Shown: piece by piece, positions 1 through 64,000 of the stretch
How the letters are laid out: each line of letters begins with the position of its first letter
Position numbering within the stretch: the stretch's first letter is position 1
IMG/VR virus record: IMGVR_UViG_3300027759_003166
Direction: 5' to 3' (one strand)
DNA from: a virus
Taxonomy: Duplodnaviria; Caudoviricetes
DNA length: 64,000 nucleotides
Notes under the pieces: model-generated
Seen by the model: the letters and a program-made list of their open reading frames with translations, nothing else
Told to the model about the DNA's origin: nothing
Databases searched by the model: none
Made by a program: the position numbers and the translations under genes

Positions 1-723
1 ACCAGATACATCAATGTTTCTAAACACGAATTAGTCAAACACTGTATCAGCAGTTTGGTTAATAGCATCAATCAAGTAACTAATCATAATATTCGACTAG
101 TTGTCTTAGATGATCATAGCAGCCCCGAAGCTGTAGATGATATTAAAACCATAATTGGGCATTGTAAGTTTCCCACAGAATTTATACCTGTGTTAGATGG
201 AACAGGCAATGGACATACAATGAAATGTGTCTATGATCAGGTAGAACAGAATTGTACAGATCTATGGTATCACATTGAAGATGACTATCTACACGTACCA
301 GAGGCTATTCAAGATATGATCGATTCGGTGGATCAATTTGAATCCAACACAGGTAAATTAGTTGCTATTAATCCTCACGATGACATATGGAGGTATACAA
401 AACAAATTTATCATAGTATACTGTTACTTGGTCCATACAGACATTATAGGACAGTTCAACATACTACCTATACTTGTTTGGCCAGCCGTAACCTGTATAA
501 TCGTTACCGTAATATTTTCCAAGATTTGGTTAAACTTACTATTAACAAGGAAGGTTGGGTCGAGGACCGGTCAATAAATCAAATTTGGCAACAACCAGAT
601 GTTATGTTATTCAGTCCAATACCTGGTCTAGGATTTCATATTATGGATGAAAGCGGCAAGGATCCTTATTTTGATATTGACGCATTATGGAACAGTGTTC
701 CTAAACTATGGAGAAAAGAATGA
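1..723 (+). CDS. GT2-like glycosyltransferase, 5'-truncated by the window edge
   Basis: Frame 1 is open from base 1 (TRYINVSKHELVKHC...). It has LVVLDDHS and WYHIEDDYLH, which are GT-A-like acidic motifs. Confidence 0.55.
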   Translation, partial: TRYINVSKHELVKHCISSLVNSINQVTNHNIRLVVLDDHSSPEAVDDIKTIIGHCKFPTEFIPVLDGTGNGHTMKCVYDQVEQNCTDLWYHIEDDYLHVPEAIQDMIDSVDQFESNTGKLVAINPHDDIWRYTKQIYHSILLLGPYRHYRTVQHTTYTCLASRNLYNRYRNIFQDLVKLTINKEGWVEDRSINQIWQQPDVMLFSPIPGLGFHIMDESGKDPYFDIDALWNSVPKLWRKE

Positions 724-1562
724 AAGTATATGACTGTTTTACATTTTTCAATGAGTTAGATCTATTAGAAGTGCGTTTAAACGAACTTTATAATAGCGTA
801 GATTATTTTGTCATTGCTGAGGCTAATATGAGTCACAGTGGCAAACCCAAAGAATATGTATTAGAACAAAATTGGGAAAGATTTAAACCTTTCCACGATA
901 AGATACGTTATCTTAAGATTGATGACTTTCCTGTAACCAACAATAGTTGGGTACGTGAGAAGTTTCAACGTGATGCTCTTAAGCGTGGAATCACTGATAA
1001 ACAAGCAGATGATTTGATCATAATTAGTGATCTTGACGAAATTCCACGTGGAGATATTATAGAATTGATCAAAGAAGATGAGAACAAATATGAACGTTAT
1101 GTATTATGTGTTCCATTATTTAGATACAAGTTTAATTTCTTAAAATGGCATCACCCTGTGATCAATCAACAAATGATTGTAACTAGGGCTCACGTATTCA
1201 CTAACCCTGAAAAAGAACGTGATTTTACTCATGCCTGGCTACCACCCGCGCCCGATGTTGTTTATCTACATCATGCTGGTTGGCACTTTAGCTACTTAGG
1301 TGATGATAAGAATGCAGTACATAAATTACAAAACTTTGCTCATACAGAACAAAATATACCTGAAATTGTTGATGTGTTCAATATTGATCGAATGATAGAA
1401 GAAAAATGTGGACCAAATCCTGCTGACATTGAAAAGTTTGAATACGTTCAACTTGATGATTATTTTCCTAAATGTGTAGTTGATAATCAAGAAAAATACA
1501 AAGATTTAATTATTCCAAACGCTACTATACCAATCTTTAAATTCTATCCGGAGGACGTATAA
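720..1562 (+). CDS. GT17 family (MGAT3-like beta-1,4-GlcNAc transferase), paralog 1
   Basis: N-terminus VYDCFTFFNELDLLEVRL, then SDLDEIPR and GWHFSY. The start was moved to the ATGA overlap at 720. Confidence 0.8.
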   Translation: MKVYDCFTFFNELDLLEVRLNELYNSVDYFVIAEANMSHSGKPKEYVLEQNWERFKPFHDKIRYLKIDDFPVTNNSWVREKFQRDALKRGITDKQADDLIIISDLDEIPRGDIIELIKEDENKYERYVLCVPLFRYKFNFLKWHHPVINQQMIVTRAHVFTNPEKERDFTHAWLPPAPDVVYLHHAGWHFSYLGDDKNAVHKLQNFAHTEQNIPEIVDVFNIDRMIEEKCGPNPADIEKFEYVQLDDYFPKCVVDNQEKYKDLIIPNATIPIFKFYPEDV

Positions 1563-2446
1563 TGAAAGTTTATGATATGTTTTCATTCTATAATGAATTT
1601 GAAATTTTAGAAATAAGATTAAAAGAATTATGGGATACAGTAGATTATTTTGTATTAGTTGAGTCTAACACTACTTTTACAGGATTACCCAAGGAATACT
1701 TCTTTGAAAATAATAAAGAAAGATTTGCTCCATATTTAGAAAAAATTCGTCATATTAAACTTGATGACTCAATTGAGGAACAACGCAGAGTATTGCCTGG
1801 GCAAATAGATGATACCTGGGTACGTGAAAAATATCAACGTTACATAGCTTATAAAGAGCTATCAGATGTTTCTCCTGAGGATCTTTTGATAATCAGTGAT
1901 TGTGATGAAATACCACGTGCTGACATGATTGAAATGATCAAGGAGGATGAAAACGATTATGATCGTTATATCATATATATAGCTCAATTTAATTACAAAA
2001 TTAACTATATGAAAATACAACATCCTAGTAGCCATCCTGCAATTATAACTGTTAGAGGTCGTGTATTTACAAATCCTCAACAAGAAAGAGAATATTCATT
2101 CTATTGGAACCCAAAACCAAATAATACAATATCAGTACATCATGGCGGCTGGCACTTTACCTATTTTGGTAATGAAGATCATTGTTTGAACAAAATTAAA
2201 AGTTTTGCTCATACTGAACAAAATGTTGGAAAAATTGTTGATGAATATAATATTTCATGGATGATTCGAAACAAATACGGTCATGAAGGAATTAATAGTA
2301 AGCATAACGAAAGATTTGAGTATGTATTAGTTGATGACTATTTTCCTAAATGCATAACAGAAAATTTAGATAAGTGGGATCATATGATCATACCAGATGC
2401 GGTGTTCAGAGTTGATGACCTTTACAGAGAAAATGAAAAATATTAA
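1562..2446 (+). CDS. GT17 family glycosyltransferase, paralog 2
   Basis: VYDMFSFYNEFEILEIRL, SDCDEIPR, GGWHFTY and KIKSFAHTE, all matching paralog 1. Confidence 0.8.
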   Translation: MKVYDMFSFYNEFEILEIRLKELWDTVDYFVLVESNTTFTGLPKEYFFENNKERFAPYLEKIRHIKLDDSIEEQRRVLPGQIDDTWVREKYQRYIAYKELSDVSPEDLLIISDCDEIPRADMIEMIKEDENDYDRYIIYIAQFNYKINYMKIQHPSSHPAIITVRGRVFTNPQQEREYSFYWNPKPNNTISVHHGGWHFTYFGNEDHCLNKIKSFAHTEQNVGKIVDEYNISWMIRNKYGHEGINSKHNERFEYVLVDDYFPKCITENLDKWDHMIIPDAVFRVDDLYRENEKY

Positions 2447-2447
2447 T

Positions 2448-3188
2448 ATGACTAATTTAAGAACACCTCCAACTGCTAAACCCCATAATCCAACATCCGA
2501 TCAAGAAACATCAATTAAATTTGCTGGTGAATGGGATTCTGAACTAGCGGTTAAAATTCAAAATGCATGGTTTAGTTCAATTTCTATGGAATTCAAATTA
2601 CCAGAATGGGTTCGTTATATGGATGGTGCCAGTGGAAAAAAATATAGATATTTTATTAACAACATGATTCAATCCCTGGACGATGCTAGATATTTAGAAA
2701 TTGGGACCTGGGCAGGATCGACTGCATGTTCTGCTCTATATGGAAACAAGGTTAAAACAACCTGTGTTGATAATTGGGCAGAGTTCGGCGGCCCAAAAGA
2801 TTTATTCTTTTCAAATATAGACAAATTAAAATCTCCAGACATTGATTTTTCTTTTATAGAAAATGATTTTAATCTTATAGATTATACATCTATAGGAAAA
2901 TTTAACGTGTATATGTATGATGGAGCTCATTCTGAAGAAAATCAATACAACGGAGTTGCTAGGGTATTACCTGCATTAGATGACACCTTCTTACTGGTTG
3001 TTGATGATTGGAATTGGAATGCTGTTAGATCAGGAACACTTAATGCTATTAACGATAAAAATCTCAGCATAGTATGCAGTATAGAAATTCGAACAATGCA
3101 ACAAGAGGTATGGTGGGCTCCTGATATTTTAGGATCCGACAGCGACTGGCATAATGGATACTTTATAGCATTAATTAAAAAAGGATAA
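2448..3188 (+). CDS. Class I SAM-dependent methyltransferase (Methyltransf_24-like)
   Basis: YLEIGTWAGS motif I, YMYDGAH and VVDDWNW. The start was moved to the ATG after the upstream stop. Confidence 0.75.
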   Translation: MTNLRTPPTAKPHNPTSDQETSIKFAGEWDSELAVKIQNAWFSSISMEFKLPEWVRYMDGASGKKYRYFINNMIQSLDDARYLEIGTWAGSTACSALYGNKVKTTCVDNWAEFGGPKDLFFSNIDKLKSPDIDFSFIENDFNLIDYTSIGKFNVYMYDGAHSEENQYNGVARVLPALDDTFLLVVDDWNWNAVRSGTLNAINDKNLSIVCSIEIRTMQQEVWWAPDILGSDSDWHNGYFIALIKKG

Positions 3189-3190
3189 CA

Positions 3191-3970
3191 ATGACAACAT
3201 TTTCACATTCAGGAACTACAGGTGATACATTTTGTGCCTTAGTAATTCCAAAAATATTTGGCGAAGGAGAAGTATATCTCAAGTTGAATAACCTAGAACA
3301 TGTAATAAACACTAAATTAGGGTGGAGCAATAAAGGAAATCGGCATGAAGGTCGTATGACTGAAAATGATTATGAAGTAATGCGTGAATTAATTTTACAT
3401 CAAAAATACATTACTAAATTTGAAATTTGGAATGGTCAAGGAATTGATTATGAATTAGAAGATGCATACGATCATTTAGAGACAGGATTCTTTCCTAGAA
3501 ATTTTAGCAATCAATATGCATTAGCTGCCGGAATAGATCCTAAGAAGCATGAAAAAGAATTACAAATGCTTCCGTGGTTGGAGTGCCGAGAGCCCCGTAA
3601 ATTTCCTGGAAGACCTATTGTTATACATCGTAGTCCTAATTACCAAGAAGGTAATCCAGTAGATAGCCCACATTGGAGAAAAATTATAGATCGAGGTTTA
3701 GCAGATCAAGCGGTATTTGTAGGCGCTGATAGCGATCACGATTACTTTGAAAATCTTTACAAAATACGTGTACCTTATTATAGAACTCCAGACTGGATGG
3801 AATTAGCCCGTGTAATACAAGGTAGTGAACTTATGATTACTAGCATGGGAGGTCCAAGTGCTTTATGTTTATGTCTTGGAAAAACAATGATGCTAGAACC
3901 TCGCAAAAATGAACCACACGAAAGATTAGAAATCAACTATCCTCTCAGAGTTAATATACAATATTTTTAA
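3191..3970 (+). CDS. Putative GT-B / GT9-like glycosyltransferase
   Basis: N-terminal HSGTTGD, a FVG segment and ELARVIQGSELMIT, resembling heptosyltransferase-like GT9 proteins. Confidence 0.4.
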   Translation: MTTFSHSGTTGDTFCALVIPKIFGEGEVYLKLNNLEHVINTKLGWSNKGNRHEGRMTENDYEVMRELILHQKYITKFEIWNGQGIDYELEDAYDHLETGFFPRNFSNQYALAAGIDPKKHEKELQMLPWLECREPRKFPGRPIVIHRSPNYQEGNPVDSPHWRKIIDRGLADQAVFVGADSDHDYFENLYKIRVPYYRTPDWMELARVIQGSELMITSMGGPSALCLCLGKTMMLEPRKNEPHERLEINYPLRVNIQYF

Positions 3971-3980
3971 AAGGTAAATT

Positions 3981-4646
3981 ATGACAATAGAAATTAAATG
4001 GACAGGTGATTTAAATTCTCCAGATGGAGAAAAATTAATCGATGCCTTTAAACAAGCATATAGAATGAATCATAAATTATCTGATTTTGTATTGAATATG
4101 CGTGGAATGAGCGGTAAAAAATATAGAGTATTAATTAACACATTGATTGAAAACACGTCTGATGTTAGATATTTAGAAATAGGATCTTATAAAGGATCAA
4201 CCGCTTGTGCAGCAATCTATGGCAATGATGCAAAATTATCTTGTATTGATACATTCATATGGAGCTCTAGTCAAGAGCTAAAAGATAACATTGCTCTGGC
4301 TTCAACTAAAAATGTAGATTTTAAATTATTTGAGCAAGATTTTAGAACCATTGACTATTCTAACATTGGAAAATATAATGTATATATGTACGACGGCCCT
4401 CACGATGAGAGAGATCAGTTTGACGGAATTTTAATTGCACAACCAGCTTTGGAAGATAAATTTTTATTAATAGTTGATGATTGGAATGGGTCTCACGTGC
4501 AGAACGGTACAATAAATGCCATGAAATATCTAGGGTTAAATGTGTTAGCAAGCGTGGAGATTTTTTCACCCAACGAACCAATCACAGATGAAAAAAGTGA
4601 TTGGCATTTTGGATATTTCATAGGTTACGTTGAAAAATCTCAGTAA
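3981..4646 (+). CDS. Class I SAM-dependent methyltransferase, paralog of 2448-3188
   Basis: Shares SGKKYR, YLEIG, IGKYNVYMYDG, VDDWN and SDWHxGYFI with 2448-3188. Confidence 0.75.
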   Translation: MTIEIKWTGDLNSPDGEKLIDAFKQAYRMNHKLSDFVLNMRGMSGKKYRVLINTLIENTSDVRYLEIGSYKGSTACAAIYGNDAKLSCIDTFIWSSSQELKDNIALASTKNVDFKLFEQDFRTIDYSNIGKYNVYMYDGPHDERDQFDGILIAQPALEDKFLLIVDDWNGSHVQNGTINAMKYLGLNVLASVEIFSPNEPITDEKSDWHFGYFIGYVEKSQ

Positions 4647-4669
4647 CCAATTCATTAAACTTTTACAGA

Positions 4670-5389
4670 ATGAAAATAGCAATAATAATATGTGGACAGC
4701 CTAGGTTTACTGATGATTTTAAAAACACCTTAACTAATCTTAAAGGTTATACTCATGCCGATTGGTTTTGTTATTTCACAGGCAACAATCAAGGAATCCC
4801 ATCTAATAAACTTCCTTCAGAGTTTTGGAGAGAAATTACTGATACAAAATTAGCAGCAAATACTCTTCAATCTATGTTACCACCGACTAATTTTATTAGA
4901 TCATTTGAATTGTCTGATAGTGACTATATTGAACTACCAAAAGAACCTCTAGAAGTTCCTACGCCTGCTTATAAAATGTGGTATAATTTATTTCAAGTTA
5001 ATCAACTTCGACTTAACTATGAAAAACAAAATAACATTATATACGATATGGTTGTACGCATACGTCCTGATGCAGGGTTAGTAGATGAAGTAGATCTAAA
5101 TAATCTAATGGAACATATTAATCACTCGGTAATAACTCCTATAAACAAAATTGCAGGACACCTTAACCTTAGTCCCGACTCTCCTCAAATGTGTGATTGT
5201 CTTGCTATTGCTTCTCCAGAAAATATGAATATATATTGTGATATGATTCACGACGCTCATAACAATTTCTTTACTCAAACTAGGTATACTTGGCATACAG
5301 AAAGTGCTCATGCATTACATTTAAAAAATCATAATGTTACTATAACACCGTGTAATTTTAAAATATCAATACGCGGTGATGCTAATTAA
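4670..5389 (+). CDS. Conserved glycan-locus protein (MKIAxxxxGxPR...RxRPD family), paralog 1
   Basis: MKIAIIICGQPRF, YDMVVRIRPD and DCLAIA. This family is typical of phage and bacterial polysaccharide loci. Confidence 0.55.
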   Translation: MKIAIIICGQPRFTDDFKNTLTNLKGYTHADWFCYFTGNNQGIPSNKLPSEFWREITDTKLAANTLQSMLPPTNFIRSFELSDSDYIELPKEPLEVPTPAYKMWYNLFQVNQLRLNYEKQNNIIYDMVVRIRPDAGLVDEVDLNNLMEHINHSVITPINKIAGHLNLSPDSPQMCDCLAIASPENMNIYCDMIHDAHNNFFTQTRYTWHTESAHALHLKNHNVTITPCNFKISIRGDAN

Positions 5390-5432
5390 GCATCCAATAA
5401 ATATTCAGATTATTAAATAGAAAGACAATAAA

Positions 5433-6059
5433 ATGCCAAATACAATATACATTGATAGTACATACTGCCCTACAGATTTATGTCTTATTGGATCAGACTG
5501 TAATACCGATAAGGCTCCCTACTCTTTAAACAGTGTTTGTTCAAAAGCACGAAAGGGATATACCGCAGTTTACGAGCTATTATTTTCATCTATGCGAAAC
5601 AAAGAAATTAATTTTTGTGAGATAGGAATAGAGGCTGGCGCATCAGTTCAGATGTGGGAACAATATTTCTCTAAGGCTAATTTATTTGCATTTGAATATG
5701 ATGAGAATAAAATTGAATTATGTAAAAAATTAGCACCTAACACTAATTTTTTAAAAACTGATGTATCAAATGAACAAATCTTACATCAAACATTTAAAGA
5801 TACAGATAAAATGTTTGACATAATTATTGATGATTCAAATCACCATCAACCGGATCAACTTAAAATAATAAAAGTATCTGTTGATTATTTAAAGCCTGGT
5901 GGTATACTAATTATTGAAGATATTTACAGAGAGTATACAGAAGATATTTTTGATTCAGTTATTGGTGATGAGTGGGCATTTAAAGCATTTATTATTTGTG
6001 ATCATCAAAACAGAAGCGGGCATGACAATGATAAAATATGGGTAGGTATTAAAAAATGA
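5433..6059 (+). CDS. Class I SAM-dependent (sugar O-)methyltransferase
   Basis: FCEIGIEAGAS, FDIIIDDSNH and LKPGGILIIEDI. Confidence 0.75.
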   Translation: MPNTIYIDSTYCPTDLCLIGSDCNTDKAPYSLNSVCSKARKGYTAVYELLFSSMRNKEINFCEIGIEAGASVQMWEQYFSKANLFAFEYDENKIELCKKLAPNTNFLKTDVSNEQILHQTFKDTDKMFDIIIDDSNHHQPDQLKIIKVSVDYLKPGGILIIEDIYREYTEDIFDSVIGDEWAFKAFIICDHQNRSGHDNDKIWVGIKK

Positions 6060-6823
6060 AAGTAGCATTGGTAACTGGGGGACTTCCTAGATTCACAGTT
6101 GACTTTGTAAAGTTAATGAATCAATTAAAAGGATTTGACTCTGCTGATATTTACATGACATTATGGTCCACTGACTGGGCGATATCAGCAGAAGAGGCCA
6201 GGGCTAAAATAGAAAAAATATTACCACCTCAATATAATCTAGCTAAAATAACCATCGTTGATCAACCAGAATATGAACTACCACCTCATTCTACAAATTT
6301 GTCACCACCAGTTGATTCAAAATATATAACATGGTGGTATAAGCGTTTATATCTAGGATCTCTTGGACTTTCCTGGGCACATGATCTTATAGATAAAGAA
6401 TACGACGCTGTTGTTGTATTTAGATTAGATGTTTCTGCAGATAGGGAGATTGATCTAAGTACCTATGATTTTTCAAATAAACAATTAATATGTTCTAACA
6501 ATGGACATTCTGGATTTCCAGATTATAAAATCAATGATCAATTAGTGTTTGGTTCTCAGGAATCTATAAAACTTTTATGTGACATGGGAAAAAATGTTAA
6601 AGAATTAGTTCCTTTATCTGATCCACAGTGGTCAAAAACAGATATAATAGATGGATCTGTATGGACCTGGAGCAGAGAGTGTTTAATAGGGTATTACATG
6701 AAACAAGTTGATGTACCGTTGATATATGGTAATTTTAATGTAGTAATGAACTCTCAAGGTAGATCACGATTTACGGATAAACATTTTCATCATCCTGTTT
6801 CAATAGATCCTACAGAAATTTAA
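6056..6823 (+). CDS. Conserved glycan-locus protein, paralog 2
   Basis: MKVALVTGGLPRF, YDAVVVFRLD and NDQLVFG, the same pattern as 4670-5389. Confidence 0.55.
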   Translation: MKVALVTGGLPRFTVDFVKLMNQLKGFDSADIYMTLWSTDWAISAEEARAKIEKILPPQYNLAKITIVDQPEYELPPHSTNLSPPVDSKYITWWYKRLYLGSLGLSWAHDLIDKEYDAVVVFRLDVSADREIDLSTYDFSNKQLICSNNGHSGFPDYKINDQLVFGSQESIKLLCDMGKNVKELVPLSDPQWSKTDIIDGSVWTWSRECLIGYYMKQVDVPLIYGNFNVVMNSQGRSRFTDKHFHHPVSIDPTEI

Positions 6824-6828
6824 AAATT

Positions 6829-7551
6829 ATGAATATATTAATACCTATGGCAGGATTAGGGTCGAGATTTTTGACCAAAGGTTTTCATCAACCTAAACCA
6901 TTAATTGATGTAAACGGTACTCCTATGATTATAAGAGCAATAGAAAGTCTTGGTATCGATAATGCCAGATACTTATTTGTTATATCAAAAAATGAATATT
7001 CAGAAAGTGTTAAAAAAGAAATTTCAAAATATGTAAATTGTAATTTCATTGAAATTAATTATATTACAGAAGGACCTGCCTGTTCTGCATTATTGTTCAA
7101 AGATCAAATTAACAACGATGATGAATTAATTATTGCCAACTGTGATCAAATTATGGAATGGAGTGCAGATTTATTTTTATTAAATGTTCGGCAATACGAT
7201 GGTGCAGTAGTAACCTATCACGAAACAACTGATAAAAATAGTTATGCTAAGGTTAATAAACAAGGTCAGGTTATAGAGATACAAGAAAAAAATGTAATAA
7301 GTAATATATCATTAAACGGAATACATTATTGGAAAAATGGTAGCTACTTTGTTGATAGCGCTCAAGAAATGATCGATGATGATTATAGGGCTCCTAATGG
7401 AGAATTCTATGTTGGACCATCGTACAATTATATGATTAAAAACAGATTAACAGTAGGTATATATCATATACCTAATCAGATGCATCACCCAGTGGGTGTA
7501 CCAGACGATTTAGAAAAATTTATTAAATATGAAAATTCAAAAATTAGATAA
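6829..7551 (+). CDS. Sugar-phosphate nucleotidyltransferase (NTP_transferase family)
   Basis: LIPMAGLGSRF...PKPLI signature, then TEGPA, NCDQ and NGEFYV. Confidence 0.85.
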   Translation: MNILIPMAGLGSRFLTKGFHQPKPLIDVNGTPMIIRAIESLGIDNARYLFVISKNEYSESVKKEISKYVNCNFIEINYITEGPACSALLFKDQINNDDELIIANCDQIMEWSADLFLLNVRQYDGAVVTYHETTDKNSYAKVNKQGQVIEIQEKNVISNISLNGIHYWKNGSYFVDSAQEMIDDDYRAPNGEFYVGPSYNYMIKNRLTVGIYHIPNQMHHPVGVPDDLEKFIKYENSKIR

Positions 7552-7852
7552 CATGTGGAGAGGATGGTTTATTGGCAACTTTGAACCAACTGTATTAAAA
7601 ACTAAAGACTTTGAAGTAGGTATATTAACACACAAGAAAGATGAAGTATGGCCAGAACATTATCATGCCATTGCTACAGAATATAATGTATTAATAAGCG
7701 GGCACATGACAGTATGTGGAGAAGAACTACATTCTGGAGATATTTTTATTATAGAACCCAACGAAATAGCAAGACCTGTGTTCCATGAAGATTGTATAAT
7801 AGTATGTGTAAAAACACCAAGTGTACCAAAGGATAAGTATGAAGTTTTTTAG
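7529..7852 (+). CDS. Cupin (RmlC-like) protein
   Basis: RGWFIGNFEP, HYH...EYNVLISG and GDIFIIEP match the cupin motifs. Confidence 0.75.
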   Translation: MKIQKLDNMWRGWFIGNFEPTVLKTKDFEVGILTHKKDEVWPEHYHAIATEYNVLISGHMTVCGEELHSGDIFIIEPNEIARPVFHEDCIIVCVKTPSVPKDKYEVF

Positions 7853-9032
7853 AAACAGAGAAGAAATAGATATAAACAAATACTTCATAGCAACATATGT
7901 TATGAAATCGTCAACTTCACTTAAAGATGCTGCGTGGAATCTTGCTATAGGTCAAAGTGTAGGAAATCCTAGTGTTCGTAATGAATGGGAAACTGATGAC
8001 TTATTTGAAAATCACAGTTGTATCATTTTAGGTGATGAAAGCTATATGTCCACACAGATCTCGGGTATTGTAGAAATTGCATTTCCTGTAGCAAACATTG
8101 ATTGGGATACAGACGGAATTAGTCAACTTCTTTGCCACCTGATGGGAGGACAAGTTGATATTGATATTATTAAAAAATGTCGTTTGATAAAACTTGAATT
8201 GCCAAACAATGTTACTCAGCATTTTTTAGGTCCTAAATTTGGAATTACAGGTTTTAGACAATTCACAGGACAATACAATAAACCATTATTTGGTGGTATC
8301 ATTAAACCAAAGATTGGAGTTTCTCCAGAAGTATTGCTAGAAATGGTTAAGCAAATGGTCGATGGTGGAGTTGATTTTATTAAAGAAGATGAAATCATGA
8401 GCAATCCCGTATGTGCTCCATTGGAACATAGGGTAGACATGATTGCTAACTATCTAGCCAAACAAAGTCGTAAAGTTGTATTCTGTCACACCATTAATGC
8501 AGATCCACATATTATTATAGACCGTGTTAAGCGTGTACATGAGTTAGGTGGTAATGGAGTTCACGTTAATGTGTTTAGTGGAATTGGTGTGTATAATAGT
8601 ATTCGCAAATTAGATCTACCTTTATATCTACATTATCAAAGTAGCGGAGCGAAATTACTAACTGATGTAAATCACAGGTTTAGTATTAGTTGGCCAGTAA
8701 TGTGCCAGTTAGCAACACTAATGGGTGTTGATACTATACAAACTGGCATGGTTGGAGGATATAGTAATGATGATCCAGTGGAGATTAAAGAATGTTTAGA
8801 AATATTAAGAGCAGGTAATACTGTGCCTGCACTTAGTTGTGGAATGCATCCCGGATTAGTTAATAAGGTCACCGAACTTGCAGGGTTAGATTATTTGGCC
8901 AATGCAGGTGGAGCAGTTCATGGTCACCCTGGCGGTACAGTTGCAGGTGCGCGAGCCATGAGACAAGCAATAGATAAAACGCATAATACAGAATATGATC
9001 AAGCAATTAACAAATGGGGATTAATAATATGA
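7839..9032 (+). CDS. RuBisCO-like protein (form IV, RLP)
   Basis: IKPKIG (K175/K177), GGVDFIKEDE (K201/D203/E204), LSCG and AGGAVHGHP. The R295, H327 and K334 equivalents are replaced, so it is not a true carboxylase. Confidence 0.9.
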   Translation: MKFFRNREEIDINKYFIATYVMKSSTSLKDAAWNLAIGQSVGNPSVRNEWETDDLFENHSCIILGDESYMSTQISGIVEIAFPVANIDWDTDGISQLLCHLMGGQVDIDIIKKCRLIKLELPNNVTQHFLGPKFGITGFRQFTGQYNKPLFGGIIKPKIGVSPEVLLEMVKQMVDGGVDFIKEDEIMSNPVCAPLEHRVDMIANYLAKQSRKVVFCHTINADPHIIIDRVKRVHELGGNGVHVNVFSGIGVYNSIRKLDLPLYLHYQSSGAKLLTDVNHRFSISWPVMCQLATLMGVDTIQTGMVGGYSNDDPVEIKECLEILRAGNTVPALSCGMHPGLVNKVTELAGLDYLANAGGAVHGHPGGTVAGARAMRQAIDKTHNTEYDQAINKWGLII

Positions 9033-9874
9033 GAATTATTGATAATTTCTTATTTCATAATGAGTTTGATCTTTTAGAGATTCGATTAAGTACACATTAT
9101 GATTATGTGGATCAATTTACCATTGTAGAATGCAATCATACATTCACTGGTATACATAAAGGATTTAATCTAATTGAACAAAAAGAAAGATATGCTCCTT
9201 GGTGGGATAAGGTTAACTTAGTACAACCGGATAAGCCGCCTCACAATGATTCCTGGAATGCAGAACATTGGATGCGTAATCATTTCCAAACACAATGGGA
9301 CAACTTAACCAAAGATGATGTTGTTATTATTGCTGACTTAGATGAAATAATTCGACCAGAAGCATTACAATTTATTAGAGAAACGGATTATGATTTTTAT
9401 AAATTAGGAATGCCATTCTTTAATTTAAAATTTAATTATCTAAATTTAGTTCCTCATAATCCGTGGCCATCCGTTAAAGCATTTCGAGGATACTATGTTG
9501 AAGGAATGGATGGTATGAGAAATGTACATAGTGTTCCAGGAGGACGGCAAGTAGATCTACATCACTCAGGATGGCATTTTAGTTACCTCGGAGATGAAGA
9601 ATATTGCAGGAATAAATTACGCAGTTTTTCTCATAGTGAATGGAATCTTCCACATATTACTGATAATTTTAATGTTTCAAAAGCTATAGAAAATGGCCAA
9701 GATATTTTAGCAAGGCCTGGTTTTGTTTTTTGTCCAGTTAAACTTGATAATTATTTTCCAAAATATATTATTGATAATAAAGAAAAATTCAAAAATTACA
9801 TATTACAAGATGGTGAAAAATCTGTATTAGACCATATACCCGGAAACGTACCGCAAGTATTATCCGTATTTTAA
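9029..9874 (+). CDS. GT17 family glycosyltransferase, paralog 3
   Basis: IIDNFLFHNEFDLLEIRL, ADLDEI and SGWHFSYLG. ATGA overlap with the RLP stop. Confidence 0.8.
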   Translation: MRIIDNFLFHNEFDLLEIRLSTHYDYVDQFTIVECNHTFTGIHKGFNLIEQKERYAPWWDKVNLVQPDKPPHNDSWNAEHWMRNHFQTQWDNLTKDDVVIIADLDEIIRPEALQFIRETDYDFYKLGMPFFNLKFNYLNLVPHNPWPSVKAFRGYYVEGMDGMRNVHSVPGGRQVDLHHSGWHFSYLGDEEYCRNKLRSFSHSEWNLPHITDNFNVSKAIENGQDILARPGFVFCPVKLDNYFPKYIIDNKEKFKNYILQDGEKSVLDHIPGNVPQVLSVF

Positions 9875-9896
9875 AAATTTATAAAGGAAAATAATA

Positions 9897-10508
9897 ATGC
9901 AATGGGAACAAGATTTAATTAGAGATATTCGTACAGGTACTGATTATGATAACAAAGATGGCGATGGTGGAATACCACATCCCGATATGAGTCGGTGGCC
10001 TTGGAGAGAAGTTACCGAAGATAACAGAGTTGCCTTTACTGAAAGATTTTTAAAAGTTCGAGATAATTGCCAATCTGTACTTGAAATAGGAGTTTGTAAT
10101 AATCTTGATGAATCAATAACGTATAGATTTTTAGAAAATAAAAAACCAGAAACAATTTATTTTGGCATTGATATTCTAGACAAATCTTTCTTAAATGATA
10201 CTACAAAAAATATATATACAATTCAGGGCTCTAGTAGTCAAGTAGAAGAAAATATAGAAAAAATGAAATCACTAGGTGTTAAAGAATTTGGTTTTATTTT
10301 TATTGATGGGTGGCATAGTATTAATCAATGTTTAATTGATTGGGAATATACTAAATTATTAGCACCTAACGGTATTGTAGGATTTCATGATACTTCTGTA
10401 CATCCAGGGCCTTACCATTTTATAAAGGCATTAAACAAAGATATATGGGAAGTAGAAGAAAATGTATGTACCAGCGACTGGGGTATAGGATTTGCTCGCA
10501 AAAAATAA
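9897..10508 (+). CDS. Class I SAM-dependent methyltransferase
   Basis: VLEIGV, FIFIDGWHS and LAPNGIVGFHD. Confidence 0.7.
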   Translation: MQWEQDLIRDIRTGTDYDNKDGDGGIPHPDMSRWPWREVTEDNRVAFTERFLKVRDNCQSVLEIGVCNNLDESITYRFLENKKPETIYFGIDILDKSFLNDTTKNIYTIQGSSSQVEENIEKMKSLGVKEFGFIFIDGWHSINQCLIDWEYTKLLAPNGIVGFHDTSVHPGPYHFIKALNKDIWEVEENVCTSDWGIGFARKK

Positions 10509-10521
10509 TATTAGATAATCT

Positions 10522-11400
10522 ATGAATATTTTATTATTAGGAGATTCACATACCGATATACTTGTTGGAACCATCCCTAACAGATTTGAAATGGGACAAT
10601 GCCACTCATCGGTATTTACATTGCATAGATTTATGAATCAAGATGATTTAGATCTTTGGTCTAATCTTGAACCATGGTTGCAGAAAAATTCTAACAATAA
10701 ATCTTCATTAATTATCACAGGTGGAGAAATTGATGTAAGAGCACATTTCTGGAGACATATTCCTAGATTATATACTGAACCTAAAGACATAATAAATTAT
10801 ATCTCAAATAAAGCATTAAAATTTTATCAGGCGTTATGTTTGATACAAGAAAAATATCAATTAGAAAAAATTGTTATTTGGGGTGCACCTGTTGCTGGTG
10901 AACGTGCTGACTATAATTATCACGTTCCTTTTGTTGGATCTTCACAAACTAGAAATATATTAATACATTTATGGAATAAATCTTTATTAGAATGTATTAA
11001 TAATGATTCTAAGATTTCTTTTGCAACTGCATATTATAATTTTATTGATACTATTAATTATAACACAACCCCAAACCCTTCGCCAGATGGCGTACATTGG
11101 GATTATGGGCATGGATCATTTGGTCCAATGTGTTGTAATCAATTAATATTCCCTGCATTAAATGGTGGGTCAATGTTAGATGATAATTTTAATATTATGA
11201 AAGATGATCAATTTGGAATTACAGAATCATTTTCAAATGGTATTCAAAAATATGACACCTGGGCACGTACTGACCAACTTACTAGCAATATAGATGAAAG
11301 GACAGTTTTAATTAATAATACTTCGTATTCATGGATAAAAGCTGACCAGCGATCATTATTGCCAGAACAATATAAAGAACTCACAATACAAAAAATATGA
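10522..11400 (+). CDS. SGNH/GDSL-like hydrolase or acyltransferase
   Basis: N-terminal LLLGDSH nucleophile motif, GEID and a C-terminal PDGVH (DxxH). Confidence 0.6.
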   Translation: MNILLLGDSHTDILVGTIPNRFEMGQCHSSVFTLHRFMNQDDLDLWSNLEPWLQKNSNNKSSLIITGGEIDVRAHFWRHIPRLYTEPKDIINYISNKALKFYQALCLIQEKYQLEKIVIWGAPVAGERADYNYHVPFVGSSQTRNILIHLWNKSLLECINNDSKISFATAYYNFIDTINYNTTPNPSPDGVHWDYGHGSFGPMCCNQLIFPALNGGSMLDDNFNIMKDDQFGITESFSNGIQKYDTWARTDQLTSNIDERTVLINNTSYSWIKADQRSLLPEQYKELTIQKI

Positions 11401-12767
11401 ACAAACTTATTATATTTGACCTCGATGGAGTATTGATCGAAAGTAGAGAATTACATTATCAAAGTCTAAATGATGCTTTAAAAAGTATAGACCCTAAATA
11501 TGTCATCTCTCGTGATGAACATTTATCAATTTATGATGGATTAAACACCACACGTAAATTACAGTTATTATCTGAATCAAAACAATTACCCATAGAATAC
11601 CATGATATGGTTTGGCAACGTAAACAATTAGCCACATTTGAATTGATAAAAGAATTTCCTATAGATAAAAAATTAGTAGATATATTTTCAAAACTTAAAT
11701 CTACAGGATATTCAATTGCTGTTGCAAGTAACAGTATTAGGGAAACCGTTAAACTTAGTTTATTAAAAATTGGTGTAATGGAATATGTTGATTACTACGT
11801 TAGTAATCAAGATGTAGTACATCCTAAACCATATCCAGAAATGTATTGGCAATGTATGATAGCAATGAAAGCATTGCCTAAAGATACACTAATTATTGAA
11901 GATAGTCATATTGGTAGACAAGCAGCAATAGATAGCGGTGCTATATTATTGGCTGTAGAAAACTCCTACGATGTAACATGGGAAAAAATTAATTCAAGAT
12001 TACAACATATGAATTCTCAGATGACATCAACTACTATACCTTGGAAGGATAGTAGATTAAATGTATTAGTACCAATGGCCGGTGCAGGAAGTAGATTTGC
12101 TCAACAAGGTTATACATTTCCAAAACCGTTAATTGAAGTTAATGGTAAACCTATGATACAAGTAGTTGTAGAAAATTTAAATATAGAAGCGCATTATATT
12201 TTTATTGTTCAACAAGATCATTATGAAAAATATAATCTTAAATATCTTCTCAATCTTATAGCACCCGGGTGCGATATTGTACAAGTTAATGGTATTACAG
12301 AAGGTGCAGCATGTAGCACATTATTAGCCAAAGATTATATTAATAATGATTCTCCTTTAGTAATGGCCAATAGTGATCAATACGTTGAATGGAACAGCAA
12401 TGAATGTATGTATTCTTTTAGTGCCGACGAGATTGACGGAGGCATAGTTACATTTGAAGCCACACATCCTAAATGGAGTTACGCATTAGTAGGTGATGAC
12501 GGGTTTGTTAAAGAAGTTGCAGAAAAGAAAGTAATTAGTAACGAGGCAACTGTGGGAATTTATTATTGGAAGAAAGGCAGTGACTACGTTAAGTATGCTG
12601 AAGAAATGATTGATAAAAATATCAGAGTCAATAATGAATTTTATGTATGCCCTGTCTTTAATCAAGCCATTGAAGACAATAAGAGAATTAAAATTAAACG
12701 TGTTAATCGTATGTGGGGTATTGGTACTCCCGAAGATCTTGATAATTTTTTAAAGAATCATAAATGA
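11397..12767 (+). CDS. HAD phosphatase fused to a nucleotidyltransferase
   Basis: IIFDLDGVL (HAD motif I), KPYP and IEDS, followed by VPMAGAGSRF...PKPLI, NSDQ and NNEFYV. Confidence 0.85.
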   Translation: MNKLIIFDLDGVLIESRELHYQSLNDALKSIDPKYVISRDEHLSIYDGLNTTRKLQLLSESKQLPIEYHDMVWQRKQLATFELIKEFPIDKKLVDIFSKLKSTGYSIAVASNSIRETVKLSLLKIGVMEYVDYYVSNQDVVHPKPYPEMYWQCMIAMKALPKDTLIIEDSHIGRQAAIDSGAILLAVENSYDVTWEKINSRLQHMNSQMTSTTIPWKDSRLNVLVPMAGAGSRFAQQGYTFPKPLIEVNGKPMIQVVVENLNIEAHYIFIVQQDHYEKYNLKYLLNLIAPGCDIVQVNGITEGAACSTLLAKDYINNDSPLVMANSDQYVEWNSNECMYSFSADEIDGGIVTFEATHPKWSYALVGDDGFVKEVAEKKVISNEATVGIYYWKKGSDYVKYAEEMIDKNIRVNNEFYVCPVFNQAIEDNKRIKIKRVNRMWGIGTPEDLDNFLKNHK

Positions 12768-13519
12768 AAACAGCTTTATTATTATCTGGGCATGCCAGAT
12801 TTTGTGCCGAGTTTGATATGCAAATAGATAACTTAAAGAATAGTCATATAGATTGGTTTGTAGTATTGTGGACCAGACGGTATGGTGATGGATCGGAGAG
12901 AAATGAATTAATGCCTCCTAGTTGGCAAGCAACGACTGCCGAAGAAGCTAGAACTATAATAGAATCTAAACTTCCACCGGGCCATAGACTTGCACACATA
13001 GAATTAGTAGACCCTACGGAATTTCCACCTTTAACCAAACAATATAAACGAATAGACTGTACTGTAGAAAACTTATTTCAACAATATTGGATGTTAAAAA
13101 AGTGTGATCAAGCAAGACTACAATCAGGAAATAATTATGATTTAGTTATTCGATCCAGACCTGATATAGGTATAGATGCTTCCTTGGATCTTGTTCGTGT
13201 GCATAATTTTTTAGAACAAAATCCAAATTATATAATAACTCCTAGTAATCATAGAAATTGTGGATTTAACGATATGTTTGCAATAGGATTACCTAATACA
13301 ATAAAAACTTATTGTGAAGCAGTTGATCATATTGATCATTTTAATCTTAATCTTAATGTACAATTACATTCTGAATTGATGATTTCTACTATATTAGGAT
13401 CGCAAGGTTTGCAGTGGCCAATGACTAATTTTAAAGTTTCGTTAAGAAAAATGGGTACAGGCAGCGATGTTGCTGAGGATAATGATCCGTTTATTCCTTA
13501 TTTTGGAAAGTGGGCTTAA
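12764..13519 (+). CDS. Conserved glycan-locus protein, paralog 3
   Basis: MKTALLLSGHARF, YDLVIRSRPD and NDMFAIG. Confidence 0.55.
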   Translation: MKTALLLSGHARFCAEFDMQIDNLKNSHIDWFVVLWTRRYGDGSERNELMPPSWQATTAEEARTIIESKLPPGHRLAHIELVDPTEFPPLTKQYKRIDCTVENLFQQYWMLKKCDQARLQSGNNYDLVIRSRPDIGIDASLDLVRVHNFLEQNPNYIITPSNHRNCGFNDMFAIGLPNTIKTYCEAVDHIDHFNLNLNVQLHSELMISTILGSQGLQWPMTNFKVSLRKMGTGSDVAEDNDPFIPYFGKWA

Positions 13520-13520
13520 T

Positions 13521-13958
13521 ATGAAAATAATTGCACATAGAGGGCTAGTAAATGGTCCTGACAGTAACCTAGAAAATCTTCCCGGGCAAATACTCTTAAG
13601 TTTGCAAGCAGGATATGATTGTGAAATCGATGTTAGATATATTGATGGTAAATGGATGTTAGGACATGATAATCCAGATTACGAAATACCATTTGAGTTT
13701 TTAGAACAACCGGGTCTTTGGATACACGCCAAGAACCTCAAAGCTCTATATGAGCTAGGTAAAACAAATTTAGTTTACTTCTGGCATCAAGAAGATGATT
13801 TTACATTAACCAGCAACGGTTATATTTGGACCTATCCTGGAAGAATTTTAACAGATAAGAGTATTATGGTTTTGCCTGAATGGGAAGATAAAACATTAAG
13901 CAATGTAAAAGATTGCTATGGTGTTTGTACAGACTTTGTTAATCTATTGCGCCATTAA
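13521..13958 (+). CDS. Glycerophosphodiester phosphodiesterase-like protein
   Basis: IIAHRG, EIDV, LGHD, WIHAKN and GVCTD match the PLC-like/GDPD motifs. Confidence 0.75.
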   Translation: MKIIAHRGLVNGPDSNLENLPGQILLSLQAGYDCEIDVRYIDGKWMLGHDNPDYEIPFEFLEQPGLWIHAKNLKALYELGKTNLVYFWHQEDDFTLTSNGYIWTYPGRILTDKSIMVLPEWEDKTLSNVKDCYGVCTDFVNLLRH

Positions 13959-14591
13959 TTTATTGGCAAATTTTAGTAATAGTTTATGATGTGTGCCATC
14001 ATGCCAATGTGGTACCATCCTTCGATAACTGTCATACCAAAACTTTTCACTTTCTGGATGACATCCAATTAACCCAAGATTGTTTTGTATTATAGCCATG
14101 GGTTCGCCATTTGAGTAAGTAGCAATTGTTTCATACTTTTTGTTATTACCTACAAACGTACATCCATCATTGAAGAACATTTTCTCATCCCGGTTATTCC
14201 AGGTTACCGGCATTGCTTTGGTATGTGGACGTCTTGTACAAGCTGTGGGTCTTTTGTAGTATTGTACAGCATCAGCACCTTCTAACAAATTGAAGTAATG
14301 GCTACCTGCCCAATATGCACCCATACATATTCCAAGATATTTTCCACCGCGATTAACAAATTCTTGTATAGGATCGCCATTGATTCTAAGTAAGTAGTCG
14401 TAGCTATCAGAATTACCAAACCCGCCTGGAAATGCCAGCATATCCACATCGTCGAAGAAGCTGTATTCTAACTCGTGTTTGGTAAAGATTTTAAAATTGT
14501 AGTGAGATTTAAGTGAATTGATTATACCGTTGCCTGATTGTATGCTACACATCGGCTGATGCAGGAACAAAGCTATAGTGGGTTTTACCAT
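13944..14591 (-). CDS. BPL_N-like class I glutamine amidotransferase-fold protein
   Basis: FPGGFG, GGKYLGICMGAY nucleophile elbow and GCHPE. Confidence 0.7.
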   Translation of the reverse strand: MVKPTIALFLHQPMCSIQSGNGIINSLKSHYNFKIFTKHELEYSFFDDVDMLAFPGGFGNSDSYDYLLRINGDPIQEFVNRGGKYLGICMGAYWAGSHYFNLLEGADAVQYYKRPTACTRRPHTKAMPVTWNNRDEKMFFNDGCTFVGNNKKYETIATYSNGEPMAIIQNNLGLIGCHPESEKFWYDSYRRMVPHWHDGTHHKLLLKFANKLMAQ

Positions 14592-14728
14592 ACAATTCAC
14601 CTTTATATACTACTATTTAGCAATAGAAAAGAGCCTTGCGGCTCTTTATACTGGTTACGAGGGTCCAGCGACACTCTATTTTGTGCCCGATTTAAAAAGA
14701 CTTCCAAAGAAACTTCGGAAGCCAGATA

Positions 14729-15373
14729 TTACTTCCCCAATAGGCCATCAACCTTTGCTTCAGCAACATTCAAACGTGCTTCGATAGCGTCCAATGCTGG
14801 ATCAGCTGGAGCAGAAACTGCTTCAACTATGTCAGCGTGAACTTCAGGAGCAACTTCTTCACCTGTAGCTGTGGCAATAACCTGAGCAACTGCTGCTGCT
14901 ACTTCATCTGCTACTTCTGGTGCTGGAGTTGGCATTTCGGCAACTGCGTCTAGAATAGCGGCTGTGATTGCAACTGAATCAACAACAACTTCTGGCTCTG
15001 CTGTAACAACTGCCATAACTGCTGCGGAAACAATATCAGCAACTTCTGAGTGCTCAACTAACTCTGATTCTACCTGTGCTGTAATTACATCAGCAACAAT
15101 GTCAGCTGCTTCTGCGTGGTCAGCACTTGGGGAAAGTGCAACTACATCTTCAACTTCTACAGGTGCGTCACCGGCTGGTGCTGCAACGATAGCATCGATG
15201 TGCTCTTGAGTGTGAACAGCGATCAAATGATCAACTTGAACTTCAACAATGGATAATCTTGCGTCTAATTCTTCAATGCTTGTGGCATTGTCTGTATTAA
15301 CTTCGGTACCAGTTAGTGTTGCTAACTTGGCTTCTACGGCTACTAATCTCGCGGCTAAGTCTTCGAATCTCAT
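14729..15373 (-). CDS. Acidic Ala/Val/Glu/Asp-rich protein with terminal heptad repeats
   Basis: SD AAAGGAG upstream. Three L..RL..VE..V/L..L heptad segments flank a low-complexity core. Confidence 0.7.
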   Translation of the reverse strand: MRFEDLAARLVAVEAKLATLTGTEVNTDNATSIEELDARLSIVEVQVDHLIAVHTQEHIDAIVAAPAGDAPVEVEDVVALSPSADHAEAADIVADVITAQVESELVEHSEVADIVSAAVMAVVTAEPEVVVDSVAITAAILDAVAEMPTPAPEVADEVAAAVAQVIATATGEEVAPEVHADIVEAVSAPADPALDAIEARLNVAEAKVDGLLGK

Positions 15374-15453
15374 GGGTTGCTCCTTTTTATGAGTGTATGT
15401 ACCATTCTGGCACGTAATTATTTAAGCATAATAATATTACGCTATTATTACAA

Positions 15454-16164
15454 TTAATCCCAATACTTGCTATTGTCTAAGCTATCCCAATATTGTTTAT
15501 TGTTGCGATTGATAAAATTCTTTACTAGATATTTGGTCATTCCCATATACCCCATCTTTTTGAATCTACGACTATCTTGTCCAAAGTGATGTTTAACTAT
15601 TCTAAACTTTCTTGGACTATACTTTCTAGATAAAAAGTAGTCTTCTGAAGTCGAGAACTGTTCAGGAAACCCGCCATATTCTTCAAACTTATCTCTACGT
15701 GTTAGCATAAATGCTCCAACTGCAAAAGGAGAGATGAATTTTAATATATGATTGATGCCATTAAAAATCATAAACCCAAGCATTGCTCTTTTGTCATTGT
15801 CATAACACTTGATGTTTAGTCCTATTAAATCTAAGTTCTTGGATTCAATCTCATTAACTGCATCACGAATAACTGTGTCATTAAAGAAACGAACATCGGC
15901 GTCAATGAATAAGATGTATGGAGTAGTGGCTAGTTTTGCACCATTGTTCTTAGCAATTGATACAGGCCCGCCATCAATAACTTCGACATTTAAGTTACCC
16001 TTCATCAATTGAATAACTTCACGGGTATTATCTGTAGAACAATCTGCAATAATGATTCTAGTGCTACCTATCATTTGATTGCGTAAATGCAGCAATAGAT
16101 ATGGAATATAGTTTTCCTCATTTTTGCAAGGAATTACAATAGTAATTTTATCACTGAATATCAT
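15454..16164 (-). CDS. GT2 glycosyltransferase
   Basis: IVIPCKNEE, ADCSTDNT, AKNNGA and FIDAD. Confidence 0.85.
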   Translation of the reverse strand: MIFSDKITIVIPCKNEENYIPYLLLHLRNQMIGSTRIIIADCSTDNTREVIQLMKGNLNVEVIDGGPVSIAKNNGAKLATTPYILFIDADVRFFNDTVIRDAVNEIESKNLDLIGLNIKCYDNDKRAMLGFMIFNGINHILKFISPFAVGAFMLTRRDKFEEYGGFPEQFSTSEDYFLSRKYSPRKFRIVKHHFGQDSRRFKKMGYMGMTKYLVKNFINRNNKQYWDSLDNSKYWD

Positions 16165-16912
16165 TGTTTTTCTCCTTAGCCCACGTAACTATTTCCCAAC
16201 GTCCGTCATGATGTTCCACCAGTGCTGTACAACTTTCTACCCAGTCACCATCGTTCATATATTTAATACCATCGATGTCTTTGATCTCAGCATGGTGGAT
16301 GTGTCCACAGATTACGCCATCAAACCCACGCTTCTTACAATATGCAGCAAGATTCTTTTCAAAGTGGAATATAAAGTCCACTGCTTTCTTTACTCTTGTT
16401 TTGAGATATTGACTAAGACTAAAGTACCCAAAACCAAAGCGATGGCGTATCCAATTGTATTTGCTATTAAGCGATAAAATAACATCATATGCTTTGTCTC
16501 CTAAAAAACTTATCCAGGGTGCTAGTCTGGTTATACCGTCAAACATATCTCCGTGTACTACAAGATAGTGTTTACCGTCGGCACCTATATGTTCTATTTG
16601 ATTATGTATCTCAACGAGTCCAAAACTGAACCCATATGGAATCATAGGTCTTAAAAATTCGTCGTGATTGCCTGCAATATAAACAACACGAGTACCGCGT
16701 TTAGCATGACCGAGAACACGACGGACCACATTAGTGTGGCTCTGTTTCCACCGCCATTTGTTTTGTTGAATTCTCCAGGCATCAATTATATCTCCTACAA
16801 GGTATAGTGTGTCACAAGAGTTATGTTTAAGAAAATTGTTAAGCTGCTCTGCTTTACAATCTCTTGTACCGAGATGAACGTCGCTAACGAAGATGGATCG
16901 GTATGTCTTCAT
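16151..16912 (-). CDS. LpxH-like UDP-2,3-diacylglucosamine diphosphatase / metallophosphoesterase
   Basis: SDVHLG, GDIID, GNHD, HGD and CGHIH. Confidence 0.8.
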   Translation of the reverse strand: MKTYRSIFVSDVHLGTRDCKAEQLNNFLKHNSCDTLYLVGDIIDAWRIQQNKWRWKQSHTNVVRRVLGHAKRGTRVVYIAGNHDEFLRPMIPYGFSFGLVEIHNQIEHIGADGKHYLVVHGDMFDGITRLAPWISFLGDKAYDVILSLNSKYNWIRHRFGFGYFSLSQYLKTRVKKAVDFIFHFEKNLAAYCKKRGFDGVICGHIHHAEIKDIDGIKYMNDGDWVESCTALVEHHDGRWEIVTWAKEKNNDIQ

Positions 16913-16956
16913 ACCAATATTTACTAGTGTAATTAATTTTTAATATTACAATAGTA

Positions 16957-17271
16957 TTACAAATTTAGTTTTTTCTTATCAAGATTCAATACTTTAGATT
17001 CGTCACCTACACCTAATACACAACCAACACCTGGAGTAAATTGTATGAGTGTCCAAGTACCTGATTCTTTATTAATCAATAACATAAACTTAGTCTTTTC
17101 TTCGGAGCCACCCCATACAGGTACTTCTTTATAGTCGCCGTTCATTAACTCGTTGACTATTTTTTTAGTATCGTCGCAGACCAAAGTTTTTTCTATTTTA
17201 AATGATGTAGACTGTGCTGTTGCCACTGTTGTTAATAATGTGGCAACCAGTATGGTTATCAATTTTTTCAT
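16957..17271 (-). CDS. Hypothetical secreted protein
   Basis: Signal-peptide-like N-terminus MKKLITILVATLLTTVATA. Confidence 0.6.
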   Translation of the reverse strand: MKKLITILVATLLTTVATAQSTSFKIEKTLVCDDTKKIVNELMNGDYKEVPVWGGSEEKTKFMLLINKESGTWTLIQFTPGVGCVLGVGDESKVLNLDKKKLNL

Positions 17272-18944
17272 TATACGCCTTCTGGTGGAATTTCTTGACC
17301 CATTGGTATTTTAGCACCAATTTGTTTTGTTTGATTTTGTATGCCAGCAGGAACCGGTGCTTTAGTTTTAGTAGGTGCTACTGGTTGGGTAGGTGATACT
17401 TCTGGTTGAGCAGGTGTGGGAGGTTGTTGTTCTACTTTTTCAATATAATTTGCAATGTCAGAAATATCTTTTAGTAAGCCGCCCATTGCGGTCATATTTC
17501 TAACTGTGCCGTCTTTAAATTGAGATTTTAATTCTACTAACTTATTACCAGCATCTTTTCTACCTGCTGGAACAAATCTTTTACCAATAGTTCCTACAGG
17601 ATATCCATAAATTGAAATAATATGTGCCTTACCATCCATATTTTCAACAACAACTAATTGTAATTGTCTCATTGCTTTTTCAAATTCTGGACCAAAACTT
17701 AATTCTCTAAATGCTTTCTTGTCATCAGGATCAAGAATAACCATTTCAACACCCTCTTCTTTTCTTGTAAGGTGTTGTAATAATCCCTGATATATATCTT
17801 CAACCAACCCCGGTTGATCAGATCTTGCTTTTGCTTTTAGAGTTTTGGCTGCATCTTGGTAAGCAGCAAACATTCCGCTATTAAAATTGTGTTGTTTTTC
17901 CTCGTCTGATCCACGAGCTCCTTTTGCAATTTCATAAAAGTATTTTTTAATTGTCGGAGATAGTGCAACATTAAATGAACCAAAGAACTCAGTAACATGT
18001 TCAAAATTAGCACCAACCACTTGTCCAAACTGTGCCACATCGCCTGCCTTAATACTTAATAGGCGTTTAGCAAGAGGTTGCCCATCAACTAAAATTTTTA
18101 AATCAACTTTAGTTGTACTTTGATTTGCTTTTTCTCCACCGTCACTGATAACATCTACCCTGTTGTTTCTTGGATCATCCTGGGCTACTTTTATTGCATC
18201 CGCAACACGTTTAGAAGTATTAGCATATTCTACAGCAATTCTTGCTCTTCTTTCTATTAAGTCTATAGATTCCTGGGGCACTTTATAATCTTGTAGAGTT
18301 TTACGACCTTCGCCTAACCAAGCATAAAAGATTTTTTTATCTAAAAAAGGAATAGACACTTTAAATTCAAGTGTATCTTTGCCTGCCGCAACACTAATAA
18401 CTCCACCATTTTGAGCTAGTTGTTTGCCCATATCTGCTAAGTTTTTTTCAGTAATGTTACCACCATTACTAACAAATTTAGCCGCTACAGCACATCCTAT
18501 TAAGGCTTCTGATACATTGCCCATATTGGGTTTTATTTCGCCTTTAATTTTTTCATCTTTATAGATGTTGTTTAATCTTACATTATCAACTACTTCTCCC
18601 GTTGGTTCGTTGGTGTCGTCATCTACAACATTAACTGAAAATAAAACATTGGACCAATTATCAGTTTTTAATGCACGTTTAATACTTGCTTTTAATGTGT
18701 TTGGGTCAGCAATTGTTCCTAAAAAGTTTGTTCCCGGGTTAGGAGCAATTCCTTTCTGTTTATTTGCAGGTCTAAACCCAGTATTAAAAGCATATACTTG
18801 TCCGGGTGACATACCGTCTCCTATATTGTCAAGGAACGGATTTAAATATTTTTCTATGGTTCTCGGAGCCGTCCAGTCTTTGCCTTGCATAAGACCTTCA
18901 AGTACGGATGACTTTGATTCGGTGATAAACTCTCTTGCTCTCAT
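17271..18944 (-). CDS. Large hypothetical late protein, possible PD-(D/E)xK-like fold
   Basis: 557 aa. TATAAATA lies just upstream. It has GNVSE...KVDLKI...SIK and a Pro/Gln-rich tail. Confidence 0.55.
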   Translation of the reverse strand: MRAREFITESKSSVLEGLMQGKDWTAPRTIEKYLNPFLDNIGDGMSPGQVYAFNTGFRPANKQKGIAPNPGTNFLGTIADPNTLKASIKRALKTDNWSNVLFSVNVVDDDTNEPTGEVVDNVRLNNIYKDEKIKGEIKPNMGNVSEALIGCAVAAKFVSNGGNITEKNLADMGKQLAQNGGVISVAAGKDTLEFKVSIPFLDKKIFYAWLGEGRKTLQDYKVPQESIDLIERRARIAVEYANTSKRVADAIKVAQDDPRNNRVDVISDGGEKANQSTTKVDLKILVDGQPLAKRLLSIKAGDVAQFGQVVGANFEHVTEFFGSFNVALSPTIKKYFYEIAKGARGSDEEKQHNFNSGMFAAYQDAAKTLKAKARSDQPGLVEDIYQGLLQHLTRKEEGVEMVILDPDDKKAFRELSFGPEFEKAMRQLQLVVVENMDGKAHIISIYGYPVGTIGKRFVPAGRKDAGNKLVELKSQFKDGTVRNMTAMGGLLKDISDIANYIEKVEQQPPTPAQPEVSPTQPVAPTKTKAPVPAGIQNQTKQIGAKIPMGQEIPPEGV

Positions 18945-18954
18945 AATAGTATAT

Positions 18955-19626
18955 TTATACTACTTCTGGAAACAATACTTCACGTACAAATCTCTTGATA
19001 ACAGGTTCTGCCACACCCATGCTAACCATACTGCGTATAACATGTGGATTCTGCTTTTGATAGTGACAATAACGATTCTGCGCCATATGATAATCCGCTG
19101 CATCTTGCTGCGTATTTCCTACGTTTTTTACATAATAATCTAAACTATCCAGGGCTAATTGACATAAATCGTCGAGTTCTTTGCCTTCTTGTACATTACC
19201 CGCAGCAACCATGTTATCGCTAAAGATGTTACGTGCCCATTCTGGAAGTTCTCTAGACTTTTGCCATCCGTATTTTTTAGTCTCAATACCAAACCAACGC
19301 ATCATGTCATGGTTAGAATCACCTGCCGAACTGAAATCACAGAAAGCACCTGTGATCTTATTAGGGCCACATACAGCATCAAATCCCCAAATTGGACTTG
19401 GATCGTTAAAATGTGGGAATATGGTACAATGTAATATATAGATTTTGTGAGTTTCTCTATTATCTACAATTTCTATATGTGCTCTACGATAACGCGGACT
19501 TGACCAAAGTTGATTATGCCAGTTATAGTCTGTGCCCACGGTGCTATCTATAGGTTCACCTGTAGTATTGAATCGATCTTCAATCTGTTTGGCTAATTGC
19601 TCAATTTTGTTCCAAACTACTGTCAT
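18955..19626 (-). CDS. pcyX: Ferredoxin-dependent bilin reductase (PcyX/PcyA-like)
   Basis: RRAHIE, ILHCTIFP, WGFDAV and QNRYCHYQKQN, matching the PcyA family pattern. It lies directly behind a heme oxygenase. Confidence 0.8.
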   Translation of the reverse strand: MTVVWNKIEQLAKQIEDRFNTTGEPIDSTVGTDYNWHNQLWSSPRYRRAHIEIVDNRETHKIYILHCTIFPHFNDPSPIWGFDAVCGPNKITGAFCDFSSAGDSNHDMMRWFGIETKKYGWQKSRELPEWARNIFSDNMVAAGNVQEGKELDDLCQLALDSLDYYVKNVGNTQQDAADYHMAQNRYCHYQKQNPHVIRSMVSMGVAEPVIKRFVREVLFPEVV

Positions 19627-20146
19627 ATGATTCCATTATTTTAATTGCCCATTCAAAGGCTATATTGGCTTCAACAGCCATATCGTCTGACAACATGGTA
19701 CGTACAGTTTTAATTAACTCGGCACGATCTTCAAACTCTAAATGTGTATGTGGTGCTTCAACAATCTTCTTGATCATTTGTCCACCATGCAAGTCACCCA
19801 TATGCCATGTATAAAGATGTGCCATAACACGAGTAGGATCACCTAATGTTCGTATATAACTAACATACTCTTTGGTCACTTCTTTATAGGTATTGAAACT
19901 GCCTACAGGTTTATCCATGGATTCGTAGTCATCCATGATTAATCCTGCACGTTCAAAGCCCGGCGGCAATGCATTTAACAATCCTGCTTTACGAGCAGCA
20001 TGTTCAATTTCTTTATACCAAAGTTGTTTTTGATATGTAAAGTCTACCCATACATCATAGGGTAGAGTTTTGGCAAATACCGCTTTCATAAAAAGGGTAT
20101 CTTCCGCTTTTTGATGTTTATCAGCGGTTAAATCTTTTAGGCTCAT
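19601..20146 (-). CDS. hemO: Heme oxygenase
   Basis: LKDLTADKHQKAE (proximal His) and AHLYTWHMGDLHGGQMI (distal helix). Confidence 0.85.
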   Translation of the reverse strand: MSLKDLTADKHQKAEDTLFMKAVFAKTLPYDVWVDFTYQKQLWYKEIEHAARKAGLLNALPPGFERAGLIMDDYESMDKPVGSFNTYKEVTKEYVSYIRTLGDPTRVMAHLYTWHMGDLHGGQMIKKIVEAPHTHLEFEDRAELIKTVRTMLSDDMAVEANIAFEWAIKIMESYDSSLEQN

Positions 20147-20155
20147 AGTAGTTCC

Positions 20156-20461
20156 TTATTCGGGTTCTACTTTAATTATCAAAGGATACCCCTGTGCTCT
20201 GGCTAAATTGGTTCCGTCAACAGCTTTTTGTTCTGCTACTTCAAAACTATAAATTCCTGCCACAGCACTACCTTTATTATGTATTGCCAGAGTTAATGCA
20301 ATAGCAGACTTTTCATTATGCTTGAATATTGACACAAGCATGGCAATTACAAATTCCACAGAAGTTTGATCATCATTACACACAATGACTTTATACTTGC
20401 TGGGTTCTTTAAGTTTGGCAGTAGTCTTAGACTTTTTGTCTACAATGATATCAGTGGTCAT
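20156..20461 (-). CDS. clpS: ATP-dependent Clp protease adaptor ClpS
   Basis: YKVIVCNDDQTSVEFVI, IHNKGSA...FEVAEQK and YPL. Confidence 0.9.
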   Translation of the reverse strand: MTTDIIVDKKSKTTAKLKEPSKYKVIVCNDDQTSVEFVIAMLVSIFKHNEKSAIALTLAIHNKGSAVAGIYSFEVAEQKAVDGTNLARAQGYPLIIKVEPE

Positions 20462-20477
20462 AATCTTATTTTATAGA

Positions 20478-20493
20478 GGGGGCCGAAGCCCCC
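20478..20493 (-). terminator. GC hairpin with UUCG loop between hsp20 and clpS (terminator or stabilising stem)
   Basis: GGGGGC-TTCG-GCCCCC on the minus strand, with only a weak U tract. Confidence 0.5.
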
Positions 20494-20498
20494 AAACT

Positions 20499-20933
20499 TT
20501 ATTCGCCCTTGAGTTTAAGGACACGTGGTTTCAAAGCATCAGGAACGATACGCTTTAATTTAATGGTAAGCACACCATTCTTGATAGTTCCATCTCCAAC
20601 TTCCATATGTTCAGCTAATGTCCAGCTACGTGTAAAGTCTCGGAATGCAAGTCCACGATGTAAAAATTCAGCAGTTACATCATTGCTTTTATCTCGAATG
20701 CCTTTGACAATGAGTTGATTTTGATCAATCTCAACTGTAACTTCGTCCTTAGCAAACCCTGTAACAGCAATTTCAATCTCGTAAGAGGTGTCGTCGTGTT
20801 TAATAATGTTGTAAGGGGGATAGTTGTCTTTAAGTTGATTTGCAAAACGATGTTCAAAATCTTCAAACATTGTATCAAATCCCAGAAGTGCTCTGTTGAG
20901 AGCGTTGGTGTCGAAACGAGTTAATTGTGTCAT
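20499..20933 (-). CDS. Small heat shock protein Hsp20 (IbpA-like)
   Basis: YPPYNI, IEIAVTGF, FLHRGLAFRDF and NGVLTI. Confidence 0.93.
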   Translation of the reverse strand: MTQLTRFDTNALNRALLGFDTMFEDFEHRFANQLKDNYPPYNIIKHDDTSYEIEIAVTGFAKDEVTVEIDQNQLIVKGIRDKSNDVTAEFLHRGLAFRDFTRSWTLAEHMEVGDGTIKNGVLTIKLKRIVPDALKPRVLKLKGE

Positions 20934-21017
20934 AATTTTTCTCCTTTAAAAGTAAGACAATTTTGGGCACTATGCCCTAAAGTGGGACCCTTAATAGGTG
21001 TCCCACAATATTATTTA
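20934..21017 (-). promoter_or_regulatory. TAAATA promoter plus a three-hairpin ROSE-like thermometer leader of hsp20
   Basis: GTGGGAC/GTCCCAC stem, GGGCA-TAG-TGCCC stem, then TCTTACTT pairing with the SD AAGGAGA. Confidence 0.55.
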
Positions 21018-22919
21018 TTATACAGTCTCTTGAACGTCGGCTGCAACCACGCCATCTTCCGCATCTTTTTTAGCCTGTTCTTCAGCTTTTTTAGCTGCTT
21101 CTTCGGCTTCGTGCTTCTTGGCTGTAATTGGACCCATTGCTTGATAAAGTTTTGGAACGCTGTCTTGAATGATTTTAGGATCATCACCTTTGATAGCATC
21201 ACGAATTGCCTGTGCTGCATCGTCGGCATTGGCCTTTTCTTCTTCAGTAACTTGATCACCAAACTTATCAATATCTGCTTGGAATTCATTTAGGGTAGAT
21301 TCTGCGCTATTACGTGCTTCAATAAGCTCACGTAGTTTCTTATCTGATTCGGCATTAGCTTCGGCGTCTTGAACCATACGTTCAATTTCGTCTTTGCTAA
21401 GTCCGCTATCGGATTTGATAGTGATCTTATTTTCTTGGCCGGTGCCTTGATCCTTGGCACTAATATTCATAATACCATTGGCGTCAATATCCAAAGTAAC
21501 TTCAATTTGCGGAGTACCTTTACGTGCTGGAGGAATTCCACTTAATTTAAATTCACCAAGCAATTTATTGTATTGAACAAAATCACGCTCTCCCTGGAAT
21601 ACTTTAATATCCACAGCAGGTTGATTGTCTTCGGCTGTACTAAACACTTGACTATGTTTGGTAGGAATGGTTGTATTCTTTTGAATCAACTTAGCCATTA
21701 CACCGCCCTGTGTTTCAATACCAAGACTTAGTGGAGTAACGTCCAGCAATAGAACGTCTGTACGTCCACCACCTAATACGTCACCCTGGATAGCAGCACC
21801 AGCGGCAACTGCTTCGTCTGGGTTAACATCCTTACGTGGTGCCTTGCCGAATAGTTTCTCAACTGTTTCGATAACCTTAGGCATACGTGTCATACCACCG
21901 ACTAAGATAACTTCGTCGATGTCGCTGGCAGTAACACCTGCATCTGCCATAGCAGTTTTGCAAGGCTCAATACTACGTTGGATCAACTCGTCAACAAGCT
22001 GTTCCAACTTCGCACGAGTGATCTTAACATTCATATGTTTAGGACCACTTGCGTCTGCTGTGATGTAAGGCAAGTTAACATCTGTTTGTGCTGAACTTGA
22101 CAATTCAATCTTAGCTTTCTCAGCAGCTTCTTTCAAACGCTGGAGTGCCAACATATCCTTCTTAAGATCAACGCCGTTGTCTTTCTTGAATTCATCGACC
22201 AAGAAATCCATAATACGTTGGTCAAAGTCTTCACCACCTAAGAATGTATCACCGTTAGTAGATAGAACTTCAATTTGTTTGTCGCCATCAACGTTGGCAA
22301 TTTCAATAATAGATACGTCAAATGTACCACCACCTAGGTCATAGACAGCAATCTTACGATCACGCTTGTCTGCTTTATCCATACCATAGGCAAGAGCAGC
22401 GGCAGTTGGTTCGTTGATAATACGTAGAACTTCAAGTCCTGCGATTTTACCAGCATCTTTAGTTGCTTGACGTTGCTGGTCATTGAAGTAAGCAGGTACG
22501 GTAATAACTGCCTGTGTAACTTCATGTCCAAGATAGTCTTCAGCTGTGAGTTTCATCTTACGAAGAACTTCGGCTGAAATTTGTGGAGGGGCAAGTTCTT
22601 GATCATTTGCACTAACCCAAGCATCACCATTGCTGGCTTCGATGATTTTGTAGGGCATTAGATCAATGTCCTTCTGCACAGCTTGTTCTTTAAACTTACG
22701 TCCAATTAGACGCTTGGCTGCATAGATTGTATTTTTTGGATTAGTAACTGCCTGGCGTTTTGCACTGGCACCTACAAGGATTTCATCGTTAGCATAGGCA
22801 ATAATACTAGGAGTAGTTCTTGCACCTTCGCTGTTTTCGATTACTTTGGGGATACCGTTTTCAATAACGGCTACACATGAATTGGTTGTACCGAGATCGA
22901 TACCGATTACTTTACTCAT
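21018..22919 (-). CDS. dnaK: Chaperone DnaK (Hsp70)
   Basis: [25 protein letters not shown] and GGMTRMP. Confidence 0.97.
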
Positions 22920-23002
22920 TATTTCTCCTTTGATTAAGTAAGATTTTTTTGGGCACTATGCCCGATAAGATATCCAATATAGGTATATCGTGCATTTATT
23001 TA
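22920..23002 (-). promoter_or_regulatory. TAAATA promoter plus a ROSE-like thermometer leader of dnaK
   Basis: Same GGGCATAGTGCCC hairpin and TCTTACTT/AAGGAGA anti-SD stem as upstream of hsp20. Confidence 0.55.
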
Positions 23003-23013
23003 TTATAGATAGA

Positions 23014-23292
23014 TCATGTATCTGTGTCAACATGATCGGCAGCTTTTGCTACATTTTTCATTATTTCTATATATTTTTTACTACTCTGCTCCGAATCAAA
23101 ATTGGATATCCTTTGTTCACCTAATGTTTTTAACATTGGATGAATTAACTTTTCTGTGATCCTACGACTCATATTTTCTAAAACCGTGTCTATGTCTTCG
23201 CCCTGGGCAATTTTTTGCATAGCACGACCTGTTTCAAACATTTGAACACGACCGGCCCATGACTCCATAGACTCACCGGGTTTAATTTTCAT
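23014..23292 (-). CDS. Stand-alone glutamyl-tRNA reductase dimerisation-domain-like protein
   Basis: ETGRAMQKIAQGEDIDTVLENMSRRITEKLIHP resembles the HemA C-terminal E..RA...L..G.D...VL..L...LTNKLLH.P. Confidence 0.6.
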   Translation of the reverse strand: MKIKPGESMESWAGRVQMFETGRAMQKIAQGEDIDTVLENMSRRITEKLIHPMLKTLGEQRISNFDSEQSSKKYIEIMKNVAKAADHVDTDT

Positions 23293-24098
23293 TACAAATC
23301 AAATACCAATGTACTAGTAATCTTAGGGGTAGGCATAGGTTCCACATCCATACTTAGTAGATCACCTACCACACGGCTGCGATTCTTGACATTGGTTTGC
23401 CCGAGAACAACTACTCCAAATAATTCTTTATTCTTTTCCACTAGCATAAGCACACAGCGTCCTGCCGGATTGGTAAATCCAGTTTTGCTGATTAGAATAT
23501 TATCGTAGACGAATATATCCGGATTGGTATTTCGTATATTAATATGAATTACTTTTTTACCTCGAGGAATATTCAATACAGCATTACGTTCGTTGGCTAT
23601 TTTTCTAATCACTGGTTCGTCTTTGATTTTATACAAGAACTCAATAAGTTCACGGGCTGTACTCTTATTACCTTCTTTAAGACCTGTGCTATCTACAATT
23701 GTAGTATTTTCTAATGTAATATCTTTGACATAGTTATTGACATCTGACAAGAATTTATCAAAGCCGCCCGGATGATGATAGGCTAATGTTTCTGCTGCTC
23801 TGTTATCACTGCTGATTATCATTGATCGCATTAGATCCATACGAGTCATGTATACACCTCTGGGTACATGACCTTTGCTCCGACCGTCAACAAATATCTT
23901 CTCGTTAAGATCCGCACCACTACGTATCACAGTTATAGCTGTGAATAATTTTGTAATGCTGGCAATGCTGCGTACTTCCATATGGTTGTATCTCACAGCA
24001 TACATGGCTGCGTTATAATCATAAAGGGCATAGGATCCAGTTTCTCCGTATGCCGACAAGGACATTAACATTGAAAGTATAATAAAGAGTTTTTTCAT
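23292..24098 (-). CDS. Peptidase S11 D-Ala-D-Ala endo/carboxypeptidase (PBP7-like)
   Basis: Signal peptide, SITK (SxxK), SDN (SxN) and KTG. Confidence 0.9.
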   Translation of the reverse strand: MKKLFIILSMLMSLSAYGETGSYALYDYNAAMYAVRYNHMEVRSIASITKLFTAITVIRSGADLNEKIFVDGRSKGHVPRGVYMTRMDLMRSMIISSDNRAAETLAYHHPGGFDKFLSDVNNYVKDITLENTTIVDSTGLKEGNKSTARELIEFLYKIKDEPVIRKIANERNAVLNIPRGKKVIHINIRNTNPDIFVYDNILISKTGFTNPAGRCVLMLVEKNKELFGVVVLGQTNVKNRSRVVGDLLSMDVEPMPTPKITSTLVFDL

Positions 24099-24310
24099 AT
24101 TGAGTATTTAAGTGCAAAAAAAGTAGCGAATTTTTCAGTATTGAATGCAAAGATAGCATGTCGAGGCCTAGGTGAGTCTGTTATAGTAAATTCAGTAGAG
24201 CTCACATAAGTAAACTCAAAGTCTATACCTTGTATCATACCTTGCTGTCTAAGTTCTCTAACTATTTCCATAGTTCTTTGGGCATCTATGTATAAGGTAA
24301 CGGTCTTCAA
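24095..24310 (-). CDS. Small phage protein, F-x-L-[RK]-[WY]-S family
   Basis: C-terminus ATFFALKYSI; translationally coupled array member. Confidence 0.6.
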   Translation of the reverse strand: MKTVTLYIDAQRTMEIVRELRQQGMIQGIDFEFTYVSSTEFTITDSPRPRHAIFAFNTEKFATFFALKYSI

Positions 24311-24603
24311 GAGTACCTCAATATAAACATAGTCGCATCTTTTTCATCTTTGAAATAGAATTTTTTATCCTTCTCAAACCAACGTGCGCCACTCTTGCCG
24401 AAGTGTTCTCTACACCAAGCCAGAGCAGGAGTGACTATATCATCGTATTTGTTCTTATCAGTAACAGGCAGTGATACCCAATGATATTCGCCAAGCCAAC
24501 TTTTGGCCGTGCCTTTCTTCATTGGTGTAAGTTCAGGCTCCAATGTGACACCATTAAATGGGCTTGTATTAAAAACAGGAATTGTTGTTGCCATTATGAC
24601 CAC
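24307..24603 (-). CDS. Small phage protein, F-x-L-[RK]-[WY]-S family
   Basis: C-terminus KDATMFILRYS. Confidence 0.65.
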   Translation of the reverse strand: MVIMATTIPVFNTSPFNGVTLEPELTPMKKGTAKSWLGEYHWVSLPVTDKNKYDDIVTPALAWCREHFGKSGARWFEKDKKFYFKDEKDATMFILRYS

Positions 24604-24821
24604 CTTAATATAAACATAGTGTAATCTTTATCTTCGTTCCAAATACACCATTCAAAATCATCATCAACTAAAATATTAAATTTACCTAACAATTCTCTTG
24701 ATACCGCCCTAGTTCTTTTTTCTTGCGGCAATTCCATCATATCAGACACTAATGGGTCCAATTGCCTTAGTAGCCTTGAAAAATTATTTAGTTCATGATA
24801 TGGAGTTTTAATCATGACCAC
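24594..24821 (-). CDS. Small phage protein, F-x-L-[RK]-[WY]-S family
   Basis: C-terminus KDYTMFILRWS. Confidence 0.65.
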   Translation of the reverse strand: MVMIKTPYHELNNFSRLLRQLDPLVSDMMELPQEKRTRAVSRELLGKFNILVDDDFEWCIWNEDKDYTMFILRWS

Positions 24822-25129
24822 CTCAATATAAACATAGTACGATCACGTTCTTCACAGAACCAATACTTACGATCACTGCCAACCCAACGAGCATTTTCTT
24901 TGAGCCAATCAGATTCTCCCATAGTATCCGCCATCCACTCACCCATCTCATACCACTCTCCGGAATCGTAGTTGTATGGTCGAACCCAATAGGGCCATTT
25001 AGGTTGATTATCAGCATAGCCAGTTTCAAGGCGTTTCATGTTGATTTCGTTTATCCATTCGTCGGCCATGTCGGATATCCATCTATCTTTGGCCATAGCA
25101 CGTTTCTTAAGCATTAAATATTTTCCCAA
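24812..25129 (-). CDS. Small phage protein, F-x-L-[RK]-[WY]-S family
   Basis: C-terminus RDRTMFILRWS. Confidence 0.65.
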   Translation of the reverse strand: MGKYLMLKKRAMAKDRWISDMADEWINEINMKRLETGYADNQPKWPYWVRPYNYDSGEWYEMGEWMADTMGESDWLKENARWVGSDRKYWFCEERDRTMFILRWS

Positions 25130-25361
25130 CGTGTTCTACAGTGAGATCATCGTTGGGCACAATAGGAGCGTTCCACATCAAGGCCATTAGCAATGCGTCT
25201 TTATTGCTTTTGAAAACAAAATCCATATAGTTGACATTGGCATGACTTTGGAATCTATCACCAGGCAAGCCAAAATGTTCAATAGCCCATGCACATACGT
25301 CGTTCCATTGTTCCGAGTTTCCAAAATCTCGACTCCATGATATGCGTACTGTACTTGACAT
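25107..25361 (-). CDS. Small phage protein, divergent member of the same family
   Basis: WAIEHFG...FKSNKDALLMALMW. Confidence 0.6.
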   Translation of the reverse strand: MSSTVRISWSRDFGNSEQWNDVCAWAIEHFGLPGDRFQSHANVNYMDFVFKSNKDALLMALMWNAPIVPNDDLTVEHVGKIFNA

Positions 25362-25537
25362 TATTCAACTCCGAAATGTTGTTTAATCAAATCCGAAGCA
25401 AGGAATGGTTCTGCGGTATCGGCAATCTCGGCACATTTGAGAACAATCAACTCAGCAAACTTTTGGTAATTGAAGTTAAGTCCAAATTCATTGTGTTCCC
25501 AACATTGGGGTTCAATTTCTTTGATTCGATTGTTCAT
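25361..25537 (-). CDS. Small hypothetical protein (58 aa, not in the ORF track)
   Basis: GGAGA SD, then MNNRIKEIEPQCWE...KFAELIVLKCAEIAD...KQHFGVE. Its stop overlaps the next ATG. Confidence 0.65.
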   Translation of the reverse strand: MNNRIKEIEPQCWEHNEFGLNFNYQKFAELIVLKCAEIADTAEPFLASDLIKQHFGVE

Positions 25538-25631
25538 TCTATATATCTCCTAGAATCTTCATTAGAGCGATAACACATATATAATACTCCTACAATATAT
25601 CCAATTAAAAATCCAAAGAATAAATCCCAGG

Positions 25632-25979
25632 TCATTTTGTTTTCCTACGTTTAAGCATTTTTTGATATTGCTCTTCAGTTAATGAATGGCTAGTATCACA
25701 ATCACCATTTGGATCTAAGGTACGACCGCAATGACAAGACCCATTCATATCTATTAATCGTGTCATACCTTTCATTGGTACTGATACAATATATCTAATT
25801 TGTTCTTCTACTCTAAGAGGTAGATCAGAATGTACAAGTACATTATCTTCAACTTGTCTTATAACCATTCCAACTATGGGCACTTTGTTTAATCGAGCAA
25901 ATACTCTATCTCCATAGTTGTATTTGGGTTTAGGCAAGTGTGCATCTCTTTGTAGAAATTGATCAGTTTGTGTTACCAT
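25632..25979 (-). CDS. Hypothetical protein with a C-terminal CDGSH-like Cys3His motif
   Basis: CHCGRTLDPNGDCDTSH. Confidence 0.5.
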   Translation of the reverse strand: MVTQTDQFLQRDAHLPKPKYNYGDRVFARLNKVPIVGMVIRQVEDNVLVHSDLPLRVEEQIRYIVSVPMKGMTRLIDMNGSCHCGRTLDPNGDCDTSHSLTEEQYQKMLKRRKTK

Positions 25980-25986
25980 ATCATTC

Positions 25987-26382
25987 TTAATACAAAACAG
26001 GTTCTACTGTATGCTCACCTTTTAGGGCCATCCATACTTCTTCTTTTTCAGTGAATACAAGCCCGCGGTTTTCTAAAATAGGTCGACGCATAGCCGATGT
26101 TATATCACACCATGCATCTACGTTAGCATAACTGCCATATGCTACCGTTGGACAGCATTCGTTGATCCAACCAGCCAAATTCTTAAATGCCTCAATACTA
26201 TTAGAAGGATGGCTACTACGCATAGCACCTAAAAAGTCATTGGCTAATACAGCAGTAAAAAAACTGCCAGATGGATATCCATAGACCAAATAGTTAGCAA
26301 TGGTATCGGCAAATTCTCTAGGAACATCCCACCGTTCGAATGTTTCGTACAAACGATTTCGACTATAAACAGTTATATTCAT
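25987..26382 (-). CDS. Hypothetical phage protein
   Basis: Start moved to MNITVYSRNRL, just after the upstream stop. Confidence 0.6.
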   Translation of the reverse strand: MNITVYSRNRLYETFERWDVPREFADTIANYLVYGYPSGSFFTAVLANDFLGAMRSSHPSNSIEAFKNLAGWINECCPTVAYGSYANVDAWCDITSAMRRPILENRGLVFTEKEEVWMALKGEHTVEPVLY

Positions 26383-26383
26383 A

Positions 26384-27199
26384 CTACACCTCAAAGTAAA
26401 AGTCAGGTTTAAAACCACTGGTATCTTCGTGTCCAATGTAGCCACGTGGATTACTAACCACTCGTGTATTACCAATCATATAGTCAACTGGATCGTGCAT
26501 ATGGCCATGAACAAAGTATTTGATGTTAGGAAAATCTAAAATCATTTCACTTAGGTCGCTGGTGTATCCCCCATTCATAGTTTGATCGTTCTTATATTTG
26601 TCATTGATACTTGCATAACTAGGACCGTGATGAGTAATGACAACAAAGGGTTTGTCACGATTCATTTCCAATACGGTTTTAAAGTATTGTTTAGTCTTAA
26701 AATGTACCCCAGCAGTATGCTCAGGTGTTAGTTTATGATACACATCTTTAGCAGGATAATGATTAGTTATAAGTTTGTAATCATTCATGAACTGCTTGAG
26801 AGTAAATGCTGTAATGCTATCACCTTTGTTAAGGTCGGTCCATAGCGTAGCACCCATAAACATAACACCCTTGTAATTAACAACTTCGTTTTCTAACAAG
26901 GTAACATTCTTAGGTAGGATGCTTTTTAGCTCATCATAGGTTTTATCAAACCGATTGTGATAATGCTCATGATTACCAAGCACCATAAACACTTGGTCAT
27001 ACTTGGCACACTCCCATTTGAAGAACTCGGAACACCGGAATTCTTCAATAGGAGTATCTTGTACTAGTTTAGTGCTGTGGTGATGCTTGCGGATGCTACG
27101 TGCCTCGGCAATATCTCCGGCCAAGATGAGTACCTCACCACCGGGAAGTTCTTGGTAGCCGAATTCTAAATGTAGATCTGATACTAAACTGACTCTCAT
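26384..27199 (-). CDS. Calcineurin-like metallophosphoesterase
   Basis: SDLHLE, AGDI, GNHEHY, THH and HGHMH. Confidence 0.88.
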   Translation of the reverse strand: MRVSLVSDLHLEFGYQELPGGEVLILAGDIAEARSIRKHHHSTKLVQDTPIEEFRCSEFFKWECAKYDQVFMVLGNHEHYHNRFDKTYDELKSILPKNVTLLENEVVNYKGVMFMGATLWTDLNKGDSITAFTLKQFMNDYKLITNHYPAKDVYHKLTPEHTAGVHFKTKQYFKTVLEMNRDKPFVVITHHGPSYASINDKYKNDQTMNGGYTSDLSEMILDFPNIKYFVHGHMHDPVDYMIGNTRVVSNPRGYIGHEDTSGFKPDFYFEV

Positions 27200-27546
27200 G
27201 TTATCTTGACCTGATTTTTTACTCGATCACTATATAATTTATGCCCACGTTCTCTAATCAGATCAGCAGTCTCTTGTGGGTGTTCCTCCCACTGTTCTCT
27301 CCAAAACGCTTCATCCATTCCTTCAGTACAATCAATGGCATAGATTTCATAATGACGTTGCGGATTAAATCTAGCCCGCAATAACAAATTTTTAACAATG
27401 CTATTAAGAGGGTTTGGAATACGCGGTTGATCCCTTAACAATCGCATGGTATTTTCTTGATCGTGAAACTCATATTGACTAATGGGTACAATAGAGTCAA
27501 TGCCCAAATGATCCCAAGTAAAGATGAATGCGTTCTTTGTTGCCAT
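27196..27546 (-). CDS. Hypothetical protein, probably leaderless
   Basis: ATG lies 6 nt downstream of a perfect TATAAT. Confidence 0.6.
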   Translation of the reverse strand: MATKNAFIFTWDHLGIDSIVPISQYEFHDQENTMRLLRDQPRIPNPLNSIVKNLLLRARFNPQRHYEIYAIDCTEGMDEAFWREQWEEHPQETADLIRERGHKLYSDRVKNQVKIT

Positions 27547-27552
27547 ACTGAT

Positions 27553-27581
27553 ATTATACACTAAACTGGTAAATTTGTCAA
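27553..27581 (-). promoter_or_regulatory. Consensus sigma70 promoter
   Basis: TTGACA-N17-TATAAT. Confidence 0.85.
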
Positions 27582-27619
27582 GTGGTTTTCAAACCGTTAA
27601 ATAGTTAAAAGGATTGATA

Positions 27620-28039
27620 ATGGAAAAGATTAAGAAAGCACTTTGGTTTACAGCGGGTATTTTATTTTTAGGGTTAGCCTATATTGGTATGGTTGTGCCC
27701 GGAATTCCATGGTCTACCCCATCCTTACTTGCTACCTACTGCTTTGCTCGCAGCAGTAAAAAGTTTCATGATTATATGTTAAATCATAAGTTATTTGGTC
27801 CATTCATCAAAGATTGGCAAGCAGGCAGTGTATTTCCATCTAGAGCCAAATGGTTCATGTTTATAAGCATGGATGTTAGTTTGGTTATTTTTTGGTTCGC
27901 TACACAGAATTGGAAAGCCACAATAGGCATGGGTATATTCTTTGCACTAGTTATACTATGGGCAAGTAGATTGCCAGGTAGTAGGGAAGAAAGTGATAGA
28001 AGAAAAGCCGCAGGTGAGAAGTTAGGATGGTTTGGTTAA
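27620..28039 (+). CDS. YbaN / DUF454 inner membrane protein
   Basis: LGLAYIGMVVPGIPWSTP...CFARSS...LLNHKLFGPFIKDW family pattern. TAAATA at 27598-27603 and an AAGGA SD upstream. Confidence 0.8.
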   Translation: MEKIKKALWFTAGILFLGLAYIGMVVPGIPWSTPSLLATYCFARSSKKFHDYMLNHKLFGPFIKDWQAGSVFPSRAKWFMFISMDVSLVIFWFATQNWKATIGMGIFFALVILWASRLPGSREESDRRKAAGEKLGWFG

Positions 28040-28788
28040 AGCCGTTGTTCATAATGTACTTCTGCCCATTTAAAATTGTTCCAGGGAGAGTTTATTGCCA
28101 TTGAAGTTTTTTCACGTATATCGTGAAAGAACAATTTAGCATCAGTTTGTACGCTATCAACTAAACAATGGAAACTACTAGGTACGCAATGTATTTCTTC
28201 AGCACATTGAATTAATTTAGTAAACTGCATCATATCATCAGTAATGCCTTCCTTAATTTCAATAATTTTTATATCTTCTCTTAATCCTTGATGCTTTCTA
28301 AATTCATTAATGTTTATAGGAATACCTTCTGGGTTATCTCCTGTATACCTATGCACTAAAATATAAGGCTGGCCGTTGCTAAGAGATTGATATAGTTCTT
28401 CTGATCCTGCTATGTATTTAGGTAATCTAAAATTTGAATATCTTAATTCAAAGGATAATTCATAGTTTGAATAATGTTGTATATCCCACATAGGGATAAT
28501 CTGATAACTTCTTATATTACTTTGTACAAGAGGTATTGCTAGTAATCTAGAAAGTCCATGCGCTTTGGCATATTGAGCATGATGCTCTTCTATAGGTTCT
28601 AGTGCAACTACTTTTATGTTAGGATGATCTTGATACAATGTTTTTGTAGTTTTGTAGAAACTTGGTCGTGCAGGGAGATGTAATTCCTGGCATCTATCAG
28701 CATAATGATTTATCATACCGCTTTGTACAAAGCTATCACCTAATCCAACTGATCCTAGAAAAAATAATCTATCAAATATCTTTATCAT
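28036..28788 (-). CDS. Hypothetical protein, possibly GT-B-like
   Basis: GLGDSF N-terminus and AEEIHCVPSSF, similar in layout to viral glycosyltransferase-like proteins. Confidence 0.4.
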   Translation of the reverse strand: MIKIFDRLFFLGSVGLGDSFVQSGMINHYADRCQELHLPARPSFYKTTKTLYQDHPNIKVVALEPIEEHHAQYAKAHGLSRLLAIPLVQSNIRSYQIIPMWDIQHYSNYELSFELRYSNFRLPKYIAGSEELYQSLSNGQPYILVHRYTGDNPEGIPININEFRKHQGLREDIKIIEIKEGITDDMMQFTKLIQCAEEIHCVPSSFHCLVDSVQTDAKLFFHDIREKTSMAINSPWNNFKWAEVHYEQRL

Positions 28789-29318
28789 TAACGTTCTCTG
28801 ATATTTAATTTACGATACATATTTTGTACACCCACTGCCTGACGGATAGCATCTTCCAACGCATCGTGTTTCCCACCTGTGGGCATATCTGGATCAAAAC
28901 CAAGATCAAACAATGTTCGTGTATCACGCAATTGCCAAAAGTTCCAGGGCAACGGTTTGTTTAAAGAACGATAAATGTGTTCAAGTATAACCAAATCGAA
29001 GGTAGCACCATGGCTCCAGAAGGCGCTACAGCCCCACGCAAACTTATGAAACTGATTAATAGCATCTACTAAAGGAACACGATTGTCTGAACTAAATGCT
29101 TCTTCCATAATAGCAGGATCTTGTTTTGACCACCACTCAATGGTCAGGGGATCTACTTCTCTATTTAGAGCATCTTGGTCATCGATGTTGATACGGAAAT
29201 AGATCTTATCTGAATAACCTGTTCCATATGGATTGAAGTGTACTGCTCCTAATGTAAGGACAACAGCGTTTGGAGAAACTGCCATTGTTTCTAAGTCGAC
29301 CATAAGGTGCTTTGCCAT
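28788..29318 (-). CDS. DEDD 3'-5' exonuclease (Rv2179c / exonuclease VIII-like)
   Basis: MVDLET, WSHGATFD, RDTRT and HDALEDA. Confidence 0.85.
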   Translation of the reverse strand: MAKHLMVDLETMAVSPNAVVLTLGAVHFNPYGTGYSDKIYFRINIDDQDALNREVDPLTIEWWSKQDPAIMEEAFSSDNRVPLVDAINQFHKFAWGCSAFWSHGATFDLVILEHIYRSLNKPLPWNFWQLRDTRTLFDLGFDPDMPTGGKHDALEDAIRQAVGVQNMYRKLNIRER

Positions 29319-29355
29319 AATTGCTTTCTATTAAATTACTATTTTACATTAAAAA

Positions 29356-29922
29356 TTAATCTTTGTCAATAACAAGATGCTTAAAATAATCAAAGTGTTT
29401 TTCCAGTGTCCATGCTTTAGGATCAACTGTAGTTCCATCATGTGTTTCAAAATTAGCCTTAAACACATTTGAATAACGTAAAAAAGGCAACCACATATCT
29501 GGTGTATGACTAGACCATCCTGCTTCTTTTAACTCATGATGTTTACTACGGCTCAAACGTACAGTAGGTGCATTGAGTGCCTGATCTGTAGTAATTACTC
29601 CTGCCAACAATAAATCTCTAATACGAGAGGCAGGAATAAGATGTTCAAAGTCGGTGTCGTCGTCAGCACCAATTTCGTGATAGTGAGCCATCATTCCATC
29701 ACGCTGTTTAATACAGTATTCATGATATCGTCGTAGATAGTAGTCAATATCATTACGAACTTCTCGCAGCCATTGTTGATCATTTTTAATTGTCTGATAT
29801 TCTATTACCAAACGATTTAAATGATCGGAGCAATGACGAGCTACTGTTTTATAAGTAGCGGCAGTGCGTTTAGTCTTACCATACACAGGCGGTGTAAAGT
29901 TTTCAAGTGCTTCTTTAAGCAT
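29356..29922 (-). CDS. Hypothetical protein with an HNH-like FEHLIP motif
   Basis: DFEHLIPAS...PTVRLSRSKH. Confidence 0.45.
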   Translation of the reverse strand: MLKEALENFTPPVYGKTKRTAATYKTVARHCSDHLNRLVIEYQTIKNDQQWLREVRNDIDYYLRRYHEYCIKQRDGMMAHYHEIGADDDTDFEHLIPASRIRDLLLAGVITTDQALNAPTVRLSRSKHHELKEAGWSSHTPDMWLPFLRYSNVFKANFETHDGTTVDPKAWTLEKHFDYFKHLVIDKD

Positions 29923-30982
29923 TTACTTCATCCACAGCTTTTTCAGGAATCAATCCTTCAGCAATATTGCCTTCGATAATACCCATTGTAGAACCAGCGC
30001 CGTGGAATGGTAAGTTCAATGTGCCGCCTGAAAATACATAGATTTCACGCAAGAAGTTACTCATTGCTTCTGGAGCACTCCAACTTGCACCTGGGCGAAC
30101 ATGTGCCCATTGCACTTTGGACTTAGAGTGAATCAATGCTGAACTCTTATAAGTTCCTTTAATAGTAGTTAAAACTTCCTTCATCCATCCTATGGGCAAC
30201 GGTGATGTTTCTGCTTTTGCTAATTTGTACAATTCCAATAGTCCAATATAAACACCTTGATCAATTTCTTCCTGCAAAGGAAATACTGATTTAATAGAAT
30301 TTAAAATTTCTAATAGAACTTTCCCTTTTTCATCAACTTCGATGCCCTTCTGTGCATACTTGAAGTGACTAAAGAAGTAGTCATTACTACCCCGCAGATT
30401 ATCGCTAGCACGGCTACCTTTGTCTTGAAGATCAATTTTAGCGGCATCAAATTGGTCTTGCATGGTTTTAGCACTAACAACCTTTTTATCTCGGCTACCA
30501 TTTTTATAACGCACCAACGCATTACGATGCAGGTCGCCGGGTGTTAATCGTTTAACACCAGTATCGTTAAGCAATTCAAATGCATAGCTGGCAAAATTAG
30601 GATCGTCGGTTTCTACTACAGCACACGGTACTTCTGTGAAACCTAGCAATCCTGCTGCAATTGTACGATGTTGTGCATCATACAAATAAGTATGTGGACG
30701 GTTAATAATACGACATGCAGATCCGGTAGAACAGATACGCGGATCCCATTTCCTCATAATATTAATAATGTGTTTATGTATCACATCACGTTGAACTTCA
30801 TAGTCAATCCAAAGATCTTCAATTTTGATCATTGCACTAACAGGAAATTTATGTGATAATGCCTGAGCACGAGCTCGCCATGCATTGAGGTCTTTTTGAG
30901 TCACACCATAGTGTGCTTTGAGTTGTTTTTCAACTTCAGAAATTACATCCGTAAGTTTACGTGTGAGTCGTTTAGCTGCCAT
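29915..30982 (-). CDS. ParB/Srx-like (DGQHR-type) domain protein
   Basis: IDYEVQRD and YDAQHR motifs, then VPCAVV. Confidence 0.55.
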   Translation of the reverse strand: MAAKRLTRKLTDVISEVEKQLKAHYGVTQKDLNAWRARAQALSHKFPVSAMIKIEDLWIDYEVQRDVIHKHIINIMRKWDPRICSTGSACRIINRPHTYLYDAQHRTIAAGLLGFTEVPCAVVETDDPNFASYAFELLNDTGVKRLTPGDLHRNALVRYKNGSRDKKVVSAKTMQDQFDAAKIDLQDKGSRASDNLRGSNDYFFSHFKYAQKGIEVDEKGKVLLEILNSIKSVFPLQEEIDQGVYIGLLELYKLAKAETSPLPIGWMKEVLTTIKGTYKSSALIHSKSKVQWAHVRPGASWSAPEAMSNFLREIYVFSGGTLNLPFHGAGSTMGIIEGNIAEGLIPEKAVDEVNA

Positions 30983-31056
30983 TTTAAGTTTCCTTTTTAC
31001 CGGACACAATGCCGGATTGGTTAAAAATATAACTCAACTATTTAAGTTATGTATAT

Positions 31057-31085
31057 ATTATAGCAAGGTTTTACCTCTATGTCAA
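31057..31085 (-). promoter_or_regulatory. Consensus sigma70 promoter with GGTAAAACC in the spacer
   Basis: TTGACA-tagaGGTAAAACCttgc-TATAAT. Confidence 0.85.
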
Positions 31086-31088
31086 CCT

Positions 31089-31322
31089 TTAATACATCTT
31101 TTTGGGTAATTGCTGGTCACGTAGCTTTTTACGCCAGCGGGCTTTGGCTGCACCTTTGGCTCTTTTTCGGACAGTTGTAGGTTTTTCGTAGAATTCTTTG
31201 GCTCGATAGTCGTCCAAAAGTCCAGAATCTTCCACCTTTTGTTTTAGTTTTCTTAATGCTACGGCTATGGGTAGATCGCCAACAATAACTTTATTTCCGA
31301 ATACTCTATTTGGTTTGCTCAT
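31089..31322 (-). CDS. rpsU: 30S ribosomal protein S21
   Basis: [15 protein letters not shown]...[15 protein letters not shown]. Confidence 0.9.
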
Positions 31323-32538
31323 TTTTATTCTTATCAAAAATCATAATGGCCGACTCGCCATTCACAGTATTCTTACTTATCCGAATTAATGATAAACCGC
31401 GTTCTACAAGTTCAACAGCGTCAAATTGATAGGGCAATAATATCTTTTCAATGATATTTTTCAATCCACGAGCATTAGTTTTAAGTTCTTTAGCCTTGGC
31501 AGCAATTTCCTTTAGTGCATCTTTCTCAAATTCTAATTTAATACTGTCTAATTTAAACATATATTGATATTGTTTAACTGGACTGTTCTTTGTTTCTAAT
31601 AAAATTTCTACAAGTTGTTCTTCTGTAAGTTCATCTACATTAATAATAAGTCCAAAGCGTCCAACAAATTCAGGTATCAACCCATATTTAATTAAGTCTT
31701 TAGTATTCAAATCTTTATAAACAGCATTGCTATCTTCCTTGGTGTCTACATTAGCATGAAATCCCACTGATCTGGCATCTGTACGTTGTTTAATAATTTT
31801 ATCAATGCCCACAAATGCACCGCCACAAATAAACAATATACCGCGTGTATCAATCTCCTGCATTTCACCACCAGGATGTTTACGTTTACTAGTAGCAGGT
31901 ATACGCATAATGCTACCTTCAATCATTTTTAACAATGCTTGCTGTACACCTTCGCCGCTAACATCTCTGGTAATACTAGTGCTTTCACCTTTCTTGGCAA
32001 TTTTATCAATTTCATCAATGTAAACAATACCACGAGAGGCTTTTTCAAGATCTCCATCTGCTTCACTGATTAAACGTGTAAGAATACTTTCTACATCATC
32101 ACCAACATATCCCGCTTCAGTGATACCAGTAGCATCACAAATAGCAAAGGGAAGATCTAAGTAATCGGCGATCTTACGTGCCATCATAGTTTTGCCACAT
32201 CCTGTAGGACCTAGCATAAGCACATTAGTCTTTTCAATCTCTATATCGGGACTAGGATTGTTAATACGTTTGAAGTGTTGACTAACTGCTACACTAAGAG
32301 CAATCTTAGCATCTTCTTGTCCTATTACATAGTCGTCAAGATAATCTTTAATCTTAACAGGATTTAATAGTTTGGCCTGTTCGGTTGGCGCTTTGATTTT
32401 TTCATCAACTAAAATGTCATTGCAGAGATTAACACAGTCATTGCATATGGCTGCGTGTTCACCTACAATTAATTTTTCAACATCTTCTTTACTTTTTCCG
32501 CAAAAGTCACAGGAGTGATGATCTTTAAGTTTTGTCAT
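31306..32538 (-). CDS. clpX: ATP-dependent Clp protease ATPase ClpX
   Basis: Zn finger CDFC...[35 protein letters not shown] loop and VGF loop. Confidence 0.95.
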
Positions 32539-32920
32539 TAAATGCTTTCTCTAAGAATGTTTCTATGTTAGTAATTCTATTTTGATTAATGTAATGGCAT
32601 ATTGCCGATACATTTTCATCTGTGGTTTTGTAGTAAGTATTTTTCTTACCTAATATATAACCATTCAAAACAGAGCTAACGTTATTTAACTCATCCAAGT
32701 TAATATACTTATATTCGGCAACAGCCATGGCATGAAAAAACCATGTTAGTTCAGTCTCCCCGGAATAGAAATATATGTTAATATTTTCTTTAATATCAGC
32801 AGTGGCTAACCAACGACTAACAGCCTCTTGGTCTTCCTCACTTAGATGTATGAATAGAATACTATAGGATTCATTTTCAAAAACATCCGGGGGCGTGATA
32901 AGCGTAATCTTACCTTCCAT
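32525..32920 (-). CDS. Hypothetical protein
   Basis: 131 aa ORF coupled to both neighbours. Confidence 0.6.
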   Translation of the reverse strand: MEGKITLITPPDVFENESYSILFIHLSEEDQEAVSRWLATADIKENINIYFYSGETELTWFFHAMAVAEYKYINLDELNNVSSVLNGYILGKKNTYYKTTDENVSAICHYINQNRITNIETFLEKAFNDKT

Positions 32921-34167
32921 TATACTCGTGCTCTGACTTCATCAGCAATATCAACTGGAACGTGATGCATACTAACTTCTTTATTTTTTACACGATTTAC
33001 CCATTGATTTATAATCAATTCACGTTTACGTTCTTCGCTAACTTCGGCATATTCGGTTTGTGTAATTGTATTAGACCAAACACTACTTTCTTTCTGTTCT
33101 TCATTTTGAACATATCCGTCTGTTACTGTTTCAGTTAATGATACATCGTTAGGCTCAATTACCTGTGTTATACCACATTCTGTATTAGGACAATGTAATC
33201 CAATGTTAGGAGCATCTACTAATTCAGTACCACACTTGCTACAATTAATAGGTTCAAATTCTGTACCTTCAGTAACCTTTACAGCTGGCATAGGAACATA
33301 AGGCACTGGTTCTTCTTTAACTTCTGTCTTGGGCATTCTAAGCCCAACAATGGTGCCATTGCTATCTTTAAGTACACCCGGTTTGCCTTCGCGTTCTCTG
33401 AAATCTTGAAAACTCATTTGGCTGGCCAACAATAGAATAACTGCTAACGGATCAAATACAACAATCAATGTAATGATAACCCAGGTAACTGCTTTCTCTA
33501 AAATAGTTTCATCAGTGCTGCCATAAAAGAAAGCGGCTATATATTTTATCGGTCCAACCTCTGCCTCCACTTTTCTAACCTCGGCGGCAATAGGCGCACG
33601 TTCATTGTTAAGTTCCGCGATAGACTTCTGCGACTGTAGTATTTCATTTTGAAGGCGAGTACGTTCTTTCTGCTGGGACTTTCGCATAGCCACAGCTTTT
33701 TCGGCACCCGTTTCTGTTGTTGAGCGGCCCAATACTTGGTCCACTCCCTCATCCATTTGTTTAAGTGCCTTGCGGTTTGCTTCAATATTCTCTTTTTCGG
33801 TTTTAATTTTTTCATCATATATTGCAATTTTACTTGTAACATCCCCACTGACTAGATTTTGATCACTATGTGCTTTACTAAGGAATCCAAAGATACCCAT
33901 ACTAGTGATAATCATTAATACTACAATAGCTGTAAAGAGATATGTTTTGATCAGTAGTGGAGCAGTCTTCCAATTTTGTTTAAGCCATACTGTGGCCACC
34001 AACTTACTAACCTCTAAGGTAGTTCCCATAATAATAATAGGAACAACGGCGGCGGCGAAAATAGCTGTAAGTCCTACCACGCTATAGTAGACTGCCACTG
34101 CTGAAATACTTAGACCACTTAGTAGTGCGAGATATGCTATAAATTTTTCGTTAAGTGTTGGTTTCAT
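32920..34167 (-). CDS. Membrane-anchored coiled-coil protein
   Basis: Three N-terminal TM segments, a long coiled coil, VFDPLAV TM and a CSKC...CPNTEC motif. Confidence 0.7.
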   Translation of the reverse strand: MKPTLNEKFIAYLALLSGLSISAVAVYYSVVGLTAIFAAAVVPIIIMGTTLEVSKLVATVWLKQNWKTAPLLIKTYLFTAIVVLMIITSMGIFGFLSKAHSDQNLVSGDVTSKIAIYDEKIKTEKENIEANRKALKQMDEGVDQVLGRSTTETGAEKAVAMRKSQQKERTRLQNEILQSQKSIAELNNERAPIAAEVRKVEAEVGPIKYIAAFFYGSTDETILEKAVTWVIITLIVVFDPLAVILLLASQMSFQDFREREGKPGVLKDSNGTIVGLRMPKTEVKEEPVPYVPMPAVKVTEGTEFEPINCSKCGTELVDAPNIGLHCPNTECGITQVIEPNDVSLTETVTDGYVQNEEQKESSVWSNTITQTEYAEVSEERKRELIINQWVNRVKNKEVSMHHVPVDIADEVRARV

Positions 34168-34175
34168 AAGAATAT

Positions 34176-34568
34176 TTACCGTCGCATCCTTGAAATGTCA
34201 ATGGCCTCTTCGTCACTAAACACCGGAACAGCATTGCTCTTATGCATAGTAGCAATACCTTTAACCTTGGTACCAGTATATACCTTAGCTGGTGCCAATG
34301 TAGCAACACCTAGTCCACTATTAAGACTAGGGATATGTTTGGTGTTAGTACGACCCACTGGTGTCTCAAGTTTATATACGAGAGGTTCAGCCGCCATGGC
34401 ACGCCGACGTTTGCGTTCCTCTTGTTCTACACCTTGACGTTTGAGAAGGTCTTTCCATCCAGCATCTAACTCACGTGCTCGTTGAGCTTCAGCAGCATTA
34501 CGGAATTTAAACTTGCCCTTCTTCTTTCCAGTCGTGGTCAAGGCAGGGCCACATAGGTGCATAGACAT
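34176..34568 (-). CDS. Conserved basic phage protein
   Basis: C-terminus YTGTKVKGIATMHKSNAVPVF, a motif recurrent in T4-like phages. Confidence 0.65.
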   Translation of the reverse strand: MSMHLCGPALTTTGKKKGKFKFRNAAEAQRARELDAGWKDLLKRQGVEQEERKRRRAMAAEPLVYKLETPVGRTNTKHIPSLNSGLGVATLAPAKVYTGTKVKGIATMHKSNAVPVFSDEEAIDISRMRR

Positions 34569-34882
34569 TATGCTACTTCTTTAGTAGTTAACGTTTGTAA
34601 TGATCGTTGTTCAACAGCACGCCAGTTTTCTTTAGTAAGACCAGTGAATCGAAGAATAGTACCATTGGTTGCAATCTTGAAACTACCAGCGACAACCCAG
34701 ATCTGAAAACCAGTAGAATCAACTCCTGCAAGTTTTCGAACCACGCCGTTGACTTCACCAGACGCTGTATCACGTCCACGATTCCAATGATAGGTACTTT
34801 TATTACCTTTCCATCTTTGAGAATCACCAGAAGATTCTGTACAAAATTGGGCCAGTGATTGCATAGTAAGTTCTGAGGACAT
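34568..34882 (-). CDS. Hypothetical protein
   Basis: AGGAG SD and its own sigma70 promoter. Confidence 0.65.
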   Translation of the reverse strand: MSSELTMQSLAQFCTESSGDSQRWKGNKSTYHWNRGRDTASGEVNGVVRKLAGVDSTGFQIWVVAGSFKIATNGTILRFTGLTKENWRAVEQRSLQTLTTKEVA

Positions 34883-34908
34883 AATAACTCCTTTGTTGAT
34901 ATGTTATT

Positions 34909-34937
34909 ATTATACGGTAATTCCACTCAAAGAGCAA
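34909..34937 (-). promoter_or_regulatory. Sigma70-type promoter
   Basis: TTGCTC-N17-TATAAT. Confidence 0.6.
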
Positions 34938-34951
34938 GTGTAGATTTTACC

Positions 34952-34976
34952 AAAAGAAAAGGCCCCGAAGGGCCTT
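34952..34976 (-). terminator. Rho-independent terminator after the porin gene
   Basis: AAGGCCC-TTCG-GGGCCTT followed by TTCTTTT. Confidence 0.85.
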
Positions 34977-34997
34977 GGTTACAATTCTAATTTTGGA

Positions 34998-35885
34998 TTA
35001 GAAATTGTATTCTAGACCAGCACCATAACGTGTGGTATCTGTAGCGGAGCTCTCTTTAACATAGCGAGCAAGTACTTTGGTGTTTTTGCCCAAAGCATAA
35101 TTTGCACCTAAGTTATAAGACTTAAGAGGACCATTCTCACCATAGCTTGCCATAGCAACTAAAGTTGGAGTTACTGTTTGGTTTAGACCAACACTCTTAC
35201 CTTGGTTTGCTACATTGGCTACTTTGCTATCGGAATATAATCCAAATACAGTTGTACCAGTTTTGGCAAGACTAAACTTAGCACCATAAACATCAGTTGT
35301 GCTAGTTACGCCGTTGTCAAAACGAGCCCAGGTAGCAGCAACAGGTCCAGTGGAATAAACCAAACTAGCAGTGTATGGATTTGGAGTACCAGCTATTTCA
35401 CTGTTAGATAGTTCATACTTACCAACCAGTCCCTGAACAAGTGTAGCAGATACAAATACTGTATTGCTCAAACGTGCTCCTTGATAGGAGTGAATAGCTG
35501 CGGCGCTGGAACCATACAAATCTCCACCCATGGCATCAAAGCCGTCAATGGATTTAGTTAGAGCGGTTTTGTCACGGCCAAGCCCAATTGATCCTGTCTT
35601 GTTTGATAGGCCAACAAGTGCTGCGCGATCTCCAAGTGTGCTAGCTGCTGGAGCATCTACACCTACATTGGTTTCAACTGTAACGAATGCAGTTAAACCA
35701 TTGCCAATGTTGTCAGAGGCTTTGATACCAATCCGGCTTTTGTCATTGACCATAGATGTTACAGATGCTGCTGTGCCAACAGTAGATGATTCTTCATAGA
35801 CACGAGCCATTCCATAAACGGAGACATCGGCCTGGGCGAATCCCATTAGGCCGATTGATAATGCAAATATTGCAAGTTTTTTCAT
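34998..35885 (-). CDS. Gram-negative trimeric porin (betaproteobacterial Omp32/OmpC-like)
   Basis: Signal peptide, VSVYG, SRIG...GNGLTA and terminal GLEYNF (C-terminal Phe Bam signal). Confidence 0.88.
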   Translation of the reverse strand: MKKLAIFALSIGLMGFAQADVSVYGMARVYEESSTVGTAASVTSMVNDKSRIGIKASDNIGNGLTAFVTVETNVGVDAPAASTLGDRAALVGLSNKTGSIGLGRDKTALTKSIDGFDAMGGDLYGSSAAAIHSYQGARLSNTVFVSATLVQGLVGKYELSNSEIAGTPNPYTASLVYSTGPVAATWARFDNGVTSTTDVYGAKFSLAKTGTTVFGLYSDSKVANVANQGKSVGLNQTVTPTLVAMASYGENGPLKSYNLGANYALGKNTKVLARYVKESSATDTTRYGAGLEYNF

Positions 35886-35928
35886 ATTAAATTTCCTTTA
35901 GTTTTGTATAGTCTAGAAGACATACTAT

Positions 35929-35957
35929 ATTATGTATCTCTTTGAGACAAAGGTCAA
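35929..35957 (-). promoter_or_regulatory. Sigma70-type promoter of the porin gene with an imperfect palindrome in the spacer
   Basis: TTGACC-N17-CATAAT; the spacer holds TGTCTC-AAA-GAGATA. Confidence 0.55.
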
Positions 35958-35974
35958 GAAAAAAGGCTATCAAA

Positions 35975-36241
35975 TTAGCCTTTTTCCTCAGTTTGTACCT
36001 CACGATACCGATGTATGGCCTTTAAACGAGCCAATGCCAAACGTACAGTAATGTAGTCTGATAACTCATCTTCACCAATGTGATGACATTTATCATCACA
36101 TGGTATTAGACTTGGACGACGATATGCAACATGAAAATCAATGTCATCATATCCATCATCGTCGCCGTCGTCTATTTCAGATGGATTACTTCTTTGCAGG
36201 CTCAGTAGTTTTTGCTGCGTCCTTGGTAGCAGGCGCTTCAC
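35975..36241 (-). CDS. Possible acidic hypothetical protein (start uncertain)
   Basis: Fills the gap between genes, but the start overlaps the upstream ORF. Confidence 0.35.
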   Translation of the reverse strand: MKRLLPRTQQKLLSLQRSNPSEIDDGDDDGYDDIDFHVAYRRPSLIPCDDKCHHIGEDELSDYITVRLALARLKAIHRYREVQTEEKG

Positions 36242-36428
36242 TTTTGACAGGCGTAGCTTCTGCTTTCTTTTCTACTTTCTTCTCATCCTTCTTTGCAGGT
36301 GCTGCTGGAGTAGCAGGAGCAGTTGCGGCCACAGCTGGTGTAGCAGGTGCTGCTGGAGTCTTAGCAGGCTCAGTAGCAAAAGCAGATACGGCAACAAGGC
36401 CAGCAATTAGAGTTAAGATTGATTTCAT
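36186..36428 (-). CDS. Secreted Pro/Ala/Lys-rich small protein
   Basis: Signal peptide followed by PAAPATPA and KKDEKK low-complexity sequence; GGAAA SD. Confidence 0.7.
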   Translation of the reverse strand: MKSILTLIAGLVAVSAFATEPAKTPAAPATPAVAATAPATPAAPAKKDEKKVEKKAEATPVKSEAPATKDAAKTTEPAKK

Positions 36429-36519
36429 GATAAGTTTCCTTTTGGTTAATGTACAGAAATTATTTGCTGTACATATATATAACGCGGTAGCTCAAAGGAA
36501 AGTTTACAAGATTATAAAA

Positions 36520-36654
36520 TTATATTTTCAATTCTTCGTAATCGTCTTTACTTACACCACAGTCTGGACAGCAGAAGTTATCATCTAAATCTTCCCATTT
36601 ACCTTCAGTTTCTTCATCGTGGACATGGCCACATACTAAACAAACGTGTTCCAT
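36520..36654 (-). CDS. Rubredoxin (44 aa, not in the ORF track)
   Basis: MEHVCLVCGHVHDEETEGKWEDLDDNFCCPDCGVSKDDYEELKI, with CxxC...CPxC. Its ATG overlaps the rubrerythrin stop. Confidence 0.85.
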   Translation of the reverse strand: MEHVCLVCGHVHDEETEGKWEDLDDNFCCPDCGVSKDDYEELKI

Positions 36655-37103
36655 TATAGTTTCTCCAATACTTCTTGATATGCTGCTGCGTGACGTTGCT
36701 CGACTTTTTGTAATGCTGCAAAACGCTTTTCTGCTCTGGAAAGAATTACAGCAAATTCTTTAGCGTGTTGTTTGCTTTCGTCAATTTGCTCAGATATTGT
36801 TTCTAATATAGTTAATGTTCCTTCGATTATAGCATCCTTTTTAAACTCTGGATACATTACTGTATACTCATAAGTTTCTCCTTCGATGGCTTTTTCCAAA
36901 CATTCTCTAGTACTTGGTTTACCAATAAGTAATTCCAAATGACTCCAGGCGTGTAGCAATTCTTGATCTGCTGTATGTTCAAAGTGTTTAGCAACATCCT
37001 CAAACCCTTCTTCGCGGGCAATTTTGGCAAAATAACGATATTTGATATGTGCCTGGCTTTCTCCTGACAAAGCACTTTCAAGATTTTTTAATGTAACTGA
37101 CAT
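36654..37103 (-). CDS. Short-chain rubrerythrin
   Basis: NLESALSGES, ELLH, EGETYE...MYP and ESKQH di-iron ligands. Confidence 0.88.
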   Translation of the reverse strand: MSVTLKNLESALSGESQAHIKYRYFAKIAREEGFEDVAKHFEHTADQELLHAWSHLELLIGKPSTRECLEKAIEGETYEYTVMYPEFKKDAIIEGTLTILETISEQIDESKQHAKEFAVILSRAEKRFAALQKVEQRHAAAYQEVLEKL

Positions 37104-37126
37104 TGTGTGTCTCCTTGTAAAATTAT

Positions 37127-37155
37127 ATTGTACTTTTATTTAATACAGAAATCAA
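37127..37155 (-). promoter_or_regulatory. Sigma70-type promoter of rubrerythrin
   Basis: TTGATT-N17-TACAAT, then an AAGGAG SD. Confidence 0.6.
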
Positions 37156-37163
37156 CTATAAAA

Positions 37164-37201
37164 CAATATTTTTCAATTGTAATTTCCTATTATGATTATA
37201 G
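37164..37201. promoter_or_regulatory. Possible OxyR/LysR-type operator
   Basis: CAAT-N8-ATTG-N7-CTAT-N7-ATAG, upstream of the -35. Confidence 0.3.
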
Positions 37202-37204
37202 GAT

Positions 37205-37226
37205 AAAGAAACCCGCCGAAGCGGGT
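37205..37226 (-). terminator. Rho-independent terminator after tmRNA
   Basis: ACCCGC-TTCG-GCGGGT-TTCTTT; identical to 42325-42346. Confidence 0.85.
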
Positions 37227-37229
37227 CCT

Positions 37230-37478
37230 TGGTTGTTTTGGTAATAAGGTATTTCCTACCTCACCTTAGCCTCAAGCGGCTATGGAATATAAACTATCGT
37301 TTGCCTTTAGTTTGATTTGCTTGATTTACGGTCATCGCCTACCGAGTTGCCGTCGCTGACTATTTGCCCAATCGATTACCAGAGCACCCCCACCTAAATA
37401 TAAATTATACACTTAGGTGGAGGTGGCCGGATTCGAACCGGCGTCTTGAACACATCATCTTTGAAGGGATTACAACTA
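37230..37478 (-). ncRNA. ssrA: Circularly permuted (two-piece) tmRNA
   Basis: Minus-strand order: acceptor piece ending GCCGG-TTCGAAT-CCGGC-CACCTCC-A-CC (to 37416), a 24-nt spacer, then a coding piece starting GGGGGTG (37391). G3-U70 pair present. Tag ORF 37304-37272 reads ANDSLYSIAA*. Confidence 0.88.
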
Positions 37479-37487
37479 TTCTTTTAT

Positions 37488-37802
37488 TTAACGCTGAAAG
37501 CAATTACGCTCACGATAAATTTGTCCATCTGGAGTCTGGATCTCTTTCCAATCAGTACAAACAGTTGTGGGTTGTTGAACAATCACAGGACGTTGAACAA
37601 CTACCGGTTGTTGTTGCACTACGGTTTGAGGTTGATTAGCATTGGCAATAACGGCTCCTGCAATTCCACCGAGTATCAACGGACCTACCCAATCATTGTT
37701 GCGTTCAACAATGACAGTACGTTCTGGATAACGATGATGCCATTGGGCGTTTGCTGCCGTGGCTGCTACCAACATAGTAATTACCAATACAAGTTTTTTC
37801 AT
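37488..37802 (-). CDS. Secreted hypothetical protein with a glycine-zipper-like segment
   Basis: Signal peptide, GPLILGGIAGAVIA, a QP-rich linker and two Cys. Confidence 0.7.
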   Translation of the reverse strand: MKKLVLVITMLVAATAANAQWHHRYPERTVIVERNNDWVGPLILGGIAGAVIANANQPQTVVQQQPVVVQRPVIVQQPTTVCTDWKEIQTPDGQIYRERNCFQR

Positions 37803-37857
37803 TTCTATCTCCTGTTAGTTAAATAACGCCTTAGAACACTGTTGTGTTGACATAATT

Positions 37858-38499
37858 TTACTTGTTTGCTAGAGGATTGTCAATAGCTTTCTGTATCTTT
37901 TGGTCAAGTTCCTTCTTCAATGTTTCCACATCTTTGGTAACTTCTTTCTTTAATGCCTGTGTTTCACTACTAATTTCTCTACGTGCTTGAGCCATTTCAG
38001 TTCGGACAGCATTAGCTTCTGCACGGGCTTTGTCCAAATCTTCTCTAACACCTTTACGCATTTCACGCATTTCCCCTTCGGAATCACGTTGGGCTGCTTT
38101 AACAAAACGTTCAACTTGCTCGGTTACACTTTCGTTTCTGCGTAGATCACTCTTTAAGTCATTTTTAATATCACGTGTATATCCATTTGCTTCTGTAACT
38201 GAATCTTCTGCTTTCTTAATCTTTTGATCAAGTATGGATATACGTTTATCAAACTCAGTTAGGTCTGGTGCTGAATATTCAGATATCTTTTTCTTCATAC
38301 CCACATAGTCTTTATAGACTTCAAAGGCTCCGTAAAGCCCCCCCAGTATAGATGATACAATAGTAAATGCCACCATTAGTTTTGCTGGTGTAAATTCATA
38401 ACCACCAATACTAATAACAGTATCTTTACTAGCATACTTTTTTGCTGCTGCTTCAAGTTCGTCAACTTTGGCATCTACACTTTTAATTTCTTCTGTCAT
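37858..38499 (-). CDS. Single-TM coiled-coil protein
   Basis: TM segment followed by long heptad repeats. Confidence 0.7.
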   Translation of the reverse strand: MTEEIKSVDAKVDELEAAAKKYASKDTVISIGGYEFTPAKLMVAFTIVSSILGGLYGAFEVYKDYVGMKKKISEYSAPDLTEFDKRISILDQKIKKAEDSVTEANGYTRDIKNDLKSDLRRNESVTEQVERFVKAAQRDSEGEMREMRKGVREDLDKARAEANAVRTEMAQARREISSETQALKKEVTKDVETLKKELDQKIQKAIDNPLANK

Positions 38500-38510
38500 T
38501 TTTATTCTCC

Positions 38511-40982
38511 TTATTTGTATTGCATATCAATCATTTGTTTATGCAAACTATCACTACTCATTTGTCTTAATGCTCTTGCATTATCAACCACTGTTTGTCC
38601 CTTATAAACTTCCTTGGGTTCATAAAAGGCTGCATCCCTTAATGCAACACTATATACTTCAAACCCTTTTGGTTGTAGGGCCATTGATGCAATATCAACG
38701 CTGCCTGCTAGATCATTCGGTTGTACATTTCTATTAACTGTGCTGGTTTGTTGTTGTATATTTTCTTGCATCATTTCAAAACGTTGTTGCATTAAATCTG
38801 ATAGTGGACTACCTGCACGAGCATTTCCAAAACTGGCTATTTGTATTGCAGGTACTTCTACTTCATTTACTTTTGTTTCATTACGTAGTTGATATGTAGA
38901 AGCAGATTGTGCAGTTGGTTGTGTATTGGCAGAACTTGCTACATTGAATAAGTTAAGTCCAATTGGGTTATTTTTTCCAATAACTAATCCAGTACCACTA
39001 TTAGTTTGGGTAACACTTTCTGGTATTGGCGGTGCAGGCGGTTTTAACATACTTGAACTGCCTGCAGATGTATCTTGTTGTTGAACATTGATATTAGATG
39101 ACATCATTGATAATGTAATTACTCCAGAGGCTGCTTGTTGTACTTGTTGAGTTTCCTGTACTTGTTGTGTGGCACGATAAGAATTATTTGATTGTCCTTG
39201 TTGACCAGACGACTGATTAACCTGTTGCGTTTGTTGCATTGTTGTCTGTGATGTTCCTATAGATGCTTGAGTTGATTGGCTAGAAAACTGTGCTGCGGCC
39301 GCTGCACTATTAGCACTCATATCATTTAATGATGCAATGGCTGCGGCTGCCGTAGCCTGTGATTGCTGTGTAGATCCTTCTACTATTCTAGCAGCATTTT
39401 GTACCGCCATCTGTTGTGTGGCCTTATCTCTCTCCTGCGCAGCCCTTGCTACATTTAATGCAGCACCTGGCGTCATTCTAGGACCATCTGCTCTACTTGG
39501 ACCTGCTTGTTGTGACCCAGAACTTGTAGGTGGTGCAGACTGTGCTGTCTGTGGAGGACCGCCTGCAGGTTGTGGAGTTGTAGGTGCTGGTCCTGCTTGT
39601 TGTGGACTAGGCTGTGCTGGATTATCTTGTGCTACCACTGGATTCTGATTTGGATCTTGTCCAGTACTTGCCGACTGTTGTTGCGGTGATTGCTGGGCGG
39701 GTTGCTGTTGTGCTTGTTGTTGTGCAGGATCAGGACTTGCTAATGCTGGGGCGCTGGCACTTGCTACAGTTGAACCTAAGATCATATTTTTAGCATAGGC
39801 AACGGCATAACCAGGGCAAGTGGTACTTGACAAAGGATTAGTCACACACGGGTCTGGTTTATAAAGAGCATTAACATACATATTTTGAATTGCCGCATTA
39901 CCCGATGTACTAGCACCTAGTGTAAAATTACCTAATGATAATGAATTTGTTGTACTGGCAAGTAAGAACTGATATGAAACATTTTCAGCAGTATTAGGAG
40001 TACTTCTACTTTGTGTGGCAGTATAAATTACATCATTGCTACTGTTGGTTAATCGTACTCTCATAGTAGCATTCGGATTGTTAGTTAAGTAGGCGCCGCA
40101 GGTAAAAGCATTATCCCAACTTACACATTCGTTGGTCCTTGTACCATTGCCTAAACTATAATTATAACCATAGTTGAAACCGTATACTTCAACACCTGCT
40201 CCAGAACTTTTAAGTGCTGTATTGATAGCAAATGAATTGTAAACTATATCACCGTTGGACATTAAATTTGAATTTACTAAATTACCACTAGTGACTACGC
40301 TACTAAATCCTGAGCAATTAGGACTGTATGCAGGATTAAGACTACAAGGATCAACTCGATATTTCAAACTAAAACTAACGTTGGTAATTTCTGGACCATA
40401 ATTACCAGCCCAAAAGTTATTGTCCTTACCAACAAAGCCAACTCGTGCATTGCTATAGTTTGTAGCCGCTATAGGATTGGCAAATGTTTCACTAAAGTTG
40501 AAATCAGTCCAGTTGTATTTGGCGTTAGTATGACTTAGGTAATCATATGCGGCAACCTGGGTACCGGCGGTATTATAAAACTTAACATAAGCATCTAAAT
40601 AATCTTGCCTACCGTCATCCCAGCCGTTGCCGTTTTTAGCACGAAATCCAAAATTAAAACCACTTAGTTGTACTCCACTACCACCTGCGGCCAATGCTCG
40701 ATTTATATTAACAACTTGATTTAAGTCTATTTGACCATAACTGAAATTGATACTGCCGTCGGGTCTAACACTGGGATTAGGGCCGCAATTGCCAGGTTGG
40801 CCAGCCTGGAAACATATTTGACTAACGTACACACCATTGTTCCAAATGCTGGTTGTATCTGTAGGTGTAGTACCGGTATTGATTAAATTACCGGTAGTAG
40901 GATCAACAGTTTGGGCTTTAGAATGACTTATAAACGATAGCGCCAAGCAAAGCACCAAGGCCCATTTTAGTATACGTGTCAT
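38511..40982 (-). CDS. Large secreted protein with beta-rich domains and a Gln/Ala/Ser-rich stalk
   Basis: Signal peptide, two DPC..NP..S..C.G[FY] motifs and a Q-rich low-complexity region. Confidence 0.7.
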   Translation of the reverse strand: MTRILKWALVLCLALSFISHSKAQTVDPTTGNLINTGTTPTDTTSIWNNGVYVSQICFQAGQPGNCGPNPSVRPDGSINFSYGQIDLNQVVNINRALAAGGSGVQLSGFNFGFRAKNGNGWDDGRQDYLDAYVKFYNTAGTQVAAYDYLSHTNAKYNWTDFNFSETFANPIAATNYSNARVGFVGKDNNFWAGNYGPEITNVSFSLKYRVDPCSLNPAYSPNCSGFSSVVTSGNLVNSNLMSNGDIVYNSFAINTALKSSGAGVEVYGFNYGYNYSLGNGTRTNECVSWDNAFTCGAYLTNNPNATMRVRLTNSSNDVIYTATQSRSTPNTAENVSYQFLLASTTNSLSLGNFTLGASTSGNAAIQNMYVNALYKPDPCVTNPLSSTTCPGYAVAYAKNMILGSTVASASAPALASPDPAQQQAQQQPAQQSPQQQSASTGQDPNQNPVVAQDNPAQPSPQQAGPAPTTPQPAGGPPQTAQSAPPTSSGSQQAGPSRADGPRMTPGAALNVARAAQERDKATQQMAVQNAARIVEGSTQQSQATAAAAIASLNDMSANSAAAAAQFSSQSTQASIGTSQTTMQQTQQVNQSSGQQGQSNNSYRATQQVQETQQVQQAASGVITLSMMSSNINVQQQDTSAGSSSMLKPPAPPIPESVTQTNSGTGLVIGKNNPIGLNLFNVASSANTQPTAQSASTYQLRNETKVNEVEVPAIQIASFGNARAGSPLSDLMQQRFEMMQENIQQQTSTVNRNVQPNDLAGSVDIASMALQPKGFEVYSVALRDAAFYEPKEVYKGQTVVDNARALRQMSSDSLHKQMIDMQYK

Positions 40983-42255
40983 CTATTTTTTCCTCTTCCA
41001 CTGCTGGAACTTTTTCTTTGTTTTCTTCCCAGGCTAGTTTGGCTTGTTCGCCAATCTTACCTTCGTATGGGCAAGGTGTTCCTGCTGCCATCATAGCATC
41101 AAATATACGACGGTCTTGACACATAGTAGCCACCGCTGCTACCTTCATACCCATATCATATAATGTTTTGGCCAACTTTAATCTTTCGCAATTCATATCA
41201 CGTATGGTACCGCCACCACTTACGCCGAAGATCTGTGTCTGTACACTACCACTGGATCCTGTGGTACATAGATCACCATTGCCGCCACTCATCATTGATG
41301 GTGCAACTGCTGTAGGTGGAGGTTGAATAACACGCTGTGTAATATCACTGGTATTAACATTGTTATTAGTCATTGTACCACTGTTGATATTTTGATTAAC
41401 ATTGTTGTTAGAATTGGTGCTAGCACTGGTAGATGAGTTAACATTATTATTATTGTTGGTCATACTACCACTTTGAACGTTGTTGTTAGTCATTGTACCA
41501 CTGTTGATATTGGTATTAACATTATTACTAGTTGATGAATTTTGATTAATATTATTATTGTTATTAGTCATCGTACCACTATTAATGTTAGTGTTGGTAC
41601 TAACATTGGTGTTGACATTGTTATTGTTATTGGTCATTGTACCAGAATTAATATTGTTGTTGGTATTAACGCTGGTGCTAGAGTTAACATTATTATTGTT
41701 ATTAGTTGCGGTACTTGTACTAGCATTATTATTGTTGTAGGTCATTGTACCAGTATTAACATTATTATTTGTATTAACACTGGTGCTAGCGTTGACATTA
41801 TTATTGTTGTAGGTCATTGTACCTGTGTTAACATTGTTGTTGGTATTAACGCTGGTACTGGTACTAACATTGTTATTATTATTGGTCATCGTACCGGTAT
41901 TAACGTTATTGTTATTAAACGTTTGAGTTCCGCTATTAACGTTGTTATTATTGTTGGTATACGTAACTGACCCTGACATAACATTATTGTTGTTATTGTT
42001 ATTGGTCATTGTACCCGTATTAACATTATTATTGTTATTGGTATTAACACTAGTGCTACCAACTGTGGTTTGGTTAATATTGGTTATGGTACCACTATTA
42101 ACGTTATTGGTATTAATAGTACTTGTGCTGGTAGATGTACTATTGGTATCTACTAAACTTTTAGAATCGTAACCACCTTGGTTAATTACAGTTTGTGCCC
42201 AAACTGTAGATATAAAGAACATGGCCGCTAACCATAAAAGAATTTTATTAAACAT
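40918..42255 (-). CDS. Secreted Asn/Thr-repeat protein with a Cys-containing C-terminal domain
   Basis: Signal peptide, about 12 N[VI]N[ST]GT[MI]T-type repeats separated by Asn runs, then DLC...NCERLK...MCQD...TPCP and a C-terminal hydrophobic segment. Confidence 0.75.
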   Translation of the reverse strand: MFNKILLWLAAMFFISTVWAQTVINQGGYDSKSLVDTNSTSTSTSTINTNNVNSGTITNINQTTVGSTSVNTNNNNNVNTGTMTNNNNNNNVMSGSVTYTNNNNNVNSGTQTFNNNNVNTGTMTNNNNNVSTSTSVNTNNNVNTGTMTYNNNNVNASTSVNTNNNVNTGTMTYNNNNASTSTATNNNNNVNSSTSVNTNNNINSGTMTNNNNNVNTNVSTNTNINSGTMTNNNNNINQNSSTSNNVNTNINSGTMTNNNVQSGSMTNNNNNVNSSTSASTNSNNNVNQNINSGTMTNNNVNTSDITQRVIQPPPTAVAPSMMSGGNGDLCTTGSSGSVQTQIFGVSGGGTIRDMNCERLKLAKTLYDMGMKVAAVATMCQDRRIFDAMMAAGTPCPYEGKIGEQAKLAWEENKEKVPAVEEEKIDDTYTKMGLGALLGAIVYKSF

Positions 42256-42256
42256 T

Positions 42257-42285
42257 GTATATAACCCCCGTTATATACGTATTTA
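42257..42285 (-). promoter_or_regulatory. TAAATA late promoter overlapping an RBS-containing hairpin
   Basis: GTATATAAC-GGGG-GTTATATAC perfect 9-bp stem ending 1 nt before the ATG; TAAATA at 42280-42285. Confidence 0.5.
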
Positions 42286-42324
42286 CTGATTAACTTTGAA
42301 AACTTATCTGTGTATATTACTCAT

Positions 42325-42346
42325 AAAGAAACCCGCCGAAGCGGGT
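42325..42346 (-). terminator. Rho-independent terminator
   Basis: ACCCGC-TTCG-GCGGGT-TTCTTT. Confidence 0.85.
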
Positions 42347-42367
42347 TGTTATCTGTAAGTTTGAATG

Positions 42368-42517
42368 TTATTCACTAATTCGAGAATAGTTCAAAACCAT
42401 TCCCGGTCCATATTGTGCTTCTGCAATCAATTTAGCCTGCCAGTCGTTATCAGCGTTAACTACAACGTTGGCGGTTTGATATTGATTAAGACGAACCCAA
42501 ACAGTATAACGGTACAT
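42368..42517 (-). CDS. 49-aa monocistronic early protein (not in the ORF track)
   Basis: AAAGGAG SD; MYRYTVWVRLNQYQTANVVVNADNDWQAKLIAEAQYGPGMVLNYSRISE. Confidence 0.75.
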   Translation of the reverse strand: MYRYTVWVRLNQYQTANVVVNADNDWQAKLIAEAQYGPGMVLNYSRISE

Positions 42518-42546
42518 AGCAGACTCCTTTGTGTTGTTAAGTAATA

Positions 42547-42575
42547 ATTATAACATGGTTTTACCAGTTTGTCAA
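42547..42575 (-). promoter_or_regulatory. Consensus sigma70 promoter with GGTAAAACC in the spacer
   Basis: TTGACA-aactGGTAAAACCatgt-TATAAT. Confidence 0.85.
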
Positions 42576-42683
42576 CTGAAATTTACCCAAAAAGTGGAGA
42601 AATCTGCAAGAATTGGCTTCTCCTGCCTCCCGGACTCGCACCTTCCTAAATGCTACGCATTATGCCCTTGCAGACAATAATAC

Positions 42684-43595
42684 TTATGCATTACCTAAAT
42701 CGTATAATCCAGTAACACCCGGACCTTTGGCATTCTTATCATTCATGAATGTAAGTACCTGTCCACGATTACCGGCCTTGTTAAAACTAATATGATGCCA
42801 AGGTTTACCAGTTCCTGTGGTTTTATACTCTAATATAAATTGGTCATATTTGGCATTATCTTTAACCCATAATGCTCGTGTATAGTAATCAGCTTTACTT
42901 GCCTTAGCATATTGTATATCACAGGCCATTCCTTTAGGATGTTGGCTAGTAGGACTACCAACTCCTGCTCGTCTAAAAGAACAGGTCATAAATGCATCAG
43001 GGTATTGATTCTTAATTGGATCAAAACAATTAATAATTAATAATCGAAGATTATCACACACTTCTTGTACTGTATATCCATTTTCAATTGCCACAGTAGC
43101 AACATCGTAGGGGAAAACAACACCGGATTGTTTAGTAACTGTTTTTACATAATAAGTAGTGCCGGTTAACGGACCAACACATAATACGGTATCATCAACT
43201 ACACCACCAACTGATACCGAGCCGGCCGTTTCACCTTGTGTTACCCCTGCAGGCGGTGGGCTTGTATTTGACTGAGCAGGGTTGGTTGCCGCCGCTGTTC
43301 CTTTATCTATGTCTGCCTGTGTAATTGTACCAGCAGCAATTAATGCCTTTTGTTGAGCATCAACAGCAGCAGGGCTATCTGCATCACCTTCTAATGCTTC
43401 AACAATGGCTTGTTCTTGTGAAAAATTAGGAGAATTAATTTCTACACTTATAGAGGCTGCTTCACCAGTGCCAGAAGGATTATCCCATAATGCCATTGGA
43501 ATAAAATTAGCAAATACATTTGAGCTATGATAAACATCAGTTACTTCTTTTAATGTACTATCTCCTTGGTTACCCGATCCTGGTTTATATGGCAT
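42684..43595 (-). CDS. Peptidase M15 domain protein (endolysin or virion muralytic enzyme)
   Basis: CSFRR...SQHPKGMACDI...WHHISF zinc ligands in the C-terminal domain. Confidence 0.75.
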   Translation of the reverse strand: MPYKPGSGNQGDSTLKEVTDVYHSSNVFANFIPMALWDNPSGTGEAASISVEINSPNFSQEQAIVEALEGDADSPAAVDAQQKALIAAGTITQADIDKGTAAATNPAQSNTSPPPAGVTQGETAGSVSVGGVVDDTVLCVGPLTGTTYYVKTVTKQSGVVFPYDVATVAIENGYTVQEVCDNLRLLIINCFDPIKNQYPDAFMTCSFRRAGVGSPTSQHPKGMACDIQYAKASKADYYTRALWVKDNAKYDQFILEYKTTGTGKPWHHISFNKAGNRGQVLTFMNDKNAKGPGVTGLYDLGNA

Positions 43596-43617
43596 AAATT
43601 ATCTCCTAGGCAAATAT

Positions 43618-43905
43618 TTACCGTAGGGCAATATCAGTGGTACTATCTCTATATTGGTCAGCGGCCTCGTGCTTGCTGGTCATCATAGCAAATATATGTG
43701 ATTTGTTTAAAGTTATTTCTTTGCCATTGCCAAGAAACATCCAAGGCATTAGTCCAACACCTTGTCCGTTTAATGTAACGCACATTGGTTTAACAAGTTT
43801 AACCACATCAGCAGTTTCGCTTTCGAAACGTGCAATCAATTCCTCACCATTGATTAGTTTTAAACTAACAACATCAGCGGTGGTAAATCCTCTTTCTATT
43901 AACAT
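43618..43905 (-). CDS. Hypothetical phage protein (Sm-like fold possible)
   Basis: VVSLKLINGEELIARF; start moved to the ATG with an AAGGA SD. Confidence 0.55.
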   Translation of the reverse strand: MLIERGFTTADVVSLKLINGEELIARFESETADVVKLVKPMCVTLNGQGVGLMPWMFLGNGKEITLNKSHIFAMMTSKHEAADQYRDSTTDIALR

Positions 43906-43906
43906 T

Positions 43907-44356
43907 TTATTCCTTTTCTTCTTTGGGTAATTCGCATAATTTCTCAAGCATCTTATAATGCTCGTAGGCTTTCTTCAACGCTTCAAAGTGTTCTAATTTT
44001 TCTGGGTCTGGTACTAGTATGGCCAGCCGCTTGGAAATTGTTTCCATAAACTCTCCAAGATCCTGCCCGTTGATTTTAACCTTGCCTTCAAACTCTGCAT
44101 CACCTTTAACATTCAGTGATGATTGTTGGTTATTGGTAGTAATATTTGCCCAGTTTGAGCCACTGGTACCATTGGTGGTGAAAATTGTACCACCAGTTGA
44201 ATATGTTCCACTGCCACCTCCACCGCCAGTACCAACATTGTAATATGGACCTATCATACCAGAAGTTAGATAGGGTATACTTGAGCTACTTAATGTAATG
44301 GTGTCAATGGTATCAGAACACAACGGAGGTAGTTCACTATCATAATCAAAACTCAT
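43907..44356 (-). CDS. Hypothetical protein
   Basis: Gly/Thr/Ser-rich middle and C-terminal LKKAYEHYKMLEKL helix. Confidence 0.6.
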   Translation of the reverse strand: MSFDYDSELPPLCSDTIDTITLSSSSIPYLTSGMIGPYYNVGTGGGGGSGTYSTGGTIFTTNGTSGSNWANITTNNQQSSLNVKGDAEFEGKVKINGQDLGEFMETISKRLAILVPDPEKLEHFEALKKAYEHYKMLEKLCELPKEEKE

Positions 44357-44574
44357 TTTAAATATTCCTTAAGTTCATTAATACCGCCTACATGGGCACC
44401 TTCAATAAAGATTTGTGGAACGCTGCGAGCATTAGGTATTTCTTCTAACAATTCTTCTCGTGTATATCCATCACCAATTTTACGTTCTTCAATTTGATAA
44501 CCTTTAGATTTTAGTAATGCGTGGGCCTGATCACAGTTAGGACAGTGATAACGAGACCAAATAATAGCTTTCAT
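44353..44574 (-). CDS. Glutaredoxin
   Basis: CPNC active site and RSVPQIFI...GG; downstream of nrdB. Confidence 0.9.
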   Translation of the reverse strand: MKAIIWSRYHCPNCDQAHALLKSKGYQIEERKIGDGYTREELLEEIPNARSVPQIFIEGAHVGGINELKEYLK

Positions 44575-44579
44575 TTTTA

Positions 44580-44744
44580 TTATCCTCTTCTATTAATTGT
44601 TGAGGCTATCTGATTAACCTCTTGCCTTCTACGGCCATTCTCTCTTTCTAATAAACTAATACGTTGAGCTAAATCTTGATTCTGTTTGATCAATTGTTCA
44701 ACGAATTGTTCAAGTTTTTTAATTTTATCGGCGTCGGTAGACAT
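44580..44744 (-). CDS. 54-aa coiled-coil protein (not in the ORF track)
   Basis: MSTDADKIKKLEQFVEQLIKQNQDLAQRISLLERE...; its ATG overlaps the nrdB stop. Confidence 0.6.
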   Translation of the reverse strand: MSTDADKIKKLEQFVEQLIKQNQDLAQRISLLERENGRRRQEVNQIASTINRRG

Positions 44745-45844
44745 TATAGATCCGGTAAATCATCATATGTAACACTATCACTCATCACTCCGATAACATA
44801 GTTTGTACTTTCAGTTTCCTGTAATGCACTTTGCTTCTTGCCAATGTTAACATGTTTATTAAACCATGGAATAGGACTGCTACGTGGATGTTCTTCAGCA
44901 TACTTAATGCCGATATCTTTTAAACGTGTAAATGCTGTATGATCAACAAAGTCTTTTAGAATAGTAGCATTAAGTCCAATTACAGGACCTTTCTTAAACA
45001 AGTAATCTGCCCAAGCCTTTTCTTCTGCAATTACTTCAAGATACATAGCATATACTTCATCTTTACATTCTTCTTCAAGGGCAACAAAGTCTTCGTCATC
45101 TTTAGTAACATTGTTAATTAACCAAGCGGTCCATTCTGTATGTAGGAGTTCGTCTTGGAGGATGAGACTGATGATGTTTCCGTTGCCGATGTAGATTTTG
45201 TTTTCGACCATTGCCAACGATGTAGCGAATGAGACCATAAAGCGGAGCGCCTCAAGTGCATAGCTTGCATGTAATGCCAACCAAATTGCTCGCTTGTGAG
45301 TGTGGAGATCAATTTCCTCGCCCAATTCTTTACGGCAGTTAAGTAAGTGTAGATTTTCATAATGGCGTCCTATGTTAGCAGCCATTTCAACAATTTCTTT
45401 AGTATCGTGGATCTTGTTGAATTCATCCTTGGGCACACTATAGATGTTTCTAATAATGTGACTATATGATTTACTGTGTATGCTGGTTTCGAAAAAACTC
45501 CATGTCAACGCAAGTGCTTCGAGTTCTGGTAGACTGCACACTGGTCCAAAGATCTGAAATGGTGCTCTACCTTGAATACTATCTAATGCTGTTTGTCTTA
45601 GTAGATTGCTGGTGAAGATGTGTTTAACTGCATCGCTGGCTTCCTTGTGATCCATCTTATCTTTGGTAAGACTAATCTCTTCTGGAACCCAAAAGAACCC
45701 ACGGGCTAGTTCTTCGTACTTTTGTAATTTTTGATATTTCACTTCTTCGAAACGTTGTACAGTAACCGGTCCTGCTGGATCCAAAAACATCTTACGTTTG
45801 AGATAGTTTGTTTGTTTTAATAAGTTGTATTGTTCTTTTGACAT
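44744..45844 (-). CDS. nrdB: Ribonucleotide reductase class Ia beta subunit
   Basis: FWVPEEI, ETSIHSKSY, EALRF..SF and DELLH. Confidence 0.95.
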   Translation of the reverse strand: MSKEQYNLLKQTNYLKRKMFLDPAGPVTVQRFEEVKYQKLQKYEELARGFFWVPEEISLTKDKMDHKEASDAVKHIFTSNLLRQTALDSIQGRAPFQIFGPVCSLPELEALALTWSFFETSIHSKSYSHIIRNIYSVPKDEFNKIHDTKEIVEMAANIGRHYENLHLLNCRKELGEEIDLHTHKRAIWLALHASYALEALRFMVSFATSLAMVENKIYIGNGNIISLILQDELLHTEWTAWLINNVTKDDEDFVALEEECKDEVYAMYLEVIAEEKAWADYLFKKGPVIGLNATILKDFVDHTAFTRLKDIGIKYAEEHPRSSPIPWFNKHVNIGKKQSALQETESTNYVIGVMSDSVTYDDLPDL

Positions 45845-45852
45845 AGTATTAC

Positions 45853-48177
45853 TTAAAGTTTGCAGGCCTCACAGTCCTCATCGTCACTATATATAGTAAC
45901 AGGTTCTAATGCTACTAATCTATCACTTTGGGTCATTAATACATTTTTACTACCTACCTTATCCAGAAGGCTATAGTATATGGTCTTCAGGCCCCACTTG
46001 TAGGCTAACATTAAATTTTTAGCAATCAATGTACCAGGCACTTTTCCATCTTTAAAATGTCTCGGTGAATAGAAAGTATTAGTACTTAGACTTTGGTCAA
46101 TGTATGCTGCTAATACTGCTGACGTCTTTAAGTAGTCAACACAATCAGTTTGTTCCCACATTAATTGATAACGATTCTTTAGACGTTTGTATTCTGGAAC
46201 AACTTGTGTAAACGAGCCTGCTTTGCTTTCTTTAACACTGATTAGTTCCATAGGCATTTCAATACCATTCGTAGAGTTTAGTACAACACTACTCGATTCA
46301 ACGGGAGCAACTGCCATAAGTGTAGCATTACGTATTCCGTACTTCTTCATACGAGTACGCAATGGTTCCCAATCTATGTTTGGTGTAAAGTCTGTTAATT
46401 CGTTAACACCTTTGGCTCTACGTTCCCAGGGAAATATTCCCTTACCATAGTAAGTGTATTGACTACGTCCACATGGGCCGCGCTCTTGGGCCAGTTCTAC
46501 ACTTGCTTCAGTAAGGTAATATGCTTGATGTTCCATCCAACGTTTAACTTCTGCCAATGCTTCAGGTGTTCCATATTTAAAACTCTTACGAGCATGCCAG
46601 TAGGCTAAGTTTGTAATGCCAACGCCGAGGGGCTCAAAATCTGTATTGGCTAATTTACTCTGTATACTTAGGAAGTCTTGATAGTTTAATAAGTTACTTA
46701 GACTGCGAACTAATACACGGCAAGCCTTTCGCATCTCTTGCGGGTTCCTGAACGCACCCCAGTTGATTGACCCAAGAGTGCAAAGAGCAATGCGTCCCTC
46801 TGGATCTTCAATTCTTTGGAATGGCTTTGTGGGTAAAAGTATTTCCTGGCATAGATTTGATTGATATATTGGGTCAAGTTGTGTGTCAAACGGGCCCTGG
46901 TTAATAACGTTGTCGATGTTGACAAGATAGATGCGCCCAGTATCAGTGCGTTCTTTAAGGATACCATTTTTGAAGATTTCATCAGCAGATACGACCTTCT
47001 TTTTAATTGTCGGATGCTTTTCATAGTTTAGGTATAGTTGTTCAAATTCTTCACTGTTGCGATAGTAAGCTTCGTAGAGGTCTGGAACTTCTGCAGGATC
47101 AAACAATGTCATAGTTTGTCCATTTTTATATCTACGCCAAAACATAGCATTAACAACCACACTATAATCCATTTGACGTACACGGTTTTCTTCTGTGCCT
47201 TGATTGTTCTTTAATACAATAAGGTCTTCAAATTGATAATGCCAAACGGGAAATGTTACTGTACAACTAGCATTACGAATGCCACCTTGACTGCAACTAC
47301 GTAGATCAGCAAACCATTTCTTAAGGAATGGGATCATTCCTGTATGTTTAATTTCGCCATTGCGAATAGGGGCACCGAGAGGGCGTATACGTCCAATCTC
47401 TAATCCAATGCCAGCACGTTTACTGGCATACTTGGCCATCATTTCTCCTGATGCAAATATACTATCAAGGGTATCATCACTGCTGATAAGAACACAGCTT
47501 GAAAATTGTTTGGTAGTTGTGCCAAGGCCGGCAAGAACAGGAGTAGCGAGAGTAAAATGGCCGGCACAAGCACATTCATAATATTCTTTAACATATTTTA
47601 ATCTAACTTCATTTGTTTCATTGTGAAACGCAGTAGCAGCGGCCACTGCATAACGCACCTGTGGAGTTTCAAATATTTGTCCAGTAGCACGATTTTGCAC
47701 CAAATACTTTTCGCATAGTTGTGCAATCGCAGCATAGGTATAACTTTCATCTTTATCGTGATCAATGAATAGATTGATAATATTCCATTCATCTTCAGTA
47801 TACCAATCTAGTAGTTCCGTGGTATACATACCTGCCTCAACATTTTTCTTTACAATATCGTAGAGTGGAGGAGGATCGTATTGTCCATATACTTCTTTAC
47901 GTAGCATACTAACACGCTGTCTACCTGCAACGTATTGATAGTTAACATTGTTTATTTCTGGGTTTTCTGTTTCATCAACTAAATCTACCATGGCCTTTAA
48001 CAGTAGTTCATCTATAGTCTTAGTTGTCATTCCATCGTGCAGTTCTATCTGAGCTTTAATTTCGATCATACTTGGACTAACGCCGTCAATACCCCTACAA
48101 GAATATGCCACTTGTCTTTGTATCTTTTCAATGTCCATGGATACACGATTACCATTACGCTTTACTACTGTTATCAT
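45853..48177 (-). CDS. nrdA: Ribonucleotide reductase class Ia alpha subunit
   Basis: ATP cone (VVKRNG), FSSCVL, SNLCQEI, LCTLGS and C-terminal CEACKL. Confidence 0.96.
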   Translation of the reverse strand: MITVVKRNGNRVSMDIEKIQRQVAYSCRGIDGVSPSMIEIKAQIELHDGMTTKTIDELLLKAMVDLVDETENPEINNVNYQYVAGRQRVSMLRKEVYGQYDPPPLYDIVKKNVEAGMYTTELLDWYTEDEWNIINLFIDHDKDESYTYAAIAQLCEKYLVQNRATGQIFETPQVRYAVAAATAFHNETNEVRLKYVKEYYECACAGHFTLATPVLAGLGTTTKQFSSCVLISSDDTLDSIFASGEMMAKYASKRAGIGLEIGRIRPLGAPIRNGEIKHTGMIPFLKKWFADLRSCSQGGIRNASCTVTFPVWHYQFEDLIVLKNNQGTEENRVRQMDYSVVVNAMFWRRYKNGQTMTLFDPAEVPDLYEAYYRNSEEFEQLYLNYEKHPTIKKKVVSADEIFKNGILKERTDTGRIYLVNIDNVINQGPFDTQLDPIYQSNLCQEILLPTKPFQRIEDPEGRIALCTLGSINWGAFRNPQEMRKACRVLVRSLSNLLNYQDFLSIQSKLANTDFEPLGVGITNLAYWHARKSFKYGTPEALAEVKRWMEHQAYYLTEASVELAQERGPCGRSQYTYYGKGIFPWERRAKGVNELTDFTPNIDWEPLRTRMKKYGIRNATLMAVAPVESSSVVLNSTNGIEMPMELISVKESKAGSFTQVVPEYKRLKNRYQLMWEQTDCVDYLKTSAVLAAYIDQSLSTNTFYSPRHFKDGKVPGTLIAKNLMLAYKWGLKTIYYSLLDKVGSKNVLMTQSDRLVALEPVTIYSDDEDCEACKL

Positions 48178-48206
48178 TCTTTTACCTTTTTATGTTTATT
48201 TTCAAA

Positions 48207-48752
48207 TTAAGGTTTATTCCACCACCAAGCAATTTCACAAATAGCATCGGGACACAATTCTTTAACAGCTTTTTCAACACCAGGATATGGGAAGTCGTCG
48301 CCGGCCAATATGCCACCGGATCTTACTTTTGGTAACCAGGCTATGATATCAGCTTTTACATTTTCATAATCGTGTGATGCATCAATACATACAAAATCCA
48401 AACTATTATCTTCATAGAGTTCCGCTGCTTCTATACTAAGCATTCTTACAGGATTAAAACATCCTGCAACGGGTTTCAAATTATTTAAAAATTCATTATA
48501 AACAGAATCATCATGTACAATAGGAGTAGAATCATCAGCACTACCGCCCCAGGTATCTACACAATCAAATTTAATACTTTTTCCACTGTTAATAATTTCT
48601 ACACACATAGATGCCGCACTAGCACCTTTCCAAGATCCAATTTCTACAAAATGAGAACCATTATCTGCAACTTCTACTGCTTGCTGATACAACCATGGTA
48701 GTTGATTTGGCCAACCTTGTATAGTATGATAGAAATGATTAATTTTTTGCAT
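48207..48752 (-). CDS. Class I SAM-dependent methyltransferase (Methyltransf_24-like)
   Basis: VEIGSWKGAS, IDASHDY and GGILAGDD. Confidence 0.8.
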   Translation of the reverse strand: MQKINHFYHTIQGWPNQLPWLYQQAVEVADNGSHFVEIGSWKGASAASMCVEIINSGKSIKFDCVDTWGGSADDSTPIVHDDSVYNEFLNNLKPVAGCFNPVRMLSIEAAELYEDNSLDFVCIDASHDYENVKADIIAWLPKVRSGGILAGDDFPYPGVEKAVKELCPDAICEIAWWWNKP

Positions 48753-48800
48753 ATTGTTTATTCCTTTATTAATATAATGCTATTATGTCTTAGGTGATAT

Positions 48801-49235
48801 TTACCTGGGACTTGTAACCTCAATTAAATTTTCAAGTTTAAACTTACTTTCTAATTCATCAACCGAAACAGGACCGTTGTCATTGTAATTAAGCACCCAT
48901 GCATCATCGATGCACAGTACATTATACTCTTTTGTACGGCTAGAGTCAACTAACGTTTTGAGTTCTATCTTAATATTTTTATATTTTTTTGTCAATTTCA
49001 AAGTCCAACCCATCATTAACGTTTTGGTAAAATCGTCATACCTATTAGTTTCTATAATTTCCCAAGGTGTAGGCCAGCTTTTTTGATGATAGGGATCAAT
49101 ATTCCTATTATGTGGAATGAACGGAGCGGATTGCCAGAAGTTCCAAACTGCTTGTAAAGGGTCAGTACTCTGATCTAATTCTTTCCGATGTTCAATCCAC
49201 TCTGTTAGTCTTGCATCAACAGGTTGGTTAAACAT
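48801..49235 (-). CDS. Hypothetical protein
   Basis: SWPTPWEII motif; 144 aa ORF coupled to the upstream gene. Confidence 0.6.
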   Translation of the reverse strand: MFNQPVDARLTEWIEHRKELDQSTDPLQAVWNFWQSAPFIPHNRNIDPYHQKSWPTPWEIIETNRYDDFTKTLMMGWTLKLTKKYKNIKIELKTLVDSSRTKEYNVLCIDDAWVLNYNDNGPVSVDELESKFKLENLIEVTSPR

Positions 49236-49237
49236 AA

Positions 49238-50974
49238 TTAGACCATTAGGTTAGTTTGGTATTCTAGAGTTAGTGGATCACCGGAGTAATCGTTTAATGT
49301 AACAATATCAATTTCAAAATAGGCACGGGCTGGGTTAACAGTCATTGACCATGATATATTTGCATCACCGGTGTTATAACTATATGCATCTCCAATAGTA
49401 TCTGTATTAGTAGGGTTATCACCCGGTTGTACATATACATCAAGTTTTCCTATTCTATCAATAGTATATGCTCCGGGAGCACCTTGTGTTAACGTGTATT
49501 CTATTGATAAATGTTGACCGAGACTGGTTATAGGTAATCTTATTATTGGTGTAGAAACACTAGCACCGGAATTAACTACCGCAGTATTAACACCCGGATT
49601 ATTAATTGTTGTTCTTCCTTCGACTAGTGGATTGTAACGAATATTACCACCAAAGTTTTGATTTTGATATTCTTGTCTATCAAACCAATCATTAATGGTT
49701 AAATTACCATCAGACAGATATGTAATAACAGCGGTGCCAGTAGTACTATCTCTATTGTACGTACTATTTCCAACATGATAGAAACGATTGTTCATACTAA
49801 TATGATCAGTATTTAATTGCATACGATCAGTACTTAATGCAGATCCACTAGCACCAACATATATTGCCTGTGCCTCAATTTTCATAAATCTATTATTTAA
49901 AATTCTAGCTCCGCGTGGTCCTATAGTTGCTGTCGCATCCACTGGTTCATTGAATGTAATACCTCTTACGGAATTATAAAATTGAGAATTTTGTATAATA
50001 GGATTTACAATATCATAATTTGATCTAATACAATGAAATAATCCATCAAATTCACAATTATCAATTAACAAATTATTAGAAGATACTGTTAAATTTTCTG
50101 AACTGGTATATCCTCTAATTTCAATTCCTGAATGTCCTGCATCGGCTGTATCACCAATGACATGATTACCAGCAAATCTAACATCTTTAAAAACAGCATT
50201 TTCAGAACAATCTAAAGTTACTAGACTTTGGCAATTTTGTACACCACTTAACAATGGATCATATCTTATAGTAAGTCCTTCTATACGAATATAATTTGGC
50301 TGGCCTCGCCCTGATGTTATAGTTCCTAGATCAAATGTTACTCTTGATGTAAACTCATCATTGATGTCAGCATCTATAGTTTGTATAGCATGACTACTGT
50401 CTAAAGCAATTAAATTGATAATTGTTTTACCAATGCCATCTCCAACAATAGTTGTATATGCTGGTAAAAGTAAAGGTTGATCTATATTGTAAACACCTGT
50501 AGGAAAATATAAAACTCTAGCACTATATTTTCCATAAATTGCACCATCCTTTAAAGGATCAAGAAACAATTTGTCAATGGCATTTTGTATTGTTAATACT
50601 TCATTAGCATTGCCTCCCTCACCTACAACACCAAAATCTTTGATATTAACAAAATCATCGAGCTTTTTATTGATATCCCTTATAACCGCAAGACCTGTAT
50701 CAATATTAGCAGTGATGGGTGGATCTGTATCTGCACGATAGGTGTAGTCAGCAACTGCTGGAGAATTGAATATATTTTCTGTGGGTAGAAGATCGTTCTC
50801 TGTTAGAATTCTAACATTGGCATCTCTTGCACCACCGTCATCTCTGCGTAGACCAATGTATAGATGTTCAGTGTCAGCTGCCCAACCAAATTCTCCACCT
50901 GCAAGTGTAGGTATACCTGTTTGATTTTCTTGTCCTCTTCGGACTTGTATTCTCGAGATCTCAATTATCGCCAT
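49238..50974 (-). CDS. Tail fibre / spike-like protein with a pectin-lyase-type beta-helix
   Basis: RIQVRRG...LAGGEFGWAAD N-terminal tail-attachment motif, VNIKDFGVVG.G, LYFPTGVY and parallel beta-helix repeats. Confidence 0.75.
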   Translation of the reverse strand: MAIIEISRIQVRRGQENQTGIPTLAGGEFGWAADTEHLYIGLRRDDGGARDANVRILTENDLLPTENIFNSPAVADYTYRADTDPPITANIDTGLAVIRDINKKLDDFVNIKDFGVVGEGGNANEVLTIQNAIDKLFLDPLKDGAIYGKYSARVLYFPTGVYNIDQPLLLPAYTTIVGDGIGKTIINLIALDSSHAIQTIDADINDEFTSRVTFDLGTITSGRGQPNYIRIEGLTIRYDPLLSGVQNCQSLVTLDCSENAVFKDVRFAGNHVIGDTADAGHSGIEIRGYTSSENLTVSSNNLLIDNCEFDGLFHCIRSNYDIVNPIIQNSQFYNSVRGITFNEPVDATATIGPRGARILNNRFMKIEAQAIYVGASGSALSTDRMQLNTDHISMNNRFYHVGNSTYNRDSTTGTAVITYLSDGNLTINDWFDRQEYQNQNFGGNIRYNPLVEGRTTINNPGVNTAVVNSGASVSTPIIRLPITSLGQHLSIEYTLTQGAPGAYTIDRIGKLDVYVQPGDNPTNTDTIGDAYSYNTGDANISWSMTVNPARAYFEIDIVTLNDYSGDPLTLEYQTNLMV

Positions 50975-50991
50975 CTTAGACTCCTGATACT

Positions 50992-51675
50992 CTATTTATC
51001 GAACCAAACTCGTTTACCATTTACTAGTTTCCACGATCGTCCTTTACAGCCGTTATCAATAATAACTTTACCTCTTTTATTTTCATAAGGTGGCAATGGT
51101 GGCATATCTGCTCTTCTTATACGCCAACCTTTTGATTGTTTTTGAAATAATGGATGTCCTGGTGTATTTGATTCAGAAACAAAAGATGACCCTATACCAT
51201 GTTCTTTACACCATTTTGATATATTATGAATCAATGTTTCATTGGTATCTCCTATCCTACTAACATACCAATCTTTTGCTCTATTTTCGCCTTGTTTTGT
51301 GTGTAATGCTGTTTTTTTTTCTGTTGTTAACAAATTGTACCAATTTCTAACACCTTGCATTTTGTAATTACTTCTATCTATATTATCATAAGAAATAAAT
51401 TTACTACGATCCCCTCCTGTTCCTCCGTGGACAAGATTATAACAAGCAGGGTCTAATAGAGCACCAGACAAATTTATCCACTTAATTTCTTTTATATTCA
51501 ACTCTTCTTCATTTATACAAGTTTCTAGTATAGTTTTATCAAAATTTTCAATTCCATATTTTTTATAGGCTTGTTTAAGGAGTTTTCCAGAACCCATATA
51601 ATTAGGATCAGATCCATTATGTTTTCCTATATACCACTTGCCATTAATTTTATTGGTAATTTTATAGATGTACAT
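50992..51675 (-). mobile_element. Free-standing GIY-YIG homing endonuclease (Seg-like)
   Basis: MYIYKITNKINGKWYIGKH...YMGSGK...YN. Confidence 0.85.
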
Positions 51676-51710
51676 ACATCTATTTATAAGTAATTTAGAT
51701 AATGGGCATT

Positions 51711-52436
51711 TTACTTAGTTAGGGCGTAGTATTCTTCTACTTTGTTAAGCCACATATCTTGATACTTATTAAAGTCTTCAGGTTTTAGATCAAACTGCTG
51801 ATATATTTCTCCGCCGGGTTTCATTCCATCGTCGCCTCTACTGACCATAAAAATATGTCCTTCACGCATATCTGTACCATATACTTCATTATGTGCTAAT
51901 GTATAAGCCATTAATTGTAGATAATAGTCTTCGACCCATTCTGCTTTTTTAGGTTTGTTAGTTTGTTTGTAGTCAGCAATACACGGATTACCCTTGTATA
52001 CACATACAAGATCTGTGGTTCCACTATATAACCCGGGAAAATAAAGACTTTGTTCCATGGCCCATACTTCATCGACATCTTTCAAACCATTTTCAATAAT
52101 AACATTTGCCATAGCATTGGCTTTGATATGAACTGGATTATTACCAGGCTGACGTTGTTCTCCAATTAAGAACCTTTCTAAATTGGAGTGAAGCCCGGTC
52201 CCTACCCCGGCAGCCTCTGTGGTAATCTGTTGTGCTTTATCATGTCCGATACGATCACGCCATTGATTTAAATGGGTCATATCTTTAGTAGCGCCAAGAA
52301 TAGTAGTTACGCTAGGTAACTTCTCTCCGTCCGGAGTTCGATAAACTCGTTTACGGGTTACTGGATCATTAATTTGAACACAGTTTTTATATTGGAAACG
52401 TTCAACGAACGCAGGAGGAGTATAGGTTGTTGTCAT
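51711..52436 (-). CDS. PD-(D/E)xK exonuclease (Cas4/RecB-like phage family)
   Basis: PSVTTIL, GTGLH, E...YSGTTD...ADYKQ and QLMAY. Confidence 0.8.
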   Translation of the reverse strand: MTTTYTPPAFVERFQYKNCVQINDPVTRKRVYRTPDGEKLPSVTTILGATKDMTHLNQWRDRIGHDKAQQITTEAAGVGTGLHSNLERFLIGEQRQPGNNPVHIKANAMANVIIENGLKDVDEVWAMEQSLYFPGLYSGTTDLVCVYKGNPCIADYKQTNKPKKAEWVEDYYLQLMAYTLAHNEVYGTDMREGHIFMVSRGDDGMKPGGEIYQQFDLKPEDFNKYQDMWLNKVEEYYALTK

Positions 52437-52444
52437 ATAGTGTA

Positions 52445-52473
52445 ATTATAACACCACACGATTTATATGTCAA
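52445..52473 (-). promoter_or_regulatory. Consensus sigma70 promoter
   Basis: TTGACA-N17-TATAAT, 8 nt from the ATG, with no SD. Confidence 0.85.
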
Positions 52474-52832
52474 AGATCTGGTTTTAATTTTTTGGCATTT
52501 CTGGATGCCATTGCATCAAGTGTTGAACTGCCACCGGAAGTAGGTTGTACTTTATCTTGATTAGGATTCTGTGCAGCAGTTTTAACAATAACAGAGCCGT
52601 CATTCAATACGCTGTCAATAACTGTACCAGCTGCATCAACTGCTTCGGCCCATTTACGTATTCCATCTGGTGTACTAATACCTAAATCGTATTGATCCAA
52701 CATATTAATCATTGCAGAAAAAGGCACAGTCAAAGACTGTCCTCTTCCTGCAGAGCCTGGCTGATTGGCTTTACTTTGTAGAATCCTCAGAACGTTTCTT
52801 GCGGATCCAAGATCTACTTCAAATAATTTCAT
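52470..52832 (-). CDS. Hypothetical protein
   Basis: 120 aa ORF coupled to the upstream gene. Confidence 0.6.
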   Translation of the reverse strand: MKLFEVDLGSARNVLRILQSKANQPGSAGRGQSLTVPFSAMINMLDQYDLGISTPDGIRKWAEAVDAAGTVIDSVLNDGSVIVKTAAQNPNQDKVQPTSGGSSTLDAMASRNAKKLKPDL

Positions 52833-54227
52833 TTACTTTGCCAATGAAGCCATAATGTTATGTGATTCGGCTAGTTTGCGAGCAAACTTGTTTTCACGCA
52901 TTTCACGACCAGTTGTGCCTGCACCTGCTGCTGCATCTGCTCCACCAAATTCATCACCTACTGGTTCTGGATTCATGTCGTCAGGTGCGCTCATATCCAT
53001 TCCTGGCTCCATGGGCATTTCTGGTTCCATGCCCATTGATGCATCAGGAGTAGCTTCACCTGCTAATACTGCCACAGCATTGCTGATAGCTTCACGTTGT
53101 TGAGTCAGTGTTTCTAGTGAAGCACTTAGTGCTGGACCAACTGTTGCTTTAAATGCTTCTGCCTGTTGCGCTCCAAAGTCTGCTTTAATAGCGTCAGCTA
53201 ATTCAATCATTGTTTTAGTTTGATATTGACCAACACGTTGCATCCAACTTGTAAAGTCATTGACCATATCGCCTGCACTGGTAATAGCCTTGGCTTTAGC
53301 TTCTTCATCTTCGGCCAATAAGAAACTTAAACTTTCATTAACAAAACGTACATTGTGTTTGAAGTTACTTTCTTCTAATTGACCAGCCTTCTTCATCTTT
53401 TGGAATTGTGCGCCAGCAATCTTTTGACCTTTCTCACCACCACCTACTTTCTTGGCCAACGCTTTGAAACCTGTGGTCTTGTTGTTGTGTTTGCCCATAT
53501 CACGTTCGTACATACCACTGCACTCTTTGCAATTGCAGTCCTTAGGATGAGCAGACCCTTCTTTAACTTTCTTTTCTTTTGGCTTGTCTTCAGTACCATT
53601 GTCAAATGTGTTTGACTTACGTGTATAAGCAGTACCAGTGGTGGTTGTTTTCTTATCAAACTTACCAGTACCTTTAGCCTTCTCACGCTCGGCGTGTGCT
53701 GCCTTAGCAGTGTCAACAGTAGGAAAGCCTTCTTTGACTTTCTTATCCTTGATGGCTTTCTTCATTGGCTCTTTCTTATCGCCATCTTTATCCATGTCTA
53801 AGAAGTCAGGCTTTGCGCCCTTCTTGGCTTCTTTAACTTCCTTGTCAGCTACAGCTTTTTTCATTGGCTCTTTTTTGTTGCCGTCTTTGTCCATGTCTAG
53901 GAAGTCTGGCTTGGCTTTTTTCTTACCTTCGCTTAGTTCCATCATTTTGTCACGTAGTTGTTTAATATTTTCGCCTAGCATTTCTTTAATCCTTGTATTA
54001 AGCAAGTCCAACATGGCCTTGTCTTTTTGGTATGTTTCGTTGGTTAGCAAGTCATTGATACCTGCTGAGCCTTCCTGTTGGAAAACACGGGTACGTAATT
54101 TATTACGCATGTCTTCTAGCTGTTCTCTTGAATAGTTTTCCAACTTAACTCGTACACCGAACATTTTGTTCATGTTTTCGTTTAGTTTGGCACTTGTTAG
54201 CGGAGAGTTAAAATCACTTGTTTTCAT
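52833..54227 (-). CDS. Probable virion scaffold/core-like protein with duplicated DxDxDG motifs
   Basis: KPDFLDMDKDG[ND]KKEPMKKA twice, Lys-rich and acidic Pro/Met-rich regions. Confidence 0.55.
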   Translation of the reverse strand: MKTSDFNSPLTSAKLNENMNKMFGVRVKLENYSREQLEDMRNKLRTRVFQQEGSAGINDLLTNETYQKDKAMLDLLNTRIKEMLGENIKQLRDKMMELSEGKKKAKPDFLDMDKDGNKKEPMKKAVADKEVKEAKKGAKPDFLDMDKDGDKKEPMKKAIKDKKVKEGFPTVDTAKAAHAEREKAKGTGKFDKKTTTTGTAYTRKSNTFDNGTEDKPKEKKVKEGSAHPKDCNCKECSGMYERDMGKHNNKTTGFKALAKKVGGGEKGQKIAGAQFQKMKKAGQLEESNFKHNVRFVNESLSFLLAEDEEAKAKAITSAGDMVNDFTSWMQRVGQYQTKTMIELADAIKADFGAQQAEAFKATVGPALSASLETLTQQREAISNAVAVLAGEATPDASMGMEPEMPMEPGMDMSAPDDMNPEPVGDEFGGADAAAGAGTTGREMRENKFARKLAESHNIMASLAK

Positions 54228-54257
54228 AGTTAATCCCGGAAAGATTGATAATATTAT

Positions 54258-54731
54258 TTAGTTAAATTGCATAAGTTTATTAAAACTTCTCATTACGGTT
54301 TTAAGGTGTTGTTCCTTCTTATATCTATCTATTTTAGCCTTTGTATACATAACATCAGCACGATCTATCATTTTAGTTTTTATATTCTTGTCAGCTAACT
54401 TAGTATGTAGTTCTTCATTAAACAATGAATATCCATAGCCTGTATCAGCATCAACAATTTCATCATCGATGTATTTGCCTAATGCTAGTCTATTAGCCAC
54501 TACTGCTGCTGTTTGTGGGAGGTTAATTTTGTCCAGGATTACTTCTTTTTCGAAGTCTAAAATGCAATAAAACCCATCTTTTTTCCGTTTAATTGCATAG
54601 TTTCCTACGTTAATGGTGCCATCTTTACTTCTAATAGGCACGACTACACCTTGTTGTAGTAATTTTGATTTAGCGTCTTTGCTGAGTTTTTCTATTGTTG
54701 AATAGACATCATTGGGTAGTTGTTGTTTCAT
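54258..54731 (-). CDS. Hypothetical protein
   Basis: 157 aa ORF in the late cluster. Confidence 0.6.
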   Translation of the reverse strand: MKQQLPNDVYSTIEKLSKDAKSKLLQQGVVVPIRSKDGTINVGNYAIKRKKDGFYCILDFEKEVILDKINLPQTAAVVANRLALGKYIDDEIVDADTGYGYSLFNEELHTKLADKNIKTKMIDRADVMYTKAKIDRYKKEQHLKTVMRSFNKLMQFN

Positions 54732-54924
54732 CTAGTTTCTTTACCATTGTTCGGTTATCTTTACTTATCGAGTAAATTCCCTTGCGGACAAGGTTTTGAG
54801 CCAACCATAGGTCGTGCTCATCCAAACTGGTAATAGATACATTATCATTATGTCTATTGACAAAAGATTGTTCTTCATTGGTAAGAACAATATGCATCCC
54901 TGATAATAACTGACCTATTTTCAT
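54709..54924 (-). CDS. Hypothetical protein
   Basis: 71 aa; AQNLVRKGIY. Confidence 0.55.
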   Translation of the reverse strand: MKIGQLLSGMHIVLTNEEQSFVNRHNDNVSITSLDEHDLWLAQNLVRKGIYSISKDNRTMVKKLDETTTTQ

Positions 54925-55223
54925 ACTTTTGGTGGTTGTTGCATTTGCTGCTGCATTTGCTGTTGTTTTTGTTTTAGGCCTACAATCTGTGCCGCAATTT
55001 TATCAAGGTCAGTCATAGTGGTTTGCATACCTTGCTGTAGTGCGGGATTAGGTGCTGGTGCTACAGGTGGTTGTTGCCCTGGTGCTGGTGCTGTACCTAC
55101 AGGTAGAGTTTGTGCAGGTAACGTGGGTGGTGTTGTTCCCGGTGTATCAGACGGTAAGTTTGGTGGAGGGTTAGCAATAGGCTGTGTGCTTGATACTGCT
55201 TCGACTAATTCTTGTATTTTCAT
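54921..55223 (-). CDS. Pro/Gln-rich protein
   Basis: MKIQELVE start followed by low-complexity sequence. Confidence 0.6.
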   Translation of the reverse strand: MKIQELVEAVSSTQPIANPPPNLPSDTPGTTPPTLPAQTLPVGTAPAPGQQPPVAPAPNPALQQGMQTTMTDLDKIAAQIVGLKQKQQQMQQQMQQPPKV

Positions 55224-55224
55224 T

Positions 55225-55545
55225 TTATTTTAAGATACTTAATAATGCATCACCATGTGCTGTAATCCAACCTAATGCTGCTATTGCGCCTGCACTAAGA
55301 TAAACCCATTTTGTTTTAAATTGCTCTAACTCTTTAATCTTATAGGCTAATTCACCATGTTGATCAACATTGGCGTCGTGCATTACTTTAAGTTGATCCA
55401 TAATACTATCACGTGTCTTATCAAGGCACTCATGCATATCTTTGACATCTACTTTAAGGTCGTCGATTTTTTCTTCAATGTTATCTACTTTTGTTTCTAA
55501 TACGCTAACACGTTCTGGAACGGTAGCTAATGCTGATGTTGCCAT
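55225..55545 (-). CDS. Coiled-coil protein with a C-terminal TM (holin-like or haemolysin XhlA-like)
   Basis: Heptad repeats followed by WVYLSAGAIAALGWI; GGAGA SD. Confidence 0.5.
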   Translation of the reverse strand: MATSALATVPERVSVLETKVDNIEEKIDDLKVDVKDMHECLDKTRDSIMDQLKVMHDANVDQHGELAYKIKELEQFKTKWVYLSAGAIAALGWITAHGDALLSILK

Positions 55546-55591
55546 CTCAAGTCTCTCCTTTAGGGTGTACGAATTTCCAACTTTATGTTGC

Positions 55592-56017
55592 CTAAGTTGT
55601 GCCTTTGATTGCCTTGATGATGGTATTCTTGGAAGTGCTATCTATTAGTTCGAAAATAGCCTTCTCGATATTTATCGTTTCAGTTAACTTTTCTATCACG
55701 GGCACACCATGTACATCTTCAAGTAAACATCCTATATCGTTATCGCCTTTGGCATATGCTCCTGATCTGTCAGGGCTAAATCTAAATGTCCATACAGCAT
55801 GTTTACCTTTGTACTTAGAACCAAATCCGTGATCCTTAACATCTATTACTTGCATCTCAGGTGAAAAATCATAGGAGATAATTGATCTAAGTTCTGCACA
55901 TTGTTTTAATGTTGTGAAGTTTCTATGTTGATCTATTTCAAGTTGTGTACCCTGGTTAGGTCTTGACACTTTAGTGTTTGTAATATCTACTAATGTTTTT
56001 ATTTCAATGAGTTGCAT
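55592..56017 (-). CDS. Hypothetical phage protein
   Basis: TLVDIT...QHRNFTTL; TAAATA upstream. Confidence 0.6.
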   Translation of the reverse strand: MQLIEIKTLVDITNTKVSRPNQGTQLEIDQHRNFTTLKQCAELRSIISYDFSPEMQVIDVKDHGFGSKYKGKHAVWTFRFSPDRSGAYAKGDNDIGCLLEDVHGVPVIEKLTETINIEKAIFELIDSTSKNTIIKAIKGTT

Positions 56018-56046
56018 AATATACCTATATAATATATTTATGTCGT

Positions 56047-56073
56047 AAAAAAAGGAAGTTAAAAAACTTCCTT
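56047..56073 (-). terminator. Rho-independent terminator
   Basis: AAGGAAGTT-N4-AACTTCCTT followed by a T run. Confidence 0.75.
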
Positions 56074-56089
56074 CTTTAATAATTTAATA

Positions 56090-56506
56090 TTAGAGAGCCA
56101 CACCACGTACATCAGCCGCTACTGTAGTATTAGCATTATCATATCCCTGTAACGCACCTGTACTTGTAGCAACAGCAACAATTGCTTGTTGACATGCTAA
56201 TGGAAATAGTTCAGTATCATCATCGCCATCATAATCTTGTTCAACAAATGCTCCACCTAACGCTGCCACAGCAATGGTCAATGTTGTACTACCACCTGAA
56301 TATCTAGGAGTACCTATAATTTCAATGCTGGCTAGTTCAGCGATAGCATCTAATGCTTGTACTACTGGGCTTTGCACACCTGCTAATCTACCTAACTTTG
56401 CTGTTAGATTTGCACTTGGAAATGTGATTGTTATAAACTGTAATGTAACACCGTTTTTGTATACTGGTGCAATTAACGTTTCATTTGTTTTTGTAATTCC
56501 TGTCAT
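56090..56506 (-). CDS. Small Ala/Gly-rich late (probably virion) protein, paralog 3
   Basis: Start moved to MTGITKTNE (GGAG SD; TAAATA at 56529-56534). APVYKNGVTLQF matches paralog 2. Confidence 0.65.
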   Translation of the reverse strand: MTGITKTNETLIAPVYKNGVTLQFITITFPSANLTAKLGRLAGVQSPVVQALDAIAELASIEIIGTPRYSGGSTTLTIAVAALGGAFVEQDYDGDDDTELFPLACQQAIVAVATSTGALQGYDNANTTVAADVRGVAL

Positions 56507-56546
56507 TGTAACTATCTCCGATTGTTTATATTTAGCAAGTTTACTC

Positions 56547-56576
56547 AAAGAAAAAGGGAGTTATAAAACTCCCTTT
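56547..56576 (-). terminator. Rho-independent terminator
   Basis: AAAGGGAGTT-N4-AACTCCCTTT followed by TTCTTT. Confidence 0.8.
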
Positions 56577-56596
56577 AATATCGCTAACTTTTTAAA

Positions 56597-57040
56597 TTAT
56601 AGTACCATTGCTGCTACTGTACAGCTAGCAAGATTTACACCTTGTTTTGTACCGCCGTCGTTTAATAGACGTTCTAGATAAGCAGCGAAAGCTTCGCTAT
56701 TTGTACCATCCCACCTAGCTGTACCAAAGTCACCACCAGCTGCTGCTACTGCGAAACGTACATCACGTCCAACACCACCACCAGAACTTTCTCTAGTGCT
56801 CAAATCTGAAATTGTACCTACCATTTCAATAGAACATGCCTGTTGAATAATATGGAATGCTGTCGAAACTGGACTCTTAGCCTGCTCTGCTGTATATGTA
56901 CCAGCAAGAAAACCAGCATTATCTGTAGTTAATTTAGCAGCTACTGTGCTTGGGAATGATAATACAAACCACTGTAGTGATACACCATTTTTGTAAAAAG
57001 GTGCTGCTGTTTGTGCATTTTTGTTAATTAATTGTGCCAT
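56597..57040 (-). CDS. Small Ala/Gly-rich late protein, paralog 2
   Basis: APFYKNGVSLQWF...SPV...SIEMVGT. Confidence 0.65.
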   Translation of the reverse strand: MAQLINKNAQTAAPFYKNGVSLQWFVLSFPSTVAAKLTTDNAGFLAGTYTAEQAKSPVSTAFHIIQQACSIEMVGTISDLSTRESSGGGVGRDVRFAVAAAGGDFGTARWDGTNSEAFAAYLERLLNDGGTKQGVNLASCTVAAMVL

Positions 57041-57110
57041 TTTAAAATCTCCTAATCTTGTTTTTTAAGTTTCCCTATGAAACTTAGTATGTTTTTATTT
57101 ATCACTTTTG
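57036..57110. repeat. 75-bp direct repeat, copy 1 (promoter, hairpin and SD leader)
   Basis: Near-identical to 57551-57625; contains TAAATA, AAGTTTC-ATAGG-GAAACTT and TAGGAGA on the minus strand. Confidence 0.9.
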
Positions 57111-57113
57111 GCC

Positions 57114-57142
57114 AAAAAGAAAGGGGATATAAATCCCCTTTC
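57114..57142 (-). terminator. Rho-independent terminator
   Basis: GAAAGGGGAT-N4-ATCCCCTTTC followed by TTTTT. Confidence 0.8.
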
Positions 57143-57159
57143 AATGTATCTACTTAATA

Positions 57160-57555
57160 TTAAGCAGAGAATGTACCTGCGTTGGTAAGTGTTGTATAAG
57201 CATTTACAGTCAATTTATCAACTGTAGTAATACCTGCTAGAACAACCGCATCTTTCAATGCACCATATGCACCAGTAGTAATTGCACCGCCACCAGCATT
57301 GAAGCTAGGACCGTCAACGATACAAGTGAAGTAGTGAGCGTCTGTACGAGCACCAAGCCATACAATGCTACCTAATGATTCTACAGCTTCAACAGCTTTG
57401 GAATAACCACCCTTGGTGATTGCGCCAGTTGTGCCGTTAACTGTATCTGCTGTGAAAGCAGCAGAATCAGAATCAGTAATTTTAATTACTAGTGGGGAAT
57501 AACCATAAAATGCACCTGTTGATACGGTGCCGTGAACTCTATTAATTGTCGCCAT
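57160..57555 (-). CDS. Small Ala/Gly-rich late protein, probable divergent paralog 1
   Basis: MATINRVHG; similar size and composition to its neighbours, and the same leader as 56597-57040. Confidence 0.65.
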   Translation of the reverse strand: MATINRVHGTVSTGAFYGYSPLVIKITDSDSAAFTADTVNGTTGAITKGGYSKAVEAVESLGSIVWLGARTDAHYFTCIVDGPSFNAGGGAITTGAYGALKDAVVLAGITTVDKLTVNAYTTLTNAGTFSA

Positions 57556-57625
57556 TTTTAAATCTCCTAATCTTATTTTTTAAGTTTCCCTATGAAACTT
57601 AGTATGTTTTTATTTATCAGTTTTG
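57551..57625. repeat. 75-bp direct repeat, copy 2
   Basis: See 57036-57110. Confidence 0.9.
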
Positions 57626-57649
57626 AACAAAACTTATATAAACGGATGC

Positions 57650-57949
57650 TTAATCGTCGTTTTTGACGTCGCCATCTATGATTTTTAGGTGTTTTGCGAT
57701 TTCTTTGTTATCTCGTAGTCTACGTATACTGCGTGTAAATTTACTAGGATCGCTGCCTTTGATGCTGTTAATTAGTCTACGTTCTAACTCATAGGCATCT
57801 TCAGTGGAGAAATTTTCTCTAATTAGCGTTAATAGATTAATAGCGCTATCAATTACATGAGTAGCCCTGGCTTCTATAACGGCCTCACTGTTTTTCTTTT
57901 CCGTTATGGAATTGAGTTCTTCTAATAGGCTACGTGTTGTTCGTTTCAA
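57650..57949 (-). CDS. Hypothetical protein
   Basis: RSLLEELNSI...VIEARATHVIDSAINLL...ELERRLINSIK. Confidence 0.65.
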   Translation of the reverse strand: MKRTTRSLLEELNSITEKKNSEAVIEARATHVIDSAINLLTLIRENFSTEDAYELERRLINSIKGSDPSKFTRSIRRLRDNKEIAKHLKIIDGDVKNDD

Positions 57950-58022
57950 GATGTCATCCTTGTTATATGATATTTAGTAGATTATAACATAGATGTTTGG
58001 AAAAATAAAGTCTTGAAAAATG

Positions 58023-58051
58023 TTGCGTTGCCGCAAAAGTCCACGTATAAT
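58023..58051 (+). promoter_or_regulatory. Sigma70-type promoter
   Basis: TTGCGT-N17-TATAAT. Confidence 0.55.
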
Positions 58052-58112
58052 CTACTAAATATTCAGTAGAAACCACTAGTCTCTACAATATTTTAACAAA
58101 CAGGAGAAAAAT

Positions 58113-58286
58113 ATGTTAAACCAACTAGCTGAATACTTCCAAAAGATAATTCAGAGATTCGAAAAGCCACAAACTTATGGATCAGCATTAGAACAATACA
58201 TTGTTAGTCATTCACCACAAACGTCATGTGATGTGGATCGTCTTACTCGTCAATTTGATATACAACAATCAGGAAGGGGATGGTAA
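58113..58286 (+). CDS. 57-aa protein, DUF3563-like (not in the ORF track)
   Basis: CAGGAG SD; ...GSALEQYIVSHSPQTSCDVDRLTRQFD.... Confidence 0.65.
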   Translation: MLNQLAEYFQKIIQRFEKPQTYGSALEQYIVSHSPQTSCDVDRLTRQFDIQQSGRGW

Positions 58287-58288
58287 TC

Positions 58289-58423
58289 ATGAAAATAATA
58301 AAAGCAATATACAACTTTTTTGGCGCAATGGGACTTGCTCACGCTGCTTCAAATTTAGCACGTAGTGGTGACCACAAGGGTGCAAAGAATCTTATGATGC
58401 AAGATTTCAAAGGATGGATATGA
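58289..58423 (+). CDS. 44-aa hypothetical protein (not in the ORF track)
   Basis: MKIIKAIYNFFGAMGLAHAASNLARSGDHKGAKNLMMQDFKGWI; coupled to both neighbours. Confidence 0.55.
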   Translation: MKIIKAIYNFFGAMGLAHAASNLARSGDHKGAKNLMMQDFKGWI

Positions 58424-58593
58424 TTATAGAAGAAATGTTTGCACTACAATTCTTGCTTATAATGTCACTCATGGTAGTACACTTTGTTAAAGAGTTATTA
58501 ACATTCTGGTGGCCAGTGTCTAACGAAGAGTGGGAAAGGTTAAATTACCCCGAGCGTTTTAAAACTAAAACACTCATAACAGTTGCAAGATAA
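58420..58593 (+). CDS. 57-aa single-TM protein (not in the ORF track)
   Basis: ATGA overlap; hydrophobic FALQFLLIMSLMVVHFV. Confidence 0.5.
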   Translation: MIIEEMFALQFLLIMSLMVVHFVKELLTFWWPVSNEEWERLNYPERFKTKTLITVAR

Positions 58594-58645
58594 ATAACAA
58601 TGCAGTATACTTTACTGCTACACATTAACACACAGGAAAATAAAA

Positions 58646-58927
58646 ATGTTTAATAAACTATTCGCACCGTATCTAACACTTGAAGCACACATTGATGCTT
58701 TCCAACAAACCAAGCGAGGCCTAACAGATAAGATCATTACTGATCCTACTCTTAATAAGGCTGCACACGATTATATTGATGCTCAGACTGAATTTGCTAA
58801 AATGTTAGCACACAACTTCACTGACATCGCCAAGTATTCCGTGGATTCCATTACTAATAAATGGTTTCCTAAGAATGAAGAAGTAACCGAGGCTAAGGTT
58901 ACACGTAGCAAACGTGCTACTGCCTAA
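58646..58927 (+). CDS. Helical protein, phasin-like
   Basis: CAGGA SD; amphipathic IDAFQ...YIDAQTEFAKML. Confidence 0.45.
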   Translation: MFNKLFAPYLTLEAHIDAFQQTKRGLTDKIITDPTLNKAAHDYIDAQTEFAKMLAHNFTDIAKYSVDSITNKWFPKNEEVTEAKVTRSKRATA

Positions 58928-58954
58928 GACATACACACACACAAGGAGAAAATT

Positions 58955-59236
58955 ATGTCAAACACATTTAATAACTCAAAATTACCCGAGTTTAAAGTTA
59001 ATCAATCTAAAAACGGTTATGAAATCCGTACAGACATTCTTGGAATGGCTAAAAGCCTAGTACAAGACGATTTCCATGCTAAATTCCAAGGCTGGGAAAT
59101 GACTGCTACTCGTGATGAGAAGACTGGTCAAATCGTTAGTACAGTAGCAATGCCAACTTTTCCAGGACTAGATAAAGTTCTAGAGACAGCAGAAAAAATG
59201 TATTCATTTGTGAATGCAGGCTCTACTAAAAAATAA
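58955..59236 (+). CDS. Conserved hypothetical phage protein
   Basis: AAGGAG SD; KNGYEIRTDIL...VLETAEKMYSFV. Confidence 0.7.
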   Translation: MSNTFNNSKLPEFKVNQSKNGYEIRTDILGMAKSLVQDDFHAKFQGWEMTATRDEKTGQIVSTVAMPTFPGLDKVLETAEKMYSFVNAGSTKK

Positions 59237-59266
59237 TACTAAAAAATATATAGGACGTAGTCCAGG

Positions 59267-59294
59267 AGCCCCGGCATTAGATCGGGGCTTTTTT
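59267..59294 (+). terminator. Rho-independent terminator
   Basis: AGCCCCG-N9-CGGGGCT followed by TTTTT. Confidence 0.8.
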
Positions 59295-59302
59295 ACAACT
59301 GA

Positions 59303-59707
59303 TTAGATTGGGTGGCTACGTAAGAACTCGGGATATTGCTTGTTAAAGTGTCTCATTATAACACCGGCAATTTCGTGTGCTTGATTTTCTTCAGGACTAC
59401 CAGTAGCACCGCTTTGATCATTAAGCTCATTTCTAATATCTTGTCTATAATGTACAAGTTCGTGAGCAACGGTCCTAAGTATATCCACAGGATGGCGATT
59501 GAGTATAGCCACGTGTAAAATTTTATCTTCATTGTCATACATACCAAAACTTGGTTGACTACCCGATTGTACTTCTGGTTCAAAGTCCATCTTAGGTAGT
59601 CTATCAATCTCCAAGATTTCCATAGCCAGGGGAAGAAACTTCTTGAACATGTCAACAAATGTCGCTTTAGATTCTCGGCCTTCAACTAATAACTCTGTGA
59701 TCTTCAT
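59303..59707 (-). CDS. HExxH zincin-like protein
   Basis: LRTVAHELVHYRQ...ENQAH; MKITELLVE start. Confidence 0.65.
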   Translation of the reverse strand: MKITELLVEGRESKATFVDMFKKFLPLAMEILEIDRLPKMDFEPEVQSGSQPSFGMYDNEDKILHVAILNRHPVDILRTVAHELVHYRQDIRNELNDQSGATGSPEENQAHEIAGVIMRHFNKQYPEFLRSHPI

Positions 59708-59713
59708 AATATG

Positions 59714-59820
59714 TATTTAGTGCCGGTGACTTTATCCGGCTCCTACTACGCGAGGAAGTTCAATTGCGCGGACGCCTTTAGCCGTGGCTTCCAACGGAAC
59801 CTAAGGTAGGTGTTCTATAC
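59714..59820 (-). ncRNA. Structured intergenic RNA candidate with a SAM-V-like pseudoknot core
   Basis: GC-rich. Stems GAAC/GTTC, CCGT/ACGG, CGCG/CGCG and GCCGG/CCGGC; loop CAATTGAACT-TCC can pair with GGA-TAAA. Confidence 0.35.
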
Positions 59821-59884
59821 TGGACTATATGGATTACAGGGTCTATCTGTACCATCGTCCTCCGGGTATACCGGATAATCATTA

Positions 59885-60700
59885 TCAGTCGGCTGATTTG
59901 CATTTGGCTCGTTTTGCATTAGTTAGTGCTCCAAAATCTACAGGCCATTCTTGGCCGGGTGCTATTTCTTTAGCGTTAGGTGGAAAAGCATACTTAACGC
60001 CGGATTCTTGCATAATATTAGCAATCGGTTGACGGAACTTAGTTAAGTCGTTGCCTAAGTTAACATATGGTTTTGTATGGGGGAATCTCCAACCCAAAAC
60101 TTCACCTGTTGCATTGTTGATTACAATCTTATAGTAGCCGTGTGGCACAATAACACCGTTGCCGATAGCAGTATCACCTTGTCCGTATATAGCACCAACG
60201 TAGATTGTAAATGGTTGATTGAGTTGTACTGCCCAACCACGTACACTTGTTTCTAATAGTTTCCAAATTCCTCTGTTTAATGATCCATGTTGTGGATACA
60301 TATTAGTCATTAAGAAACTTTCGTACTCGACTTGTTGTGTCCAGCTTAGATCACCATCTGGTGCGCCGTGGCCTTTGTCATAGCCTGTGCCAGCATAGTC
60401 ATCTGGTCTAGCACCTGTACCGCCTAGGCTTTGGTCAGCAACAAACGCATTGGTACGTGGAAAGCAACCTAGTGCGTTTTGTGGTAGCAATGTGTATGCT
60501 ACGTATACAGGAATCTTTACAGGAGCATCATATGCTACCAAATATGCTTCACGGCAAATAGGTTGTGCTGCTCGTTGTGTTTGTGCAAAGCCGTATGGGC
60601 TATGTACCTGACATGCCTGTGGTGGTAGTGGAGCCCGTTGTTCCCAGGCCTGAGCCAACCCTGCTAGGAATAGCAGAGCAATGGTTAGTAGTTTTTTCAT
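59885..60700 (-). CDS. Secreted DNA/RNA non-specific endonuclease (NucA/EndoG family)
   Basis: Signal peptide, YDKGH, TNMYPQ...LNRGIWKLLE and VPHGYYKIV. Confidence 0.9.
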   Translation of the reverse strand: MKKLLTIALLFLAGLAQAWEQRAPLPPQACQVHSPYGFAQTQRAAQPICREAYLVAYDAPVKIPVYVAYTLLPQNALGCFPRTNAFVADQSLGGTGARPDDYAGTGYDKGHGAPDGDLSWTQQVEYESFLMTNMYPQHGSLNRGIWKLLETSVRGWAVQLNQPFTIYVGAIYGQGDTAIGNGVIVPHGYYKIVINNATGEVLGWRFPHTKPYVNLGNDLTKFRQPIANIMQESGVKYAFPPNAKEIAPGQEWPVDFGALTNAKRAKCKSAD

Positions 60701-60731
60701 GATAGTCCTTAATTAACTACCAATATTTATG

Positions 60732-63700
60732 TTATCTACGCACGAAATGATAGTCGCCATCTGGACCGTTATTGCTAAACAATCCTAAGCAATCGTAGCC
60801 CAGTGAATCCATATACTCAATTACAATATCTTTTAATGGAGCACCTTTGTTATACTCTACTATCTGCAATTCTAATATAATATGTTTAGCTGTTTTAATA
60901 GTTTCTTGGGCACCTTTAAGAACATCCATTTCTGCGCCCTGTACATCCATTTTAATTAGATCTGGTGGTGGATATTGATTAAGGCTTACTACTGCATCTA
61001 GTGCAATAGTTTTAAGTTTTCTAACATACTTGTCGCTGTACAAAGTTGCTGCTGCTGGTTGAATTTCAGGATTTTCTCTGTAATAGCTATTGCCGCCCGG
61101 TGCTTCATTATTTTGATAGAAGTCTACTTCTTTACCACTTTGATCACTTAATACTCCTATAAAGTATTTTATACCAGCTTCTTGATATAAGAATTCGTGT
61201 ACATCTGCTGCTTCAAATGCTATAACTTCCGCTTCAGGCCAAATGTTCTTAACTCTATCTGTCCAATGTAACACACATGCACCAATGTCATATATAACCT
61301 TTGGATTTTCTCCTTGTTCTTTTAATTTAGTCAAGTACTCTATATGTGCAGGTGGAAATGGATATGGATCTCGCAATTCTCTTAGAAATTGTTTAATGTC
61401 AACTATATTTGAATGTGTGTCAATTGCTGGTATATTTGTATCTACACTAAATGTAAAACTTCCTATATGTCTACATAATATAGTAGGATCTGCCCAAATT
61501 TTAAATCCACGATCTCGTGCCTTAATACTGAAATCTACATCTTCGGATACTGTATCGTTGATACTTATAGCACTATGATATTTAAATTGGGGATATCCTA
61601 TAGTTCTCAATACTTCTGCTTTGACTAAAGTACATCCAAATCCGCAACCTGCTACTTCTACTAAAGATCTGCCTTTTAATTTTCCATAAGGCATATTAGT
61701 TACACCACCAGTTGATGTATGTTCGTATATTTCTAAAATATGTTGACCCGGCTTACGTTGTATATATAATCCACTTACCACATCTTTGTCGTGTGCTAAT
61801 AATTTAGCCAACGTATCTGGTGCAAATGCAATATCACTATCTACAGAAAATAGATAATCAAATCCATTTACTACCCAACTTGCTATTAAATTACGTACTT
61901 GATCTATATTATATCCATAGAAAAATTGAAACATAGTTTCATATCCATCAGGCACAATAAGATCATAGATACTTTTAAATGTATCTGGTTCAATATTCTT
62001 AGCTGTTGGAATTGCTATAAGTATTTTTTTTTTAGGTTGAATCATTTTTTGTACTATCTCTCTTGCATTTTTATTTTGTTCTTCTGCATTAACTTTGTAA
62101 TCATTTAACGGACTTGTATCATTATAATTATAAACTACATCAGTTAAACATTTTACTCGATTGGGATCTGCTTCCTCTATCAATGCATAAAATACACTTC
62201 CATCACCGCCGGCCTTATACCAATTACCATTACTATCTTTAAATGAACTATCATCAATATTGTTTAACAATGACTTTTTAAATGTTCTTAAATGCGTATA
62301 AGGTAAGATCCAGTTGAAATGATGATCTCTATAGGATTTACTTTGTTTAATTGCTTCAGGATATGGTTGACTAATTAATGGAATGTTATCAATCATGCTC
62401 CAACAACTACCATAGGTAAATTCCGTAGTACCATCATAGATAGAATTATAATATGAGAATATAGTATTATCATTAATAAGACTATCATCACCATCTATTA
62501 ACATAACAATGGCGTTATCATCCTTGACTATTGATCTTATGTTTTGTATTTGATTTCTAACTGCGCCTAAATTCTCCGTATTTGAAATAAGTGTGAACTT
62601 ATTTCTAATATCTGCTGGCATCGGTCTTAGTGTTTCTATTATAACTTCTACGGTGTTATCTGTACTAGCATCATCAATTAAAATGTGCTCATAGTTATCA
62701 TAGTCCTGTGTAGCCACACTAGTTATACAACGTGAAATGTAATCAGCACAATTATAGAAAGGACTGACAACAACTATCTTCTGTTCATTACCTGCTCGAT
62801 AGTTTTCCAATTCAATGGTATTAGTAAACCTACGATTCCATATCTTATGTACTCTATGATTAATCTTTGATACTCGACGATAGCTGTCTTTAGATAGATA
62901 TTTGCCCAGACGTTGGGCCATAAACTGTTTCCACTGTAGGGCAACACTATCCCATCCTGCGATGTCCTTGACAATATTACAGTAGTATTGTTTTTGTTGA
63001 TGTAGATATCTATTGTGGTATGCTTGTACAGTCATTGCCACAAACTTATTAATTTGTTCAGTGGTATTAATATCAGGGAACAAGCCATTAGGCTCTATAG
63101 AATAATCAATATGATAACAGGCACCTTCTAGAGCAATTTCTTCCAATGCTCCAAATCTACAAGTAAGTATAGGAGTATTGTAGAGTAAACTTTCTAATGA
63201 TGATATACCAAACGTTTCAGGAAATGCCGAAGGGTAGATCATAAAATTTGCCAATGTAAGTATATCAGCAATTTCTCGTTGAGGAATAACACCTGTATAT
63301 TCTATACCAAGTTCCGTATTACGTGGATCAGCCGCCATCCTGCGCCAATCTTTTTCTTGTTGATCTGGTTCAGAACTTTCACTAAATCTATAATAACCAC
63401 CTATAACTTTTAATCTAGCACTAGGTATCATTGCTTTTATCTTGGGCCAAATATGATTCACTAGTGGGATCATACCTTTGGTTACACTGGCATTATATAC
63501 AAATAAGTTAGGATCCTTAGCTTTGATATCAATTTCTTTTCTGTAATTTCTAGCACCATTGCGTGTGATAAACATCTTACGTTTTAGTACTTCAAAATTA
63601 CGTCTACGTCCATGATGGCAGTTAGCCACATAAGTTAGGTGAAAGTCACTGAGTGTGAATATATCTGTAATACGATTAGCTACAGCAAGTTCTTCAATGA

Positions 63701-64000
63701 TATTATCGCCGAGACAGAATGTATCATGCATCCACAATATACGCATAGTAGCTTTAGCGAGTATCCTATCATAAAGATTCATATCATGGAATGGGTATGC
63801 TCTACTATCACCAAGTCTTTCGTAGTCTTTAGGATCAGTAAATGGGATTACAGTTCTTGAGCTTATAACAATATCAAAAACATGGTCTTTGGCTAATTCA
63901 GTAAGTGTACGATATTCAACACCTTGATAATTTCCAGGATGAGCATGATCTGTATTACAGTTATTGAATACAGTTACATCAAAACCAATTTGGGCCAATT
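60732..64000 (-). CDS. Multidomain GT4 + GT2 + GT2 + FkbM methyltransferase, 5'-truncated by the window edge
   Basis: YPSAFPETFGISSLES (GT4); VVSPFYNC...DDASTD and IDGDD (GT2); FSVDSDI...GCGFG (GT2); YDIGAC...LIKMDVQGAE (FkbM). Confidence 0.85.
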   Translation of the reverse strand, partial: LAQIGFDVTVFNNCNTDHAHPGNYQGVEYRTLTELAKDHVFDIVISSRTVIPFTDPKDYERLGDSRAYPFHDMNLYDRILAKATMRILWMHDTFCLGDNIIEELAVANRITDIFTLSDFHLTYVANCHHGRRRNFEVLKRKMFITRNGARNYRKEIDIKAKDPNLFVYNASVTKGMIPLVNHIWPKIKAMIPSARLKVIGGYYRFSESSEPDQQEKDWRRMAADPRNTELGIEYTGVIPQREIADILTLANFMIYPSAFPETFGISSLESLLYNTPILTCRFGALEEIALEGACYHIDYSIEPNGLFPDINTTEQINKFVAMTVQAYHNRYLHQQKQYYCNIVKDIAGWDSVALQWKQFMAQRLGKYLSKDSYRRVSKINHRVHKIWNRRFTNTIELENYRAGNEQKIVVVSPFYNCADYISRCITSVATQDYDNYEHILIDDASTDNTVEVIIETLRPMPADIRNKFTLISNTENLGAVRNQIQNIRSIVKDDNAIVMLIDGDDSLINDNTIFSYYNSIYDGTTEFTYGSCWSMIDNIPLISQPYPEAIKQSKSYRDHHFNWILPYTHLRTFKKSLLNNIDDSSFKDSNGNWYKAGGDGSVFYALIEEADPNRVKCLTDVVYNYNDTSPLNDYKVNAEEQNKNAREIVQKMIQPKKKILIAIPTAKNIEPDTFKSIYDLIVPDGYETMFQFFYGYNIDQVRNLIASWVVNGFDYLFSVDSDIAFAPDTLAKLLAHDKDVVSGLYIQRKPGQHILEIYEHTSTGGVTNMPYGKLKGRSLVEVAGCGFGCTLVKAEVLRTIGYPQFKYHSAISINDTVSEDVDFSIKARDRGFKIWADPTILCRHIGSFTFSVDTNIPAIDTHSNIVDIKQFLRELRDPYPFPPAHIEYLTKLKEQGENPKVIYDIGACVLHWTDRVKNIWPEAEVIAFEAADVHEFLYQEAGIKYFIGVLSDQSGKEVDFYQNNEAPGGNSYYRENPEIQPAAATLYSDKYVRKLKTIALDAVVSLNQYPPPDLIKMDVQGAEMDVLKGAQETIKTAKHIILELQIVEYNKGAPLKDIVIEYMDSLGYDCLGLFSNNGPDGDYHFVRR

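Follow-up and report, generated by a model that had tools for sequence, protein, structure and literature searches.

The window, a 64,000-nucleotide stretch of DNA from a large freshwater T4-like phage, encodes a stand-alone homologue of the dimerisation domain of glutamyl-tRNA reductase (GluTR, HemA/GtrR). The protein, P0001, is the 92-residue product of an open reading frame (ORF) comprising 92 codons and a stop at 23014-23292 on the reverse strand, and its assignment draws on a match to the Pfam family GlutR_dimer (PF00745), on an AF2 model and on hhalign profile alignment. The ORF is a real, conserved gene. We put forward, tentatively and with a probability of about 0.4, that P0001 poisons the GluTR subunits of the host, which would spare Glu-tRNA for translation and halt new heme synthesis. 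The same phage encodes ClpX, ClpS, DnaK, HSP20, a porin, ribonucleotide reductase, a RuBisCO-like protein and many glycosyltransferases, and DNA of the window is present in many lake metagenomes.

The sequence-only reading of this DNA had proposed a lone HemA dimerisation domain, devoid of catalytic and NADPH-binding domains, and had named the GlutR_dimer profile as one means of checking it. The proposal is borne out. P0001 matches PF00745 with an E-value of 3.2e-7 and 31 bits, the curated gathering cut-off being 22.9. Residues 9-81 align with profile positions 29-96 of 99 and the part that is missing, positions 1-28, corresponds to the spinal helix. A tblastn search of the window with E. coli HemA as the query found no HemA-like segment, and the GlutR_N domain is absent from three complete phage genomes that carry a P0001 homologue. 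Lacking both GlutR_N (PF05201) and the NADPH-binding domain (PF01488), P0001 is not a functional glutamyl-tRNA reductase, and the label "glutamyl-tRNA reductase" that some database records attach to members of the family is misleading. The genes that flank P0001 encode an S11 peptidase and DnaK, and the other GluTR domains have left no remains there. A comparison with PHROGs assigned P0001 to no family.

The relationship of the P0001 family to cellular GluTR is, as judged from the alignments, remote. BLASTP of P0001 against E. coli HemA gives no match at all. When a family profile is aligned by hhalign to residues 300-418 of E. coli HemA, P0001 residues 9-60 are placed on HemA residues 348-399 with a probability of 78% and an E-value of 1.8e-5. 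Against PDB sequences a narrow profile reached 4YVQ_A at an E-value of 0.06, and a broad profile did not find GluTR. A homologue search with E. coli HemA returned enterobacterial sequences only, which are too uniform for a useful profile.

Despite this distance the GluTR signature is kept at A24, I/L28, G31, D33, V37, L/M38, M/L41, R44, K48, L49, L50, H51 and P52. The pattern in the phage family is A..(I/L)..G.D...V(L/M)..M(S/A).R(I/L)..K(L/M)(L/M)HP and the conserved GluTR helix motif KL(L/I)HxP is present as K48-L-I-H51-P52. The phage family has further residues that do not vary, W12, E20, Y74 and D86-H87, and an invariant C-terminal motif, ADH(V/I). W12 and E20 have no counterpart in the alignment with E. 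coli HemA, and Y74 and D86-H87 fall outside the aligned part. These phage-invariant positions could mark a different function, a point to which we return.

A word-indexed search identified 51 homologues of 52-99% identity, all metagenomic, 47 of which are 90-92 residues in length. When 1.84 billion representative proteins were searched exhaustively with an HMM, the family grew to at least 196 clusters, defined at 50% identity, with E-values ≤1e-3. The best 150 of the 196 clusters include no full-length GluTR and range from 54 to 151 residues, except for three repetitive proteins (1117-2712 residues). Of 106 diverse representatives, 93 match PF00745 independently (E ≤1e-3; best E 8.5e-10), and every other Pfam family is matched by at most one of the 106. 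The Pfam family Cytochrom_B559, for example, matches a single representative (E 1.4e-10). Divergent copies in other phage genomes also exceed the PF00745 cut-off in four of five cases, and the only leads from a Protein Atlas look-up were of low score (0.77) and pointed to clusters that carried the GlutR_dimer label beforehand.

Nearly all members of the family are stand-alone proteins of about 90 residues on uncultured phage contigs. IMG/VR holds 40 loci with a homologue (36-99% identity), and the carriers include complete genomes of 222, 322 and 354 kb. Across 185,579 prokaryote species, each represented by one genome, a pattern-seeded scan found no relative of P0001, and a scan of species genomes for the phage porin, used as a host marker, likewise found no relative; both searches were pattern-seeded and these absences are weak evidence for that reason. 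A tblastn search of approximately 50,700 GenBank phage records with four diverse family members produced no match and so yielded no cultured carrier or host. The family is apparently restricted to phages and to the stand-alone form, as far as the sequence collections indicate. A weak search for longer or fused forms of P0001 found none. One candidate, a 266-residue fusion with rubrerythrin in locus L025, proved to be false; it results from a 75-nt deletion (L025 9983-10783 compared with L028 1012-1887), through which a TTGACA-17-TATAAT promoter was lost together with the 5' part of tRNA-Leu(taa).

The AF2 model of P0001 consists of three helices, formed by residues 9-29, 34-62 and 67-86, with a mean pLDDT of 77.6 and values above approximately 86 over the first 50 residues. 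Fold searches are uninformative in this case because a helical hairpin cannot be singled out. Foldseek with the model against the PDB returned nothing significant, and in a wide VIA-align comparison 4YVQ_A did align (Z 6.0, rmsd 3.0 over 54 residues) but ranked only 38th, in the company of numerous unrelated helical hairpins.

A heterodimer with host HemA, which the sequence-only reading had suggested modelling, was assessed using residues 300-420 of the Polynucleobacter GluTR, as a stand-in for the enzyme of the host, and P0001 with a 106-row alignment. The complex scores 0.63, compared with 0.02 for the best of three controls. In calibration 58 of 80 solved complexes attained this mark, as did 2 of 110 mismatched pairs, figures that apply here only approximately because our own alignment was used. 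At least 64% of contacts are common to the runs, and the partner has a pLDDT of at least 69. In the modelled interface P0001 residues 9-58 lie against GluTR residues 358-407, in register (i, i+349). The arrangement is pseudo-symmetric and formed by homologous helices, as expected if P0001 replaces the second GluTR subunit, and it contains the conserved hydrophobic residues V16, A24, I28, V37, L38, M41, I45, L49 and L50. The GluTR is a stand-in, and the result speaks of likeness and not of binding, because GluTR dimers have already been solved. P0001 may well latch onto host GluTR. Homodimerisation of P0001 could compete with such heterodimerisation.

Each monomer contributes three helices to the GluTR dimer, and the HemL dimer is accommodated in the resulting V for channelling (PMC6399207). 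During infection P0001 would pair with a host GluTR subunit by way of the helices that form this V-shaped homodimer. The product would be a one-armed heterodimer, incapable of forming the GluTR2-GSAM2 channelling complex. Less Glu-tRNA(Glu) would then enter the C5 pathway, charged tRNA-Glu would be kept for phage translation and new heme synthesis would stop. In phages of the window type HemO and the bilin reductase would meanwhile degrade existing heme. The weakest step is the direction of the effect, which we infer to be inhibition rather than stabilisation.

The nature of the host matters here. Alphaproteobacteria make 5-aminolevulinic acid (ALA) by the Shemin route, without GluTR (PMC11480375), and in an alphaproteobacterial host the mimic would therefore have no binding target. 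The window carries a full-length two-piece tmRNA of betaproteobacterial type at 37204-37527 on the reverse strand (RF01850, 149.9 bits, gathering score 84). Three other carriers, one of which belongs to the group with tRNA arrays described below, also have the beta-type two-piece molecule (RF01850; G003 45271-45642, G004 138879-139244 and G005 106356-106767). Scores for the beta-type tmRNA are 134-150 bits and in the three other carriers contrast with 31-68 bits for the alpha model. DnaK of the phage shares 67-69% identity with DnaK of gammaproteobacteria. The C5 pathway is the route taken by betaproteobacteria, and Swiss-Prot contains a Polynucleobacter GluTR entry. Judged by the beta-type tmRNA, the host probably does possess GluTR.

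A GluTR-unrelated role has to be weighed against the poisoning of host GluTR. P0001 may be an exapted, GluTR-derived helical module that homodimerises and serves, for instance, as an early host-takeover or regulatory factor that binds some other host or phage protein through the family-specific W12, E20, K48, Y74 and D86-H87. The remoteness of the likeness to cellular GluTR is in keeping with this, as is the invariance of W12, E20, Y74 and D86-H87, which are unmatched in, or lie beyond, the E. coli HemA alignment. The gene occurs in three distinct contexts, with small early-type genes and further accessory genes around it, and one complete phage (G002) has the gene and no hemO. An unrelated function would not, however, require the whole GluTR interface signature to be kept across at least 196 clusters, and the hetero-complex model with GluTR passes its controls. 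In addition the AF2 model places W12 opposite H51/P52 and E20 opposite R44/K48, positions whose spacing in the helix hairpin suggests internal packing rather than a new surface. We consider this explanation to be doubtful.

To define the three genomic contexts, the window proteins were compared with every locus, and ORF calling, Pfam scans and tRNA scans were applied. In the first, which comprises the window, 19 of the 40 IMG/VR loci and three loci from an exact-protein look-up, the P0001 gene is directly upstream of a chaperone/heme block, [dnaK]-hsp20-clpS-hemO-FDBR (FDBR, ferredoxin-dependent bilin reductase), with the S11 peptidase gene in only some of them. Because these phages are interrelated, the context counts as approximately one observation. 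In the second context, observed in 18 of the 40 related loci, the gene lies inside a phage tRNA array and on the same strand, nearly always flanked upstream by tRNA-Gly(tcc), at a distance of 5-1230 nt, and downstream by tRNA-Leu(taa), at 14-57 or 513 nt. In the differently ordered array of L024 it is flanked by tRNA-Arg(tct) and tRNA-Pro(tgg). Among the tRNAs of the longer arrays is tRNA-Glu(ttc). In the third context, represented by six loci, the gene stands alone on the strand opposite to both neighbours, as expected for a self-contained factor that acts on the host.

The possibility that P0001 spares tRNA-Glu for phage translation, which had been raised from the sequence alone, acquires an unexpected hint from the location of the gene in the tRNA arrays of those 18 loci. 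The hint is only suggestive, because tRNA arrays attract accessory genes in general. Arrays of 25-28 tRNAs with protein genes interspersed are found at L033 5059-11061 and L043 5138-10904, in L030 and L034-L037, and in others. The genes between the tRNAs encode the GlutR_dimer-only protein, Metallophos, an AAA_33 kinase, an RNaseH-like protein (PF04308), a cupin, rubrerythrin, AhpC and an Rpb6/omega-like protein of 80 residues. For another phage protein, vAlaS, it has been proposed that its action allows Glu-tRNA to be retained for translation in the infected cell (PMC11480375). The most complete form of our reading, that of a dominant-negative GluTR mimic, often produced from a tRNA operon, which breaks host dimers, shuts the entry to tetrapyrrole synthesis and reserves Glu-tRNA(Glu), we advance with more hesitation than the poisoning of subunits, and would sooner wager against it than for it.

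In the window the gene lies, as the sequence-only reading had it, upstream of the chaperone/heme block, and all of the features in this neighbourhood are on the reverse strand. The upstream neighbour at 23292-24098 encodes a Peptidase_S11 D-Ala-D-Ala carboxypeptidase/endopeptidase (PF00768, E 9.8e-31). The ATG of P0001 overlaps the TAA of the peptidase gene in the sequence TAATG (23290-23294), which suggests translational coupling of the two. The peptidase gene is adjacent in L002-L008 and L014 and is absent in 11 other cassette loci. Directly upstream of it, at 24095-25361, are small overlapping ORFs (71-105 residues) with similar C-terminal ends, the copy number of which differs among relatives.

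Downstream of P0001 are dnaK (21018-22919, HSP70), the small heat-shock protein gene hsp20 (20499-20933, PF00011, E 3e-15), the ClpA adaptor gene clpS (20156-20461, PF02617, E 8.1e-25), the heme oxygenase gene hemO (19601-20146, PF01126, E 2.6e-13) and a gene for a PcyA/PcyX-like FDBR (18955-19626, PF05996, E 2.4e-19). Some relatives are without dnaK and in these hsp20 directly follows the P0001 gene. The nearest homologue of the FDBR in an isolate is that of Pelagibacter phage Mosig, with 41% identity. In L004 (4519-5864) hemO precedes a tandem pair of bilin-reductase genes, which have 42% and 75% identity to the FDBR of the window. Three lake RNA runs produced contigs that match clpS-hsp20-dnaK; none covers 22944-25335, an interval that contains the P0001 ORF, although contigs of this kind cannot show that transcription is absent. 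In one of the runs, the lake metatranscriptome X7, contigs match window positions 20141-22722 (clpS, hsp20 and dnaK) with zero mismatches. The RNA libraries contain the phage chaperone block, although this may reflect DNA carry-over.

A sigma-70-type promoter, TTGACA-17-TATAAT, with 12 of 12 matches to consensus, is predicted at 23002-23030 on the reverse strand as the start of the dnaK unit. Its -35 box is encoded by the P0001 codons V88-D89-T90 (GTTGACA). The pattern TTGAC[AT]-N16-18-TAnnnT occurs at the same place in seven relatives (L002, L003, L005, L007-L009 and L014) and just downstream in L026 and L032; in the tRNA-array locus L028 a TTGACA-17-TATAAT promoter follows the gene. Because the promoter overlaps the last codons, the conserved HVDT tail in the phage group of the window is under both protein and promoter constraint. 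With the predicted promoter between the ORF and dnaK, the ORF would therefore end one transcription unit, and the dnaK block begin another. The order in the upstream unit appears to be small early-type genes, then the S11 peptidase gene, then the P0001 ORF.

These observations do not favour the idea, also drawn earlier from the sequence alone, that P0001 could form a heme-control system together with DnaK, ClpS, HemO and PcyX. Such a unit is unsupported because of the promoter in front of dnaK and the content of several genomes. Two of the three contexts are without heme genes, and the block is absent within the locus sequence in 24 of 43 distinct loci (three from the look-up and 21 of the 40 from IMG/VR). 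No heme oxygenase was found in the complete 354-kb genome G002, which has a P0001 homologue; in G004 hemO is 106 kb distant from the homologue; and Pelagibacter phage Mosig has hemO and pcyX with neither a P0001 homologue nor the chaperone block. In the phage group of the window, a loose functional cooperation with the heme genes is possible. A switch from the C5 pathway to the Shemin route in carrier phages was considered and dropped, since ALA synthase was found in none of the five carrier genomes searched.

The neighbourhood also bears on the possibility that P0001 works in the opposite sense, as a positive regulator or decoy. It might titrate a host factor that docks on GluTR, or stabilise GluTR against heme-triggered turnover by Lon and ClpAP, and in that way raise the flux of ALA and heme that feeds HemO and the bilin reductase. 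In isolation the dimerisation domain of plant GluTR is stable and serves regulation as a docking site, this very domain being bound by the plant repressor FLU (PMC4726326). Heme-bound bacterial HemA is degraded by Lon and ClpAP, and ClpS1 recognises plant GluTR (PMC6399207, PMC6597238). Phage vAlaS indicates that some phages boost the supply of ALA (PMC11480375), and clpS, hemO and FDBR neighbour the P0001 gene in 19 loci. Against this, the degradation signal of bacterial HemA is N-terminal, outside the dimerisation domain, in the account of Wang et al. 1999b as relayed in PMC6597238. Many carriers have no adjacent heme genes, the complete genome without hemO has been mentioned, and the predicted promoter puts the gene and the heme block in separate transcription units. 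No binding protein of the GluTR dimerisation domain is known from bacteria, and this too counts against a decoy or stabiliser. On balance a role of this type is improbable.

The members of the cassette have diverged to different extents. Between L003-L010 and the window the GlutR_dimer gene is 51-65% identical, ClpS 57-81% and the S11 peptidase 44-80%, with HSP20, HemO and DnaK mostly at 85-96%. The GlutR_dimer gene is, by our estimates, the fastest-diverging of the cassette, with 62-65% identity where DnaK, HSP20 and HemO have 90-96%. Pairwise dN/dS values are 0.15-0.65 and below 1 in all 21 pairs tested, indicative of purifying selection. This mosaic pattern suggests module exchange or a faster evolution of proteins in contact with the host. 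Fast divergence fits a protein that has to match a host partner, and is also common for small helical proteins. That the ORF is a decaying remnant of a captured hemA, or is spurious with a chance helical match, might be thought from a short helical protein with a modest single-sequence Pfam score but is scarcely credible when 47 of 51 homologues are 90-92 residues long and 196 clusters exist, dN/dS is below 1 in every pair, 93 of 106 representatives match the same Pfam family and no remains of other GluTR domains flank the gene.

Several known systems can be compared with P0001. The GluTR dimerisation domain itself (PF00745; Arabidopsis GluTR-DD, PDB codes 4YVQ and 5CHE; M. kandleri, 1GPJ) belongs to the same family, has the signature A..L..G.D...(I/V)(L/M)..L..KL..(K/R)L(L/I)H.P in common with P0001 and, like the AF2 model of P0001, comprises three helices. 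In contrast to the cellular enzyme P0001 is the product of a separate gene, seen only in phages, and lacks the catalytic and NADPH-binding domains and the spinal helix. FLU demonstrates that ALA synthesis can be regulated through the GluTR dimerisation domain, but it is a membrane TPR protein that binds to the outside of the domain dimer and is not homologous to P0001 (PMC4726326). The phage genes hemO, pcyA/pcyX/pebS and vAlaS (PMC11480375; Chen et al., bioRxiv 10.1101/2020.02.13.942896) share a habitat with P0001, being found in similar large freshwater phages. The P0001 gene adjoins hemO and FDBR in the 19 loci noted above, and the benefit proposed for it is that suggested for vAlaS (PMC11480375). 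A search of five carrier genomes did not find vAlaS. The products of these phage genes are enzymes that add a reaction, whereas P0001 is noncatalytic and would bind an enzyme of the host.

The logic proposed for P0001 is that of eukaryotic microProteins and related dominant-negatives, such as the Id proteins and LITTLE ZIPPER, which consist of an interface only and form non-productive heterodimers. Id proteins and LITTLE ZIPPER target transcription factors of their own genome, whereas the target of P0001 would be a metabolic enzyme of the host. To our knowledge there is no example of a viral dominant-negative "interface-only" protein directed against a host metabolic enzyme. A full-text search of the literature did not find a description of a phage-encoded GluTR dimerisation domain, and papers on the tetrapyrrole genes of related phages (PMC11480375; bioRxiv 10.1101/2020.02.13.942896) make no mention of the P0001 gene.

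In most bacteria tetrapyrrole synthesis is entered by way of GluTR, a step under tight control, and GluTR is the sole enzyme that diverts an aminoacyl-tRNA from translation into tetrapyrrole synthesis. A large and apparently phage-restricted family reduced to the pairing surface of GluTR points to phage interference with this step through protein mimicry, in place of an added enzyme. Recognition of the family would correct automatic annotations that count genes of the P0001 type as biosynthetic auxiliary genes, and with one small protein the hypothesis that phages free Glu-tRNA (PMC11480375) becomes directly testable. If our reading is true, P0001 would be a means, natural in origin and genetically encodable, to inhibit (or stabilise) ALA synthesis in bacteria. 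Should it be the dominant-negative reading that is true, P0001 would be the missing inhibitory half of the model of tRNA-Glu sparing put forward for phage vAlaS.

Follow-up and report, generated by a model that had tools for sequence, protein, structure and literature searches.

The window analysed here, a 64,000-nt stretch of tailed-phage DNA (Duplodnaviria; Caudoviricetes) recorded in IMG/VR as IMGVR_UViG_3300027759_003166, has a G+C content of about 37% and encodes ClpX, DnaK, Hsp20, a Gram-negative-type porin, rubrerythrin and ribonucleotide reductase (RNR). On its minus strand lies a structurally intact, full-length gene for a two-piece (circularly permuted) tmRNA of the betaproteobacterial type. 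The order of the tRNA-like halves is reversed: the T-arm and the stretch CACCUCC-A-CC (37425-37416) stand upstream of GGGGGUG (37391-37385). The acceptor piece, which makes up the 3' half of the tRNA-like domain (37416-37477), is delimited by sequence, Rfam alignment and covariation. It begins AGUUGU and comprises the 5' strands of the helices that join the two pieces, the T-arm GCCGG-UUCGAAU-CCGGC (37426-37442, placed by Rfam alignment and covariation) and the 3' acceptor strand CACCUCC (37425-37419), followed by the discriminator A73 at 37418 and CC at 37417-37416. CCA is incompletely encoded, the base next to ACC being a U. An intervening segment of 24 nt (37392-37415) separates this piece from the next and, taken together with A73-C-C and the GGU that precedes G1, folds into a hairpin of 11 bp; when the precursor is folded, the acceptor stem and the spacer hairpin become one continuous 18-bp helix. 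The segment would be removed on maturation. The coding piece (37204-37391, the lower end approximate) carries GGGGGUG, the 3' strands of helix 2, a hairpin, the tag, helix 5, a 3' region with a hairpin or pseudoknot between helix 5 and the terminator, and finally the terminator.

The 7-bp acceptor stem, GGGGGUG/CACCUCC, contains the alanine identity pair G3:U70 next to discriminator A73. Two further helices connect the pieces, UGUUCAA/UUGGGCA (37452-37446 with 37371-37365) and AGUUG/CAACU (37477-37473 with 37349-37345), and both fit paired columns of the Rfam family RF01850. This layout had been proposed in a first-pass annotation made from the letters alone, which described a permuted two-piece tmRNA on the minus strand. 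Its alanine-type acceptor stem, its inter-piece pairings and its 24-nt spacer closed by ACCTAA/TTAGGT (37415-37392) are all present where it had placed them, and its acceptor piece, set at about 37478-37416, is borne out with the start moved to 37477. Two parts of the RNA depart from the bacterial model in the Rfam alignment: one inner segment of helix 2 (AAGA) is poorly paired, and the helix around the 3' pseudoknot region bears mismatch marks. At the position of pseudoknot PK1 there is a hairpin, CGGU-AGGCGAUG-ACCG (37329-37344), which is a paired element of RF01850 and differs by two compensatory changes from its bacterial counterpart CGUC/GACG. The annotation had called it a pk1-like stem; it stands as a hairpin, but no pseudoknot partner was found for 37344-37329, where only the model's 4-bp hairpin is present. 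Pairing of the loop GGCG with CGCC at the bacterial resume region was considered and rejected, being unconserved in the phage genes.

The tag reading frame, GCA...GCU UGA (37272-37304), reads ANDSLYSIAA* both by translation and in ARAGORN -ps. The resume codon GCA (37304) is preceded by UAAAG, which provides U(-5) and A(-4), and the stop codon UGA sits in the loop of a 4-bp helix 5 (AGCC/GGCU). The tag keeps AAND..Y and a hydrophobic-AA end, in line with the SspB-type AANDxxY and the terminal AA on which the annotation had remarked. The hairpin at the 3' end (37209-37228), with UUCG as its loop and a run of U, is an intrinsic terminator found by sequence search. The annotation had the terminator right but ended the gene at 37230; with the terminator at 37228-37209, the gene reaches about 25 nt further. 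The 18-nt core of this hairpin recurs at 42329-42346 on the minus strand, downstream of a small gene; one terminator sequence is reused by the phage.

Two covariance models, of which the annotation had named the beta one as a check, score above their gathering cut-offs: RF01850 (beta_tmRNA) gives 149.9 bits (E 4.8e-46; cut-off 84 bits) over model positions 1-331, which is the full model, and RF04321 (tmRNA_permuted) gives 126 bits (E 3.2e-24; cut-off 47 bits) over positions 1-213. The RNA folds at -92.6 kcal/mol, with a z-score of -4.56 against shuffled sequences. Together the Rfam scores and the folding z-score put the match to a permuted tmRNA far beyond chance. ARAGORN, the other check, gave a split answer: at default settings it reports no tmRNA gene in the window, and with -ps (95% threshold) it returns a permuted tmRNA, labelled tmRNAp*, at 37507-37181 with the same tag. 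Since lowering the threshold to 95% recovers the gene, the default miss is a threshold effect and not evidence against it.

Upstream of the tmRNA, on the same strand, is an ORF of 104 aa with an N-terminal signal peptide (37488-37802) and no match in Pfam or PHROG. A role for its product as a substitute for SmpB was rejected, as it is a signal-peptide protein without family match. Two candidate promoters can be drawn. A TAAATA motif (37485-37490, minus strand) lies 7 nt ahead of the first base of the acceptor piece and shares bases with the stop codon of the upstream ORF. It is a candidate for the tmRNA's own promoter; in the alignment to the bacterial beta_tmRNA model it falls on the -10 box, and TAAATA or TATAAT occupies the same place in many relatives. 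A sigma-70-like sequence, TTGACA-17-TAAAAT (37855-37883, minus strand, 11 of 12 consensus matches), stands upstream of the 104-aa ORF and could yield a read-through precursor containing the tmRNA. A third candidate, TATAAT within the spacer (37409-37404), was rejected: it has no -35 element, and bacterial spacers do not have the box. It had come into consideration through the conservation of the spacer, for which the processing hairpin is the better explanation.

Directly downstream of the tmRNA lie the Gram-negative porin gene (34998-35885) and a short rubrerythrin gene (36654-37103), both on the minus strand; in a protein atlas the porin falls in clusters of viral proteins, its nearest bacterial relatives being Pseudomonadota. 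Farther along the same strand, a heme oxygenase gene (19601-20146) adjoins one for a ferredoxin-dependent bilin reductase (18955-19626), the two making up a pigment-biosynthesis pair in a phage without evident phototrophic host. The nearest record, G001, is an IMG/VR fragment of 51 kb that is syntenic with the window. CheckV puts its completeness at 14%, which at 51 kb implies a jumbo phage. In 15 studies, lake and other freshwater metagenomes contain near-identical DNA. The phage GenBank collection yielded no cultured relative: blastn with the window tmRNA and tblastn with a neighbouring 823-aa protein gave no match, and all ClpX matches were below 60% identity and spread across unrelated phages. 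A host search over 400 genomes, made at order level, returned only matches of about 70%; one genome (G300) gave no more than a T-arm match of 29 nt.

Relatives of the gene are plentiful in IMG/VR. A scan with the 24-nt spacer retrieved 26 contigs, and a spacer-independent scan retrieved at least 120 stretches, with the permuted layout in at least 93 contigs. Covariation was assessed in 49 distinct phage sequences with short spacers; the search pattern dictated some columns of this set, but none of those that covary. The five pairs of the T-arm are kept in 46-49 of the 49, with GC/CG/AU/UA exchanges. Pair 5 of the acceptor stem is CG in 29 and UA in 20, and both inter-piece helices covary (for example GC 21 / UA 19 and CG 22 / UA 20). 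The G3:U70 pair is present in all 49, and the spacer hairpin is paired in at least 47. More than 35 tag variants occur among the relatives, every one of them starting AN or AK and ending in a hydrophobic residue followed by Ala-Ala. In the near-identical contig L133 the tmRNA is about 99% identical to that of the window, as against about 93% for the aligned 3.7-kb region and 79% for the upstream flank, a pattern that points to purifying selection on the tmRNA.

The stem of the spacer hairpin, TAAGTGTAT-NNNN-TATATTTAGGT, is near-invariant across phage tmRNAs whose bodies are only about 60% identical, and among the matches listed 54 of 94 permuted genes retrieved without the spacer carry this 24-nt hairpin (for example L124-L148). 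A second class of phage genes has an encoded CCA and spacers of 26-179 nt, the spacers ending in ...CTGAT.

Taken together, the sequence and comparative evidence appears to support well the reading we favor, namely that this freshwater jumbo phage carries a functional ssrA gene of the betaproteobacterial two-piece type. We would put its probability at about 0.85.

As a gene, it is ordinary, and its novelty is low. The first-pass annotation had given one-piece tmRNAs as the form known in phages and drew novelty from the contrast, a point that does not survive: Buchholz et al. 2022 (PMC9004378) described two-piece tmRNAs in the Methylophilales phage Melnitz, the Pelagibacter phage Mosig and others, and counted 53 two-piece forms among 133 unique tmRNA structures from 402 isolate phages, 50 of the 53 being marine or aquatic. 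Phage two-piece tmRNA is thus already known. Like the genes of Melnitz and Mosig, the window gene is a permuted ssrA in its entirety, its carrier too is a large lytic phage of aquatic habitat, and the roles proposed are the same. The Melnitz gene, however, is of the alphaproteobacterial type and is accompanied by a glutamine riboswitch, whereas the window gene is of the beta type and belongs to a freshwater phage with a much larger genome; no riboswitch reached Rfam thresholds in the window. Al-Shayeb et al. 2020 (PMC7162821), in a survey made with ARAGORN, reported huge phages with tmRNA and SmpB, the tmRNA lying beside many tRNAs. The present gene resembles these in being part of a jumbo-phage translation toolkit and differs in that neither the window ORFs tested nor the related phages searched yielded an SmpB. 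ARAGORN at default settings found 4 of 4 bacterial beta-type genes and 5 of 21 phage relatives. Censuses of phage tmRNA based on this program are therefore likely to undercount, as its default settings miss both the window gene and 16 of those 21 relatives. A 2025 tmRNA database holds 79 bacteriophage sequences (PMC11915505).

There are close parallels in bacteria as well. The betaproteobacterial two-piece tmRNA (Sharkady & Williams 2004, which is ref. 74 of PMC9004378; family RF01850, represented in Dechloromonas/Azonexus, Thauera, Propionivibrio and Georgfuchsia) has the same gene order, break point and short spacer. The resemblance includes the GGGGGUG/CACCUCC stem with G3:U70, A73 and an incompletely encoded CCA; the 5' start AUAGUUGUAAUYCC, the layout of helix 2 and a hairpin whose loop reads AGGCGAU; a tag that opens with AND, closes with AA and has UAAA upstream of its resume codon, with the stop codon in the loop of helix 5; and, toward the 3' end, the element CCUU-UUACCAAA and the terminal UUCG hairpin. 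A scan of species-representative genomes gave genes of this Rhodocyclales type in Azonexus/Dechloromonas, Thauera, Propionivibrio, Accumulibacter and Georgfuchsia. In the bacterial beta-type genes GGGGGUG comes 24-49 nt after the 3' acceptor strand, and in several of them the spacer reads TAAG...TTAGGT directly before GGGGGUG, exactly as in the phage. The compact 24-nt spacer is normal for the beta lineage. Aligned with sequences from Dechloromonas/Azonexus, Georgfuchsia, Accumulibacter and a Lac Pavin MAG, the window RNA is colinear across nt 7-190, with about 71% identity over this stretch, which spans the permutation junction. Unlike the bacterial genes, the window gene is phage-borne and AT-rich, reaching about 71% identity at best over its first 190 nt; its tag is ANDSLYSIAA in place of ANDERFA(I/L)AA, one segment of helix 2 and the helix around the 3' pseudoknot depart from the bacterial model as noted above, and its 3' hairpin is the phage's own recurrent terminator.

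These likenesses bear on how the permutation arose. The annotation had raised the idea that it took place independently, in a phage lineage that started from a one-piece tmRNA. Nothing speaks specifically for this, though the phage tmRNAs are the more diverse and, in an unrooted tree, are not nested in the bacterial clade: the bacterial sequences, 43 in number, fall into a single clade (100/99), diversity is much greater on the phage side, and the window groups with L133 and L145. An independent event would have had to arrive at the bacterial break point, at a short spacer with the same TAAG...TTAGGT closure, and at the shared 5' start, AGGCGAU loop, 3' element and UUCG hairpin, all within an RNA that matches RF01850 over its full length and well above the cut-off. 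We regard it as scarcely credible. By the common break point, spacer and flanking elements, the phage gene and the beta lineage go back to one and the same permutation. Which way the gene was transferred cannot be read from the tree, which is unrooted and for which the bacterial sample was picked by search pattern.

From the anatomy, family membership, structural conservation and bacterial homology documented above, we infer the following course of maturation and action, every biochemical step of which is put forward conditionally. A single precursor transcript would start at TAAATA, or come from the promoter upstream of the 104-aa ORF by read-through, and end at the UUCG terminator. Host RNase P would cut on the 5' side of G37391, the 24-nt hairpin would be removed, and the 3' trailer would be trimmed to ACC, to which the host CCA-adding enzyme would add the last A. 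The products, an acceptor piece of 62-63 nt and a coding piece of about 185 nt, would be held together by the acceptor stem and helix 2. Host AlaRS would charge the RNA by virtue of G3:U70 and A73, and with host SmpB the tmRNA would enter stalled ribosomes, where translation would resume at GCA and append (A)ANDSLYSIAA. The tagged product would then pass to ClpXP, for which the phage supplies its own ClpX. That a permuted gene can work in this manner has an experimental precedent in Caulobacter crescentus (Keiler, Shapiro & Williams 2000, which is ref. 73 of PMC9004378), where it gives rise to two base-paired RNAs that tag proteins, although the Caulobacter tmRNA is chromosomal, belongs to the alpha-type lineage and differs from the window gene in spacer and pseudoknot content. 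Two features tell against a functional RNA. The helix around the 3' pseudoknot deviates from the bacterial model, as noted above, and with an 18-bp continuous helix and an unencoded CCA the precursor would be a non-ideal substrate for RNase P, a design that the bacterial beta-type genes share. The likely benefit to the phage would be extra capacity for ribosome rescue at a time when host mRNAs are degraded or cleaved in the course of infection.

The RNA would probably depend on SmpB, AlaRS, RNase P and CCA-adding enzyme of the host. SmpB (PF01668) was not found among 40 window ORFs scanned with Pfam, in the 14%-complete G001, or in two jumbo phages of 357 kb and 340 kb whose genomes are complete and bear related tmRNAs, and it is its lack in the window ORFs and in the complete phages that makes dependence on the host probable. 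The CCA-adding enzyme (PF01743) was likewise not found in G001 or in the two complete phages. These absences are indicative only, since the two complete phages are distant relatives of the window phage. The compatibility of the window tmRNA with host SmpB and AlaRS is assumed. A Rv2179c-like 3'-5' exoribonuclease is encoded at 28788-29318 on the minus strand (Pfam E 5.5e-36) and might trim the 3' trailers of tRNA or tmRNA, which would be relevant as the CCA of the tmRNA is not encoded.

The lack of SmpB in the related phages searched could also be taken to mean that the locus is a relic (a piece captured from a host, or what was once an attachment site) or a decoy against trans-translation in the host. 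Phages do carry tmRNA fragments at att sites (PMC9004378), and the mycobacteriophage DS6A offers an example of a decoy in its tmRNA without CDS (PMC11915505). The RNA-library data would fit this explanation as well. Two viral RNA-seq runs contain pieces of the tmRNA of relatives, at depths of about 60-390, and an exact contig covering 37418-37677 is present in a lake metatranscriptome; being assembled contigs, with uninformative ends and a possible origin from DNA, they say nothing of transcription or processing. A relic, on the other hand, would hardly be expected to retain full length with every helix intact, to show compensatory changes throughout a large phage-specific family, or to conserve the tag frame and degron ends over more than 35 variants. 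Neither would it be expected to keep about 99% identity in L133 next to a flank at 79%. The neighbouring genes examined showed no integrase. We therefore consider a relic or decoy quite improbable, and a working gene remains the reading that we favor.

A working gene need not serve bulk rescue in the first place. Its main task might be to target selected (host) proteins to a ClpX(P) under phage control for amino-acid recycling, to report on the translational state of the host, or to counter defences that cleave tRNA or mRNA. Such roles were proposed in PMC9004378 and PMC7162821. The genomic setting lends them some color. The genes for ClpX, DnaK and Hsp20 all lie within one 17-kb stretch; clpX itself (31306-32538, minus strand) is 4.7 kb from the tmRNA, and its product, with a zinc finger, Walker A/B motifs, a GYVG pore loop, an RKH loop and a VGF ClpP-docking loop, is a candidate unfoldase for the tagged proteins. 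Both complete jumbo phages with a tmRNA also have ClpP. The exchange of the tmRNA unit between genomes that are otherwise 85-98% identical, and the high diversity of the tags, would fit a diversifying pressure. Yet the sequence holds nothing that separates these roles from ordinary rescue. Moreover, the ClpX of G001 is 97% identical to that of the window (the complete phage G006 has 51%) in spite of the different tags of the two phages, and tag and ClpX therefore do not covary tightly. A main role of this sort strikes us as unlikely, if clearly less so than a relic, and rescue of stalled ribosomes is retained as the principal function in our reading.

The exchange just mentioned may be the new element in these data, both as allele swap and in its modular mosaicism. 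Between the window and G001 (L144), the flanks are 92.6% (31080-37211) and 93.3% (37464-41822) identical, and in G001 (7935-8305 of L144) a divergent allele replaces the tmRNA unit 37211-37464, of which only the spacer still aligns. The G001 allele differs in its T-arm, is longer in the PK1 region and encodes the tag ANASNDEVWALAA. Two further, independent cases were found: L140 compared with L154/L250, with flanks at 96-98% and the tmRNA at 73%, and the L164 group compared with L195, with flanks at 85-95% and the tmRNA at 74%. In many pairs the tRNA-like domain is 92-98% identical and the tag plus 3' domain only 26-58%. The family is in this sense a mosaic, its modules being the tRNA-like domain, the PK1 region, and the tag with the 3' domain.

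It is tempting to speculate that the tmRNA locus of freshwater jumbo phages is a hot spot of selected diversification, at which whole units and modules are exchanged around a near-invariant spacer hairpin. We offer this as a tentative view that we think has the odds against it; the replacement of alleles would fit selection and merely frequent recombination alike. Were it true, phage tmRNA would be subject to an arms race or to a host-matching pressure, for which tmRNA-targeting factors, tag-specific proteolysis and the fit to the SmpB or AlaRS of different hosts are the candidates. What can be said of the family as a whole is that uncultured freshwater phages widely carry the beta-type form, with at least 93 IMG/VR contigs to its name. 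If selection does drive the swaps, the phage tmRNA would have a part in the conflict between phage and host, whether as target or as tool, and would not be a passive accessory.

Follow-up and report, generated by a model that had tools for sequence, protein, structure and literature searches.

A pseudoknotted, modular RNA family of uncultured phages that shares the SAM-II/V skeleton and is unlikely to bind SAM

The DNA analysed here, a stretch of 64,000 nucleotides that we call the window, seems to come from a large freshwater phage, with genes for ribonucleotide reductase, DnaK, glycosyltransferases and methyltransferases. The element described below lies between a nuclease gene and the gene of a small HExxH protein, in the following arrangement (window positions).

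59885–60700, minus strand: upstream gene, DNA/RNA non-specific endonuclease (PF01223, E 6e-35)
59815–59919, minus strand: microprotein ORF of 34 codons that overlaps the nuclease stop; its variation is dominated by synonymous changes and its stop position is conserved
59722–59814, minus strand: the whole structured RNA, 5' module M1 and 3' module M2a, about 94–95 nt, delimited by homologues and pairing
59799–59811, minus strand: M1 hairpin P1, loop ACCUU (59807–59803), judged by contiguous-pair counts against shuffles
59782–59797, minus strand: M1 hairpin P2, CCGU/ACGG with G-N-N-G in the loop, 91% paired, two pairs with two-sided change
59771–59777, minus strand: AGGCGUC strand, inferred partner of the P1 and P2 loops, partly fixed by the search patterns
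59749–59770, minus strand: M2a stem P4, CGC (59770–59768) with GCG (59751–59749), third pair formed in 63 of 64 sequences with 6 pair types
59767–59760, minus strand: mini-hairpin with AAUU loop inside P4, inner pair formed in 64 of 64 (CG 42, AU 20, UA 2)
59759–59757, minus strand: ACU inside P4, invariant in the alignment and fixed by the search patterns
59756–59752, minus strand: pseudoknot 5' strand UCCUC inside P4, pairing with G..AGGA
59741–59746, minus strand: pseudoknot 3' strand, G, bulged U (59745) and AGGA, five pairs, each formed in 64 of 64
59722–59740, minus strand: terminal hairpin P5 with a conserved A-rich loop (59735–59727), 5 of 5 pairs covarying, 100% paired
59714–59719, minus strand: TAAATA, a T4-type late-promoter-like box by sequence, 6 nt ahead of the next ATG
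59303–59707, minus strand: downstream gene, 134-aa HExxH protein with a weak PHROG metallo-protease match (E 4.8e-5)

The TAAATA box stands between the RNA and the next gene in this phage, and from what is known of T4 we take it to be a late promoter; the HExxH gene is probably carried on its own leaderless transcript. The pattern shows no enrichment window-wide, and several of its matches are located at ORF starts. Elsewhere in the window we observed a permuted tmRNA of betaproteobacterial type (37204–37527, minus strand, 150 bits) that ARAGORN missed, a RuBisCO large-chain-like protein (7839–9032, plus strand; PF00016, E 1e-36) within a glycosyl- and methyltransferase cluster, and a full-length DnaK (21018–22919, minus strand) with about 68% identity to proteobacterial-type DnaK. 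Three adjoining small genes at 56090–57555 (minus strand) look similar in sequence, and the one that was scanned had no PHROG match, while 60732–63998 (minus strand) encodes a fused glycosyltransferase (GT1, GT2) and FkbM methyltransferase protein.

The span that drew attention to this locus, 59714–59880, was described in an initial annotation as GC-rich, and its G+C content is indeed 49.7% (55.9% in the RNA part) against 36.7% for the 64-kb window; the strings named there were all found on the minus strand. The span was also taken to be intergenic throughout, which holds only for 59722–59814, the structured RNA, as the remainder (59815–59880) is the tail of the microprotein gene and lies within the 34-codon ORF. 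The microprotein has a conserved core of 20 residues, rich in Pro and Asp, and among 51 distinct DNA versions of this 20-codon core the differences from the consensus number 89, 64 and 463 on codon positions 1, 2 and 3, that is, 463 of 616 on third positions. As this stretch is coding sequence, the first hairpin proposed for the locus, TCCGG/CCGGA, is a by-product, its CCGG/CCGG pairing being kept in only 12 of the 51 homologous versions, and hairpins in 59815–59880 were rejected as RNA structure because the coding sequence explains them. The microprotein stop codon lies 7 nt ahead of the P1 loop. Its starts vary, it often overlaps the nuclease stop in another frame, some copies have no in-frame ATG, and in one locus (L291) it is free-standing behind a TAAATA box.

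Homologues of the RNA were gathered via the two flanking proteins and then with DNA patterns, which partly impose the invariance of several anchors; a loose DNA pattern returned mostly chance loci, which were rejected. The family comprises at least 157 distinct sequences from uncultured phage DNA, found only in viral and metagenome contigs. AAUU is kept in 24 of the 29 protein-anchored members, for which it was not required. One exact pattern run against GTDB cellular genomes gave 8 matches, none backed by our model R1 (best E 0.14), and among isolated phages no real match was obtained. The RNA occurs in single copy: model R1, in which the window sequence is included, detected no second copy in the window, and near-complete genomes carry one copy (of M2a or of the M2b form described below) or none. 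No Rfam family was placed at the element when the window, the region (E≤10) and 18 homologous loci were scanned, and six diagnostic 16-mers were absent from the full texts searched. The family is therefore absent from Rfam 15 and from the full-text literature searched; the large motif surveys of 2017 and 2023 may list the RNA, unnamed, in their supplements. The one metatranscriptome that covers the region has contigs on both flanking genes and almost none over the element, and such assembled contigs show neither absence nor RNA ends.

Folding of the single sequence was not significant on either strand (z = −1.04 for the flagged span); as the folding energy is no better than chance, support for the structure is drawn from the homologues. 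Covariation among them is strong. In an alignment of 64 sequences (about 26 effective) 95.4% of the cells are paired in the proposed structure compared to 30–40% in slid controls, and 288 two-sided changes were observed compared to 77.6 in shuffled alignments and 21–47 in slid controls, neither control fully removing the relatedness among sequences. An unguided MI-APC ranking returned proposed base pairs for all of its top ten column pairs. The alignment has 50 G-U and no A-C pairs, indicating that the RNA is encoded on the minus strand, and this asymmetry rules out a DNA-level or plus-strand structure. On comparative grounds, then, 59722–59814 is a real, tightly knotted structured RNA, and with strong covariation and no Rfam match the fallback offered by the initial annotation, a novel non-coding RNA motif, is the part of its interpretation that stands.

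The fold of M2a is established by these data: an H-type pseudoknot with a bulged U and a mini-hairpin, followed by the terminal hairpin P5. The CGC/GCG stem seen at the outset is P4, 99.5% paired, its third pair with 32 two-sided changes in the 64 sequences. All five pairs of the pseudoknot helix change on both sides (7–34 two-sided changes per pair) and 100% of their cells are paired, and the bulged U (alignment column 75) is invariant. The TCC of this helix had been paired with the GGA just before TAAA, a pairing that we reject as it is formed in 46% of cells (first pair 4 of 64) compared to 100% for UCCUC/AGGA. The GCCGG/CCGGC hairpin that overlaps this GGA does exist (100% paired, all five pairs covarying), and yet it is constitutive and not an alternative: since the true partner of UCCUC is the upstream AGGA, the pseudoknot and the last hairpin coexist, and the competing-hairpin switch once suggested is not seen. 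The AGU of the P5 loop may in addition pair with ACU, where neither triplet ever varies, both being fixed by the search patterns. At L057:2359-2489, L104:3324-3459 and L108:3320-3450 M2a occurs in long variants, which have a longer linker and one additional hairpin.

The main proposal of the initial annotation was a core like that of the SAM-V aptamer. In the SAM-V crystal structure G21 and A48 sandwich SAM, which pairs with U47 and has U8 behind it; the nucleotides that bind it are U8, U19-A49, U20-A48 and G21, and the binding site is a triplex of U:A.U triples that are more than 97% conserved (PMC6061858). As in SAM-V and SAM-II, the phage RNA is an H-type pseudoknot with a short first stem and an unpaired U in the second helix near the junction (here P4 and the 5-bp helix), the commonest variant, with 90 of the 157 members listed, has an 11-nt crossing loop similar to the third strand of SAM-V, and the phage carries methyltransferase-domain genes. 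Unlike SAM-V, the phage RNA has one base pair and not two between bulge and junction, a second helix of five freely covarying pairs, a crossing loop with its own mini-hairpin, a 3' linker of 2–3 nt where SAM-V has a hairpin and an A stack, additional modules on its 5' and 3' sides and no link to methionine genes. It also lacks the SAM-contacting bases and the U:A.U triples: among the 157 members listed an equivalent of U8 was found in none (partly set by the search pattern, and likewise in none of the 29 protein-anchored members) and the U19-U20-G21 strand of PMC6061858 in none, and the equivalents of U19-A49, U20-A48 and G21-C46 occur singly in 10, 15 and 16 of these 157 and together in 0. 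As the would-be third-strand positions 6 and 11, which flank AAUU, pair with each other in 64 of 64 sequences, no free third strand is left.

The Rfam SAM_V model (RF01826, gathering cut-off 41 bits) gave no match at E≤10 in 59400–60200, and in five carrier records its best match was 15.7 bits, with matches in G002, G005 and G006 away from the element. SAM-V riboswitches, which bind SAM and reject SAH, precede methionine or SAM genes and have the ribosome-binding site within the pseudoknot. Here the flanking genes are not methionine genes, as had been remarked at the outset, and no methionine or SAM gene occurs among the scanned neighbours, whose downstream members fall into at least 34 unrelated clusters. 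We conclude that the phage RNA shares the SAM-II/V skeleton without being a SAM-V member; on sequence grounds SAM binding is unlikely, and a SAM-V riboswitch or a free SAM-binding RNA is very improbable.

A pseudoknot skeleton of this kind could also serve an aptamer or riboswitch for a metabolite other than SAM. The invariant bulged U beside the helix junction and the ACU conserved in the crossing loop speak for this, and about a third of the members (54 of the 157 listed) are placed in the leader of hsp20; against this, the pairs that flank the bulge vary freely, the downstream genes share no pathway, and no conserved terminator or competition for a ribosome-binding site was found. A riboswitch would have to come with an expression platform and with downstream genes of one consistent pathway, neither of which was found, and we regard this explanation as quite unlikely.

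The 5' module, M1, contains the hairpins P1 and P2. At the position of P1 a GAAC/GTTC hairpin had been drawn, and a hairpin is indeed there, in a register that differs between members: P1 has a mean of 3.35 contiguous pairs compared to 2.98 ± 0.04 in 1000 shuffles (maximum 3.10), and its stems are longer in loci that carry M1 only. The CCGT/ACGG hairpin is P2 and is paired in 91% of cells of the 64-sequence alignment; in some members an optional hairpin is inserted between P2 and AGG. Pairing of CCU in the P1 loop with AGG is possible in 96.9% of cells and shows no covariation in that alignment, and GNNG of the P2 loop is compatible with CGUC only in part. As these loop pairings, like ACU/AGU, come without two-sided covariation, we infer rather than assert both M1 pseudoknots, P1 loop and P2 loop with AGGCGUC.

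No spacer separates M1 from M2a, and a search with one linker form turned up no M2a that lacked the U of M1, so the two modules may fold as one unit. M1 itself is clearly modular. It occurs alone, with a stop codon on one side and an intrinsic terminator on the other (L652, L666, L673, L715, L748, L660 and L663; in L660 the nearest stop codon is 21 nt off), and ahead of a third structured module, M2c (L675, L697 and L700, the last of which also has a group I intron at 1890–2501). A second RNA family, M2b (GGCGGCUGCUGCC ... AAAGUGAGC; loci L526-L645, e.g. L568:5463-5515, plus strand), with 111 distinct copies, lies nearly always behind an M1-type head, 26 copies with full M1 and 105 with its CCUUAG core. 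M2a and M2b were never together in one locus among the loci fetched, and the M1-linked modules had no Rfam match in the loci scanned. The same 5' head, alone or on three 3' modules, suggests a modular RNA toolkit of freshwater T4-like and jumbo phages.

The genes around the RNA are unrelated. A same-strand ORF lies upstream in 135 of 148 members, and neighbour proteins fall into at least 48 clusters upstream and at least 34 downstream, including RegA, Hsp20, two nuclease families and a desaturase, unrelated to each other. Two settings recur, one with nuclease, microprotein, RNA, TAAATA and late gene, as in this window, and the other in the regA-hsp20 interval of T4-like phages. Other members have the RNA behind a TAAATA box or another pseudoknotted motif and ahead of the hsp20 leader hairpin, a hairpin also found in cyanophages. 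In 87 of 153 members (57%) no more than 15 nt separate the P1 loop from a stop codon, compared to 5.5% of random positions, a null that takes no account of short phage intergenic regions, and in 77 of 153 the loop lies 3–9 nt past the stop. Past P5, TAAATA follows within 20 nt in 58 of 156 members, a U-rich tail in 23 and a separate terminator in 6. Upstream of M1, 29 of 153 members also carry GGGAUGGGAA followed by an apparent H-type pseudoknot (motif loci L203, L255, L374, L431 and L446); most of these members are in regA-hsp20 intervals.

The spacing from the stop codon, the M1-only copies between stop codon and terminator and the U-rich tails would all suit a cis-acting element of the mRNA end that blocks 3'-to-5' exonucleases or stands in for a terminator, and so stabilises the upstream mRNA or affects translation termination. 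However, the hsp20 leader has many copies, some of them right behind a promoter-like box, and these are not in a 3' UTR, the M1-only copies already have a terminator, and a plain hairpin would suffice without so many conserved loop bases; we consider such a role rather unlikely. As the leader copies are left unexplained by a pure 3'-end protector whereas an autonomous small RNA fits both placements, we favour, at a probability of roughly 40%, an autonomous, nuclease-resistant, protein-binding small non-coding RNA of large aquatic phages that is trimmed from late transcripts.

Such an RNA would be carried along when strong, mostly late, promoters are transcribed, as part of a 3' UTR just past a stop codon or of the hsp20 leader, and host nucleases would trim the transcript down to its compact knots, leaving a stable RNA of about 95 nt. 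M1 would be the shared head for folding and end protection. M2a would be the working part, with conserved unpaired bases (AAUU, ACU, the bulged U, the A-rich loop) for a protein of host or phage to bind; it might, for instance, be a decoy that draws off a nuclease or defence protein. The covariation, the minus-strand wobble bias, the independence of context, with both stop-proximal and promoter-proximal placements, and the single copy per near-complete genome are consistent with this, as are M1 alone before a terminator or before M2b or M2c, the lack of an expression platform, and the promoter-like box of the next gene that often follows directly after P5. On the other hand, the tight stop-codon spacing fits a cis role on the upstream mRNA or genome compaction equally well, two related genomes that are 95–96% complete carry neither the M2a nor the M2b form, no transcript or RNA end was seen in the assembled contigs and no binding partner is linked to the RNA, and the possibility that M1 and M2a fold as one unit also speaks against a separate head and working part.

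The known small self-cleaving ribozymes (HDV-like/theta, twister, pistol) are compact, multi-pseudoknotted and independent of context, may carry an optional peripheral hairpin, and are common in phages. The phage RNA is alike in its size, its nested pseudoknots, its dispensable hairpin between P2 and AGG, its conserved unpaired bases and its indifference to gene context, and the few terminators after M2a (6/156) would likewise accord with a small processing ribozyme of a new class, by which late polycistronic transcripts would be cleaved between genes. We nevertheless hold this to be unlikely, as Rfam ribozyme models gave no match in the window, the region (E≤10) and the homologous loci, the RNA occurs in single copy and we saw no conspicuous cleavage site; to our knowledge, its strand order does not fit HDV, twister, pistol or hammerhead, and its helix order and catalytic residues do not map onto HDV-like/theta, twister or pistol. 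By eye, we know of no mapping of ykkC, cobalamin, fluoride, the group I core, HDV, twister or pistol onto the phage RNA. A broader notion, tentative and one that we doubt more than we believe, is that a new class of functional RNA has M2a as its catalytic or ligand-binding core, either a self-cleaving ribozyme or an aptamer in which the SAM-II/V skeleton serves another ligand. This core would be docked on M1, a general-purpose head to which these phages join at least three different payload modules.

In flaviviruses, exoribonuclease-resistant RNAs form a knotted module just past the stop codon and head downstream structured modules. M1, which likewise heads further modules just after a stop codon, is like them by analogy and unlike them in that there is no sequence or model match; moreover, the betaproteobacterial type of the tmRNA suggests a host from a group that seldom has 5'-to-3' exonucleases.

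The family is large and well covarying. Its RNA, of about 95 nt, is short enough for direct synthesis, and both minimal and extended forms of it occur naturally. A new ribozyme or aptamer class, if true, would be notable, and a decoy RNA, if true, would add to phage counter-defence; for now it joins manA and wcaG among the orphan RNA motifs of phages. These two (RF01745 and RF01761) are structured RNA motifs of T4-like cyanophages with unknown function, manA being reported before ibpA/hsp20 genes (PMC2864571). The present RNA, also a structured RNA of aquatic T4-like phages, has a terminal P5 loop that by eye resembles that of manA, and differs from both in size and helix order. Membership in either was rejected: RF01745 matched in 0 of 5 carrier records at E≤10 (positive controls 184 and 97 bits), RF01761 had no match in the window or the homologous loci (positive controls 92 bits), and, conversely, model R1 had no match in manA and wcaG loci. 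In Pelagibacter phage HTVC008M (L520:1501-1687) we observed a sub-threshold, full-length manA-like match of 25.9 bits, possibly a divergent manA RNA.
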